In this document: positions 1-51,615 of the stretch, one piece after another
How positions within the stretch are numbered: position 1 is the stretch's first letter
Layout: every line of letters starts with the position of its first letter
Source of the DNA: Archangiaceae bacterium
GTDB lineage: Bacteria; Myxococcota; Myxococcia; Myxococcales; Myxococcaceae
Direction: 5' to 3'
Assembly (NCBI GenBank): GCA_043750125.1
Contig: JAYVCD010000031.1
Location: 1 to 51,615, forward strand
Length of the DNA: 51,615 nucleotides
The notes under the pieces: generated by a model
Database searches by the model: none
Seen by the model: only the letters and a program-made list of their open reading frames with translations
Told to the model about the DNA's origin: nothing
Made by a program: the position numbers and the translations under genes

Positions 1-1132
1 ACAACGCGAGCCCCGATTGCAAGGTCCTCTTCTTCAACACCCTTTCGGAACCGACCGCGAAGAGCCTGCTCTATATCTGAAGAGGTTCTCTTTCTTCGAT
101 GCCCAGAAGTTCGGCAACAGCATCAAGTTCGTCGACCTCGGCCTCATGCTGCGGACCAAAGGTCTTTCGGCGGCCTCCAATCTGATCCTCGCGCAGTTGA
201 AGGAGTTTCAGCCCGCGATCGTGGTCATCGACAGCTTCAAGGTCTTTGACGATCTGGCGACGTCGAAGGAAGAGCTGCGAAAGTTCGGCTACGAAGTCGC
301 GATCAACTTGATGGCCTGGGAAGCCACCGGGCTGCTGTTGGGCGAGTACGCCCCCATCGACTACCAGACCAACCCGTTCTTCTCGATCGTCGACGGCATC
401 GTGCTGCTCTCGCAGCGCGAGGCGTTCGGGGAAGAGCAGCGCTTCTTCAAAATCGTGAAGATGCGCGGAACGGATCACAGCCGCCAGGAGCATCCCTTCC
501 TCATCGGTCGCGACGGCGTCGAGCTGTTCGCTTCTGAGACGACGATTCGTCGCGAACACGAGAGCGGTGCGCGGGAACGTTGCACCACCCACATTCCAAG
601 GCTGGACGAGCTGCTCGGGGCGGGCATTCCGTGCGGCTCGAGCCTGTTGATCGGCGGCGTCGCCGGCACCGGAAAGACGGTGCTTTCGCTGGAGTTCATC
701 TATCGGGGCGCGTTGGCGGGCGAGAAGGGGATCCTGTTCTCTTTCGAAGAGACCGAAGAACGTCTGTTGGCTGCCGCTCAGGGCCTGGGCTGGGATCTCG
801 CCCAGCAGATCGAGCGCGGAATGGTCGAGATCGTCTTCATCCCCCAACCGGACATCATGGTGGAGGCCCACCTGTTGATGATGCAGCGGCGGATCGAAGC
901 GATGAAGGCCAAACGCGTGGTCATCGATTCCGTCTCGGTCTTCCTCCACAAGGTGACCAGCCCGCAGCTGAGCCGCGTGAAGATCTTCCACCTGTGCAGC
1001 CTGGTCCAGAACGCCCAGGCGGTCGGCTTCTTCGCCACCGACATTCCCTACGGTTCGACCCAGGTCAGTCGTTTCGGCGTCGAAGAGACGGTCGTCGATG
1101 GGGTCATCATTCTCAGCTCGGTCGAAGAAGGG
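1..1132 (+). pseudogene. KaiC-like two-domain RecA-superfamily ATPase, 5'-partial, frameshifted near 72-80 and truncated near 1130
   Basis: Frame 3 from base 3 reads NASPDCKVLFFNTLSEPTAKSLLY then TGA (78-80). Frame 2 continues YLKRFSFFD...VVIDS...IVKMRGT...Walker A GVAGTGKT...FSFEETEE...VVIDSVS...VDGVIILSSVEEG. The expected final VYKLR segment is missing. Confidence 0.8.
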
Positions 1133-1297
1133 GCAGCCCAACTGCTTGCCAGCGCCGATTCTCTGGGGCTGCAGGTGCGCGCGATGGTCGACAAGGGGCT
1201 GATCGAGATTCTCTACATCTCGCGCGAGCATGTCCGGGCGGGCCAGTTCCTCACCGTGCTCGCCGATCGCCTCACCGATCTGAAGGCCTCTCGCCTC
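1124..1297 (+). pseudogene. Internal fragment of a second KaiC-like ATPase fused in frame to the first
   Basis: EEGAAQLLASADSLGLQVRAMVDKGLIEILYIS...ADRLTDLKASRL parallels the EETEERLLAAAQGLGWDLAQQIERGMVEIVFIP...KAKRV segment already present upstream, so it comes from a paralogous domain. Confidence 0.65.
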
Positions 1298-1749
1298 TTC
1301 GAGCCGCAGGACAGAGAGCGGGACCAGCAACTGACAGCGCAGCAAATCTGCCCACGGTTTCCTTCGATCGCGATCGCATCCTCCAGGTCCTCGCCAACCT
1401 CGTCGGCAACGCAATCAAGGCCACCCCTGAAAAAGGTCGAATCGCCCTCGCGGTCGACGCCGATGGAGACGCACTGCTGTTTTCGGTTTCGGATTCCGGC
1501 CGAGGGATCAGCCCGGAAAATGCGAAGCACCTCTTCGAGCGGTACTGGCGAGGCGACAAGGCTCAGTACAAAGGAAGCGGCCTGGGACTGGGAATCGCCC
1601 GGGGCATCGTCAATGCCCATGGAGGCCGAATCTGGGTCGACAGCATCGTCGGGCGGGGCACCACTTTCTACTTCACGGTTCCCCGCACCGACTCGAACGT
1701 TTCCGACCGGTCAGCCCGTCCTGATTCTGCTGCAACGGGCACCGTCTGA
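1295..1749 (+). pseudogene. C-terminal HATPase_c fragment of a sensor histidine kinase
   Basis: DRDRILQVLANLVGNAIKAT (N box), VSDSGRGI (G1), LFERYW (F), GSGLGLGIARGIVNAHGGRIWV (G2), GTTFYF. No HisKA domain or start; frame change near 1337. Confidence 0.8.
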
Positions 1750-1798
1750 CGCTCACCGATTGGTGCTCTGCCCCCACCCCACGTTCATCGGCCCCCCC

Positions 1799-3676
1799 TC
1801 AGCGCGGGTATGACAGCAGGTAGTCGGCCGCGCTGGCAGTGCCGGTGCCCACCACCACGGTGCCGTACCCTGCGATCCACAGACGCGAACCGGTGAAGGT
1901 CAGGCTGTTGATTCCGGTGGCGATGCGCTTCGACCAGGCGACGGCGCCGGTGGGGTCCAGCTTCACCACCACGCCGGAGCCCGAGGAGCTCACTTTCCCC
2001 GTCGAGGTCAAGTAGCCACTGCCCCACTCGGCGTAGCGCGAGTAGTACCCCAGCAGCGCGACGCTGCCGTCAGGACTGAGTGCTGCCCGCCACGGCCTGG
2101 AGTAGCCGTCTGTGGCCCACTGCGCCTGCAGCGCCGGATTGTATTTGACCACCACCGCTCGGCTGGTGAGGCCGGCTCCGGCGAAGAGACTGATGCCGCC
2201 GAAGTCGACGGTGTTGGAGTACTCCCCTACGAAGTACACGTCGCCGCTGGGTGAGACCAACAGGTCGTTCGAGAGCACCTGGCCGTTGAGCGCGCGCCCG
2301 CTCAAGAACACCCCGGCCGAGGAGTAGCGGGCGATGAAGCTGGCAGTCTGGAAATTGGCCTGAGTGAGCTGGAGCGTTTCGAACGTGGCGGGCCCACCGT
2401 AAATCTGCGCGCCAAACAGCACGTCGCCATTGGGAGCGAACGCCACCCCGCCGGGAGAATCGTCGAACCCCTTGCCGCCGCGCCTGGCCATCACGGTGGC
2501 GCTGCTGGCATCGAGCAGGCCGAAGAAAAAGTCGCCTCCGCCGCGATCAGTCAGCGCGCCGGTGCCGAGGTTCAAGGGTCCGGCGATGACGCCACTGATG
2601 GCGACCGCCCCGGCCGGCGAGACGGCGACCCGAGAGACGGCGCCGGTGCCCGCCCAACCCTTCGACCACACCACGGCTCCTGCACCGTCGAGCTTTGCCA
2701 CGCAGGGGCCGGCGGGCAGCGCGATACCGGCATCGGCGAAGTTCGCGTTCGACGAGCAGCGCCCACCCACCACGATGGTGTTCGGACCGGTTGCCACGTC
2801 GAAGATCTCGATCTGCCCTTTGTTGGGCAGGTGCTCGGCCCAGCGCACGGTGCCGGTTTCGCCGAACGCCGCGAGGTACCCGTCGCCTATCACCGGACCC
2901 GTGCCGAAGTTGACCGAGCCCGACGTCCTGCCGGCCATCACGAACCCGGCGTCGCCATCTGACGCCAGGTACATCGTGGGCGAGCTGCTGCCGGTTGTGC
3001 TGAAGGTGCTCAGCGAAGTGACGGGCGGGCTGCCGGCCTGCGCCTGAAACGCCGCCGTCACCGTCACGTCAACGGACGGGAAGCTGACCAGACAGTCCAG
3101 ACCATCGGTGCCGCAGTTCGTGCTCCACGAAGTGAAGCCGGTGAACTCGTCGTGGCCGACGGTGGCCCTGAACTGGCCGCCAGTGGCGCTGGTGGCCCGG
3201 CATACGCCAGGGCAGGTCCCCGAGGTTGACCCGTAGGTCCACTGCACGGCGCCGCCAGCGGCGCCCGAGCCGACCACGTTGATGGTGATGCTCGGCGCTG
3301 CCGTGCCTCCGCCGCTGCCGCCTGCCGAGCCACCGCCCCCGACTCCGCCCCCGACTCCGCCCCCGCCCCCGACTCCGCCCGCGCCTCCGACTCCGCCTGC
3401 GCTTCCGCCTCCGCCGTCACCTCCGCCTCCGCCCCCTTGCCCGCCCGCCCCGCCGGTGCCGGGCAGACATACCTGGCTCGAGCAGACCTCGGTGGCTGCG
3501 CACGTCTGGCAGGCCAACCCGCCGTTGCCGCAGCTTTGCTGAGCAGTGCCCGGCTGGCACATCCCGAGCGGGTCACAGCACCCCGTCGGGCACAACGAGC
3601 TGTCACAGGTGGGTGGGCTGGCGCAGCCGACCGCGAGCGCGCACAACCACAGCATCAATTGGAGTCGGATTTTCAT
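1799..3676 (-). CDS. Lipoprotein: Cys-rich N-terminus, Gly-rich linker, Ig-like domain and C-terminal beta-propeller repeats
   Basis: Start MKIRLQLMLWLCALAVGC (lipobox), CDSSLCPTGCCD motif, poly-Gly linker, repeated 'xKLDxxGxVxW' propeller blades typical of myxobacterial surface proteins. Confidence 0.75.
   Translation of the reverse strand: MKIRLQLMLWLCALAVGCASPPTCDSSLCPTGCCDPLGMCQPGTAQQSCGNGGLACQTCAATEVCSSQVCLPGTGGAGGQGGGGGGDGGGGSAGGVGGAGGVGGGGGVGGGVGGGGSAGGSGGGTAAPSITINVVGSGAAGGAVQWTYGSTSGTCPGVCRATSATGGQFRATVGHDEFTGFTSWSTNCGTDGLDCLVSFPSVDVTVTAAFQAQAGSPPVTSLSTFSTTGSSSPTMYLASDGDAGFVMAGRTSGSVNFGTGPVIGDGYLAAFGETGTVRWAEHLPNKGQIEIFDVATGPNTIVVGGRCSSNANFADAGIALPAGPCVAKLDGAGAVVWSKGWAGTGAVSRVAVSPAGAVAISGVIAGPLNLGTGALTDRGGGDFFFGLLDASSATVMARRGGKGFDDSPGGVAFAPNGDVLFGAQIYGGPATFETLQLTQANFQTASFIARYSSAGVFLSGRALNGQVLSNDLLVSPSGDVYFVGEYSNTVDFGGISLFAGAGLTSRAVVVKYNPALQAQWATDGYSRPWRAALSPDGSVALLGYYSRYAEWGSGYLTSTGKVSSSGSGVVVKLDPTGAVAWSKRIATGINSLTFTGSRLWIAGYGTVVVGTGTASAADYLLSYPR
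3300..3460. repeat. Low-complexity tandem CCCCGACTCCGC-like repeats encoding the Gly/Val/Ser linker
   Basis: Visible 12-mer-like tandem repeats; they translate on the minus strand to GGVGGGGGVGGGVGG. Confidence 0.7.
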
Positions 3677-3828
3677 GGCTGCTTCATTGGTCGAATGACG
3701 ATGTACCCCGGGGACAATTTGCTTGGTGCGCATCACCCCTCGACCCGAAACGTGCCCTGCCCGCGGTGGGTCGCAAAGGCACACACCGAAACACCTGCCT
3801 CTCGGGAAGGCAGGGAGACGCAAGCGCG

Positions 3829-4020
3829 ATGCTCGCCCGTCTGCCGGGCCTTCGCGAAGTGGTCCTCAGCAACGGCACCGCGTTGAAGTTCGGCGCAATG
3901 GCGATGCCCGAGCTGCGGCGCCTGATCGTGCACTCTCGAGGTCTCAACGCCGAGGTGCTGCGATCGGTCGGTGAGGCCCAACTCCCTCGCCTCGAACAAC
4001 TCTCGCTGAGCGGAATGAGG
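3829..4020 (+). pseudogene. Leucine-rich-repeat protein fragment
   Basis: LPGLREVVLS...MPELRRLIVHSRGL...LPRLEQLSLSG has LxxLxxLxL periodicity; both ends are missing. Confidence 0.5.
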
Positions 4021-4034
4021 TCAGGCGTGAGTCT

Positions 4035-4198
4035 GCCCGACCTCTCTGCGAGCGAAGCGCTTCGACTGCGTACTTGCCGCCCTCGACCCTCCGCAAGTAC
4101 GAGCCCACGTCGAGGTCTCCCATGGGATCGCATGCGATAATCCCGCCGGAGTTGAGGCGGAGGTGGGCCAGGGTTTTCACTTCCCGGACCACGGCCAT
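4035..4198 (-). pseudogene. N-terminal fragment of a DUF4241-like protein
   Basis: LRLNSGGIIACDPM...YLRRVEGGKYAV resembles the LxxPSGxIIACDP...RxVxPGxYPV motif of DUF4241; similarity ends after about 50 aa. Confidence 0.45.
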
Positions 4199-4243
4199 GC
4201 GCGCCGCCCCCGCATTGAGCAGGCCTGCCGTACCCCGACGGCT

Positions 4244-4777
4244 TCAACGGCATCTGGTCCTGACGATGTGGGAGCCGGTCGGGGCGGCACTCGAGCACTC
4301 ATATCCAGCGGTTTCGTCAGACCTGAGGCGAAGGGCTACGGCGACAGCAACGTTTGCACTCACCTGCGCCTGATTTGCTTCGCCCCCTGAAACGCCGCAA
4401 AGGAATTGCCAGGTCGCAAACGCATTTTTTCGCTTCTTGACGCCCCATCTTCCAGGCAACGCCGTTCGCGTCTCGAATAAATCGCGCTGCACGAGAACGT
4501 CGCACCCGTGTTCAAAACCTTTGCGGGTCGCCATCGCAGCAAAATGATTCAAGGTCTCAGCTTCAGGACCGGTCACCTCCACAACACCCACTGTCTGGTA
4601 CACGGGTGATTCTCGAACCTCTTTCGTCTCGTACAAGATCACGGGAGGTTGGGTCGGAGCCTTGAGATGGAAGCCCAGGTCAGTTTGAACGAAGTTCGAT
4701 CTCAACCCGGTGCACCCAATGGCAAGCCAAGATACGGTTACCAACACAAACTGAAGCCGAATCGAAGACATTGTCAT
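4244..4777 (-). CDS. Hypothetical lipoprotein
   Basis: MSSIRLQFVLVTVSWLAIGC lipobox-like signal; C-terminal CSSAAPTGSHIVRTRCR motif; lower GC than the flanks. Confidence 0.55.
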   Translation of the reverse strand: MTMSSIRLQFVLVTVSWLAIGCTGLRSNFVQTDLGFHLKAPTQPPVILYETKEVRESPVYQTVGVVEVTGPEAETLNHFAAMATRKGFEHGCDVLVQRDLFETRTALPGRWGVKKRKNAFATWQFLCGVSGGEANQAQVSANVAVAVALRLRSDETAGYECSSAAPTGSHIVRTRCR

Positions 4778-5013
4778 TGATTGAGACTCCCGACCTGATG
4801 AAGGAATTGCACTTGGCGGACTCGCTGTCTGTAGGCGGGTGGCCGTCAGATGTGACACGCGGATGTAGACAGTCACTCCGTCTCTTGCTAGGGAATTTCC
4901 ATCAGGCCCGAGAGACGCAGTCGTCGCAGGTGCCTGAGTGCCCCCTGCCCTTCGACCAGCGCGCGAACGTCAGCGGGTGTCTGCAGCATCGCTCGCGAGG
5001 CTCGACTGCGAAG

Positions 5014-5345
5014 TCACGGGGCGCACAACCCGTAGGAGCTCCAGTTGGGAATGGTGCGGCACATCAACGGCGAGCTGCACGAGGAGCTGCTTTCCACCGG
5101 ACACACCTTGCGGCACGTCCCCGACGCGCACGAGCCGTTGAAACAATCATTGGGATTGCTGCAGCTGTTGCCTGCGCTGCCAGTGCCCCAGTCGAGGCAG
5201 TCGGTCACCTCGTTCTTCCCGCTGACATTGAACACGTAGCAGCCCTGGCTTCCCCCGTAGCTGCCGACTCCGAGCGGGTACGCGCAGGCGCCCGAGCCGC
5301 AGTCCGAATGGGTGAGGCAATACTTGCGGCAGGTCGTCGTCGACA
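5014..5345 (-). pseudogene. 3' fragment of a Cys-rich myxobacterial surface protein
   Basis: TCRKYCLTHSDCGSGAC...CSNPNDCFNGSC...CRKVC...YGLCAP*; there is no plausible N-terminus because the upstream sequence is antisense AraC. Confidence 0.6.
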
Positions 5346-5359
5346 GAGGCCACAGCAGG

Positions 5360-5586
5360 CAGTCGCCCGGCTGGAAGCGGCGATTCTGCGGCGGATGCCT
5401 GCGCTGACGCCGAAGCACTATGCGCGGATCTCCCGGCTGGGAAGGGTGCTGCAGGGCGGCGAGGGGGCCTGGTCTGGCGTTGCGCTCGAGGCCGGGTTTC
5501 ACGATCAATCGCACCTGATCCGCGATTTTCGCGATCTGCTCGGCCTGACTCCCGAGCAGTTTCGCAAACGGCTGGCTCCGTACTGA
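5360..5586 (+). pseudogene. 3' fragment of an AraC-family regulator
   Basis: LTPKHYARISRL...VALEAGFHDQSHLIRDFRDLLGLTPEQF is the AraC second-HTH signature; the N-terminal domain is absent. Confidence 0.75.
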
Positions 5587-5698
5587 CGCGTCTTCAGCGA
5601 TTCGAAACCCCGAAGTGCGGCGCGACCCGGCCCCTCGACGACGCCGGTGAACGCATCGGCGCTGCGAACTCGCCCCCCCCCGACCCAGCGTGGCCGGT

Positions 5699-6886
5699 TC
5701 AACGCGGAGCCGAAGAGCCAACGACACGACGGCGACGCGCGAGTCCTGCGAGGGCGATCAGCAACAGCGGCGCGCTCGACGCGCTCTGGCAGTTGCAGCC
5801 CACGGTGAAGTACGAGTGCCCGGGACCACCGCCACCCGCATCGGCGATTCCCGCATCGGCAGTACCGGCATCGGGGGGCCGAATCGCCAGAACGAGGGAC
5901 GTGCCGATCAAGTCCGAAAACGTGAGGCCGATCGCCACCTGGGGCGCCGCGCCGGGCCGAAGGAAGATCACCCCGGACGTCTGCTCGAGAGCGAACGGAA
6001 CGCTGCCCATCGCGACACTGCACCTCGCATCGCTGTACAGCGCGCCCCCATCGACCGCCGCGCTGAAGGTCGCCGCGTAGGGAAGCCCAGCGAGGTTTCC
6101 GATCGAGTCGCTGACCGCTACTTCCACCGGCGCGCACTCGCCCTGGTCGACTGCGGCGCGGCCGGCATCGAGCCTCAGCCTCGAGGCCTGCATCCGGTCG
6201 GCGAGCCGCACGTCGTCGAAGTCGAGTTGGCCGACAAAGCGGCTGTCTTCCGAGAACGGCTCACCCAGTGCCAACTCGCGCAGGTTGAGCCCACCGAAGT
6301 CGACCTGCTCCTGCGCGACTTGCACCGCGTCGATGTGAACCGTGCGCAAGCCCGCATCGGTCCCCAGGCCTTCCAGGGTGCACTCGATCAGCACTTTGGA
6401 GCCCGACGCGAGCCGAACGCCAGAATCCATGACGGTGAAAGTCCCCGACCGGGAATCGCCGCCGAGCGTGATCAGGCCTGCGGGAAAGACGACCGAGACG
6501 TCGCACAGCGAACGGCGGTTCGCCGCATCGGACAAGATCTGCCCAATCACCGCCGAGCCGGCCGGGCTGGTCGAGGTCGCCTTGAACTGAAAACGCAGCT
6601 GCGCCTTCGGCATCGGGGCGCCGGTGACCGTGACGTACACCGCGGTGTTGTCGGCCCTGCCGGTGACGCTCAGTTGGTCGTCGATCCGCATCCCTTGCAT
6701 CCCGCGGGTGGCTGCGCTGGTGCTCAGTGCACACGTGGACCCCGGCCGAAGATCGACGGTCCCCCAGGGCCCGGGCGGGTTGTCCGAGCTCACCAGCGAG
6801 CCCTCGAAGTCGGAAGTAAAGCGCTCGCCCGCGGCCTGGGCCTGGCAGCACATCAACACCCCCAACAGCGCGATTTCCCCTTTCAC
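5699..6886 (-). CDS. Secreted protein with a MYXO-CTERM-type sorting signal
   Basis: GTG start VKGEIALLGVLMCCQAQA signal peptide; DAG repeats; C-terminal YFTVGCNCQSASSAPLLLIALAGLARRRR (Cys motif, TM helix, Arg cluster). Confidence 0.7.
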   Translation of the reverse strand: MKGEIALLGVLMCCQAQAAGERFTSDFEGSLVSSDNPPGPWGTVDLRPGSTCALSTSAATRGMQGMRIDDQLSVTGRADNTAVYVTVTGAPMPKAQLRFQFKATSTSPAGSAVIGQILSDAANRRSLCDVSVVFPAGLITLGGDSRSGTFTVMDSGVRLASGSKVLIECTLEGLGTDAGLRTVHIDAVQVAQEQVDFGGLNLRELALGEPFSEDSRFVGQLDFDDVRLADRMQASRLRLDAGRAAVDQGECAPVEVAVSDSIGNLAGLPYAATFSAAVDGGALYSDARCSVAMGSVPFALEQTSGVIFLRPGAAPQVAIGLTFSDLIGTSLVLAIRPPDAGTADAGIADAGGGGPGHSYFTVGCNCQSASSAPLLLIALAGLARRRRVVGSSAPR

Positions 6887-6914
6887 CGCCCGCAATCTAC
6901 CTATGTCCAGACCC

Positions 6915-7299
6915 GTCCCCTTGCGAAAGGTACAGGACGGAGCCTGGGTGAGGAGCTTGCCGATGAAGCTCTTGATCGCCACCGCGCGCTTGCGCTGGGG
7001 ATCCGTCGGGCACCCGGTGCAGCTGGTGAAGGTCTCGTTGGACCCCGAGGCATCGACGAGAATTGCGAAGACCCCGAAGTCACTCCCGGGGCGGGGGACG
7101 CAGAGCGTGGTGGCGCATTGGCCGGCTTCGCATCGAAGCCGCACGTCGCCGCGAGGCCGAAGTCGGGTGAGCCCGCGTCCAGATAGAACGGCAAGGGGGC
7201 CCCGGACAGAACAAGGGGGTGGACGACCGGGCCGGAGCAGGCCACCGCGAAGGCCGGCCGACTTCGAAGGTCGTGCGAAGCATTCACAAATACGAACAA
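6915..7299 (-). pseudogene. Frameshifted, truncated VWA-domain lipoprotein remnant
   Basis: One frame gives AVACSGPV...LDAGSPD; the next gives FAILVDASGSN (MIDAS DxSxS) ...TDPQRKRAVAIKSFI, which then runs into the MYXO-CTERM gene. Confidence 0.45.
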
Positions 7300-7444
7300 T
7301 CACGTCTAAAACTTAGAACTTGCCTGAATCGGTTCTGGGCGACGGCAGGACACCCGCGTCACGGGGTGCGCCGCGCACTGGTCTCTGCCTGAAGTCGGAC
7401 CACCCGGTTGGAGCTTGGTACAGGCGGTGCTCTGTCCCCGGCAC

Positions 7445-7930
7445 ATGCGCCTCCTCTTTACCGTCTTCACCCTGCTCGGGACGATCGCGTCGGCCAACGG
7501 AACGATCGTCAACACCCAGCCCGACCCGGCGACAGATCTCAAGATTCGGCCTTCCCCCCGCGTCCGCCTGTTGGAGATCGACACCGAGCTTCGCGGGCTT
7601 GATCGACGAACCTCAGCGGGCGAGGTGTTCGGACAGAGCATGAGGAAAATGGCTCCATTCATCGGGCTGAGCGCCTCTCCATTGGGGGTGGTAGGCGCGG
7701 TGATGGGAGCGTTCCACAGCAACGACCTCTTCACGGGCTCGCCGGTGGTGATGCTGGGCATCGTGGGGGTCGCGGGGGGACTTGCGTTGTTGGGCGGACT
7801 GGTCGCCGTGGTGGTGAGCTCGCTGTCGGTCTTCACCCACTGGGTGGACGAAGCGGGAACCGCGGGCCAGCGCGCAGAACGAGCGGATCAACTGCACAGC
7901 GAACGGGAGGCGCTGCTGCTGCGAACCTGA
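7445..7930 (+). CDS. Hypothetical membrane protein (signal peptide plus two TM helices)
   Basis: MRLLFTVFTLLGTIASA signal; hydrophobic stretches; charged C-terminal helix. Confidence 0.55.
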   Translation: MRLLFTVFTLLGTIASANGTIVNTQPDPATDLKIRPSPRVRLLEIDTELRGLDRRTSAGEVFGQSMRKMAPFIGLSASPLGVVGAVMGAFHSNDLFTGSPVVMLGIVGVAGGLALLGGLVAVVVSSLSVFTHWVDEAGTAGQRAERADQLHSEREALLLRT

Positions 7931-7965
7931 CCGCGCGCCGGCCGCTGCAAACGCCGAGCTCGCGT

Positions 7966-8544
7966 TCAGTAGCCCAGGCCAAAGTCCGCGGTGTGAAGCA
8001 CGCTCTTGTCCGGCAGGTGCACCGCGTAGAGCGTGTCGGTGTGGGTGTCGTCGAGGTAGAGCAGGTCGAAGCGCACGCCTCCAATCACCCGCGTCTGATC
8101 TCCCGAGATGAGCTCGGTGGGGGGAAGGACATCGCTCGCATCCACCCGCGCCCAATATTGGGGACACTTGACGTGAGCGATCACGTGCAGCGGTGCGAGG
8201 ACCGCGCCGCCTCGCACGTGGTCCAGGTGGTAGTGGCTGTAGATCAGGGTGTGAATCGGCTTGCCGGGGAAGCGGGCGGCGAGCGCGGCTTTCATCAACG
8301 TGGCGGCGCGGACGTTGAACGGGTCCGTCACCACCAGGCCCTCGCTCGTTTCCACAATCAGGTTCCGGTACCAGGTCCATCGGAAGGTGTAGACGCCCTC
8401 GGTCACCTGCTCGAGCTCGGATTCTTTCGGCGAGTCGAAGTGGGTGTAGTTGGCCGTCGACCCGATGATCTTCCGCATCACGAAGACCTTGGGCGAGCAG
8501 GCACACAGCGCGACCACCACCAACGCGAGCCTTTGCGTTTTCAC
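7966..8544 (-). pseudogene. Metallo-beta-lactamase-fold lipoprotein, apparently 3'-truncated
   Basis: GTG start overlapping the upstream stop (GTGA), lipobox LCAC, SHYHLDH (HxHxDH), HTD, and TAD motif followed almost immediately by a stop. Confidence 0.65.
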
Positions 8545-9349
8545 TGGGCCACCGCCGCACACCCGGCCGCTTCGCACGTGAAGGCGCGGATCCGATCGGC
8601 GAGTGCGTCGGGGCGATCGAGGGCGGGAAGAAGCGTTCGTCGTCACACCAGACGAGCAACGACGAGCCCTGGAATCGAGGCAGGCGCCGGGCGACCCCCA
8701 GCGTCACTTCGGGTGAGACGCCCCGCAGGTACTTGACCGTGTCACGCCGGATGCCGGCGTCGCGCGCCGCCGGTTCGACGAAGCCATCGAGGATCTCCGG
8801 AGCAATCGGCCGACGGGTCAGCGCCCCATACGCAATCGACAGCTTCCGCAGCGCGGGGAAGTGGAGCAGCGAGAGCGCGAGCAAGTAGAGCAGCCCAGGA
8901 AAGTGGGGCAGCCAGCGCAGGTAGCCGAAGCCGGGCGGAGGGTAGACTTCGAACCCATCGCATGGAGTGAGGACCAACCGCTCGATGCTGTCGGGGTGAT
9001 CGGCGGCGACCAATTGGCACAGCGCTCCGCCGGTGTCGTTGCCGATCAACGTCACTGCTTTGAGCTCGAGCAGGCCGATGAACTCGGCAATCAGGCTCGC
9101 CAACCCGTCGGGCGAAAGGTCGGCCCCTTCGGCCATCGGCACCGGGTGAGACCCCAGCGGCCAGTCGGCCACGATGCACCGGTGGGTCGCCGAGAGCAGA
9201 TTGGCGGTGTCGTGCCAGAGCCGGCCGTTGGCCAGAAATCCGTGCACGAAGACCAGCGGCTTGCCCTGGCCAAAGTCGCGGTATTGCACTGGGCCGAAGC
9301 GGGTGTTCAGGGTGCGCGGAACGGCGGCGTCGAAGTTGTCGGTGGTCAT
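8541..9349 (-). pseudogene. Alpha/beta hydrolase with an internal deletion and frameshift near 8622
   Basis: VFVHGFL oxyanion motif and GNDTGG nucleophile elbow. DDERFFP jumps directly to the true C-terminus (LDRPDALADRIRAF...AQ*, stop 8541-8543) in another frame. Confidence 0.75.
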
Positions 9350-9429
9350 GCCCCCAAGATGCCCGCCGTGCTTCGGGCTCTCAATTCCCTGTGAGGTAGG
9401 GCGGCGCTCTTTGTAGTAGCTGGCTGCGG

Positions 9430-11172
9430 ATGAGCGACGAGCTGGTGGTGAACGGCCGCAGGGTGGCGCGCGCCATCCTCGCGGGGTTCGACAAGCACTA
9501 CCGGATTTTTCGCGAGATGAGCATCACCGCGAAGGCGCGCTTCGAGCTCGGCGACTGGCGCGCGATCAAAGAAGCCCACCGGACCCGCATCGACATGTAC
9601 GCGACCCGGGTGGTGGAAGCCGTCGCCACCCTGCGCGAGAACTTTCCCGAAGCGCTGAGCGACACCGGCTGGCCCGCGATCAAGCACGCGTACATCGAGT
9701 TGCTGCTCGGCCACAGTCAACCCGAGCTGGCCGAGACGTTCTTCAATTCCGTCGCCTGCCGCGTCCTCGACCGCGCCTACTTTCACAACCAGTACATCTT
9801 TTGGCGCCCGTCGGTCTCGACCGAGCACATCGACGGCGAGCAGCCCACCTACCGCAGCTACTACCCCTCGGCCCACGGGCTCAATGCGGCGCTCAAGACG
9901 ATGGTCGCCGACCTGCAGCTGGCCAACGCCTGGGAAGATCTCGACCGCGACATCGAAGCCGTCACCCGCGCGCTCTGGGAATTTCTTCCCCGCCCGATCG
10001 AGGAGCACGCCGAAGTGCAGCTGCAGGTGCTCTCGTCGCTGTTCTTTCGCAACAAGGCCGCCTACCTGATTGGGGTGGTGGTCAATGGTCCGGAGAGCAC
10101 CCCGTTCGCGATCCCGATTCTCCACAATGCCCACCACGAACTTTTCTTCGACGCGGTGCTGCTGCGCAGGGCCGAGCTGGGGACATTGTTCTCGCTGGCC
10201 CGGGTCTACTTCATGGTCGACATGGAAGTGCCGTCGGCCTTCGTCTCGTTCCTGAAGGCTATTTTCCCCGACAAGCCCAACGCCGAGCTCTACATCTCGG
10301 TCGGCCTGGCCAAGCAGGGCAAGACGCTCTTCTACCGCGACCTGTTCGAGCACCTGAAGCACTCGAGCGACAAGTTCGTCGCCGCGCCGGGGGTGAAGGG
10401 AATGGTGATGCTCGTCTTCACCCTTCCCTCGTTTCCCTACGTCTTCAAGATCATCCGAGATCGCTTCGAACCGCCGAAGACGTCCGACCGCGCTCACGTC
10501 GAGGCGCAGTACCGGCGGGTGAAGGCCAATGATCGCGTCGGGCGAATGGCCGACACGCTCGAGTACTCGGACGTGGCATTTCCCTTGAGTCGTTTCGAGC
10601 CTGCCTTGCTCGAAGAGCTCGAGGCGAAGGCTCAGACCCTGCTCGAGCGGCAGGACGACAAGCTGATCATCAAGCACCTGTACATCGAGCGCCGACTGCT
10701 TCCGCTCGATCTGTTCTTGCTCCAAGCCGACGACCCCGGCCTGCGCCAGGGCCTGCGCGAGTACGGAAACGCGATTCGCGAGCTGGCCGGAGCCAACATT
10801 TTTCCCGGCGACCTGCTGCTGAAAAACTTCGGAGTCACCCGCTACGGGCGGGTGGTCTTCTACGACTACGACGAGATCGCTCCCCTCGAGCAGATGACGT
10901 TTCGCCGGATGCCGACCGCCCGCGATGACGACGATGAGACCCGGGGCGAGCCCTGGTTCTTCGTCGGTCCCAACGACGTCTTCCCCGAGGAATTTGCAAA
11001 GTTCATCTTTCCGACCGAACGAATGCAGCAGATTTTCCTCGAAGAACACTCCGAGCTGTTCACCCCCGAGTTCTGGCTTCAGCTGCAGGCGCGCCTGAAC
11101 GCGGGCGAGGTGCTCGACGTGTTTCCCTACCCCGACTCGCGACGGTTTCCCCACCCGCATCGGGTGGGGTGA
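9430..11172 (+). CDS. aceK: Isocitrate dehydrogenase kinase/phosphatase
   Basis: ELAETFFNSV, FFRNKAAYLIG, APGVKGMVMLVFTLP, YVFKIIRD, DRVGRMADT, NIFPGDLLLKNFGVTRYGRVVFYDYDEI; 580 aa. Confidence 0.97.
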   Translation: MSDELVVNGRRVARAILAGFDKHYRIFREMSITAKARFELGDWRAIKEAHRTRIDMYATRVVEAVATLRENFPEALSDTGWPAIKHAYIELLLGHSQPELAETFFNSVACRVLDRAYFHNQYIFWRPSVSTEHIDGEQPTYRSYYPSAHGLNAALKTMVADLQLANAWEDLDRDIEAVTRALWEFLPRPIEEHAEVQLQVLSSLFFRNKAAYLIGVVVNGPESTPFAIPILHNAHHELFFDAVLLRRAELGTLFSLARVYFMVDMEVPSAFVSFLKAIFPDKPNAELYISVGLAKQGKTLFYRDLFEHLKHSSDKFVAAPGVKGMVMLVFTLPSFPYVFKIIRDRFEPPKTSDRAHVEAQYRRVKANDRVGRMADTLEYSDVAFPLSRFEPALLEELEAKAQTLLERQDDKLIIKHLYIERRLLPLDLFLLQADDPGLRQGLREYGNAIRELAGANIFPGDLLLKNFGVTRYGRVVFYDYDEIAPLEQMTFRRMPTARDDDDETRGEPWFFVGPNDVFPEEFAKFIFPTERMQQIFLEEHSELFTPEFWLQLQARLNAGEVLDVFPYPDSRRFPHPHRVG

Positions 11173-11182
11173 GGCGAGCGGG

Positions 11183-11360
11183 CTATTTGGTGGCCAGCAG
11201 CGACACCGGCTTGATCTCCGGCGGCTCGGCCAGCAAATCCGGAGCGACCTTCATCAGGGCTTTGGCGATCTCGCCCTCGAGGTGCGCCTTGCGACCGCTT
11301 TCGTCCGCGAGCGCGTCGAAGACCCAGCACTGCTTGTCCTCGGTCTGAAACGCGTACCAG
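11183..11360 (-). pseudogene. C-terminal remnant of an ABM/putative quinol monooxygenase
   Basis: WYAFQ...VFDALADESGRKAHLEGEIAKALM...LLAEPPEIKPVSLLATK; the N-terminal half is missing. Confidence 0.65.
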
Positions 11361-11411
11361 AGCCGGCGAGGAAATGAATAGTCGCGCCGAGGAGCCACCG
11401 CGCGAACGGCT

Positions 11412-11675
11412 TCAGTCGACCTTGTCGACCGCCTTCTTCGCCCCGTCGACCACTTCGTCCTTCTTCTCGCCGACGCGGTGCTTGCCCTTCTTCGCCGCGC
11501 ACTCTGCCTTGGTCCCGGTGCACAGCGCCTCGTCCACCCGATTCGCGCCCTTCTTCACCCCGCGCTTCACGTCGTTGCCAGTGGCGGCGGCTTTCTCGTC
11601 GGCGGTCTGCGCGAGAACGGGCGTGGCGAGGACAAGCGCGAAGGCGACGGCGGCACTGCGGATGATGCAATTCAT
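11412..11675 (-). CDS. Small secreted charged protein with a C-x5-C motif
   Basis: GGAG RBS; signal peptide ...ATPVLA; Lys/Asp-rich helix with CTGTKAEC. Confidence 0.7.
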   Translation of the reverse strand: MNCIIRSAAVAFALVLATPVLAQTADEKAAATGNDVKRGVKKGANRVDEALCTGTKAECAAKKGKHRVGEKKDEVVDGAKKAVDKVD

Positions 11676-11940
11676 TTACGGCTCCTTTGGGTGAGTAAGA
11701 CATTGACGGGGGCGATCCGGTCGACTCGCCGTTCGAGCGAATCGATTTCCTTGATCAAAACTTTGGTCCACAGCAGCACCTCGGCCTGTCCTTCCTCGAG
11801 GCTCGCGCGGTCGTGGGTCGTGAGGCGATCGCAGCGTTCCCGAAGCTTCGCCCCGCGGTGCGCCAGAAAGCCGACGGCACGCCGCGGCACCCCAGACACA
11901 AGAGGAGTGCGCAGCCAAGAGTCAGACGCAACGGGTTCAT
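11672..11940 (-). pseudogene. Probable frameshifted lipoprotein remnant
   Basis: MNPLRLTLGCALLLCLGC signal in one frame; protein-like helix EVLLWTKVLIKEIDSLERRVDRI in another. Confidence 0.3.
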
Positions 11941-12178
11941 GATGACGAGGCTCGTTTGCGACCCTCGTGCCGAACCGCATCACCGCCGCAAACTCCCCGC
12001 GATTGGGGGGTGGACCGAGCCCAGGCCGTAGCGAAGTGCACCACTCCACAAAAGGGCTACAGGTTTGCGGCGCAACGCTCCGCAAAAGCCGCCTCCCTTG
12101 CGGAAAGCGGCCTTTGGTCGCGCAAATAGGAAGGAAGTGAGAGCCCCAAGGTGGACGAGCGATGCTGCGGGCTCTCAC

Positions 12179-12295
12179 TAAAGAAGGCGGCCCGGCACCG
12201 TACTGGAGCCGAGCCGCGGGTCTTCTTGAATTACTTGCACGATGAACTGCTGAAGTGGTGGGGGGAAACCGCCTTCAACTCGACTCATCGCCTGC
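12179..12295 (-). ncRNA. pxr: Pxr-like small regulatory RNA (about 116 nt)
   Basis: Minus strand ...GAGTCGAGTTGAAGGCGGTTTCCCCCCACCACTTCAGC...TCAAGAAG...GCGGCTCGGC-loop-GCCGGGCCGCCTTCTTT: C-rich-loop hairpin plus terminator hairpin, directly downstream of a sigma54 activator gene and behind a sigma54 promoter, as known for M. xanthus pxr. Sequence resemblance is from memory. Confidence 0.8.
12180..12228 (-). terminator. Intrinsic terminator of the sRNA
   Basis: GC-rich stem GCGGCTCGGC/GCCGGGCCGC followed by CTTCTTT. Confidence 0.7.
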
Positions 12296-12305
12296 CCAGC
12301 ACTAG

Positions 12306-12321
12306 AGCACGCCGCATGCCA
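12306..12321 (-). promoter_or_regulatory. sigma54 (-24/-12) promoter of the sRNA
   Basis: Minus strand TGGCAT-GCGGC-GTGCT fits TGGCAC-N5-TTGC; predicts a start near 12295. Confidence 0.8.
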
Positions 12322-12347
12322 GTTCCATGTTCGCGTCTGCCACGCAA

Positions 12348-12360
12348 ATTCAATGGCTTA
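12348..12360 (+). promoter_or_regulatory. IHF-like site
   Basis: ATTCAATGGCTTA, one mismatch to WATCAANNNNTTR, lying between the enhancer and the sigma54 promoter. Confidence 0.5.
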
Positions 12361-12384
12361 AGGCTCAATTTTGACGCACCCACC

Positions 12385-12415
12385 TTTCACCCCTGAAACG
12401 ATTTCATTACTGAAA
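12385..12415. promoter_or_regulatory. Tandem palindromic enhancer-binding-protein sites
   Basis: TTTCA-CCCC-TGAAA (12385-12398) and TTTCA-TTAC-TGAAA (12402-12415), about 90-120 bp upstream of the predicted start. Confidence 0.65.
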
Positions 12416-12431
12416 TGAAATTTGAATCGGA

Positions 12432-13862
12432 TCAGGACGGCTCGGACCCGGTGGTTTTCAAGTCGAGCCGCTTCATCTTCCGCCAGAGGGTGGTGGGAGA
12501 AATTCCCAATTGTTCCGCGACATGGGCCAGGTCGGCCGGAGATTTTTCCAATGCGGCTGTAATGGCCCGCCGCTCGGCGTCGTTGACCGCGTTGGCCAGG
12601 GTCCCGGTGGGAATCGCCATTTCGGTGGTGGGAGTCGAGCGCCCCGAAATCCCCACGGGGTCGGACCTCGATGTCGCGCGGGTGCGCAGCGGAAAGTCGA
12701 TCGGCATCAACTCTTCGGTCTCGCTCAAGGCGGCGGCCTGCTCGACCAGGTTCTCGAGCTCGCGAACGTTGCCAGGAAAGTCGTGCTTCATCAGGTGCTC
12801 GGCGGCGTTCTGCGACAAGCGGTGCTTGCGAACGTTTCGCTCATTGGCGCGTTGCAGAAAGTGCTCAGCCAACACCGGAACATCGTCGAGCCGGTCGCGC
12901 AGCGGAGGGACGGTGAGGCTGACCACGTTCAGCCGGTAGAAGAGGTCCTGGCGAAAGCGCTTCTCTTCCACTTCCCGCTCGATGTCCCGGTTGGTGGCGG
13001 CGACGGTGCGGACATCGACCTTCAGCGAGCCGCTCTCGCCGACCCGACGCACCTCGCCTTCCTGCAGCACGCGCAGCAACTTGCTCTGAAAGCCGGTGGT
13101 GGTCTCGGTGACTTCGTCGATGAACAGGGTTCCGCCGTGGGCCTCTTCGAACAAGCCTCGGCGGGCTTTGACTGCGCCGGTGAAGGCGCCGCGCGCGTGG
13201 CCGAACAGCTCGCTTTCCAACAGGCTCTCGGTGATCGCCGCGCAGTTGACGGGGACGAAGGGGTTCGCCTTTCGCCGAGAGAGAGTGTGCACCGCGCGCG
13301 CGACGAGCTCTTTGCCGGTGCCGGACTCGCCGGTAATCAGCACCGTGGCATCGGAAGGAGCCACCCGAGACAGGCGGCTGATCAAGTCGCGCATCGGCTG
13401 GCTGCGCCCGACCAGCGACGACAACCCGTGACGTTGGTTGAATTCTCCGGCGAAGAGGTCGACCTGGGAAATCAGGTGCGCCCGCTCGAGCGCCTTGTGC
13501 ACCCGGTGAACGAGCTCGCCTTCCTTGAACGGCTTGGTGATGTAGTCGTAGGCCCCGCGGCGCATCGCATCGACCGCAGACTCGATGGATCCATAGGCGG
13601 TCATCACGATCACCTGGGCGTGCGGCACCACCTCCAAAGCGCGCTTGAGCAGGGTGAGCCCGTCGATCGGTTCCATCTTCAAATCGGTGAGCAGCAGGTC
13701 CACCGGGTGGGCCGCGAGCATGCTCAGCGCTTCTTCCCCGCTGCCCGCTTCGTCGACCTGGTACCCCTCGGCGCGCAGCAACATCGCGGTCGTCGAGCGC
13801 ATGTTGCGCTGATCATCGACGACCAGGACCTTGCCCTTCGATTCTGAACTCTGAGGATCCAT
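12432..13862 (-). CDS. sigma54-dependent response regulator (REC-AAA+-Fis HTH), probable Nla19/PxrR orthologue
   Basis: VLVVDD receiver, GESGTGKE, ESELFGH, GAFTGA, RFRQDLFYRLNV, PGNVRELEN, LGISPTTLWRK; adjacent to the Pxr-like RNA. Confidence 0.93.
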   Translation of the reverse strand: MDPQSSESKGKVLVVDDQRNMRSTTAMLLRAEGYQVDEAGSGEEALSMLAAHPVDLLLTDLKMEPIDGLTLLKRALEVVPHAQVIVMTAYGSIESAVDAMRRGAYDYITKPFKEGELVHRVHKALERAHLISQVDLFAGEFNQRHGLSSLVGRSQPMRDLISRLSRVAPSDATVLITGESGTGKELVARAVHTLSRRKANPFVPVNCAAITESLLESELFGHARGAFTGAVKARRGLFEEAHGGTLFIDEVTETTTGFQSKLLRVLQEGEVRRVGESGSLKVDVRTVAATNRDIEREVEEKRFRQDLFYRLNVVSLTVPPLRDRLDDVPVLAEHFLQRANERNVRKHRLSQNAAEHLMKHDFPGNVRELENLVEQAAALSETEELMPIDFPLRTRATSRSDPVGISGRSTPTTEMAIPTGTLANAVNDAERRAITAALEKSPADLAHVAEQLGISPTTLWRKMKRLDLKTTGSEPS

Positions 13863-13883
13863 GGCGACAAAACAAGTATGCGG

Positions 13884-15842
13884 TCAGCCCTTCTTGCGAA
13901 GCACCCGCTTTTCACCCACCCGTAGAGTTATCTTCTGGGCGTCGAAGTGTTCCGCCAAGGGAATCAAAAACTTTCTCGAGAGCCCGGTCATTTCTTTGAA
14001 CTGCTGAGTGGTGATTTCCCCCTTACCCTTGAGGTGGGCGACCAGCCGCTCTTCGAGTGCCTTGAGCGCGGTCGAGGAGAACCACAGCTCTGCCGCTCGA
14101 CTGACCTGCCCTTCTGAGGTGAGCACCTTGAGCAGCTCGAGCACCCGGGCCTCGGGCAACCGCAGCGCCCCCCCCAACTCGGCCAATAACGGCGGCTGCA
14201 GGCCGGCCTTGTCCAGCAGGCCCAGCAACTTCTGGCGATCATCTCCCGCCCGGCCTTCGAGCGCCCGGCGACGACCCTTCAGCCGGGCCAGCTGACCGTC
14301 GGTTTCCAGCCGCCCCGCTTCGACTCCGGCGGCGAGCAGCTTGGCGAACGCCCGTTCCTGGGTGACGCCCAGCTTCTGGCGCAGCTCTTCGCGCGGCATC
14401 CCGTCCTGCTCGGGTTGGCCCTGGTGGAACGTCTCGAGCATCGCGGCCGCGCGCGCCCCCAGCCCGGCAAAGACATCGGCCCCCAGGTACCGGCGGGCGT
14501 CCTTGTCGACGAGCACCAGCCGGCCCCGCGCCGCTCCGACTTCCAGCACCCGGGAAAGCTCTTTGGAAGGCATCCCGACCTTGGCGTAGAGCTCCTTCTC
14601 GGTCAGCCCCGCGTAGCCGGCTTCGGTGAGCAGCCAGGCGACCCGCGCGTCCACGTCGGCGGCGGCGAAGGCTTGCAGCTTGTCGGCAGAGCCCCGCTTT
14701 CGGCGCGGAGGGTTGAGCGTCAACACCCGCCCCCCGGCGAGGGTCGCTCCCCGTCCCTCGAGCGCGCGTGAGCCCCGAAGAATGAACCGCTGGTTGGGCA
14801 GCGCGGCCAACGCAGTCGCCAGCCGCAGCTGCGCAAAACAGCGCTCGCCCGGACGCAGGGCGTCCACGTCGAGCAGGCGGACCGAGACTTCGACGTGGGC
14901 GGTGCCCAGCGACAGCAGTTGGCGACTGCGGCGGGGCAACGGCTGCGGCACCGAGGGCAGCAGGCTGAGCTCTACGTCGATCACCCGCGCCGCCGGAAGC
15001 TCTCCCGCGCGCACCACCGCCATCCCGCGCTTCACGTCATCGGCTTCGAGGTCGGCGAGGTTCAGCGCGACGCGCTCTCCGGGGCCCGCCTTCGAGACTC
15101 CCAGGGCGTGAACCTGAATCGAGCGAACGCGAAACGGGCCCGGCATTCCCGGCAGCAGCGACACCGTGTCTTCCACCGCCAGCTGCCCTGAGAGCAGCGT
15201 GCCGGTGACCACGGTTCCAAACCCTTTGAGGGAAAAGGCGCGATCCACGGGAAGAAACGCGGGGCCTTCCACCGGTCGGGTCCGCGCGCTGTTCAACGCC
15301 TCAGGCGCGTACAGCACCTCACCCTTCGCCAGCGCCTGGCACTGGGCAGCAATCTCGTCCTTCAGCTGATCGAGGCCTTCGCCGGTGCGGGTGCTCACGC
15401 ACAGCAGCGGAGCTCCTTCGAGAAACGTCCCCGGCGTCAGCGTGCGCAGATCTGCCTCGAGCAGCGCCAGCCAGCCCTCGCCCAGGCCCGGAAGCAGGTC
15501 TGCCTTGGTGATGATCAGCAGTCCCGCCCGGACGCCCAGCAGGGTGCAGATGTCGACGTGCTCGCGGGTCTGCGGCATCACGCCTTCGTCGGCGGCGACC
15601 ACCAGCAGCGCAAGGTCGATGCCCCCCGCGCCGGCAGCCATCGCCTTGACGAAGCGCTCGTGGCCCGGGACGTCAATCACTCCCACCTGTCGGCCATCGG
15701 GCAACGTCAGATGTGCAAAGCCCAGCTCGGTGGTGATCCCGCGCTTTTTTTCTTCGGGCAACCGGTCGGTATCGATCCCGGTCAGGGCCTTCACCAGCGA
15801 CGTCTTGCCGTGGTCGACGTGACCTGCGGTTCCGACAATCAC
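13884..15842 (-). CDS. selB: Selenocysteine-specific elongation factor
   Basis: GTG start [50 protein letters not shown]-terminal winged helix [15 protein letters not shown]...RVGEKR. Confidence 0.96.
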
Positions 15843-16435
15843 ATCAGGGCCCGAAAGCGCTGGTCGGTCGAGAGGTCGTAGTCCCAAGGGAAGACAAAGA
15901 AGGCGCCTGATTTTTCCCAATAGAAATCAGGGGCGAAGCCCTTCGGTCGGCAGACCAGCGCGGTGGTCGAGATCGCCTTCGCACCCGCGACCTTCACCAG
16001 TTCCGACGCGAGGTCCAGCGTGTCTCCTGAAGCGGCGATGTCGTCGACGATCATCACCCGTCGGCCCTTGAGGCCTTTGGGCATCACGCCCGAGAGCTTG
16101 GGAGCAGCGGACACTCCCTGGTCGCGGCTGCGCCTTGAAATCCGCACCGGGTAGAACTCCACTTTCAGCGCGCTGGCCAATGCGCCCCCGACGAACACGC
16201 CCCCATGCGCGACGCCGACCACCGCGTCCGGGCGGAACTTCTTTGCGATCTTCAACGCCAGCTGCTGCACCACCGCATCGAACTGGGCCCACGACAGCTC
16301 GCGCGCAGTGCTGTGGGAACCCGACCGGTCGATGCCCTCGAGCATCGCAGGCGATTCGGGCTTCTTGCGCGCCCGCACCGGTCGGGCCGGGGCCTTCGTC
16401 TTCTTCTTCGGGGTGGGTTTCTTTTTCGGTGCCAT
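15839..16435 (-). CDS. Type I phosphoribosyltransferase with a Lys-rich N-terminal tail
   Basis: LSWAQFD, VVGVAHGG, VMIVDDIAASGDTL (PRPP loop), FFVFPWD; stop overlaps the selB start. Confidence 0.85.
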   Translation of the reverse strand: MAPKKKPTPKKKTKAPARPVRARKKPESPAMLEGIDRSGSHSTARELSWAQFDAVVQQLALKIAKKFRPDAVVGVAHGGVFVGGALASALKVEFYPVRISRRSRDQGVSAAPKLSGVMPKGLKGRRVMIVDDIAASGDTLDLASELVKVAGAKAISTTALVCRPKGFAPDFYWEKSGAFFVFPWDYDLSTDQRFRALM

Positions 16436-16440
16436 GAGGT

Positions 16441-18456
16441 TCACGGAGCGCAGGAGTCGAAGCCGAGGATCGCGAAGTGGGTCGAAACCCGAAGCCCGCC
16501 GAGGCGACAGGTCGAGCTGCCCGGGCAGACGGTAGCCCCGATGCAGGCCTGGAAGCAGGCTTTGCCCGTGCCAGTCGAAGGCGCCTGCAGCGTGCCGCAC
16601 ACCCCCGAAGCGCAGTCCGAGTCCTGGTTGCAGGGGCTGGCGCCGCCGAGAATTCCGCTCGCATGCGAGGGCCTGCAGCGCAGCACCAGCGACTGGCCGG
16701 CATCGAGCGGGTCTGCATCGGGAACACAGCGCGCGCCCCCGTCGGGGCGGCAGTCCTGATCCACCTCGCAGCCGCTGCCGCCACACAGCTTCGCGGTCAG
16801 CAGCTTGTCGTCGGGCGTTCCGGGCACGCCGTCGAAGCCTTTGAAGCCGAGGAAGGTGAGGGGCGCGCATTGCAGCGGGCCGGTGGGCGAGCCGGCATCG
16901 GCGGCGCAGTCGGCGGCGGTGTCGCACCCTTCCGCGCAGTAGCCGACCCGCGCGCTTCCCCGCCCGTCCTCGAGCAGGCAGAAGCCCGACTTGCACTGGG
17001 AATTGAGGCTGCACTCGGCGCCGGCGACCCGGGGACCTGCAGGGGGCGCGCAGCTGGTCACGAAGGAAGGGGTGTAGCCCGGCACAAAGCGGCTGCGGCA
17101 CGCGATGTTGGCTCCGTATTCAGCGCAGCCCACCGACGAAGTGCAGGCGGGTCGACAGCCCTTGACGGTCGCATTGGCCACCGCCCCGGGGAAGACGAAG
17201 TCGCCATCGCAGCTGCCGGTGCGCCCGGCGACGGTGCAGTCTTCGTCGGTCTTGCAGGCGGAATAACAGAAGAACTTCACGCTCGAGAGCAACGGGTCGG
17301 CCTGACACGAGCCGCTGCGACACGACTTGTCGGCGGTGAGCGTGCCGGCGTCGGGAAGCACCGAGTTTTTGCAGGGGGAAAGTCCGGGCGAGGCGCCGAC
17401 CGAGAACTGACAGACGGCGGTGAGGTTCGCGCTCGCGGAAGGATCATCGTACGGCTCGCACGACTGGCTCGCGTTGCACGCCGAGTCGCGGGTGCACGCG
17501 GAGCCCCAGCCATTGTCGGGGTAGCACAGCCCGTAAAGTCGACCGTTGAAGTCGCCTTTGAAGGGTTGGCATTTCTCGCTGGAAGGACAGGCCCCCGAGA
17601 GGTTCAGGTCGCAGAAGGTCCGGCAGGACGACGTGGTCGCGCTGTCGGGGATGCAGGTGAGGTTGGGCTGACAGTTGCTGGTCGAGGCGCTGCTGCTCGG
17701 GCGGGTGCAGGCCTCGCGGTACCCCTTCAGGTTGGGCTGGGGCAGGTAGCAGACGCCCAGCGGGCCGCCTTGATCGAAGACCAGGCCGCTGCCGCCCAGG
17801 TACGTCAGCCGGTAACAGATTTCGCCCGCCTTGCAGCTCGGGCTGCTGAGGCTGCACCCATTGAGGCAGGTGTTGATGCCTCCGAGGGCGACGCAGATCA
17901 GCCCCGAATCGCACGCGGTGCCGGTGGGGCAGGCGGCGTTGAGCTTGGCGCCGGAGCAGACCCCGAGGGCTCCGCAGGTCAGGCCGTTGGGGCAATGCTT
18001 GTTCTCGAGGCAGTGAACGCAGGCTCCGCTGGTGACCTCGCAGTGGGCGGGTCCAGGAGGGGAACATTGCGCGTCGGTGGTGCAGAGCACGCACTTGTTG
18101 CTGGGGTCGCACACCGGGCGGCTCGACGGGCAGTCGGAATGGGCCCCGCACTCGGCACAGGTGAAGACATCAGCGCGACAGGTGCCGCTGGCGCAGTCCG
18201 AGTTGACGACGCAGCCGGTGAACTTGCAGGCGGCGGCGACGCAGTTCTCGCCCAGGCCACACTCGACATCGTCGGTGCATGGGGCGCGGGCGACGCAGGT
18301 TCCGGTTCGGCAGACGCCCTCGAACGCAGCCCGCTTGCAGTCCTTGCTCGTCTCGCACGGGGGACCCTCGATGACGATCGGGCCGGCGTCGGGGGTCACG
18401 GGCGCGGGGCAGGCGATCAGGAGCACCGCGAAGCTGAGAGCAAAAAGGCACCGCAT
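16441..18456 (-). CDS. Large Cys-rich repeat lipoprotein
   Basis: Lipobox LLIAC; dozens of CxxDxDC/CxxGxxC repeats. Confidence 0.8.
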   Translation of the reverse strand: MRCLFALSFAVLLIACPAPVTPDAGPIVIEGPPCETSKDCKRAAFEGVCRTGTCVARAPCTDDVECGLGENCVAAACKFTGCVVNSDCASGTCRADVFTCAECGAHSDCPSSRPVCDPSNKCVLCTTDAQCSPPGPAHCEVTSGACVHCLENKHCPNGLTCGALGVCSGAKLNAACPTGTACDSGLICVALGGINTCLNGCSLSSPSCKAGEICYRLTYLGGSGLVFDQGGPLGVCYLPQPNLKGYREACTRPSSSASTSNCQPNLTCIPDSATTSSCRTFCDLNLSGACPSSEKCQPFKGDFNGRLYGLCYPDNGWGSACTRDSACNASQSCEPYDDPSASANLTAVCQFSVGASPGLSPCKNSVLPDAGTLTADKSCRSGSCQADPLLSSVKFFCYSACKTDEDCTVAGRTGSCDGDFVFPGAVANATVKGCRPACTSSVGCAEYGANIACRSRFVPGYTPSFVTSCAPPAGPRVAGAECSLNSQCKSGFCLLEDGRGSARVGYCAEGCDTAADCAADAGSPTGPLQCAPLTFLGFKGFDGVPGTPDDKLLTAKLCGGSGCEVDQDCRPDGGARCVPDADPLDAGQSLVLRCRPSHASGILGGASPCNQDSDCASGVCGTLQAPSTGTGKACFQACIGATVCPGSSTCRLGGLRVSTHFAILGFDSCAP

Positions 18457-18530
18457 CGGGGCGTGGACCTTAGCCCGTGCCGCGTCGAATGGGCTTGCGC
18501 AGCTGCACTCGGTCGATCATCGATCGCACC

Positions 18531-19361
18531 ATGCGCTTCCACCTCTGTCTGTCGCTCTTGTTTCTTCCCCTGGCGGCCGAAGCCCGCCCCTACCGGGCGA
18601 TGATCACCCGCACTGCCGAGACCACCCCCGCCAATCACCTCGAGGTGGGCCTGCGCTACCAGGGCTTCTGGTTTGGCGCAGGGCGGCTGGAAGTGCCCCG
18701 CGCCTCGACCTGGCACCAGGTCGCCGCCCATCTGCGCTGGGGAATCATCGAGGGGCTCGAGCTCGAGGCGCAGCTCGAAGCGCTGGTCGACTTCACCCCG
18801 CAGTCCCCTCCTGCCCACGCGTACTTCGGGGACATTCCCATCGGCCTGCAATGGACCTTCTTCAATCGACCGAAGTTCGCGATGGGCATTTTCGCCCGCG
18901 TCACCCTTCCGACCGGGCCAGGGAACATCGATGTCCTTCCGCCCACGCTGTCGGACGGGACGCTGGACGTAGAAGGCACCTTCCTCGCTGAGATCCGCCC
19001 CACTTCGAGCTTCCGGATGATGTTCAACGTGGGCTTCGTCTACATGGGCATTCGCAACCGCTCTCCGTCCGCGGCCTTCGATGTGCCCGAGGCGATCAAG
19101 TACGGAGTGGCCGCCACGTTCAACATCGGGAGGCGCTTTCTCCTCGCGCTCGAGTTCACCGGGCACTCGTTCTTCCGGCCCGACATCACTCCGGTGTGGA
19201 CCCAAAACCAGCATCTTCTCGAGGTCATCCCCGGAGCGCGGTTCGAGATTGTCCCCCGCCTCGTCCTCGAGGCCGCGCTCGGAATCGCCGTTTCTCCCCA
19301 GCTGCGAGAGATTCACCAGTTTCGGCCCCTGCTCGGGCTGACCTACGAATTCGGCCCTTAG
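18531..19361 (+). CDS. Putative outer-membrane beta-barrel protein
   Basis: Signal peptide ending AEA; amphipathic strands; TLPTG motif; C-terminal GLTYEF. Confidence 0.7.
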   Translation: MRFHLCLSLLFLPLAAEARPYRAMITRTAETTPANHLEVGLRYQGFWFGAGRLEVPRASTWHQVAAHLRWGIIEGLELEAQLEALVDFTPQSPPAHAYFGDIPIGLQWTFFNRPKFAMGIFARVTLPTGPGNIDVLPPTLSDGTLDVEGTFLAEIRPTSSFRMMFNVGFVYMGIRNRSPSAAFDVPEAIKYGVAATFNIGRRFLLALEFTGHSFFRPDITPVWTQNQHLLEVIPGARFEIVPRLVLEAALGIAVSPQLREIHQFRPLLGLTYEFGP

Positions 19362-19363
19362 GC

Positions 19364-20329
19364 TCAGTCCGCCGGGACGTCGAGGTAGAGCAGAATCTGT
19401 CCGGCCTTCGGGTCGCAGAGCCAGACCCCGCCGCGTTCGTCGGCGGTCACGCAGGTCGCGTCGGCGGCGGTCTTCACCACCCTCACCGGGCTGAGCTTTC
19501 CCTGGTCGGAAACGGCGAGCACGGCCAGCTGGGCGTCGTCGCCCCCGGGAACGTAGAGGTGGCGCAGCTTCGGGTTGAAGGCAATCAGGTCGACGCCCCT
19601 GGGAGCGGACGCCTCGCCGACCTTCTTCCCCTCGTGGGCTACGTCCAGCACCACCGCCTTTCCCTCATCGCAGCCGATGAACAACAGCCCCAACGAACCA
19701 TCGAGAGAAATGCCGCGCGAGCCGCCGCAGCCGTTTTTCCAGCGCGCGACTTCCCGGTGCGACTTGAGGTCGAGGGCGACGCTCGCGTCTTTCCAGGTGT
19801 GGGTGTACGCGCGGCCTCGAGTGGCATCGATGACGAGCGCTTCGGGACCGCCGGGAACAGAAATCTTCCCCTTCAGCGTCAGCTTCGGGCCTGGCTCGAG
19901 CGCGAAGAATTCGATCGCCTTGTCCGAAGGCTCGGTCACCCAGACTTCCTTCAGCGACTCGACCCAGCGCACGTAGTCGGGGCCGGCGGCGAGCTTGGCG
20001 GTGGCGACGATCTTCAGCGTCTTCGGGTCCACGATCGCCACTTCGCGGCGGCCCCTGTCCGAGGCGAAAATCCAGCCGGCTCCGGAATCGGCCGAGGTGG
20101 TTCCGTCCCCGTGGCCCCCCTTGGCGGCTTCCGTGCTGAAGCCGGACACCGAGGTCACCGCGCGGGTGACGGGGTCGATCAGGTCCAGCCGCCCGGTGCT
20201 GCCTGCCGGGACCAGAACTTTGCCCAGCGCCGACGAGTACGTCAGGTCATCGAAGCCGACGCGGCCCGAGCTGCCCGGAAGCGAAATCGCAATGGGGGCA
20301 GCGGTGAGAAGCACACAGAGAAGGATCAT
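19364..20329 (-). CDS. YncE/YVTN-like beta-propeller secreted protein
   Basis: MILLCVLLTAAP signal, GFDDL, repeated 'VDPKTLKIVA', 'LAAGPD', 'VPGGPE' blades. Confidence 0.75.
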   Translation of the reverse strand: MILLCVLLTAAPIAISLPGSSGRVGFDDLTYSSALGKVLVPAGSTGRLDLIDPVTRAVTSVSGFSTEAAKGGHGDGTTSADSGAGWIFASDRGRREVAIVDPKTLKIVATAKLAAGPDYVRWVESLKEVWVTEPSDKAIEFFALEPGPKLTLKGKISVPGGPEALVIDATRGRAYTHTWKDASVALDLKSHREVARWKNGCGGSRGISLDGSLGLLFIGCDEGKAVVLDVAHEGKKVGEASAPRGVDLIAFNPKLRHLYVPGGDDAQLAVLAVSDQGKLSPVRVVKTAADATCVTADERGGVWLCDPKAGQILLYLDVPAD

Positions 20330-20781
20330 GGGAATGCCCCTTATCAGCGCTGGCGTCCGGTCCGGTAAGGACCTCTGCCAGTCCATGCGCCGCCCGACCG
20401 ATGTCGACGCGCTGTGCGTCTCGAATACCGACACGCTGAAGGTCGCGGGTATTGGCACTACACCCAGACGGATCCCAGGGACACCGATGACGCCCTGGCG
20501 ATCGCGATCGGCTACAGCACCCCACCCTGGTTCACGCTGGTCCTCAAAGAGATTCGCGCTCGGCTGATGAAGCACGCCGCCTGGCGAGCGCCCGTGATGG
20601 GCGGTTGGGGCGGACCCACCCATCAGACCACGGCTCGCGCGACCCAGCAGCTGAGCGAATTGCTCGCCCGGTTGACGGAAGACATCGGTTCGATTCGACC
20701 CGAGCAGGTGCTCGGCGCGAAGGTGGTGCTCAAAGACGCAGCGTTTCGGCTGTTCTCACCTGGTCCCGATTTTTACATCTA

Positions 20782-20846
20782 TGGCGAAATTAGTCGATTT
20801 AGCCAGTTAGATCGTCACAATATCGCCGCAATGTCTAATTTCACCA
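20782..20846. promoter_or_regulatory. Imperfect 14-bp inverted repeat flanking an AT-rich promoter region and overlapping the antitoxin start
   Basis: TGGCGAAATTAGTC (20782-20795) versus the reverse complement of GTCTAATTTCACCA (20833-20846), 12/14 identical. Confidence 0.55.
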
Positions 20847-21949
20847 CTAATAGAGACTTCCAAGAAGCCTTCTGGGAGACAAAGCTCGAGCTCCCTCCAG
20901 GCCTGAAGCTCCAACGCCAGCACAGTTTCTGGACTGCCCAGCGCCCTGGGCCGGGTGGCAGCAGCATGTTCGAGTTGGTGACACTTCGAGCACCTGCTGC
21001 CGATTCCAAGCTGCTTGTGGCTTACAAAGCGCCGCTCACCGCAAAGGATGTTCCGGGTCTCAAGAAACGGATGGCGGGCCTCCTCGAGGAACGGCGACGG
21101 AGTGTCGATGGGGAAGATCGCCTCTTCCGATTCCCTGTTGTCGCTACCGACAGCGCGCAGCCGGCGGTCCGTGAGGCATGCGAGCGGGAGTGGCTGGGTT
21201 TGATCGATCAAACAGGGACGATCATCATTCATGACGGACCCGTTTATGTGCACGTCGAAGGAAAAGGCCGGACCCAGAGGCGCACGCGCGCGACTCTCTT
21301 TCGAGGCAAAGGTGCCCGGATTCTCCGCTTGCTCCTCGAATTGCCCGGTGTTCCCCATTCGGTCTCCGAGGTGGGCGAGAAAACCGACACCAGCAACGCA
21401 TACGCCTTTGCCGTGCTGACTCGACTCGAGGAGCAGGGCTTCGTTCAGCGGCGCTCGCCTCGGTCCGGTTTCCGACTCATTCGTCCTGTAGATCTTCTGG
21501 AGGCCTGGCTCAACTCGGACCCACGCAACGTCACCCTCACCGAGCCCTTCTATTCACCCTCGACCAGCGCCGGAGAATTGGACCGTTTGGCTCAACGACT
21601 CGGGGAACTGAAAACCAAGTTCGCGCTAACCCTGATGAGCGCCGTTGCGCCTTCCGACGTTGCGACTGGAGGTCTGCCTCATGGTTTGTATCTCGCCGGC
21701 GACGTCCGGCCAGTGGTCGAGCTCCTTGGCTTGAGGAAAACAACGCCGCACAATTTTCTGATCCTGCGTCCCGAGCCCGAAGCGGCGACCGACCGTTTCG
21801 GCGTCTTCCGGAAAGCGCACCGCACAGTTTCGACTCCACAGCTGATCCTCGATCTCGCGACACACGGGGGGCCCCGCGGACCGGAACAGGCAACGACTTT
21901 GCTGCAGAAGTGGAGCGCGACCTTCCCGTCGTTCGAAGCCGATGACTGA
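20831..21949 (+). CDS. Type IV TA antitoxin / transcriptional regulator, AbiEi-like
   Basis: wHTH segment ARILRLLL...SVSEVGEKTDTSNAYAFAVLTRLEEQGFV, then LLEAW, FALT, VSTPQLILDL...GPRGPEQA. ATG 20831 is preferred over GTG 20414 because of the AT-rich promoter-like stretch. Confidence 0.7.
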   Translation: MSNFTTNRDFQEAFWETKLELPPGLKLQRQHSFWTAQRPGPGGSSMFELVTLRAPAADSKLLVAYKAPLTAKDVPGLKKRMAGLLEERRRSVDGEDRLFRFPVVATDSAQPAVREACEREWLGLIDQTGTIIIHDGPVYVHVEGKGRTQRRTRATLFRGKGARILRLLLELPGVPHSVSEVGEKTDTSNAYAFAVLTRLEEQGFVQRRSPRSGFRLIRPVDLLEAWLNSDPRNVTLTEPFYSPSTSAGELDRLAQRLGELKTKFALTLMSAVAPSDVATGGLPHGLYLAGDVRPVVELLGLRKTTPHNFLILRPEPEAATDRFGVFRKAHRTVSTPQLILDLATHGGPRGPEQATTLLQKWSATFPSFEADD

Positions 21950-22772
21950 CCACGAACATTTCCAGGTGGTCCTCTCGGAGCTTGGCAATCTGGTGGTTGC
22001 CTTAAAAGCGCACGGCTTCGTAGACGAGGTGGTTCTGATCGGCGCGCAAGTGGTCGCGCTTGAGCAGGGAACTCGCGCAGAAGAGCTCTTCGAATTGACG
22101 ACTGCGCATGGCACGCGGCTCACCCGCGGATTCTCCTTCGAGCCCGACCTCGTCCTGGATACCGATGACGAGCAAAAGCTGGATGCATATCCAGCTGCGT
22201 TCGCCCAGTGCGGCTTCAAACGGGTTCATCAGGCGGGGCGCCCCGCGACCTGGAGCAAGAGGGTGGCTGATGTCACCGTCGACATCGACCTGTTCTCCAC
22301 GGCAAGTGACGACTCTCGGCCTTCGGGGATGCCTTCGCTGCGAGGGGTGAAGGGGCGGCGTTGCCACGAGTTGAAGCTTCCCGACAACGTTTCGATTCTG
22401 GTTCCAGACGCGATCACTTTTCTATCGATGAAGCTCGAAGCCAAATTGCGGATTCGCCCCGAAAAGACCAAGGACAGCTTCGACATGCTTGCCTATGTCC
22501 TGGCGGTCGGCCCGGAATCTGTCCGAGAGCAGCTGAAAACGAACAAGGGGAATGTCGGGCAAGAGTTGCGGGGCCTCTTTGGTGTCCCGACTGCCGCCGG
22601 CGTCCTCGACGTGGTCAATGCCGGCCTGCCCCACGGAACCGCAGAGGAGCGCGCGCAAGTCGCCCAGTTCAATCCCACAGGGAAACGTCATGAAGAGCTC
22701 TGCCGTCATTGCCATGCTCGCGGTCTGCAGCGCGTGTGGATTCCGTCACCCTCACCGGGCCGTCGAAGCTGA
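21942..22772 (+). CDS. Nucleotidyltransferase-fold (AbiEii-like) toxin; 3' end probably lost near 22668
   Basis: Overlaps the antitoxin stop; VVLIGAQ, SFEPDLVL, VDIDL, FLSMKLEA...R.EKTKDSFD. The last ~34 codons read through the next gene's start in a different frame. Confidence 0.65.
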   Translation: MTDHEHFQVVLSELGNLVVALKAHGFVDEVVLIGAQVVALEQGTRAEELFELTTAHGTRLTRGFSFEPDLVLDTDDEQKLDAYPAAFAQCGFKRVHQAGRPATWSKRVADVTVDIDLFSTASDDSRPSGMPSLRGVKGRRCHELKLPDNVSILVPDAITFLSMKLEAKLRIRPEKTKDSFDMLAYVLAVGPESVREQLKTNKGNVGQELRGLFGVPTAAGVLDVVNAGLPHGTAEERAQVAQFNPTGKRHEELCRHCHARGLQRVWIPSPSPGRRS

Positions 22773-23096
22773 CGCCCAGTTCGCCCCGATCGTCGCTCAA
22801 CCGATCGATTCGCGGCCCATCGCCATTCGGAACGTCCGACTCTTCGATGGGCAACGCGTTTACCTCGCGCAAACAGTGGCGATCGCCAACGGGCGAATCG
22901 CGCAGGTCGGACCCGACGCATTCGGCCGGGCCTGCGCGCAGAGCTGCTGCTGGTGGAAGGAGACCCGACCGAACAGATCGAGCAGACCGTTCAGATTGTG
23001 GCCGTGTTCGAGGGCGGTCAGCAGGTCCATCGGGAAGGGTTGATCGCAGCCACGAAAGCGTCGGCGGTCGCGCGCTGCGCTCAGCCCCCCAGATGA
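22690..23096 (+). pseudogene. Amidohydrolase-family lipoprotein with the whole catalytic barrel deleted
   Basis: N-terminus IAIRNVRLFDG...TVAIANGRIAQVG is joined at about 22920, out of frame, to C-terminus IRPGLRAELLLVEGDP...IVAVFEGGQQV. Confidence 0.75.
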
Positions 23097-23139
23097 ACAG
23101 GCGGCGCCGTGGGACGCGGCGGCTCATTTTCCCAGCCGG

Positions 23140-23292
23140 CCGAGAGAGATTTTTTTTCGCGTCCCGCTGCATCGAGAACTGGATCAGCACATTGAGCCCG
23201 ATGATCGCGTCGATGCCTTCGGGAAGCATCTCGAGCACGACGAAGCGAAGGTCCGTGACCGACGCGCCCCCGACAGCGGCGAGGCGGTTCAT
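23140..23292 (-). pseudogene. C-terminal fragment of a retropepsin-like (clan AA) aspartyl protease
   Basis: VGGASVTDLRFVVLEMLPEGIDAIIGLNVLIQF fits the 'DGILGxNxL' end of the fold; the catalytic DTG region is absent. Confidence 0.55.
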
Positions 23293-23325
23293 GCTGCGCC
23301 TGATAAACCGAAAACCGATTTGCGC

Positions 23326-24444
23326 TCAGCTGCAGAAATGAAGAATCGCGCGCTCGAGCACTTCGGCGCAGCGTTGCAGCTCTTCGACCGGGACGAACTC
23401 TCCGGTCTGGTGGGCGTGCTTGATGTCTCCGGGCCCGAAGACCACCGGCACGCTGCCCAGCTCGACCATCTGCGGACCTTCGGTGCCGAAGGAAACAGTC
23501 TGGGGGGCATTGCCGCTGGCCTCGGCCAGAAAACGAACCAGCTCGTGCTCGGCCGCGGTGGTGAACCCCCGGTCCAGCCGCAGCGGCTTGAGGCTCATCG
23601 TGAAGCCGGGATCTTCTGCGATGCACAGCTCGCGAATCTTCTCGGCCGCCCGCAGCACCTGCTCGACCGGCTGGCCGGGAATCGGCCTCCACTCGAGGGT
23701 GAACTTGCAGCTGCCGGCGATGATGTTCTTCGCCTTCCCGCCACCGATGACCCCCACGTTGACCGTGGTGCTGGGAGGAGAAAAGTGCGCGTCCACTTCG
23801 GTGCGCAGCTCGCCGCGGCTGTACGTCTCGAGTCGGGTGAGGAAGCGCGCGGCGCGGAAGATCGCCGACGCGCCGGTGTCGGGGTACGCGCTGTGCCCTT
23901 CCTTCCCGGTCACTTCGACCTCGGCCAGGCAGTAGCCCTTGTTGGCGCGAACCGGAGTCAACGAGGTCGGCTCTCCGACGATCGCCCGCTTGCTGTGGCC
24001 CAGCTTCGCCTTCACCAGCTGCTTGGCCCCGTAGCAGCCCACCTCTTCGTCGGCGGTGAAGCACAGCAACAACGGCTTGTTCAGCTTTCCTTTCGTCGCC
24101 TCTGCAGCCACCACCGCGCAGGCGACGAACGCCTTGGTGTCGCACGAGCCGCGCCCGTACAGCTTTCCCTCGCGCAACGTGAGCTTCAGCGCCTCGGTCC
24201 ACCCGGGGTCGAACGGAACGCAGTCGGTGTGACCGACCAGCGCGAGCTCAGCCGGGCCTTCGCCGAACGTCGCGAGCAGGTTGGCTTTGTCCACCCCCGC
24301 TTCGTCCTGGTACCGGTGGCGCTGACAGACAAAGCCCAGCGCGGTGAGGCGCGGCTCGAGCACGTCCAACATCGGGGCATTGGGGCGCGAAGACGTAGAG
24401 TCGATCGCGACCAGCCGGGTCAGCAGGGTCTGCAGAGGAGTCAT
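23326..24444 (-). CDS. argE: Acetylornithine deacetylase (M20 family)
   Basis: GHTDCVP, GRGSCDTKAF, ADEEVGC, IVGEPT, GKEGHS, FGTEG, GPGDIKHAHQTGEFV. Confidence 0.88.
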   Translation of the reverse strand: MTPLQTLLTRLVAIDSTSSRPNAPMLDVLEPRLTALGFVCQRHRYQDEAGVDKANLLATFGEGPAELALVGHTDCVPFDPGWTEALKLTLREGKLYGRGSCDTKAFVACAVVAAEATKGKLNKPLLLCFTADEEVGCYGAKQLVKAKLGHSKRAIVGEPTSLTPVRANKGYCLAEVEVTGKEGHSAYPDTGASAIFRAARFLTRLETYSRGELRTEVDAHFSPPSTTVNVGVIGGGKAKNIIAGSCKFTLEWRPIPGQPVEQVLRAAEKIRELCIAEDPGFTMSLKPLRLDRGFTTAAEHELVRFLAEASGNAPQTVSFGTEGPQMVELGSVPVVFGPGDIKHAHQTGEFVPVEELQRCAEVLERAILHFCS

Positions 24445-25811
24445 GAGATGAGCGCGGCGAAGTCGCGGCCGATGGCCTCGGTGAGGGGGTGACGACCGGC
24501 TTCAACGAGAAGTTTTCCACTGACCGCCACTTCGCTGACCGCGCCACTGGCCGCGGCGAAGACCACCGTCGCCAGCAGCGCTTCGATGGGAGCGCCCACC
24601 AAAGCCGGGTGGGACAAATCAACGGTGAAGAAGTCTGCCGGCTGACCTGCCGTCAGAGAGCCGACATCGAGCCCGAGGCTGCGCGCTCCGCCCTCGGTCG
24701 TGCACTGCAACAATCGGTGGGCCAGCCCGGACTGCTCACCCTCTCCGGGGTCCAGCACCGCGCGCCGCCCGCGCAGCAGCCGCAGATGCCCTTCGAGCTG
24801 CCGCGCGTCGTCGAGCAGGTGAATGTCCGCCTGGCTGTCGGTGCCGAGGCAGACGCTGACCCCCGCCCGCAGCAGCGCGTCTGCGGGCACGATGCCATCG
24901 CCCAGGTTTCGTTCGGTCGACGGGCACGCGCAGACGTTGGCCTTCGCGCGGCCCAGCGCTTCAATCTCTTCTTGCCCGAGGTGAATCGCATGCACCGCGG
25001 TCAGCTTTGAATGCAGCAGCCCCACGTCCTCGAGCAGCTCGACCGGGCGCCGTCCGTGCTCGGCCAGACACGCTTTGATTTCGGCAGGCTGTTCGGCGAC
25101 GTGAAGGTGGGTCACCTCTCCCGAATGCTTCGCCATTGCCTCGAGCCAGCTGCGGGGCACCGCTCGAACCGAGTGGGGGGCGAACCCGACGCTCACCGCA
25201 TCATCACCCGCGAGCGTGCGCCGCAGCTGCAGCGTGCGATCGATGAACGTCTCGGCATCGGGATCGCAGAAGCGCCGCTGCAGAGGGTTGGGCGGCACCC
25301 CATACCCGGCCCGGGCGTAGCCGACCCGCAGCAGCACGATTCGCAGCCCGACCTCGCGCGCCGCCCGCACCACCTGGGTGCTCAGCGCGTGGACGAAGGC
25401 GTACGGGGTCCCGTCGGGCTGGTGGTGGAGGTAATGAAACTCGCCCACCGTGGTGATCCCGGCCAGTGCCATCTCGAGGAAGGCCTGTCGCGACGCGGCG
25501 TAGATCCCCTCGGGGCTCAGCGCATTGGCGGTGCGGTACATCAGCTCGCGCCAGCTCCAGAAGTCATCGGCCTCGCGGCCCCGGGCGACGTACTCGGTGC
25601 GCCCGCGCAGCAGTCGCTGAAAGGCGTGGCTGTGCGCATTCACCAGCCCCGGCAACATCAACTTCCCCGGCAGGCGCACCACCCGCGCCCCCTCGGGAAT
25701 CTTCGCCAGCACCCTTCCATCGGCGCCGACCGCCAGCTGCCCACCGCGCGCAAGACGCCCTGCGGCGTAGAGAAACTCGGGCTGAAAAACCGTGGGGCCC
25801 ACGCGCGGCAA
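24441..25811 (-). CDS. hutF: Formimidoylglutamate deiminase
   Basis: PGLVNAHSHAFQR, DFWSWRELMY, GITTVGEFHYLHH, APHSVRAV, HLHVAEQ, CPSTERNLGDG. Confidence 0.92.
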   Translation of the reverse strand: MPRVGPTVFQPEFLYAAGRLARGGQLAVGADGRVLAKIPEGARVVRLPGKLMLPGLVNAHSHAFQRLLRGRTEYVARGREADDFWSWRELMYRTANALSPEGIYAASRQAFLEMALAGITTVGEFHYLHHQPDGTPYAFVHALSTQVVRAAREVGLRIVLLRVGYARAGYGVPPNPLQRRFCDPDAETFIDRTLQLRRTLAGDDAVSVGFAPHSVRAVPRSWLEAMAKHSGEVTHLHVAEQPAEIKACLAEHGRRPVELLEDVGLLHSKLTAVHAIHLGQEEIEALGRAKANVCACPSTERNLGDGIVPADALLRAGVSVCLGTDSQADIHLLDDARQLEGHLRLLRGRRAVLDPGEGEQSGLAHRLLQCTTEGGARSLGLDVGSLTAGQPADFFTVDLSHPALVGAPIEALLATVVFAAASGAVSEVAVSGKLLVEAGRHPLTEAIGRDFAALIS

Positions 25812-25818
25812 GGCCCGT

Positions 25819-27717
25819 TCAGCCCTGCGCGCCCAGCAGCCCCATCATCATCGCCAGCGCGACAATCAACACCACCATCGCCTCGCCGACGATGAACCCG
25901 GACGCCAGCGGGGTGTTGTACGCCTCCTCGTGCTTCGGAGCCGTCTTGTGCCACACCAACTGGATGTACGCGCCGACCACCATCGGCACCACGTACATCG
26001 CGGGAATCAGCATCCCCAGCGCCATCCCGGTGGGGGAAGGCAGGTGGTGCTTGAAGCGGGTCGTCTCGCCGAGGGTAATCAACACCGCCAGCACCGAGGC
26101 GATCAGCAGCGCCCAGCCCGAGTTCTTCGGCAGCTTGTCGATTCCGCCAATCAACAGCTCGGCGAAGCCCGCCCACTTCACGCTGATCGGGCTCGCCAGC
26201 CCCGTGCCCGCGTGCGCCGCATTGGTGATCCCGTAGCGGTCCGGGCCCATTCCGTACATTCCCCGCAGCAGCGGGTAGACGATCGCAATCGCCCCGGCCC
26301 CGATCGGAGTCGCAATCAACTGCATGTACGTCAGCGACCGATTGTTGCTCCCGATGATCTTCCCGGCCTTGTAGTCCTGCATCAGGTGCTCGCCCGCGCC
26401 CGCGACGGTGCCCGACATCCCCGAGGCCACCATGTTGACCCCGATGCTGCCCGGGGAAATCAACGCGAACATCGCCTGCACCATGTTCGCCATCGCAGAG
26501 ATCGGCGCCCAGTTGGTCTCGCCCAGGACCCTGATTCCGACCAGCATCAGCACCACCGAGAAGAGGATCGCCAGCGCGCTTTCCCACGGCGCAACGCCCA
26601 GCGAGATGTACTGCACCACAATCAAGGCGACGCTCAGCACCGCGACCCCGATTCCGACCCAACGCAGCGGAAAATCGGTTCCCGACGCCATCGAGCCTTT
26701 GCGCATCTCGGTGAACGTCTTCGCCACCGCCTTCCACTTCAGCGCCAGCCCGGTGAGGCCTCCGACCACCAGCAGCCCGGTCGCCGGCCACATCACCCAC
26801 ATCAGCACCGGCTTGTACTTCGCTTCGAGCACCCAGCCGTTGTCGACCAGGATGCTCGGCAGGATCACGTAGGCAATCGCAGAACCCAGCGCCATCGAGA
26901 GGGTGATTCGCAGGCCGACCAGCATCCCCGAGCCGATCGACAGCAGGCTCCAGTTCATTCCCACGTTCAGCAGCCCGAACATCTTCGAGCCGGTCGAGTT
27001 CTCGGGGAACGTGAACAAGTTGGCCCACCGCAGCGAGGCCGGAAACGACGCGGGGTTGGCGAGCGCATCCTTCGATAGCCCCGAGCTGACCCGTTCGGCC
27101 ACCTGCGGCATTCCCTGGGTCAACCACGCGACCAACGCCGAGATCGCCGCGCCCCACGTCAGGTAGCTGACCTGCTTTCTGGCCTCGGGGCTTCCCGAAT
27201 CGAGAATCACCAGCGACTCACCGGCCGCGGTGCCGTCGGCGAAGGTCAGGTTCTCTTCATCGATGAAGTGCTTGCGCAGCGGGACCGCGAGCAGCACCCC
27301 CAGGCAGCCGGCGATCGAAATCCAGACGAAGATCTGCAGCGACGACAGGTGCATCTGGAAGCCGAGCTCGGGCTTGGCGTTGAGCAGGTCGAACGCCCCG
27401 AGCACCACGCACATGAAGGACGATTGCGCGGCGGCGGTGCCGGCGGTCTGCACCATGTTGTATTCGAACTTGCCGGTGCGCCGCCGGGTGATCAGCGCGA
27501 TGGTGTTCAGCGCGATGAAGGCGAAGAACGCAGCGACGACCGAGATGGTGGGCCCGAAGCCGAGCTTCATCACCACGTACGGGTAGAGCGAGCCGACCAG
27601 CGCCGCGACGAACAGGCCCACAATCACCGAGCGCACCGTCAGCTCTGAACGCGGCCCTTCGGCCGGAAGTGCAATGGAAGGCGACGGTGTTTCGGCAGCG
27701 GGAATGGGTTCGACCAT
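25819..27717 (-). CDS. OPT-family oligopeptide transporter
   Basis: ELTVRS, NMVQTAGTA, PLRKHFI.EENLTFADGTA, GETNWAPIS, LMQDYKAG, LASGFIVGE; many TM helices. Confidence 0.92.
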   Translation of the reverse strand: MVEPIPAAETPSPSIALPAEGPRSELTVRSVIVGLFVAALVGSLYPYVVMKLGFGPTISVVAAFFAFIALNTIALITRRRTGKFEYNMVQTAGTAAAQSSFMCVVLGAFDLLNAKPELGFQMHLSSLQIFVWISIAGCLGVLLAVPLRKHFIDEENLTFADGTAAGESLVILDSGSPEARKQVSYLTWGAAISALVAWLTQGMPQVAERVSSGLSKDALANPASFPASLRWANLFTFPENSTGSKMFGLLNVGMNWSLLSIGSGMLVGLRITLSMALGSAIAYVILPSILVDNGWVLEAKYKPVLMWVMWPATGLLVVGGLTGLALKWKAVAKTFTEMRKGSMASGTDFPLRWVGIGVAVLSVALIVVQYISLGVAPWESALAILFSVVLMLVGIRVLGETNWAPISAMANMVQAMFALISPGSIGVNMVASGMSGTVAGAGEHLMQDYKAGKIIGSNNRSLTYMQLIATPIGAGAIAIVYPLLRGMYGMGPDRYGITNAAHAGTGLASPISVKWAGFAELLIGGIDKLPKNSGWALLIASVLAVLITLGETTRFKHHLPSPTGMALGMLIPAMYVVPMVVGAYIQLVWHKTAPKHEEAYNTPLASGFIVGEAMVVLIVALAMMMGLLGAQG

Positions 27718-27842
27718 TGAGGCGGCTCCTCGAAAAGGCGGGGACCATACGCTGATCTGCCCTCGCGTAAACGCGCCACTTCTTCGCAGCGGTCCAGTAC
27801 GTTGCCGCCGCCGAACCACCCGTTGAGCCCCCGAGAGTCCCG

Positions 27843-28676
27843 ATGAGAATTGCCGTCGCCACCATCGTCTGCCTCCTCTCCACCGCCGCGCTCGCCCAGG
27901 TCGAATGCAAAAAAGAGCGGGCGTTGACGAGGCTCGAACAGACGTTCTTCGAGCGGGCCAACGGGACGATCAAGGCGTTGCCCGCGGCGCCCCAGGGGTG
28001 GGCCCAGCACCCGGAAGAAGTCACCGCCCCGGCCAAGCTGTGCACCGACGTGGACCCGATGTTCAAGAAGGGCCTCGCGCGCTTGAGCGTCGCGGCCGAG
28101 ACCGAGTATCTCGACCCCACGGACCGCACCGCGGCGATCGACGCCGCAGCGAAGGCCAGCCAGCCCACAGCCGACGAGACGAAGAAGAGCGGCGAGGTGG
28201 CGAAGAAGCTCGCGAAGGCCGACGGAGGATCCGAGCTCGCGCGGTTGCAGGGCGAGAGTCAGAAGCTGATTTTGGCTCAGGCCGATCGCGGAACGCTGCT
28301 GATGCACCAGGCGGGGCTCGATGCCCAGGCGCGAATCCGGATCACCTTCAACCCGGTGAGCGAGAGCAGCACCGGTTGCGGCAATCAGAAGACGGTCACC
28401 GCGATGCACATCGACGGGGTGGGCCACGCCTATTCGGGCAACTGCGACTTCTCGTCCAACTCAGGGGAACCCGAGAGCGGGGTGTTGTTGCTGTTTGGAC
28501 AGTGGACCGAGAAGCTCGAGGGCAGCACGCTCGAAGCGGCGCCGGCCTTTGATTTGAAGAAGGCCCCGCACATCGTCCAGGCGATCTCGGTGTTGATTAC
28601 CGGAGACGGCAAGCGGCCCGAAGAGCTGCTCAAGGGGCTCAACGTCAAGGCGCTCGCCGCGCTGGTCGGGAAGTAG
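27843..28676 (+). CDS. Secreted hypothetical protein
   Basis: Signal peptide ...STAALA; strong GC3 codon bias. Confidence 0.7.
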   Translation: MRIAVATIVCLLSTAALAQVECKKERALTRLEQTFFERANGTIKALPAAPQGWAQHPEEVTAPAKLCTDVDPMFKKGLARLSVAAETEYLDPTDRTAAIDAAAKASQPTADETKKSGEVAKKLAKADGGSELARLQGESQKLILAQADRGTLLMHQAGLDAQARIRITFNPVSESSTGCGNQKTVTAMHIDGVGHAYSGNCDFSSNSGEPESGVLLLFGQWTEKLEGSTLEAAPAFDLKKAPHIVQAISVLITGDGKRPEELLKGLNVKALAALVGK

Positions 28677-28680
28677 GCCT

Positions 28681-29769
28681 TCAGGCGGCGAGATTTCGGG
28701 TGCGCGTGCTGCGCAGCACTTTGTCCAGGCGCGCTACCCCCGCTTCAATCTGATCCATCGGGACCGAGGAGAAGCTCACCCGCAGCGCGAGCGGTTGGTG
28801 CGGGTCCGGGTTGGTCCGAAACAGCCCGCCCGGGTCGAACGCCACCCCATTCTCGAGCGCGGCGTAGAGCCACGACGCATCGCTGCCGGCGAGGTCCGTC
28901 TCGACCCAGACCGAGAAGCCCCCATTGGGCATGGTGAAACGGATCCCCGGAATGTGAACCAGCGACGAGAGCAGCCGCTCGCACCGCTGCCGGTAGTGCG
29001 CGCGCAGCTTCTCGAGCCGGGGCTCGAACTCAGGGGAACCGAGCAGCCGTTCGACCACCGCCTGGGACAGCCCACAGGCCTGCAGATCTCTCTTGGCCTT
29101 CACCGCCAGCACTTTGCTGCGCACCGCCGCCGGGGCGATCAACCACCCCACCCGCAAGCCCGGCGCGAGCACCTTCGAAAACGTCCCGATGAAATAGACG
29201 CGATCTGGAGCATCGGCGAGCAGCGGCCGCGGGGGAGGCCCACTGAAAAGGAGGTCGGCGTAGGCGTCGTCTTCGATCACGATTTCCGCAGCCAGACATT
29301 GGGTGCGCTGTTCCGGCGTCATCGTCGAGCCCACCGGGTTGCTGATCACCGGCATCACGTATGTCACCGGCTGCAGCAGGTGGGCGTCGGGAGCACACTG
29401 CGCCGATTCGAAGATGTCGAGCGCGCCGGGGTAGGTGACCCGATCGACCTGGACCTGCAGGGAGCCGATCACTTCCATCGCGATCGCCAGGGCATCCTGC
29501 GCGCCGTTGGTGATGATCACATCGTCGGGCTGAATCATTGCGCCTCGCCTGCGCATTCTTGTCGCAATCAAGGTGCGCAAGACCAGCCGACCCTCGGGCC
29601 AATCGTACTGAAGCGCTGAAGGACCGACATCGCCCACCGCATCGCTGGCCGCCTGCGCCAACGCCTTGTGCGGGAAGGTTTCCAGCGCCGGAAGTCCTCC
29701 CGCAAAGGAAATGATCCCCTCGCGGGCTGCCGCACAACGAAGCAGGCCATCGATGGTTCGAGTTCGCAT
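28681..29769 (-). CDS. PLP-dependent aminotransferase class I (MocR/LysN-like, no HTH)
   Basis: ISFAGGLP, TNGAQDAL, SNPVG, EDDAY, GTFSKVLAPGLRVGW. Confidence 0.9.
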   Translation of the reverse strand: MRTRTIDGLLRCAAAREGIISFAGGLPALETFPHKALAQAASDAVGDVGPSALQYDWPEGRLVLRTLIATRMRRRGAMIQPDDVIITNGAQDALAIAMEVIGSLQVQVDRVTYPGALDIFESAQCAPDAHLLQPVTYVMPVISNPVGSTMTPEQRTQCLAAEIVIEDDAYADLLFSGPPPRPLLADAPDRVYFIGTFSKVLAPGLRVGWLIAPAAVRSKVLAVKAKRDLQACGLSQAVVERLLGSPEFEPRLEKLRAHYRQRCERLLSSLVHIPGIRFTMPNGGFSVWVETDLAGSDASWLYAALENGVAFDPGGLFRTNPDPHQPLALRVSFSSVPMDQIEAGVARLDKVLRSTRTRNLAA

Positions 29770-29908
29770 CAGCAGTCAATTTGCATTCAGTGTGCCGCAC
29801 TGCGCTTTGCTGGAATTGTTCAGGTGACCCTGCAGATCACAATGGGACTGGGGATGCCTGCCAACAACAGTGGTCACCGGGCCGTTTCCAGCGCAGCATT
29901 TACAATCA

Positions 29909-29921
29909 AATCAAGAAGTTG
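29909..29921 (+). promoter_or_regulatory. IHF site
   Basis: AATCAAGAAGTTG is a perfect WATCAANNNNTTR match, just upstream of a sigma54 promoter. Confidence 0.7.
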
Positions 29922-29937
29922 GGCCCTGCCCTGCGCT

Positions 29938-29953
29938 TGGCACCGTCGGTGCT
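29938..29953 (+). promoter_or_regulatory. sigma54 promoter
   Basis: TGGCAC-CGTCG-GTGCT, about 40 bp before ATG 29995. Confidence 0.75.
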
Positions 29954-29994
29954 GTAGCGACCCCCAACCTTCGTTCGCGCACTCCAGGGACGTG

Positions 29995-32580
29995 ATGCTC
30001 CTTCCTAAAAAAAGTGTCGCCGCGCTGCTCGGCGTTCTGTTGCCACTGACCGCCTTCGCTTCGGGGTTCGGAATCTATGGGCACTCAGGCAAGACCGCGG
30101 CGATTTGCACCGCTTGTCACTCGGTCGCCGGCGGCACGGCCCCGACGGTGGCCTTCACCGGCCCGGCCGCGCTGAGCGTCGGTCAGACCGGAACGTACAC
30201 CTTCACCATCACCGGAGGCCCGGGGGTCAAGGGGGGGATGAACGTCGCCGTCAGCGGCAGCGCCGCGATTCTCACTGCCGGAACCGGCCAGTCCGCAAGC
30301 ATGAACGAGCTGACCCATGCCTCGCCCCAGTCCTTTGCCGGCGGCACCGCGAGCTGGACCTTCACGCTGACGGCGCCCGCGACCCCCGGAACCGTCACTC
30401 TCTACGGCGCGGGCAATTCGACCGACGGCTTTGGTGACACCGGAGATCGCAGTGCAGTGATCACCAAGGTCATCACCATCGACCCTCCGGCCAATACCGC
30501 GCCGACCGTCGCCACGGCCGCTGCCGCCACCGCCGCCAGCGCCACCACCCGCGCGCTGTCGGTGCTGGGCGCCGATGACGCCGGTGAAGCCCCCCTCACA
30601 TACACCTGGGATGCGACGACCGCGCCGATGCCGGTGACCTTCTCGCTCAACGGGACCAACGCGGCCAGGAACACAACCGCCAGCTTCACCCGCGCCGGCA
30701 ACTACGTCTTCACCGTGACCATCAAGGACGCTGCGAACCTCACTGTCACCAGCACGGTGAGCGTCACCATCGGGCAGCAGTTGATCAGCATCGCCGCGGC
30801 CCCATCGAGCGTGGGGGTGGCCGTCAGCCGGACCCAGCAGTTCACCGCCACGGGCACCGACCAGTTCGGCAACCCGGTGACCCCGGTGCCCACCTGGGCG
30901 TGGAGCGCCAGCGGAGGCGGAACCATCAACGCCACCACCGGCCTGTACACCGCGGGCGCGGCCGCGGGAGGCCCCTTCACGGTCACGGCCGGCTCGGCCG
31001 GAAAAACGGGCACCGCGCAGGTCACAGTTTCGGTCGGCACACCGCCCACGGTCGCAACGGCGGCGGCGGCGGCGACCAACCCGGTGACCTCGCGCTCGGT
31101 GGTGCTCTCGGTGATTGGCGCCGATGACGGCGGCGAGCCCGCGCTCACCTACACCTGGAGCGTCGCGTCGGCCCCGGCCGCCGTCTCGTACAGCGTCAAC
31201 GCCACCAACGCGGCGAAGAGCACCACCGCCACGTTCCTCAAGGCGGGCAGCTACGCCTTCATGGTGACCATCAAGGACGCCACCAACCTGACCATCTCGA
31301 GCAACGTGATGGTGATCGTCAATGCGCAGCTGCAGATGCTGATGGTGGCTCCGGCGACCGCGGTCGTGGCGCCCGACGGGACCAAGCAGTTCACGGTCAC
31401 CGCCAATGATCAGTTCGGCACGGCGATCTTCCCCGTCCCCACCCTCACGTGGACTGTCCCCAGCGCGGGCGGAACGGTCAACGCCGCCGGCCTGTTCCAC
31501 GCCGCGAGCACCTCGGGCCCGTTCACCGTGACGGCGACCACCGGGTCGAAGAGTGCCACTGCGATGGTGACGGTCACCAGCGGGGGCGCGCCGCTGGTGG
31601 CCACTGCGCCTTCAGCCACGCCAGCCAACGTGGTCGGCAAGTCCACCGCGATTCGGGTGTTGGGCAGCGACGATGGGGGCGAAGTGGCGCTGACGTACAA
31701 GTGGGTCGGGGCCGGCCCCGGGGCGGTGAGCTTTGCGGAGAACAACAGCAACGCGGCGAAGAGCACGACGGCGACTTTCTCCAAGGCGGGTCTCTACACC
31801 CTGACGGTCACGCTGCAGGACCTGGGGGGAATGACCACCACCACGACGGTGGAAGTGACGGTCTCGCAGAGCCTGACGACGCTCCTGGTGAGTCCGGCGA
31901 CGATCAACCTTTCGCCCAACGCCACCCAGATTTTCGCCGCGGTGGCGATGGATCAGTTCGACGACGCGCTCGGTGCGGCGCCGACGGTCGCGTGGGTCGC
32001 CACGGGCGGTGGGACGATCGATGACCAGGGGCTGTTGACGGCCCGTGCGGCTCCCGGGGGTCCGTACACCATCAGCGCTGCGTCGAACGGCGTTCGGGGC
32101 ACGGCGATCGTGACCATCGGCGAAGGGGGCAACGACGTCTCGGCCCCGACCGTCTCGATCAAGGCTCCGATCGCGGGGGCGGTGCTTTCGGGCGCAACAA
32201 CCTTGAAGGTCGATGCCACCGACAATGTGGGGGTGACCGAAGTGACGTGGCTGCTCGATGGTGAATCGCTGGGTGTGGTGAGCGCGGCTCCGTTCGAGTT
32301 GGTGTTCCAGGCCCGGTCTGCGACCAGGGGCGCCCACGTCCTCGAGGCGATCGCGAGGGACGCGGCGGGCAACATCGGCAAATCTTCGAAGGTGTCGATT
32401 TCGATTGGCTCAGCGGGCCAGGGAGATCTGACGGGCGGCTGCAGCAGCAGCGCGGGCAGCTCGCCGATGGCGTGGGCGTTCCTGGTGGGGCTCGGCTTCG
32501 CGTTGTTGGGTCGAGCGCGGCCCAGAGTCAGCGGTGTGGTCGCAATCTCGAGGACACAACTCGGGGCGATCGACTGCTGA
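29995..32580 (+). CDS. Surface protein: CxxCH/Reeler-like head (MXAN_6652-like), three PKD+Ig repeat units, Big-like domain, MYXO-CTERM anchor
   Basis: Signal ...LTAFA; GHSGKTAAICTACH...ELTH...TLYGAGNS; three copies of LGxDDxGExxLTYxW...DQF; DVSAPTVSI...ATDNVGV; GGCSSSAG...WAFLVGLGFALLGRARPR. Confidence 0.85.
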   Translation: MLLPKKSVAALLGVLLPLTAFASGFGIYGHSGKTAAICTACHSVAGGTAPTVAFTGPAALSVGQTGTYTFTITGGPGVKGGMNVAVSGSAAILTAGTGQSASMNELTHASPQSFAGGTASWTFTLTAPATPGTVTLYGAGNSTDGFGDTGDRSAVITKVITIDPPANTAPTVATAAAATAASATTRALSVLGADDAGEAPLTYTWDATTAPMPVTFSLNGTNAARNTTASFTRAGNYVFTVTIKDAANLTVTSTVSVTIGQQLISIAAAPSSVGVAVSRTQQFTATGTDQFGNPVTPVPTWAWSASGGGTINATTGLYTAGAAAGGPFTVTAGSAGKTGTAQVTVSVGTPPTVATAAAAATNPVTSRSVVLSVIGADDGGEPALTYTWSVASAPAAVSYSVNATNAAKSTTATFLKAGSYAFMVTIKDATNLTISSNVMVIVNAQLQMLMVAPATAVVAPDGTKQFTVTANDQFGTAIFPVPTLTWTVPSAGGTVNAAGLFHAASTSGPFTVTATTGSKSATAMVTVTSGGAPLVATAPSATPANVVGKSTAIRVLGSDDGGEVALTYKWVGAGPGAVSFAENNSNAAKSTTATFSKAGLYTLTVTLQDLGGMTTTTTVEVTVSQSLTTLLVSPATINLSPNATQIFAAVAMDQFDDALGAAPTVAWVATGGGTIDDQGLLTARAAPGGPYTISAASNGVRGTAIVTIGEGGNDVSAPTVSIKAPIAGAVLSGATTLKVDATDNVGVTEVTWLLDGESLGVVSAAPFELVFQARSATRGAHVLEAIARDAAGNIGKSSKVSISIGSAGQGDLTGGCSSSAGSSPMAWAFLVGLGFALLGRARPRVSGVVAISRTQLGAIDC

Positions 32581-33037
32581 AGAGGGGGCGCGCGCGTCAG
32601 GCTCGAACGTGCGCTCCATGCGGTGATGAGAAGTGGCGCCGGAAGTTCCAGGGCATCGAGGCGGGTGACCTTGGCCCGCTGACCCCATCGGGGTGTGGTC
32701 AAAAGGCCAAGGTCAATGGGGCAAGGCGGCGCGGCGGGCAAAACAGGCAAAAGGGGTAAAATGGACTCGCGGGCTCACGGTCACGGCTCCTTCGTCAAGA
32801 GCAGCAGACCTGGAAGAAGAAAACGGATGTCCTGAAGAGAATCATCGCTCAGAGCCGACCGTGTTGCGGCGCGGGTCACGGGCGGTGGAAGTGAGGTCGG
32901 CGATCGCGGCTGAAGCGGAAACGATGGATCGCTCTTCTCGTGACGGGCAGCTATCACCTCTACGAACAACGCCTCGAAAGGTCGCACCGCCACCGCACGC
33001 CTGGCAACAATCTCGCTGACCTCCATCGGAGCGCCTG

Positions 33038-33616
33038 ATGAGAATCGAAGGGTCGATGGTACTTCTGCTGCCGGCGCTGCTGTCGAGCGGCTGCGTGCGA
33101 CAGATGCTGAAGGAAGTGTTGAAGGATGAAATCAGCGAGCAGAAGAAAGAGCTGCACCTGAGGTACCTGAGCGACCACGCGGATTATGAAAAGGACGGCC
33201 AGCCGATCCCCGCGGCTTCCTGGCGAACGCCGGAAATAGGACGCGAGGCGCATCTTCGGGCTCAGAGTGCGCTGCAGGCGCACTGCGGAAAGCTCGATGA
33301 AGCTGCTTCGTCCCCGAGGGTGTTGGTCTCCGAGTGGGAGAAGACAGGCCGTCGAAACTCGTTTACGCGGTTGTGGCTGAGGTGCTCAGTGAGACTGGTC
33401 CCGGAGACGCAAGAGTCGGGGTCGGAGCTCATCGCGACGTTCGCGGTCGCCGATTGCCCGCGGTTGAAGCTGACCGACGACGCCATCGCGAACGCTCACA
33501 TCAGCTCGAGCGAGGTTGAAGCCAGATGTAAGTTGATTGCAGCGATCCCGGCCGCGATGGTGTCATTCACCAAGACCGAGCACCCTTCGGTGTCGGAAAA
33601 AAAGAGCCTGAAATGA
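33038..33616 (+). CDS. Hypothetical lipoprotein
   Basis: LLLPALLSSGC lipobox; GGAG RBS. Confidence 0.55.
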   Translation: MRIEGSMVLLLPALLSSGCVRQMLKEVLKDEISEQKKELHLRYLSDHADYEKDGQPIPAASWRTPEIGREAHLRAQSALQAHCGKLDEAASSPRVLVSEWEKTGRRNSFTRLWLRCSVRLVPETQESGSELIATFAVADCPRLKLTDDAIANAHISSSEVEARCKLIAAIPAAMVSFTKTEHPSVSEKKSLK

Positions 33617-33644
33617 TCGACAGAAAATTTCTGGGACCGAGGTC

Positions 33645-34742
33645 CTGAAGCTTCGTCCCTTCGCGCTCGAGCGGTTCTTCGCGCAACACGAGTTTCGGGT
33701 GCGGCTGCTGGCGTGCGCCTCGGACCCTGAGCCGCTGACGATCGAAGAGCTGCTCGCGTACGAGCCCGCAGCCCAAGAACGGCTGCTGAAGCTCCCGCTG
33801 GGGTACGTCGACGCGGTGGGCACGCCCGAGCTTCGCAGTGCGATCGCCGCGATCTACGAGCAAAGAACGGCCGAGGACGTGCTGTGCTTCGCGGGCGCCG
33901 AAGAGCCGATCTTCGCGTTCTTCAATGAAGTGCTCAGTCCGGGCGATCACGTCATCGCGCACTGGCCCGCGTACCCGTCGCTGGTCTCGGTGGCTGAAGC
34001 GGTGGGGGCGGGGGTGACGAAGTGGGAAGCCGACGAGAGCGGCGGCTGGCAGCTGGATCCCGACGCGCTCCCGCGGCTGCTCCGGCCAAACACCCGGGTG
34101 CTGGTGATCAACTCGCCTCACAACCCGACGGGCGCGCTGCTCGAGCCCGACCGCCTCGAGGCGATCGTGGCCTTCGCGCGGAAGCACGGGCTGTGGCTGT
34201 TCTCTGACGAGGTGTACCGGGGCCTCGAGCACGAGCCCAGAAAGCGGAATCCCGCGGTGGCAGATCTCTACGAGCGGGGAATTTCCCTCGGCGCGCTGGC
34301 GAAGGCCTACGGGCTGGCGGGCCTGCGCATCGGCTGGGTGGCCTGCGCAGACCGGGCGCTGCTGGCCCGGCTCTCGGCGTTCAAGGACTACCTGACCATC
34401 TGCAACGCGGGCCCGAGCGAGCTGTTGGGCGCGCTCGCCCTGCGAAACGGCGAAGCGCTGATCGCGCGCTGTCGAAAAATCATTCTCGAGAACCTGGGCA
34501 TCGCCACCGCCTTCCTCGCGCGCCACCCCCAGCTGACCTGGGTGCAACCGACGGCGGGGTCGACCGGGCTGGTGCGGGTCGAGCAGGCCGGCTCGTTCTC
34601 CTCGCGCCTGCTCGAGGCCACCGGAGTGCTGGTCCTGCCGAGCTGCGAGCTCGAGTTCGGCGATGCCCACTTCCGATTGGGGCTCGGGCGCCGGAACCTT
34701 CCCCAGGCGTTGGCCGAGATTGAACGCTGGCTTTCTTCCTGA
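33645..34742 (+). CDS. PLP-dependent aminotransferase class I/II
   Basis: LKLRPFALERFFAQHEF...LACASD, LGY...GTPELR, INSPHNPTG, FSDEVYRGL, LAKAYGLAGLRIGW. Similarity extends to a CTG at 33645. Confidence 0.88.
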   Translation: MKLRPFALERFFAQHEFRVRLLACASDPEPLTIEELLAYEPAAQERLLKLPLGYVDAVGTPELRSAIAAIYEQRTAEDVLCFAGAEEPIFAFFNEVLSPGDHVIAHWPAYPSLVSVAEAVGAGVTKWEADESGGWQLDPDALPRLLRPNTRVLVINSPHNPTGALLEPDRLEAIVAFARKHGLWLFSDEVYRGLEHEPRKRNPAVADLYERGISLGALAKAYGLAGLRIGWVACADRALLARLSAFKDYLTICNAGPSELLGALALRNGEALIARCRKIILENLGIATAFLARHPQLTWVQPTAGSTGLVRVEQAGSFSSRLLEATGVLVLPSCELEFGDAHFRLGLGRRNLPQALAEIERWLSS

Positions 34743-34953
34743 CCCCCGGACCCCTCTTTTTTGAGCAACGGGGCAGGCTTGGGGGCAGGCGGAACTTTCC
34801 TCCGATTCCTGATCCACCCCGGTTTGAAGTGGGATGACCCGTTCTCAGGTGGTGTCTCCTCGCTCCAGTCCAAATCGGCTGCTCCGGCCTGTTTGGGGCC
34901 CCACCAACCCCTGAACCGACGGCCACGACTGGGGAATCACAATCAGCTGCACC

Positions 34954-34969
34954 CGGCACGTTCGGTGCT
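34954..34969 (+). promoter_or_regulatory. sigma54 promoter of the three-gene operon
   Basis: CGGCAC-GTTCG-GTGCT, 50 bp upstream of ATG 35019. Confidence 0.65.
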
Positions 34970-35018
34970 CTAGCCCGCTCAACAAGAAATCAACCCGCTT
35001 TGGAAAAGGTGGCTGACG

Positions 35019-35951
35019 ATGAAGAAAACACTTCGAGCGATTCTTCCCCTTCTCATCGGAATCCTGCTCGTTTCGAGCGCAGCGTCAGCCCAGTCCACAC
35101 CGGAATCCAGAGAGCGTTGCGCGACGCGGTTGTCGGCAACGCTGCTTGGACAAACCGCGACGGCGGCTCTGATTGCTTCAGCCACCCCCCAGACGAGCGT
35201 CGATGCGATGGTCGCCTCTCCGTTGTTTCAGGAGAAGTTCGCCCGGTTCATCAACTCCAAATACAACGCGGACCCGGGGGTGGTGCCGGCCGAAGACGCC
35301 AGCTACTACCTGAGCAAATACGTCCTGCAGAACAACAAGCCCTGGAGCGACCTGTTCATCGGTCAATACCGGGTGGATCCGGGCGCCTCGGCCACGGCCG
35401 ACGCGGTCGTCGTCGCCGACGCAAACGGCCTCGGCTACTTCCGCAGCCGCACGTGGATGGTGCGCTACGCGGGCAACGAGCTCGACGGCTATCGCATCGC
35501 CGCCGGCTACCGGATGATGAACAACGTGTTGGGCCTGAAGCTGGTGGCCGCGGTCAACACCAACGGGGTCAACGCCGCGGGCCGAATGCAGGCTGCCTGC
35601 GCCGGGTGCCACTACAACCAGACCTTCGGCCTCGACTACGTCTCGAAGATTCTCTCGCGACGGGTTGGTACCAACGCCGCGACGATGACCTTCGCTCCTC
35701 CCAGTGAAGGAGCCCAGCCGGTGCTCGGAGGGCAGATGCTCAGCGACGACAAGCAGTTCGTGAACAACATGGTCAACTCCACCGACTACAAGTTCAACGC
35801 GTGCCGGACGGCGATGGAGTTCCTCTACGCCCGAGCCGAGTTCAAGTGTGAAGGGCCTGTCTTCGATGCCTGCATGACTGCATTCACGGCCACCGGAATG
35901 ATTCAGTCCGCCATCGCCGCCACCGCCAAGGACCCTGGCTTCTGCCAGTAA
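35019..35951 (+). CDS. Secreted protein with one CxxCH (CAGCH) motif, reminiscent of DUF1588/DUF1585-type proteins
   Basis: Signal ...SAASA; ACAGCHY; C-terminal FNACRTAMEFLYAR...AIAATAKDPGFCQ. Confidence 0.75.
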   Translation: MKKTLRAILPLLIGILLVSSAASAQSTPESRERCATRLSATLLGQTATAALIASATPQTSVDAMVASPLFQEKFARFINSKYNADPGVVPAEDASYYLSKYVLQNNKPWSDLFIGQYRVDPGASATADAVVVADANGLGYFRSRTWMVRYAGNELDGYRIAAGYRMMNNVLGLKLVAAVNTNGVNAAGRMQAACAGCHYNQTFGLDYVSKILSRRVGTNAATMTFAPPSEGAQPVLGGQMLSDDKQFVNNMVNSTDYKFNACRTAMEFLYARAEFKCEGPVFDACMTAFTATGMIQSAIAATAKDPGFCQ

Positions 35952-35962
35952 AGGAGGACGAC

Positions 35963-38707
35963 ATGAAAACGACGACTCGCAAGCTCTTCTCTGCCCTGGT
36001 CCCGATGATGGTGCTGTTCACTCTTGCTGGCTGCGTCGGAGGAGCAGTCATCACGCCTCCCGAAGAAAAGCCGAAGCCGATCATCACCCCCGACCCGACG
36101 GTCCACACCTCGGCGATGCTCGTTCTCACCGCCACGGCCGGCCCAGCGATGATCAGCGTGGGCCAGGACATCACCCTCGCCGTGACCGTTCGCAACACCG
36201 GTGAAGCCACCGCCTCGGGCGTCGTCCCCACCACCCCGAAGCAGACCGGCAACGGCCATGCGGTGATCAAGACCGCGCCCAACCCGGTCGACATTGCCGG
36301 AGGCCAGTCGCAGCTGTTCACCTTCATCCTCACCGCGACCGATTCTGGCTCGATCACCTTCGAGGTGGCCGCAGACGGAATCGACATCGAGCATGACCAC
36401 GGAGTGAGCGCCGACCCGGCGAGCGCTTCTGTCGTCGTGCAGAGCGCGGCGATGCTGATGGTTCAGTCCCTCCGCGCCCCGGCTTCCGGGTTGATTGGCG
36501 CGGACTTCACCGTCACCATGACCGTTGCCAACGGGGGTCAGTCTGCAGCGCTGGCCACCACGCCTGACGCCCTGGTCCTCAGCGGCTCGGGTTCGTCGAC
36601 GCTCGTCTCGGGTCCGACCCCGAACATGGCGAGCATCCCCCAGGGCAGCTCGGCCACCTTCACCTGGGTCTACAAGGCCTCGGGCAGTGGCGCGGTCATC
36701 TTCACCGGTGGCGCGAAGGGAATCGATGGCAACAGCCAGACCCCGCTCATTGCTTCGGCGCTGTCTTCTTCGCCCATCGACGTGAACACTCCCGCCAAGC
36801 TCGAGGCGATGATGTCGATTCCGACCTCGCTCTCGGCGAACCAGACCTTCACCGCAACCCTGGTGGTCACCAACACCGGCAGCGCGACTGCGAAGAACGT
36901 TCTTCCTTCGCCGCTGCTGCCCGCCTCGGTCAGCGCGACCGGCAACGCGTCGGCTGCTGCTGCGGTTTCGCCCGCGGCAGTCGATATTCCGGGCGGCGGC
37001 ACCGTGACCTTCACCTGGGACTACCTGGCCAGCGGCGCAGGCACGATGTCCATCTCTGCCGGCGCTGGTGGCACCGACGAGGCCTCGGGCGCGGTGATCA
37101 ACTCCTCGCTGGCCAAGTCGAATGCCGCGACCGTGATGGCTCCTTCGGCCCTCGCAGTCACCTCGCTGACCGCTCCCTCGCTGCTCAACCGCGGTCAGGC
37201 CTTCAACGTGACGATGGTGGTGAAGAACAACGGTGGCACCGCCGCCAACGCCGTGCTCCCCAACCCGAACCCGGCCACCGTCGCGCCGACGGGTGGGGCC
37301 AACGCCACCACCGCCACTACGCTCACCGCGCAGAACATCGCCCCCGGTGCGAGCGCGACCTTCACCTGGTCCTACGTCGAGAACGGAACGGCGGTCGGTA
37401 ACCTGTCCTTCACGGCAGGCGCCCGCGGCACGGCGGCCGGCACCGGTACGGTGGTGAACGCCAACCCGAGCTCGTCCAACCTCTCAGTGGTCGTCGCTCC
37501 GCCCTCGCTGATCATCGACTCGGTCACCTTGCCGGCGAAGATCTCTCGCGGGCAGACCTACAACGCGGTGGTCGTGGTTCGAAACAGCGGTGGCTCGGCG
37601 GCCAACAACGTGCTGCCCAGCCTCACCCAGACCGTCACCGGAATGGCAGCCGCCACCCCGACGGCACAGACGCCGGTCAACATCGCCGGCGGGGCGAAGG
37701 CCACCTTCACCTACCCCTACCTCGAGAATGGCAGCGGCCCGGGCGCGCTGAAGCTCTCGGTTACCGCCAGCGGCACAGACGTGACGAACGGCCAGACGCT
37801 CTTCGCCGCCGCGGTCCAGTCGCAGCTGCTCACCGTCGAGACCCCGGCCCAGCTGACCATCTCGGCGCTCAGCCTCCCGGCGACCCTCAACCGCGGTGCC
37901 TCGTTCGCCCTCTCGATGACCATCACCAACTCAGGTCAGGCAACGGCCACCAACGTGACTGCGATTCCTTCTCCTCCCACCGCGGTCGTGACCGGTGGAG
38001 TGGTGGTGAGCACGAGCAGCACGGCGACCCCGGTCACCATCCTCGGCGGCACCAGCCAGACCTTCACCTGGCTCTACACCGAGACGGGCACGGGCGCAGG
38101 CACGGTGTCCTTCAACGGCGCAGCGCAGGGGCTCGATGGCAATAGTGCGAAGGTCCTCGCGGTTGCGTCCCGAGTGTCCAATGCGTCGGCCATCTCTGTG
38201 CCCATGGGCTGCAATGGCAGCTTGCTCTACGCGGGTTTTGGCGGCCGCAGCCTCGATGGAGATCGCCTCGACCAGCTGGTGGGCACCGACCGGCAAAGGG
38301 TCAAGCCCTACGCGGTCCTGGTGACCGACTACAACCGGGTCCTCGGTTTGACTCCTTCCTACATTCAAGGTCAGGCCGCGACCTTCAATCAACCCGCGGT
38401 TCGCTGGGCTGAGGAACAGGAAATGAGCGCCATCAGCATGTACCAGGCGTTCCAGGCGTCCTTCCAGGGTTGCCTGACCTACACCGGAACGTCGGCACAA
38501 TACGGGGCCAACCCCACCGCGGCGACGGCCAGCACCGAATGCACCAACTTCCAGAAAAAGTTCTGGTCGAGGATTCCTTCGGCAGCAGAGACGACTGCCT
38601 GCGTAACCTTCGCAACGTCGGCCGTGAACAACGACGCCAACGCGCGGCGCCGGTGGGCTTACACCTGTGCTTCGGTACTGACTTCCACTGGTTTCCTCGC
38701 GCACTGA
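35963..38707 (+). CDS. Lipoprotein with six CARDB/Ig-like repeats and a Cys-containing helical C-terminal domain
   Basis: AGGAGG RBS; lipobox LAGC; six repeats of the type 'P..GQ.F...V.N.G...A..V.P...I..G...TFTW.Y'; C-terminal FWSRIPSAAE...RRWAYTCASVLTSTGFL. Confidence 0.8.
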   Translation: MKTTTRKLFSALVPMMVLFTLAGCVGGAVITPPEEKPKPIITPDPTVHTSAMLVLTATAGPAMISVGQDITLAVTVRNTGEATASGVVPTTPKQTGNGHAVIKTAPNPVDIAGGQSQLFTFILTATDSGSITFEVAADGIDIEHDHGVSADPASASVVVQSAAMLMVQSLRAPASGLIGADFTVTMTVANGGQSAALATTPDALVLSGSGSSTLVSGPTPNMASIPQGSSATFTWVYKASGSGAVIFTGGAKGIDGNSQTPLIASALSSSPIDVNTPAKLEAMMSIPTSLSANQTFTATLVVTNTGSATAKNVLPSPLLPASVSATGNASAAAAVSPAAVDIPGGGTVTFTWDYLASGAGTMSISAGAGGTDEASGAVINSSLAKSNAATVMAPSALAVTSLTAPSLLNRGQAFNVTMVVKNNGGTAANAVLPNPNPATVAPTGGANATTATTLTAQNIAPGASATFTWSYVENGTAVGNLSFTAGARGTAAGTGTVVNANPSSSNLSVVVAPPSLIIDSVTLPAKISRGQTYNAVVVVRNSGGSAANNVLPSLTQTVTGMAAATPTAQTPVNIAGGAKATFTYPYLENGSGPGALKLSVTASGTDVTNGQTLFAAAVQSQLLTVETPAQLTISALSLPATLNRGASFALSMTITNSGQATATNVTAIPSPPTAVVTGGVVVSTSSTATPVTILGGTSQTFTWLYTETGTGAGTVSFNGAAQGLDGNSAKVLAVASRVSNASAISVPMGCNGSLLYAGFGGRSLDGDRLDQLVGTDRQRVKPYAVLVTDYNRVLGLTPSYIQGQAATFNQPAVRWAEEQEMSAISMYQAFQASFQGCLTYTGTSAQYGANPTAATASTECTNFQKKFWSRIPSAAETTACVTFATSAVNNDANARRRWAYTCASVLTSTGFLAH

Positions 38708-38724
38708 GAAAGGACGGAGACGCA

Positions 38725-39948
38725 ATGACGAAATATAAATTTTCCCGACGAAGTCTCCTGCAGGGTGCCGCGAGTATTGCTGGAGCCGCGGCGTTCGCTG
38801 GCCCGGGGGGAATCATTCCCTCGGCCTTCGGACAAACAGCGCCAAAGTCGGCTGTGCTCCTGGTGTATTTGCGAGGCGGCTACAACGCGCTGTTTTCGAA
38901 CGCCGACTCTTTTGCCCCCGCGGCGACGTTCGGAGTGACGGGCACCAATACCCGAAACCTCGGCGCCGGCCTGGTGGTCGACAACTCATCCTACGGGACC
39001 ATGCTCCCCGCAACGGCTCTGGCCCAAATGGCGTCCATCGGCGTCAACCACGGGATCTCGAGCCACGCTCCAGCACGGGAAGTCCAATGGTCCAACGGCA
39101 CCCGTGGGTACGCGCTGATGCTGGCCAATGCGATGGGGGGCTCTTCGGCGATCAAGTGCGCTCTCGTCGGTGGCTCCGCCCCTGACATTGCCCGGCCCGC
39201 CGAGAACGGCGTATCGATGCAGACCATCACCGACATGAGCTCGACCATCAACGCGCTGGGCGGGGGCATCGCCGACCCGACCATTCCGGACCGCGCCAAA
39301 GCTGCGGCCGCGCTCACCAACGCGCGGACGATGTCCGCCGCGCAGCTGACCACCAGCTCCGATTCGCTGGCGTCGGTGAAGAACGCCTACGACACTTCCA
39401 TCGCCGTGCTCCAGGGTGGGACGACCGTCGGGTTCGATGCCAACGCAGTCGCGACGGCTTACGGCCTGGCACCCTCTACCCGGGTGGTCAATTCGTTTAC
39501 CAGCCAGATGATGGCTGCCGAGTTGATGGTGCTCGCCGGTTCGAACGTCATCTGCGCGGTGTCGAACGCCGGCTGGGACACCCACGGGGACAGAACGGGA
39601 ACCGTGGCCCGGAACCTGATGAACCAGACCATCCTCCCCGGGCTGAAAGTCTTCACCCAGCGAATGATGGCTCAGGCCAACCTGAACATCACGATCGCGG
39701 TCTTCGGTGACTTCTCTCGCAGCCTTCCCGGCTCGGACCACGCTCGCCTGATTGGGACCACCGTCTGGGGCAGCAAGGTGAAGCTCGGAGTTTCAGGAAA
39801 AGTCGGGCCGACGGTCGGGATGCCGACTGCGAACCCCGCCGGTGAGGCCTACAGCGTTCCTGGCTTCTGGTCCTACCTGGCGGCCGTGTCGAAGTCGGCG
39901 GCCAATCCGTTCGGGGTCAACCCGCACGCGGCGATGGTTCTGCCGTAG
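38725..39948 (+). CDS. Tat-exported DUF1501-family protein
   Basis: SRRSLL twin-arginine signal, VYLRGGYNAL, GVNHG, GWDTHGD, VFGDFSRS, SDH. Confidence 0.85.
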   Translation: MTKYKFSRRSLLQGAASIAGAAAFAGPGGIIPSAFGQTAPKSAVLLVYLRGGYNALFSNADSFAPAATFGVTGTNTRNLGAGLVVDNSSYGTMLPATALAQMASIGVNHGISSHAPAREVQWSNGTRGYALMLANAMGGSSAIKCALVGGSAPDIARPAENGVSMQTITDMSSTINALGGGIADPTIPDRAKAAAALTNARTMSAAQLTTSSDSLASVKNAYDTSIAVLQGGTTVGFDANAVATAYGLAPSTRVVNSFTSQMMAAELMVLAGSNVICAVSNAGWDTHGDRTGTVARNLMNQTILPGLKVFTQRMMAQANLNITIAVFGDFSRSLPGSDHARLIGTTVWGSKVKLGVSGKVGPTVGMPTANPAGEAYSVPGFWSYLAAVSKSAANPFGVNPHAAMVLP

Positions 39949-39973
39949 CGCGAGACTCGCATCGAAATTTTCT

Positions 39974-40016
39974 CAGGCGGGCCGCGCTCTCGAGCGTTGG
40001 CCCGCTTGTTTTTTTG
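39974..40016 (+). terminator. Rho-independent terminator
   Basis: CAGGCGGGCC...GGCCCGCTTG stem followed by T7. Confidence 0.8.
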
Positions 40017-40022
40017 GGAAGG

Positions 40023-40425
40023 TCAGCCGCGAACGCGCTCGAGCAGCTTCTTCGCGAAGAGGTGCGCGTCGCCGAACTTTGCCCTGCAGGGCTTCGCTGC
40101 CCAGGTATTGCTTCATTCCCTGAGCGTGTCCTCCCGCGAGCACCAGCGCCTCGAAGCGGGTGACGTCCACCCCGCCCCACGAGACCGGCTGGCGGAATTC
40201 CGGAGAGGAAATCATCTCGGCGTACCAGGCCAGAGGCTCGCTGTGGGCGCCGAGCTTTCCGAACAACACTCCGGTCAAAAGCAGCGGATCTGCCGCGGCG
40301 GGCGTCCGGCCGAACTCGGTGACGAACGTGACCTCGTGACCTGCGCGGGTAAGCACTTTCCACGGGGCCGCCACTTCGGTCGCGTCGAAGTCGGCATCCG
40401 GAAGCGGAATCCAGATTCGAGCCAT
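40023..40425 (-). pseudogene. DJ-1/PfpI (class I GATase-like) protein with an internal deletion
   Basis: IPLPDADFDATEVAAPW...LVLAGGHAQGMKQYLGSEALQGKV is joined near 40075, out of frame, to the C-terminus GDAHLFAKKLLERVRG*. The catalytic AICHG region is missing. Confidence 0.75.
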
Positions 40426-40499
40426 CGCGCTTTTCAGAAGTCGAACGGCAACAGCCAGTTGGTCCCGTTGGACGTCCCGGTGCGGTACGAGAGGGGAGC

Positions 40500-40770
40500 G
40501 CCAATGCCCAGGGCCGCTATTCACCGTCCAGGAGATCTGCCCCGAGCCATCGACCGTCTCGAGCGGCACCGAAGCCCCTGCGGGAAGTGCGAGCTTCGCG
40601 GGCACGGCGCGGAACGCCGCCGACAGACTGACCCGGTACTGCAGCAGCGCCTCTTCACCGGTCGTGCTGTCGCGCACTTCGATCAAATCGAGCCCTTCGA
40701 GCGCGCCCGCGACGTACGCCCCGGTGGCGCTGATCGTGCCCCCGCTGGCCATCGCCATCGCGGTGAAGGC
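40500..40770 (-). pseudogene. Internal fragment of a large Ig-repeat surface protein
   Basis: SGGTISATGAYVAG...DLIEVRDSTTG...GSGQISWTVNSGPG beta-rich repeat, unrelated to its flanks. Confidence 0.45.
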
Positions 40771-40774
40771 CGCC

Positions 40775-41450
40775 GCCCGTTCGGCATTCAACGCCGGACT
40801 GTCGGTCGGCACGTCGGCGTAGGTGAACGACTTGTTGAGCGAGTTGCCCAGCACGGTCGCCATCTGGCTCTGCGCGTCTCGGTACTGCCCGACCAGCCCG
40901 CGGGTGTTGTACGCGTCGGCCTCGCAGGTGACCGACTGGCCCCGCAGGTTGACGAGCTGCTTCTCGATCTCGCTGTCGAGCTGAGTCGGGCTGGGTGACA
41001 GGGTGAGGATCAAATCGTTCGCCCGGCTGACCCGCAGCGCGTTCGCCGAGCCCGGGTAGCGGTCGTTGTAGCTCTCGATGCCGTTGGGCTCTTTGCCGGT
41101 GAGGAAGTACCGAAAGCCGACTTCGTGCGCGACGGTCGCCATGTTGATGCCGCGAATGACGCACATCTGGTCGTAGTGGTCCGCCAGCCGGCCAATCGCC
41201 GGGCCGAACTTGATGTTGCTCGGGCCCGCGCCCGCGCGTTCCGTCGGAGTGACGACCTGGGTCGGAAAGCTCGAGTCGTTCGCCAGCAGGCTGTAGCCGG
41301 CAAGGATCCGCGTCTCGGCCACCCGGTCGGGAGTGAAGACGTTGGGATCCCGCGGGTCGAGCGAGAGCAGCACGTCCCACCCACCGCTGAAATAAAGGAA
41401 CACGAAGCAGCGATCAGCCGGAGCCAGGCCGGCGCCGACCCGTCGCATGT
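40775..41450 (-). pseudogene. Fragmented second DUF1501-family gene
   Basis: CFVFLYFSGGWDVLLSLDPRDP...VIRGINMATVAHEVG; lacks the Tat signal and the C-terminal WDTH/EFxR motifs. Confidence 0.7.
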
Positions 41451-41744
41451 CACAAAAGTTGAGGTACTTGTCCTCGAGCAGACCGGCAGTCACCGCCTGC
41501 GCGCAGCTGGTCGCGCCGGTGCCCCTGAAGGTCAGCGTGGATTACGACGCCACCCTCTTCTCGTGCGCCGCTTTGAGCGCCCCGTCCCCCCGTTTCCGAT
41601 CGCCATGCTCGGGCCATCAGAAATCAGGCGAGCAGCGCGGGTGACCATGGGGAACCCTACCAGTCGCGGGTAGCGCCGGCCGGCTCAGTCAGTGACCGGA
41701 ACGCCGAAGTGACACCGGTGAGTAGGAAGGGAAGTGAAAGCGCC

Positions 41745-41945
41745 TTACGAACGCCAGTGTCGCCGCGGCGATTCGGCCGGCGGTTGGGCCAGCGCGCCGG
41801 ACCTGCAGCAGGCCACGTCGAGGAACGTCGTCTTTTCCCCAGTGAGCACCGCTCGGAGCGCCTTGACCGCACATCGGGTTCCGAACTCCCGCCAGATGAG
41901 CGGAAGATTCTTCAGAACGTCTTTGCCTGTGATGACTCCCTGCAT
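41745..41945 (-). CDS. Small hypothetical protein (66 aa)
   Basis: GGAG RBS; MQGVITGKDVLKNLPLIWREFGTRCAVKALRAVLTGEKTTFLDVACC; divergent from xdhC. Confidence 0.55.
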   Translation of the reverse strand: MQGVITGKDVLKNLPLIWREFGTRCAVKALRAVLTGEKTTFLDVACCRSGALAQPPAESPRRHWRS

Positions 41946-42021
41946 TCTCAGTACTCCCGAGCGCGAAGATTTTGCGCTTTTGCTCCGGTTACTGATGAAA
42001 GGCAAGCTGGCCACGCAAACC

Positions 42022-42789
42022 ATGCAGCTCTACAGCGACATCGCTCGGTTGACGGAAGAAGGCCGGGCCTTCGTGCTCGCGACTGTGGTCGACACCCAGG
42101 GCAGCACGCCCCAGAAGCCGGGCTCGAAGATGCTGGTGCTCGAGCAGGGGCAGACCTGCGGCACGGTGGGGGGAGGGGCGATCGAAAAGCAGATCATCGA
42201 TGCCGCTCTCGAGCTGCTGGCGTCTGCCGATGCGCAGACCCAGATCATCGAGACCCACCTGACCCACGACCTGGGGATGTGCTGCGGCGGTAAAATGCGG
42301 GTCTTTCTCGAGAAGCACGCCGCAGCCGCGCGGCTGTTCGTGTTCGGGGCCGGGCACGTCGCGCGCGAGTTGGCCGCTCTGGCCCACCACGTCGGCTTCA
42401 AAGTGGAAGTCGTCGACGAGCGCCCCGAGTGGGCCCAGCGCGAGCGCTTTGCAGAGGTCAAGCTCACCGTGCGTTCGCCGTCAGACGTGGCGCGGGAGCT
42501 GCCCGGCGGACCGGACTGCTACTTCTGCATCACCACCCATGATCATCCGCTCGACCAGGCGTGCCTCGAGGCGCTGCTGCGAAAGCCGTCGGCGTACCTG
42601 GGAGTCATTGGCAGCCGCCGCAAAGCCGAGCGCTTCAAGCTGCGGCTGCGGGCGGCGGGCTTCACCGAGACCGAGCTGGACCGGGTGAAGAGCCCGATGG
42701 GAGTTCCGATTCACGCCCTGACGCCCGCCGAAATTGCAGTGAGCATCGTCGGCGAGCTGATCTCGGCTCGCCGGGAACGAACCCGATGA
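42022..42789 (+). CDS. xdhC: Xanthine dehydrogenase accessory (Moco chaperone) protein
   Basis: GSTPQKPGSKM, GTVGGGAIE, LGMCCGG, FGAGHV, THDHPLD, YLGVIGSRRK, PAEIAVSI. Confidence 0.9.
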   Translation: MQLYSDIARLTEEGRAFVLATVVDTQGSTPQKPGSKMLVLEQGQTCGTVGGGAIEKQIIDAALELLASADAQTQIIETHLTHDLGMCCGGKMRVFLEKHAAAARLFVFGAGHVARELAALAHHVGFKVEVVDERPEWAQRERFAEVKLTVRSPSDVARELPGGPDCYFCITTHDHPLDQACLEALLRKPSAYLGVIGSRRKAERFKLRLRAAGFTETELDRVKSPMGVPIHALTPAEIAVSIVGELISARRERTR

Positions 42790-42792
42790 ACC

Positions 42793-43725
42793 TCAGTCGG
42801 GCGAAGAGCGGTGGGATTGCGAGCTTTCGTTCTTCGCTGCCGACGCGTGGGTGGGAAAGCGCTCGACGTTGGCCAGCCAGGCCGCCGCGTTCTTCACGTA
42901 CCGCCCGGTGCCCGCGGTGTCCCACTTGTTGTACAGGCGGGTGAAGCCCCCGTCGAAGATGAGGCGCTTGCCTCCTTGATCATAGAAGGCGGCGACGAGG
43001 TTGTTGGCTGAGCCGTAGATCAGCGGCGTGAGCGCCGGGTTCGAGCTGAGGGTGGCGATGGTAATTCCCTCGTAGATGTACTCGAGCCCGGTGGTGAGCA
43101 GGTGGTGGCGAAGGACTCCCGCTTTGCCCGGTTCCTTCTGCAACCCCACGGTCTGATCGCCCACCACGTCTCCGTGCATCGTCACGCCCAGCAGCGCCTG
43201 GCCCACCGCGTTGGCATCGGCGTAGTACGGCTCGTTGTCGCCCCACACGTAGACCCCGTGGCCGGCCTCGAAGAACTTCTTGATCAGCGCGAGGTGCTTC
43301 TCGTTCAGGTGCCGGGTCGAGTCGGCGATGATCCACAACTGGCTCGCCTTCTTCAGTCCCGCCTCGAGCTCGTCGGGCGTGGGGGCCTGGTTCCAGCGGT
43401 AGACCGAGAAGCCCTTCCCTTTGAGCGCAGCCTTCGGAAGATCAAAAGGAAAGGCGTAGAGCTGAATGACGGCAACCGTCTCACCCTCGAACGCCCCATC
43501 GACTGCGAGGTCGAACTGATTTCCCTGGGCGTTCCCGTACCGGTCTTTGCTCGCTGCTGTCTCGATGATCCGCTCGGTGACCTTTCCGGTTTTGGCGTCG
43601 ACCTGCTTCTCGACCGATTGAACAGTCGGAGCGTTGCGGCCGGCAGATTGGGAATACTGCGCGAAGGCAGGCATGCCGATGAGAACGAGGCATGCGGCCC
43701 ATAACGACGGTTGACTTGGTTTCAT
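42793..43725 (-). CDS. Secreted hypothetical protein, possible class I GATase-like fold
   Basis: Signal ...PAFA; SQLWII, GHGVYVWGDN, RLIFDGGFTRL, RYVKNAAAWL. Confidence 0.7.
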   Translation of the reverse strand: MKPSQPSLWAACLVLIGMPAFAQYSQSAGRNAPTVQSVEKQVDAKTGKVTERIIETAASKDRYGNAQGNQFDLAVDGAFEGETVAVIQLYAFPFDLPKAALKGKGFSVYRWNQAPTPDELEAGLKKASQLWIIADSTRHLNEKHLALIKKFFEAGHGVYVWGDNEPYYADANAVGQALLGVTMHGDVVGDQTVGLQKEPGKAGVLRHHLLTTGLEYIYEGITIATLSSNPALTPLIYGSANNLVAAFYDQGGKRLIFDGGFTRLYNKWDTAGTGRYVKNAAAWLANVERFPTHASAAKNESSQSHRSSPD

Positions 43726-43781
43726 GGTGCGGCGCCAAACGCGCTGACTGCAGAATCGATCTGGGCCTATAGACCCCAGCC

Positions 43782-44324
43782 ATGAATGGCCCCGACTCGG
43801 ACAAGCGGTTCTTCGTCTTCAACGCGGTGCTCTCGACCGCAGCGTTGGGCCTGCTTGCCTGGCTGTTGCTGATTCGAGGGGGCTCGGCCAACACGGGGCA
43901 GAATCTGAGCTTCATGCCGGCGGTGAACGCCTGCCTCAACGCGACCTCGAGCGTGCTGCTGCTGTGCGGCTACGTCGCGGTGAAGCGCGGCAATTCACGC
44001 ATTCACCGCTACTTCATGGTGTCGGCGGTCGCATCGTCGGCGCTGTTTCTCGTGGGGTACGTGGCGTACCACTTCGTCCACGGGGACACGAAGTTCGGCG
44101 GGGGGGGTGCGATTCGCACCGTGTACCTGAGCATCCTCATCACCCACGTGTTGCTGTCGATCGCCGTGGTCCCGATGGTGCTGACCGCGCTCTATTTTGC
44201 TGCACGCAGACAGTTCGTTCGCCACACCAAAGTGACGCGGATCCTCTTTCCCATCTGGCTCTACGTCTCGGTGACGGGAGTGGTCATCTACTTCATGCTT
44301 CGCGGACACCCCACCGCCTCGTGA
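43782..44324 (+). CDS. DUF420 (YozB-like) membrane protein
   Basis: PAVNACLNATS, HRYFM, FLVGY, YLSILITHVLL, PIWLYVSVTGVVIYFM. Confidence 0.88.
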   Translation: MNGPDSDKRFFVFNAVLSTAALGLLAWLLLIRGGSANTGQNLSFMPAVNACLNATSSVLLLCGYVAVKRGNSRIHRYFMVSAVASSALFLVGYVAYHFVHGDTKFGGGGAIRTVYLSILITHVLLSIAVVPMVLTALYFAARRQFVRHTKVTRILFPIWLYVSVTGVVIYFMLRGHPTAS

Positions 44325-44346
44325 AGCGACGTAGCTTCGCGTTCCT

Positions 44347-45321
44347 ATGCGAGCCGTCCGTTGCCACCAGCTGATTGGTCCCAAAGGTCTTCGCGTCGAT
44401 GACCTCGAAAATCCGACTGCCTCGGAAGGCGAGGTGTTGATCGACGTCCACGCCGCCGGGGTGAACTTCCCCGAGGTGTTGCTGACGTACGGGAAGTACC
44501 AGTTCAAGCCCGAGCCTCCCTTCATTCCCGGAGGCGAAGCGGCCGGCGTGGTGAGCGGCGTCGGGGCGAACGTCAGCAGCCTGAAGGTCGGAGATCGCGT
44601 CGCGGCCACGATGATCAACGGCGCCTTCGCAGAGAAGATCGTCGTCTCGGAGCTCGCGGCGGTGAAGCTGCCCGACGCGGTCGACTTCCAGGTCGCGGCC
44701 GTCACGTTGCTGACCTACGCGACGACGTACCACGCGCTCGTCGACCGGGCGCAGCTGAAGGCCGGCGAGACGCTGCTGGTGCTCGGCGCGGGTGGAGGAG
44801 TGGGGGTCGCTGCGATTCAGCTGGGCAAGCTGCTTGGCGCGAAGGTGATCGCCGCCGCGTCGACTCCGGAAAAGATCGCGTTCTGCAAGCAGATGGGCGC
44901 GGACGATGGCGTTTGCTACGGCACCGAAGATTTGAAGGAACGGGTGAAGGCCCTGACCCTGGGCGAAGGCGCGAACGTCATCTACGACCCGGTCGGAGGG
45001 CGCTACTCAGAGCCCGCGCTGAGGTCGATCGCCTGGGAAGGCCGGTTCCTAGTGGTCGGTTTCGCCGCCGGCGACATTCCGAAGATTCCGCTCAACCTCG
45101 CGCTGCTCAAGGGCTGTCAAATCGTCGGGGTCTTCTGGGGCGCCTTCGCGATGCGAGAGCCGCTGCGACAGCGCGCCAACGCCGACAAGATTCTCGCCTG
45201 GGTTGCGGAAGGGAAGCTCAAGCCCCACGTCGATGCGAGCCTTCCGTTCGACCGCGCGGCCGAGGCGTTGGAACGGCTCGAGAAACGGCAGGTGCTGGGC
45301 AAGCTGGTCCTCGTCCCCTGA
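44347..45321 (+). CDS. NADPH:quinone oxidoreductase (MDR superfamily)
   Basis: AGVNFPE, PFIPGGEAAG, LGAGGGVG, YDPVGG, VGFAAG, GKLVL. Confidence 0.92.
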   Translation: MRAVRCHQLIGPKGLRVDDLENPTASEGEVLIDVHAAGVNFPEVLLTYGKYQFKPEPPFIPGGEAAGVVSGVGANVSSLKVGDRVAATMINGAFAEKIVVSELAAVKLPDAVDFQVAAVTLLTYATTYHALVDRAQLKAGETLLVLGAGGGVGVAAIQLGKLLGAKVIAAASTPEKIAFCKQMGADDGVCYGTEDLKERVKALTLGEGANVIYDPVGGRYSEPALRSIAWEGRFLVVGFAAGDIPKIPLNLALLKGCQIVGVFWGAFAMREPLRQRANADKILAWVAEGKLKPHVDASLPFDRAAEALERLEKRQVLGKLVLVP

Positions 45322-45359
45322 GGGTGGCGCAGGCGCGTTCAGCGGAATACCATCGTGGT

Positions 45360-45589
45360 ATGAAAGTGAAGACCTCAGTCACACTCGAACGAAGCATCGC
45401 GCAACAGCTCGATCGGGTGGTGGGACGGGGGGCAGCCGCTCGGCGATGATCGAATTGGCGGTGCGCGAATTTCTCGAACGGCGCCTTCGCGTGTCACGCG
45501 ATGCAAAAGATCTCGCGCTGCTCAACCGCCACGCCGATCGCCTCAATCGAGAAGCCACCGACGTACTCGGATACCAGGTCGACACCTGA
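45360..45589 (+). pseudogene. Ribbon-helix-helix antitoxin, frameshifted in a G-run near 45428-45433
   Basis: [24 protein letters not shown] continues in another frame as [15 protein letters not shown]...[19 protein letters not shown]; one extra G restores a 76-aa protein. Confidence 0.8.
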
Positions 45590-45775
45590 AGCGCGGTGAG
45601 CTGTACAGAGTTCAAAAGCCAGGTCGTGACCCGAAGCGCTCCCGGGTGTTCGTGGTTGTGAGTCGCCAGGTGCTGGTCAATCACCGATTTCGTGGGTTCG
45701 CTTGGTTGGACGAAGCTCGAGGCGCTCAAGCCCGCGCTTGCAATCGCCCTGGATCTCGAAGCGCCTGAGGGTTGA
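45586..45775 (+). pseudogene. MazF/PemK toxin with an internal deletion
   Basis: LKRGELYRV...[14 protein letters not shown] is joined near 45681, out of frame, to TDFVGSL...[14 protein letters not shown]; about half the gene is missing. Confidence 0.8.
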
Positions 45776-45778
45776 GCC

Positions 45779-48700
45779 TCACACCGCGATCGAAGCATCG
45801 TCGGCGACGCTCGCCAGCGGAATGCCATCGACGTAGGTGACGTAGCGCCCCATCACCGCAGACACGCGGGGACCTGGGGTGACGACCCCAGTGAGGTTCA
45901 GCGGGTCCACCGCCGAGAGATGAACCACGTGCCCGGTGAACGGAGCGCGGCGGGTTGCGCGGGCCGCTTCGACTGCCTCGGGCAAGGCGAATTGCTCGCC
46001 GGCGAAGCCGTTGAGGAAGCGCCCGCCGCGGATCTCTCCCCTTCCCTCGAGCCGGCGGTAGAGGGGCAGCAGCTCACGCCACGGGGGGGCGAGGTTTTCC
46101 CGCGCGACCAGATCTCGAAAGACGATTCCGTAGCGCTGCAAGAAAAGCCGGGCGAGTTTTTCCATCCGTTCGGCTTCATCGATCGGCTCGGTGGGAGCGA
46201 GCAGCGACCACCGCCCGGGACCTCCCCGCTGCAGCGCGCGCTGACGACGGCGCAGCTTCGGGGACTGCAGCACCCGCAGGTTCTGCACCGCGTCAGCGGT
46301 GACCAGGCCACGGGCGAGCAGCTCCCACAGTGCGTCCTCCACTTCCGAGGGCAACCGCCGCGAGCTCGACTGCAGCTCGGAAAAGAAGCTGGCTCCCCGG
46401 CGCTCGAGCGCCTGAGCGATGTCGCGCGCGATGGGTGAGAGCTCCTCGGGCAACCCGCGGGGACCATCGGCGAGCAATGCCCGGGGCCGCGCCGCTTGCA
46501 GCAGCCACTCGAGCTCGCTGCGACGCACGAAGGTGAGGCTCGCATTGCGCCCCGCCACCGGCGTTCGCTTCGCAGGCTCGGGCGGCGCCGGAGGCGGCAC
46601 GTTCCCATCGCCGCGACGGGGGCCCACCACCGGCCGGGTGTCCTTCATCGTCAGTCGGCCCCACGCGATTTCCCCGTTCCACGACAGCTGCTCCAGCCAC
46701 TCGCCGACGTATTGCTTCATTCGGGTGGGAATCAGCTCGAGCTCCCACGCGGCAGCGGGCGCCTCGTAGCCCTGGAGCAACGAGACGACCTTCAACACCC
46801 CCATCGTCCCGCGCAGCTGCGACTCCGAGCCGATGTGGTGCCACCGGAAAAGAAAACGCATGAAGTCCTGGGCGGACAGCGGCTCGATTTCCCGCCGCAA
46901 CCTTCCCAGGGTCATCCGGTGAATGCGCTGCAGCAGGCGGCGATCACACCACTCCACCGGCGCGCCGACCGGCCGACCGGGGTGAAACCGGCCCTGCAGC
47001 ACCTGCCCCACCTGCTCGAGCTTCGCGAGCCCGACTTCGGTCGTGCCGGGGCTCAGTCCCAGCAGTCCGGCGACCTCGAGCGCCGTGGTGGGCCCGAGAA
47101 TCTCCATCCACCCGCGAACGACCGAGCGGGCGGCGAGCTCTTCTTCCACCGGGCCATCGCCGGGCAAGGCGACCAACGTCAGCTCGGCTGAAGGAAACAA
47201 GGCGCGCATCAGCGGCACCCTTTCGGCGGCATAGGCGAGGGTGCGACCGTTGACCTGGGTCACTGCGGCGCGGCGATCTTCAATCAACCCCGCGAGCCAG
47301 TCGGCTCGAACCAGCGGCATCACCGCTTCGGGGACGTCGAGCGGAAGGAAACCCAACTGCAGCAGCGCGTCGTGCAGCTCTTCGGGCTCGCGCAGGTCCG
47401 GGCGGGCGTCGGCGATGGTCTGGGAAATCGCCGCCGCATCGAGCGCGCCCAGGTTCGCGGCGTCGGCTGGAGGCAGCGTGCGACGAACCGACACCGCCCG
47501 GGCCCGCCGTTCTTCCAGCGGCGCTTCGTCGAGGTAGGTGTACGGCGCCGAGTTGAGCATCGCGTGGGCGAAGACGCTGGGCTCGGGAAGATCGACGGCG
47601 ACTTTGGAAATCTTCCCTTCCTTCATCGCGGTGAGCACCGCCTTCAGACCATCGACATCCATCGCGTCGCGCAGGCAGTCTTTGAGCGTCTCGTTGACCA
47701 GGGGGTGATCGGGAGGCTCGATCTCTTTTCCAGCGTGGTTGTCGGCGCAGCCGACCTGCTCGGGGAAGACCGAGGCCATCAAGTCTTCGGATCGCGCCCG
47801 CTGAATCGGCGGAGGGACCCGCTTCCCCGACGACATCCGCGAGAGCGCCAGCGCCCGCGAAGACGTCCAACGAAACCGGGTTCCGAAGATCGGCGCCTGC
47901 AGCACCGCCTGGGTCAGCACCTGCTCGCAGGTATTGGGGTGGACGAAGTCGAAGATGTCCGCGAGCGGGAAGCTGTGTTGCTCGCCCAGCGACAAGATCA
48001 ACCCATCGTCGGTGGCGGCGGCCTGCAGCTCGAAATCGAAGGCGCGGCAGAAGCTCTTTCGCAGCGCGAGGCCCCAGGCGCGATTGATCCGCCCTCCGAA
48101 AGGAGAATGAATGATGAGCTGCATTCCTCCGGCGTCATCGAAGAAGCGTTCGGCGTACAGCGTGTCGAGGGTGGGCACGCCGCCGAGCGCCGCGGCTCCG
48201 GCGCGCAGGTACCGCACCAGCAAGCCCGCGGCGTAGGCGGGCAGCTTCAGCGTTCCTTCCAGCCAGGCGTGGGCGTCTTCCTTTTCGACGACGTCTTTGC
48301 GCAGCCGCGCCACTTCGGCCGACAGCTCGTCGGTGCGGGCCGGGGCTTCTCCCCGCCAGAAGGGAACATTGGGGGGCTGCCCGTGGGCGTTCTCGACCCG
48401 AACGGCCCCATCGAAGATTCGGCGAATTCGCCAGCTGGTCGAGCCGAGCACGAAGACATCGCCGGCCGACGACTCGACGGCGAAGTCCTCGTCCAGGGTG
48501 CCCACCTGTTTCTCGTCGGGCTCGGCGATCACCTGGTAGCTGAAGGTGTCGGGGATGGCGCCTCCGTTCTGAACGGCTGCGAGTCGAGCGCCTTTGCGCG
48601 GACGCAGAAAGCCATTCACCCGATCGCGGTGCAGGTGGACTCGAGAACGGCCGCGGCTGGTGGACACTCCTTCGGACAGCAGGTGGAGCACCTTCTCGTA

Positions 48701-50077
48701 GTCTTCGAATTTCAGGTCCGCGTAGGGCATCGCGCGCTTGAACAGCTCGAACAACTCGCGCTCGTCCCACTCTTGGGCGGCCACCTCGGCGACGATTTGC
48801 TGCGCGAGCACGTCGAGCGGCTGGGTCGGAATGCGGACCGCGTCGAGGCTGCCTTCGTGAATGGCGCGAATCAACGCGGCGCACTCGACCAGCTCGTCGC
48901 GGGTCATCGCAAACAACACTCCGCGCGAGATGGCCGACTTGCGATGCCCCGAACGCCCGAGCCGCTGCAACATCACCGAGATGGAACGCGGGCTGCCCAG
49001 CTGAACCACGAGGTCGATGCTGCCGATGTCGAGGCCCAGCTCGAGCGAGGCGGTGGCGACCATCACCTTCAGCGTTCCGGACTTCAGCCGTTCTTCGGCC
49101 GACAGCCGCAGCTCGCGCGCCATGCTTCCGTGATGGGACGCGACTTTCTCTTCGCCCATGCGCTTGCCCAGGTCGTGCGCCACCCGCTCGGCAAGCTTTC
49201 GGGTGTTGGTGAAGACCAACATCGTCCGGTTCTCGAGGGAAAGCGCGACCAGGCGGTCGTAGACCTGTCCCCACATCTCGTGGGTGGCGACCGCGGTCAG
49301 CTCGTCCTCGGGCGTCTCGAGCGTCAGTTCCCAGGGGCGCAGGTGACCGATCTGCACGACCTGGCAGTCGGGGGCCGCGACTCCGGTGAGAAACTTCGCC
49401 AGCAGGTGCAGCGGCTTTTGCGTCGCCGACAGTCCAATCAGCTGGGGGCGCACCGCGGTGATGGCCTTCAGCCGTTCCATCGAGAGCGCGAAGTGCGAGC
49501 CGCGCTTGTCCCGGGCCAGGGCGTGGATCTCATCGACCACCACGGTGTGCACGGTCTTCAGCGTCGCCCGCGACCGCTCGGACGTGAGGTAGAGGTACAG
49601 CGACTCAGGAGTGGTGATCAGAATGTGCGGCGGCCGTTTGACCATCGCGGCCCGCTGGGCAGGCGAGGTGTCCCCGGTGCGGACCATCACCCGGACGTCG
49701 GGCAGCCTGGCTCCTTGCGCCTCGGCTCGGCGCTTGAGCTCTTCGAGTGGCTGGAGCAGGTTCTTCTGAACGTCGTTTCCCAGTGCCTTGAGCGGAGAGA
49801 TGTAGAGCACCCGGGTCTCGTCGGGCAGCTGCCCTTTCTTGGCGAGGCGGAACAGCTCATCGAGGCAGGCGAGGAACGCGGCGAGCGTCTTGCCCGAGCC
49901 GGTCGGGGCGGCGATCAGCACGTCCCTGCCGGAACGGATGACGGGCCAGCCCTGCACTTGAGGCTCGCTGGGCTCGCCCAGAGTCTCTTCGAACCAGCGG
50001 CGAACCACCGGGTGAAAAGCAGAGAGCGCGGCGTGGGACGGTGCCGAGCCGGAAATCAAATCGAGGGCGTTCTGCAT
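45779..50077 (-). CDS. lhr: Lhr-family ATP-dependent helicase (long form with C-terminal winged-helix/HTH_42-like region)
   Basis: APTGSGKT, SPLKAL, RTGDT, TTPESL, VDEIHAL, GLSAT, HHGS, ATASLELGLDIG, QRLGRSGH, RGGRFLNGFAGEQFAL, SAVDPLN. Confidence 0.93.
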   Translation of the reverse strand: MQNALDLISGSAPSHAALSAFHPVVRRWFEETLGEPSEPQVQGWPVIRSGRDVLIAAPTGSGKTLAAFLACLDELFRLAKKGQLPDETRVLYISPLKALGNDVQKNLLQPLEELKRRAEAQGARLPDVRVMVRTGDTSPAQRAAMVKRPPHILITTPESLYLYLTSERSRATLKTVHTVVVDEIHALARDKRGSHFALSMERLKAITAVRPQLIGLSATQKPLHLLAKFLTGVAAPDCQVVQIGHLRPWELTLETPEDELTAVATHEMWGQVYDRLVALSLENRTMLVFTNTRKLAERVAHDLGKRMGEEKVASHHGSMARELRLSAEERLKSGTLKVMVATASLELGLDIGSIDLVVQLGSPRSISVMLQRLGRSGHRKSAISRGVLFAMTRDELVECAALIRAIHEGSLDAVRIPTQPLDVLAQQIVAEVAAQEWDERELFELFKRAMPYADLKFEDYEKVLHLLSEGVSTSRGRSRVHLHRDRVNGFLRPRKGARLAAVQNGGAIPDTFSYQVIAEPDEKQVGTLDEDFAVESSAGDVFVLGSTSWRIRRIFDGAVRVENAHGQPPNVPFWRGEAPARTDELSAEVARLRKDVVEKEDAHAWLEGTLKLPAYAAGLLVRYLRAGAAALGGVPTLDTLYAERFFDDAGGMQLIIHSPFGGRINRAWGLALRKSFCRAFDFELQAAATDDGLILSLGEQHSFPLADIFDFVHPNTCEQVLTQAVLQAPIFGTRFRWTSSRALALSRMSSGKRVPPPIQRARSEDLMASVFPEQVGCADNHAGKEIEPPDHPLVNETLKDCLRDAMDVDGLKAVLTAMKEGKISKVAVDLPEPSVFAHAMLNSAPYTYLDEAPLEERRARAVSVRRTLPPADAANLGALDAAAISQTIADARPDLREPEELHDALLQLGFLPLDVPEAVMPLVRADWLAGLIEDRRAAVTQVNGRTLAYAAERVPLMRALFPSAELTLVALPGDGPVEEELAARSVVRGWMEILGPTTALEVAGLLGLSPGTTEVGLAKLEQVGQVLQGRFHPGRPVGAPVEWCDRRLLQRIHRMTLGRLRREIEPLSAQDFMRFLFRWHHIGSESQLRGTMGVLKVVSLLQGYEAPAAAWELELIPTRMKQYVGEWLEQLSWNGEIAWGRLTMKDTRPVVGPRRGDGNVPPPAPPEPAKRTPVAGRNASLTFVRRSELEWLLQAARPRALLADGPRGLPEELSPIARDIAQALERRGASFFSELQSSSRRLPSEVEDALWELLARGLVTADAVQNLRVLQSPKLRRRQRALQRGGPGRWSLLAPTEPIDEAERMEKLARLFLQRYGIVFRDLVARENLAPPWRELLPLYRRLEGRGEIRGGRFLNGFAGEQFALPEAVEAARATRRAPFTGHVVHLSAVDPLNLTGVVTPGPRVSAVMGRYVTYVDGIPLASVADDASIAV

Positions 50078-50163
50078 GGCCTACTTAACTGAACAGAGGG
50101 GCAGGTGGAGATCAATCCCGAGCGGCGGCAGCCGGCGCGCATTTCTGGTACTCAGTTCGCCTC

Positions 50164-50838
50164 ATGACCCCGAACCGTCGGCGCTATACGCGGGTCCCCA
50201 CCCGGCAGATGCGCAGCCTTTTCCGCGCGCACGGCCTCGGGCCGGCCAATGGGTGGGTGGTCGACATCTCGCTGGGCGGTGTCTTTCTTCGCACCTCGTG
50301 GCCCCTGCCGGTGGGCGAGCGACTGGCGATCGAGCTGCCGCGGGGCGAGGCGATTCCGGTCTGTGTGCAGGGGCGGGTCGTCAGCAGCACCCCCGCGGGG
50401 ACCCGGGCGGCGCGCTCGGGAATGGGAGTGCGCTTCGATGCCCTCGACCCGATGACCCTCAACGATCTGCGCGAGCTGGTGGGCTGCCTGGCTCCGGCCG
50501 GGACCCACCTCGAGGTTCGGGCCGAAGACGTCGAAGTGACTGCGGTGGCCAAAGCGGCGGCGTCCGTTCCCGAGCCCAGGGGACCGCTGCCGAAGTTGAC
50601 CGCGGCCCAGCCGATTCCGATTCCCGCCAGCGTCCCTTCCGCGCCTCGCGCCCAGCTTCACGCCCTGACCACCGCGGGCGAAAACGAGCGGCTGCGCAAT
50701 CACGCCAAAGGTCTGCTGATGCAGGTCGGAGATCTTCAGATGGAAATTTCTGCCCGAGACCGGGAAGTCGCCACCCTTCGAGAAGCGGTGGCGCGCCTGC
50801 AGGCCTCAAATGCCCAGCTGCTGCGAAACCCGCGCTGA
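50164..50838 (+). CDS. PilZ-domain protein with a C-terminal coiled coil
   Basis: RRYTR (RxxxR), DISLGG (DxSxxG), GMGVRF; heptad tail. Confidence 0.85.
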   Translation: MTPNRRRYTRVPTRQMRSLFRAHGLGPANGWVVDISLGGVFLRTSWPLPVGERLAIELPRGEAIPVCVQGRVVSSTPAGTRAARSGMGVRFDALDPMTLNDLRELVGCLAPAGTHLEVRAEDVEVTAVAKAAASVPEPRGPLPKLTAAQPIPIPASVPSAPRAQLHALTTAGENERLRNHAKGLLMQVGDLQMEISARDREVATLREAVARLQASNAQLLRNPR

Positions 50839-50840
50839 AG

Positions 50841-51242
50841 TTATTTTACCGCGGTCATGTCGACGGCGTTCCCTTCGGCCTTCCAGCCTTTCATTCCGTC
50901 TTTCATCGCTGCCACATCGGTATGCCCTGCTTCAGCCGCGCGACCCGCGGCAGTGTGTGAGGCCGTTCAGGTTCTGCTCGTGCAGTAGAAGACCAGAGGC
51001 CGGTTCTTGTCGGACGGCAGCTGCTTCAAGTCGTACTCGCTCGACGAGGTGAGCAGCACCGCGCCGGGAACCACTCCTGCCGTCTTGCGGTACTCGTCGT
51101 CGTTGGCGTCGACCGGGGTGGCACTGCCGGCTTTCACCAGGGCCGCGACCTCCGCGACCGTCGCTTCCTTCACGTTCGGGTTGTGTTTGGTGCAGCCCGC
51201 CAAAAACAGGCCCGCTGCAAGGGTGATCCATAGATTTCTCAT
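50841..51242 (-). CDS. Rhodanese-domain lipoprotein, probable selenoprotein (Sec92 at TGA 50967-50969)
   Basis: Lipobox LAGC; VDAN...VPGA...LVFYCTSRT-TGA-TASHTAAGRAAEAGHTDVAAMKDGMKGWKAEG...TAA (50841). The rhodanese fold is complete only on read-through. Confidence 0.85.
50935..50951 (-). promoter_or_regulatory. Bacterial SECIS-like hairpin
   Basis: GCCGCG-GGTCG-CGCGGC begins 15 nt after the TGA; apical loop starts with GGU. Confidence 0.7.
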
Positions 51243-51283
51243 GGTTCAAAAACCTTAGCCTGCGCATGGTAACGATGCTGCAA

Positions 51284-51615
51284 ATGCGACGGGGGCTGAC
51301 ACTTCTTTTCATTCTGGCGCTCAGCGGATGCATGACCCGGTACCGCAAAGCCAACGAGCTGGCGAAGAGCGGAAAGTTCGTCGAAGCAGCAGAGCTGTTC
51401 GACCAGCTGGCCAAAGAGAACCCCACCGACCCCGAGCTGCCCGGGCTGGTCGAGACGGCGCATCAGCGCGCGGTGGACCAGGCGCTCGGCAATGCGCGGC
51501 GGCAACGGCTGGCCGGAGATCCACACAGCTCGCAACAGTGGTTCTCGCGGGGGCTCGAGCTTCGGGACCGCTGGAACCTCAAGCTCAATGGCGCGCTCGA
51601 GAGCACGGTCGACGA
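51284..51615 (+). CDS. TPR-like lipoprotein, 3'-partial (runs off the window)
   Basis: MRRGLTLLFILALSGC lipobox; YRKANELAKSGKFVEAAELFDQLAKENP TPR pattern; open to the window end. Confidence 0.7.
   Translation, partial: MRRGLTLLFILALSGCMTRYRKANELAKSGKFVEAAELFDQLAKENPTDPELPGLVETAHQRAVDQALGNARRQRLAGDPHSSQQWFSRGLELRDRWNLKLNGALESTVD

Follow-up and report, generated by a model that had tools for sequence, protein, structure and literature searches.

Organization of the locus

The window, that is the whole stretch of 51,615 nucleotides of Archangiaceae DNA that was analysed, harbors a minus-strand open reading frame that starts with the ATG at position 51242, codes for 91 amino acids with FYCTSRT at the C-terminus and ends at a TGA codon (50967..51242 including the stop). 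Translation revealed that the frame stays open for 41 further codons before a TAA is reached, as an earlier note on this DNA had described. The features of the read-through gene and of its surroundings are given in Table 1.

Table 1. Position, strand and description of the features at the rhodanese locus and of selB in the window
Feature	Position	Strand	Description
Full read-through coding sequence	50841..51242	-	133 residues and TAA stop; predicted rhodanese lipoprotein, Sec at residue 92 (translation)
Signal peptide with lipobox L14-A15-G16-C17	51192..51242	-	MRNLWITLAAGLFLAGC; pattern read from the translation, after a hydrophobic stretch
TGC codon of Cys87	50982..50984	-	canonical rhodanese catalytic position, 3' of strand LVFY
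In-frame UGA, predicted to be read as U92	50967..50969	-	five residues C-terminal of Cys87; Cys codon in relatives
41 codons 3' of the UGA	50844..50966	-	TASHTAAGRAAEAGHTDVAAMKDGMKGWKAEGNAVDMTAVK; complete the rhodanese fold
bSECIS-type hairpin	50935..50951	-	5' arm 50951-50946, loop GGUCG 50945-50941, 3' arm 50940-50935; encodes A-A-G-R-A-A
TAA stop of the read-through frame	50843-50841	-	translation
PilZ-domain protein gene	50164-50838	+	convergent with the rhodanese gene; stop codons 3 nt apart
Divergent ORF, runs off the window end	51266-51613	+	lipoprotein-like signal LSGC; sub-threshold TPR match (23.6 bits, cut-off 27 bits)
selB, Sec-specific elongation factor	13884..15920	-	TIGR00475 over cut-off (281.2 bits); about 35 kb from the rhodanese gene

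The active-site motif of the translated product is C-x4-U-x-x-S, with U92-T-A-S95 at its C-terminal end, and S95 was invariant in the alignment of the read-through protein with 16 full-length database homologues. The lipobox consensus is [LVI][ASTVI][GAS]C, and the LAGC at residues 14-17, which the earlier note had also pointed out, is present as a sequence pattern. A lipobox-like motif was identified in 44 of the 55 shortened database homologues described below. Judging from these N-terminal residues, the protein is probably exported and lipid-anchored via signal peptidase II.

The TGA codon and the Cys/Sec pair in homologues

The database search yielded 71 homologues of the protein. Of these, 55, the ORF of the window included, end exactly four residues past the loop Cys and were thus cut at the UGA codon, while the other 16 run on with a Cys at +5. 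Both C87 and the residue at position 92 (C/U) were invariant in all 17 aligned sequences, namely the 16 full-length homologues and the read-through protein.

The genomes of relatives were searched for the same gene, and a match was obtained in 35 of 41; in 12 of them, the window's own genome included, the match was strong (E <= 6e-27) and carried exactly one in-frame TGA. These results were pooled, as 20 loci from the 41-genome search together with the best 80 of 263 relatives found in genome contigs, nearly all labelled Myxococcota. Across the 101 hits in these 100 loci the codon in the U92 column was TGA in 16, TGC in 79 and TGT in 6, and both C87 and C/U92 were invariant. Some of the pooled loci represent the same DNA twice; counted as distinct 54-nt segments, the set comprises 15 TGA forms and 83 Cys forms. 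In all 15 distinct TGA sequences, which come from 12 or more genomes of several genera, the codon falls in the same alignment column.

Cys is the usual counterpart of Sec in homologues. The earlier note had predicted Cys at position 92, and this residue was found there in 16 of 16 full-length homologues and in 85 of the 101 genomic hits, the remainder being TGA; neither Trp nor Arg, the residues it had named as evidence to the contrary, occurs at the aligned position in the homologues.

All 15 TGA forms have 38-41 open codons past the TGA. Over the first 30 of these codons, pairwise differences between the 15 forms amounted to 0.242, 0.227 and 0.493 at codon positions 1, 2 and 3, respectively; third positions are thus about twice as variable as first and second ones, which is the pattern of a coding sequence past the TGA. 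The frame itself is terminated by TGA in 5 of the 15 TGA forms, indicating that this codon is not generally reassigned.

The Cys-form paralogues from Myxococcota (FYCxxxxC[GTS]AS, 140-146 aa, annotated as 'rhodanese-related sulfurtransferase') are 43-62% identical to the protein of the window and resemble the Sec form in length, in the predicted signal peptide or lipobox, in the length of the loop and in the invariant residues. They differ from it in having Cys at +5, in the loop residues, which are A-N/S-x-K/R in Cys forms and T/S-S/N-R/K-x in Sec forms, and in the SECIS hairpin, which was found in none of the 83. Sec and Cys paralogues occur together in several genomes (e.g. G003, G005, G012, G013, G014, G016 and G020). 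One Myxococcales MAG contig (locus L043) carries tandem copies of the Cys form at 4001-4303 and 4541-4843.

A SECIS-type hairpin specific to the TGA forms

The sequence GCCGCG-GGUCG-CGCGGC, located 15 nt past the UGA, forms a perfect 6-bp stem with a 5-nt loop and an MFE of -11.4 kcal/mol, and the distance from the UGA to the apical loop is 21 nt. The GC stem and the GGUCG loop are therefore present as the earlier note had claimed. The bSECIS model, as given in the available text of PMC13188914, has an apical loop of 3-9 nt, a stem of 4-16 bp, a G in the first two loop positions, a UGA-loop distance of 16-37 nt and an MFE <= -7.5 kcal/mol. With 5 nt, 6 bp, GG, 21 nt and -11.4 kcal/mol, the hairpin of the window satisfies this model.

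An equally good stem-loop was found at a permitted distance after 38 of the 1406 TGA triplets of the window (2.7%; G+C content 65.5%), and the 76-nt fold around the UGA was no stabler than its shuffles (z = 0.58), so fold stability was dropped as evidence by itself. A hairpin in a single sequence is weak evidence, and its significance rests on conservation in relatives.

Alignment of the distinct segments revealed all six stem pairs in 14 of 15 TGA forms as against none of 83 Cys forms, and the GGTCG loop in 13 of 15 as against none of 83, so that the hairpin, which the earlier note had expected in relatives, is indeed kept in the TGA forms and is absent from the Cys forms. The exceptions are loci L009 and L014, both with a GAGCG loop; L014 forms only 4 of the 6 pairs. 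The Sec forms keep the peptide A-A-G-R-A-A with the codons GGU-CGN. The loop Gly is encoded by GGT in 14 of 14 TGA rows, whereas all three Cys rows with a Gly in this place use GGC.

Two of the pairs covary through synonymous third positions, namely pair 24-30 (CG 10, GC 3, GU 1) and pair 21-33 (CG 13, UA 1, UG 1). As the three rows with GC are closely related, the independent events behind the covariation are few in number. The proportion of paired cells was 92.4% versus 25.7-54.3% when the 3' partner was slid by 1-3 columns; in shuffles the observed pairing was reached in 1 of 500 and the covariation score in 3 of 500. RNAalifold predicted the same six pairs.

Selenocysteine machinery and support from other assemblies

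The selB that the earlier note had placed in the same window passes the TIGR00475 cut-off, and its product carries the Pfam domains GTP_EFTU, SelB-wing_2, SelB-wing_3 and Beta-barrel_SelB, thus including the winged-helix domains of SelB. The genes flanking selB code for a sigma-54-dependent response regulator and a phosphoribosyltransferase-domain protein (12432-13862 and 15839-17101, both on the minus strand), and neither is selA.

Elsewhere in the window's genome selD was found with 339.3 bits and one in-frame TGA (contig C278:3012-3932), so that SelD itself is probably a selenoprotein in this organism, as judged from its reading frame. A tRNA-Sec with the anticodon TCA was also found (65.1 bits). 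Searches with TIGR00474, PF03841 and the SelA of the same genus detected no selA in the bin of this genome, which is 89.4% complete and consists of 460 contigs; among relatives with the TGA gene, all five that were checked have a selA over the cut-off, and its absence here may be due to the incompleteness of the bin. Of the set selA, selC and selD that the earlier note had proposed to look for, selD and tRNA-Sec are therefore present alongside selB, while selA was found in the relatives and not in the bin itself.

Logan contigs from four runs of two studies (records 3, 8, 14 and 19) cover the TGA codon with no differing letter, one of the four runs being possibly the source of the window. TGC or TGT in reads, which the earlier note had named as counter-evidence, is thus not what these contigs carry; all four agree on TGA. 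Two 39-nt Logan records, 9 and 15, have one other letter each, at a position that is not given. The runs listed as holding the locus include no RNA run.

Several short records of the metagenome contigs start or end at 50925-50960 of the window, i.e. in the hairpin and its 3' flank, where the summed depth is up to 34 in X3 as against about 7 beside it. A conserved stretch that is common to related genes of the same samples may break the assembly graph at this place.

Fold and active-site loop

The read-through protein matched Pfam Rhodanese (PF00581) over residues 28-123 with 43.9 bits (cut-off 22.2), and this match depends on the region C-terminal to the TGA codon. An AlphaFold2 model built from the 17-sequence alignment had a mean pLDDT of 88, with values above 95 across the rhodanese domain. 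In the model the part past the UGA forms a helix (94-104), a strand (110-113) and a second helix (116-122); since these residues follow the UGA, the 91-aa product would be without the helices and the strand that complete the fold.

The best Foldseek matches, all with a probability of 1.00, were the single-domain rhodaneses 2hhg, 6mxv, 3nhv, GlpE (1gmx) and Sud (1qxn), the last of which is a periplasmic polysulfide-sulfur transferase. Profile alignment with the solved rhodaneses placed Cys87 on their catalytic Cys, FYC corresponding to FYC or YC, and indicated that the active-site loop exceeds the canonical CxxGxRS / CGGGFRS by two residues. A search of 1831 candidates, weak in itself, gave no scoring fused or multi-domain relatives.

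Distribution, phylogeny and gene neighbourhood

Ten weaker matches from the 41-genome search were inspected. Six of them, from other families of the order, have TGA at +5, the codon following FYCANPH, FYCANEF, FYCSGPK, FYCANEH, FYCNGPT and YCKSPT, respectively, and in every case a GC-rich hairpin follows with the same spacing. The remaining four comprise one repeat of a sequence already counted, one C-x-U, one canonical rhodanese without the stop and one without a significant match. A genome of the same order carries a different rhodanese (locus L131, G036:C4:22610-23219) in which TGA follows AYCT, two residues past the loop Cys, with a hairpin downstream; this is the C-x-U spacing of the catalogued form 3.

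A quick tree constructed from 97 distinct rows contained a branch uniting all 15 Sec rows with one Cys row (L006); its support was weak (SH-aLRT 83). The Sec label required two changes on this tree, a number as low being reached in 0 of 500 shuffles, and the well-supported branches force one change. The Sec forms may have a single origin.

The closest relative among the best 80 of the 263 genome-contig relatives is locus L039, from a MAG labelled Caulobacteraceae, which shows 72% identity, the same PilZ neighbour and the same hairpin. In the quick tree it falls among sequences of myxobacteria, so this contig is probably mis-binned.

The neighbourhood of 13 TGA loci, with 45 ORFs in all, was compared with Pfam, loci L002 and L017 being left out since no ORF there passed the G+C filters. 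No neighbour was conserved across these loci, and no arsenic or selenium gene appeared as a conserved neighbour, so the neighbours give no pointer to the substrate. The PilZ neighbour was found in the window and in L039 only. Two of the 13 loci, closely related to each other, have a gene for a monohaem cytochrome c immediately downstream on the same strand (L057:1671-2087 and L013:1041-1418), whose product might serve as a redox partner.

Proposed mechanism and alternative explanations

A signature of recoding is established at this locus by the pairing of Cys with Sec in homologues, a hairpin that is confined to the TGA forms, the coding constraint on the codons downstream of the TGA and the Sec machinery. 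On this basis the UGA is almost certainly decoded as selenocysteine, and gene calls that stop there end too early. We are highly confident in the reading of the gene as a whole, i.e. that it codes for an exported and probably lipid-anchored single-domain rhodanese of 133 residues in which a hairpin directs Sec into the position of the second Cys of a C-x4-C motif. C87 and U92 may then act as a redox pair.

In the proposed mechanism SelB and tRNA-Sec would decode the UGA as Sec under the direction of the SECIS hairpin lying within the coding region (6-bp GC stem, GGUCG loop), and Sec would take the place of the second Cys of the invariant C-x4-C pair in the lengthened active-site loop. U92 would be the attacking nucleophile that takes up sulfane sulfur or becomes oxidised, giving an intermediate of the selenopersulfide or selenenic type, which Cys87 would resolve to a selenenylsulfide. 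We infer these catalytic roles of U92 and C87 by analogy with other Cys/Sec redox pairs, and the protein would then be a periplasmic selenol/thiol-based sulfur-transfer or redox enzyme. Sec is reported as the catalytic residue of catalogued selenoproteins (PMC13188914).

The part of this reading that is most open to another explanation is the function. The protein may be a selenoprotein and nevertheless an ordinary sulfurtransferase, in which Cys87 carries the persulfide and U92 tunes or protects it, or it may be a reductase of oxyanions such as arsenate, selenite or tellurite that uses the enlarged loop, with no C87-U92 redox pair in either case. A longer active-site loop is characteristic of the phosphatase and arsenate-reductase branch of the rhodanese fold, and the loop here is two residues longer than CxxGxRS; Cys87 sits at the canonical catalytic position, and the monohaem cytochrome c directly downstream in L057 and L013 (2 of the 13 TGA loci) may also be read in this sense. 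Against this stand the invariance of C87 and C/U92 over the 101 hits, which argues for a pair acting together, the catalytic role reported for Sec in catalogued selenoproteins (PMC13188914), and the neighbourhoods of the 13 TGA loci, in which no arsenic or selenium gene is conserved. We consider such a function possible, though unlikely.

A wider proposal extends the redox pair to the family. The C-x4-U/C rhodaneses with the longer loop would form a separate class of periplasmic selenol/thiol oxidoreductases rather than sulfurtransferases, working through a Cys87-Sec92 selenenylsulfide cycle in largely aerobic myxobacteria of soil and sediment, with polysulfide, selenite or a similar inorganic chalcogen or oxyanion as the substrate; the Sec forms would descend from one conversion of a Cys paralogue, and the A-A-G-R-A-A segment of the protein would have been fixed by the SECIS hairpin. 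Taken with all its parts, this proposal is speculative and we regard it as doubtful.

Read-through of the UGA might also proceed without selenium, Cys or Trp being inserted by near-cognate suppression or at a selenium-independent local signal. The selenium evidence is indirect and selA was not found in the window's bin, both of which would suit such a read-through, but selB, tRNA-Sec and a selD with an in-frame TGA of its own all occur in the genome, selA is present in five of five relatives carrying the TGA gene, the hairpin fits the bSECIS model with GGU at the start of the loop, and the homologues have Cys at residue 92; we therefore consider selenium-free read-through very improbable. An origin of the TGA through nonsense mutation, pseudogene formation or misassembly, with at most a 91-residue fragment as the product, is hardly credible, even though the inspected public entries of the TGA form are annotated at about 91 aa (55 of 71 entries ending at the UGA codon), the hairpin by itself is within chance and selA is missing from the bin, because 15 distinct sequences, spread over at least 12 genomes and several genera, have the TGA at one and the same column, the 41 downstream codons are open with substitutions of the coding type, the hairpin occurs only in TGA forms, the contigs of four runs agree at the codon and the 91-aa product would be without the helices and the strand that complete the rhodanese fold.

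With the UGA read as Sec, the known selenoproteome of Myxococcota is extended, and the 55 of 71 public entries that end at the UGA codon represent a systematic annotation error. Sec and Cys paralogues side by side in the same genomes provide a natural comparison set, and as small soluble domains they are suited to probing the role of selenium in the rhodanese loop. The constraint that the hairpin places on the protein can be read directly from the A-A-G-R-A-A peptide and the GGU-CGN codons of the Sec forms.

Comparison with catalogued rhodanese selenoproteins

Rhodanese selenoproteins have so far been catalogued from prediction alone. The available text of a 2026 review (PMC13188914), together with that of a 2022 review (PMC9312934), distinguishes five forms, namely UxxS, with an exemplar from Geobacter sulfurreducens, UxxG in two forms, CxU (NF041203) and TsoB with UxxxxU (NF045694). 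The motif C-x4-U-x-x-S of the protein studied here fits both UxxS and the second Sec of UxxxxU.

Searches of the read-through protein against the NCBIfam selenoprotein models gave no match over a cut-off. The best match was NF045694 (TsoB), with an E value of 4.4e-09 and 35 bits against a cut-off of 805, residues 72-131 aligning with 100-160 of the profile, while NF041203 (rhodanese_LYCAU) reached 29.2 bits against a cut-off of 115. As both scores are below the cut-offs, the protein belongs to neither family.

By description, the protein resembles TsoB (form 5) in its rhodanese domain, in a loop whose two chalcogen residues are four apart and in its predicted membrane-associated, extracytoplasmic design. 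Unlike TsoB it has only 133 aa, is without the DsbD-like membrane domain and carries one UGA instead of two Sec, with Sec at the second position only and always Cys at the first. TsoB itself was over the cut-off in none of 301 Myxococcota genomes, a tally that includes one genome flagged as unpublished (G220), and the strong hits were all to the DsbD-like part.

The likeness to the LYCAU type (NF041203, form 3) lies in the small size of the rhodanese selenoprotein and in the presence of Cys and Sec in the same loop, and one relative genome has a C-x-U gene (L131); the spacing in the protein of the window is C-x4-U and not C-x-U. Form 1 (UxxS, PF00581), compared by its description in the available text of PMC13188914 and PMC9312934, shares the Pfam family, and U-T-A-S fits its motif. 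The exemplar of this form is from Geobacter sulfurreducens, whereas the protein of the window, a single domain of 133 residues, comes from Myxococcota.

The two reviews, PMC13188914 and PMC9312934, contain no mention of any term beginning with Myxococc, and in the available part of an older survey (PMC1794560) no rhodanese is given among the selenoproteins of Anaeromyxobacter. The earlier note had known of no characterised rhodanese selenoprotein in myxobacteria, which is consistent with the literature covered, and an earlier description of the same Sec position is possible beyond it. The kind of protein is already known, rhodanese selenoproteins being catalogued in the available text of PMC13188914, and the locus is a myxobacterial branch of that predicted kind.
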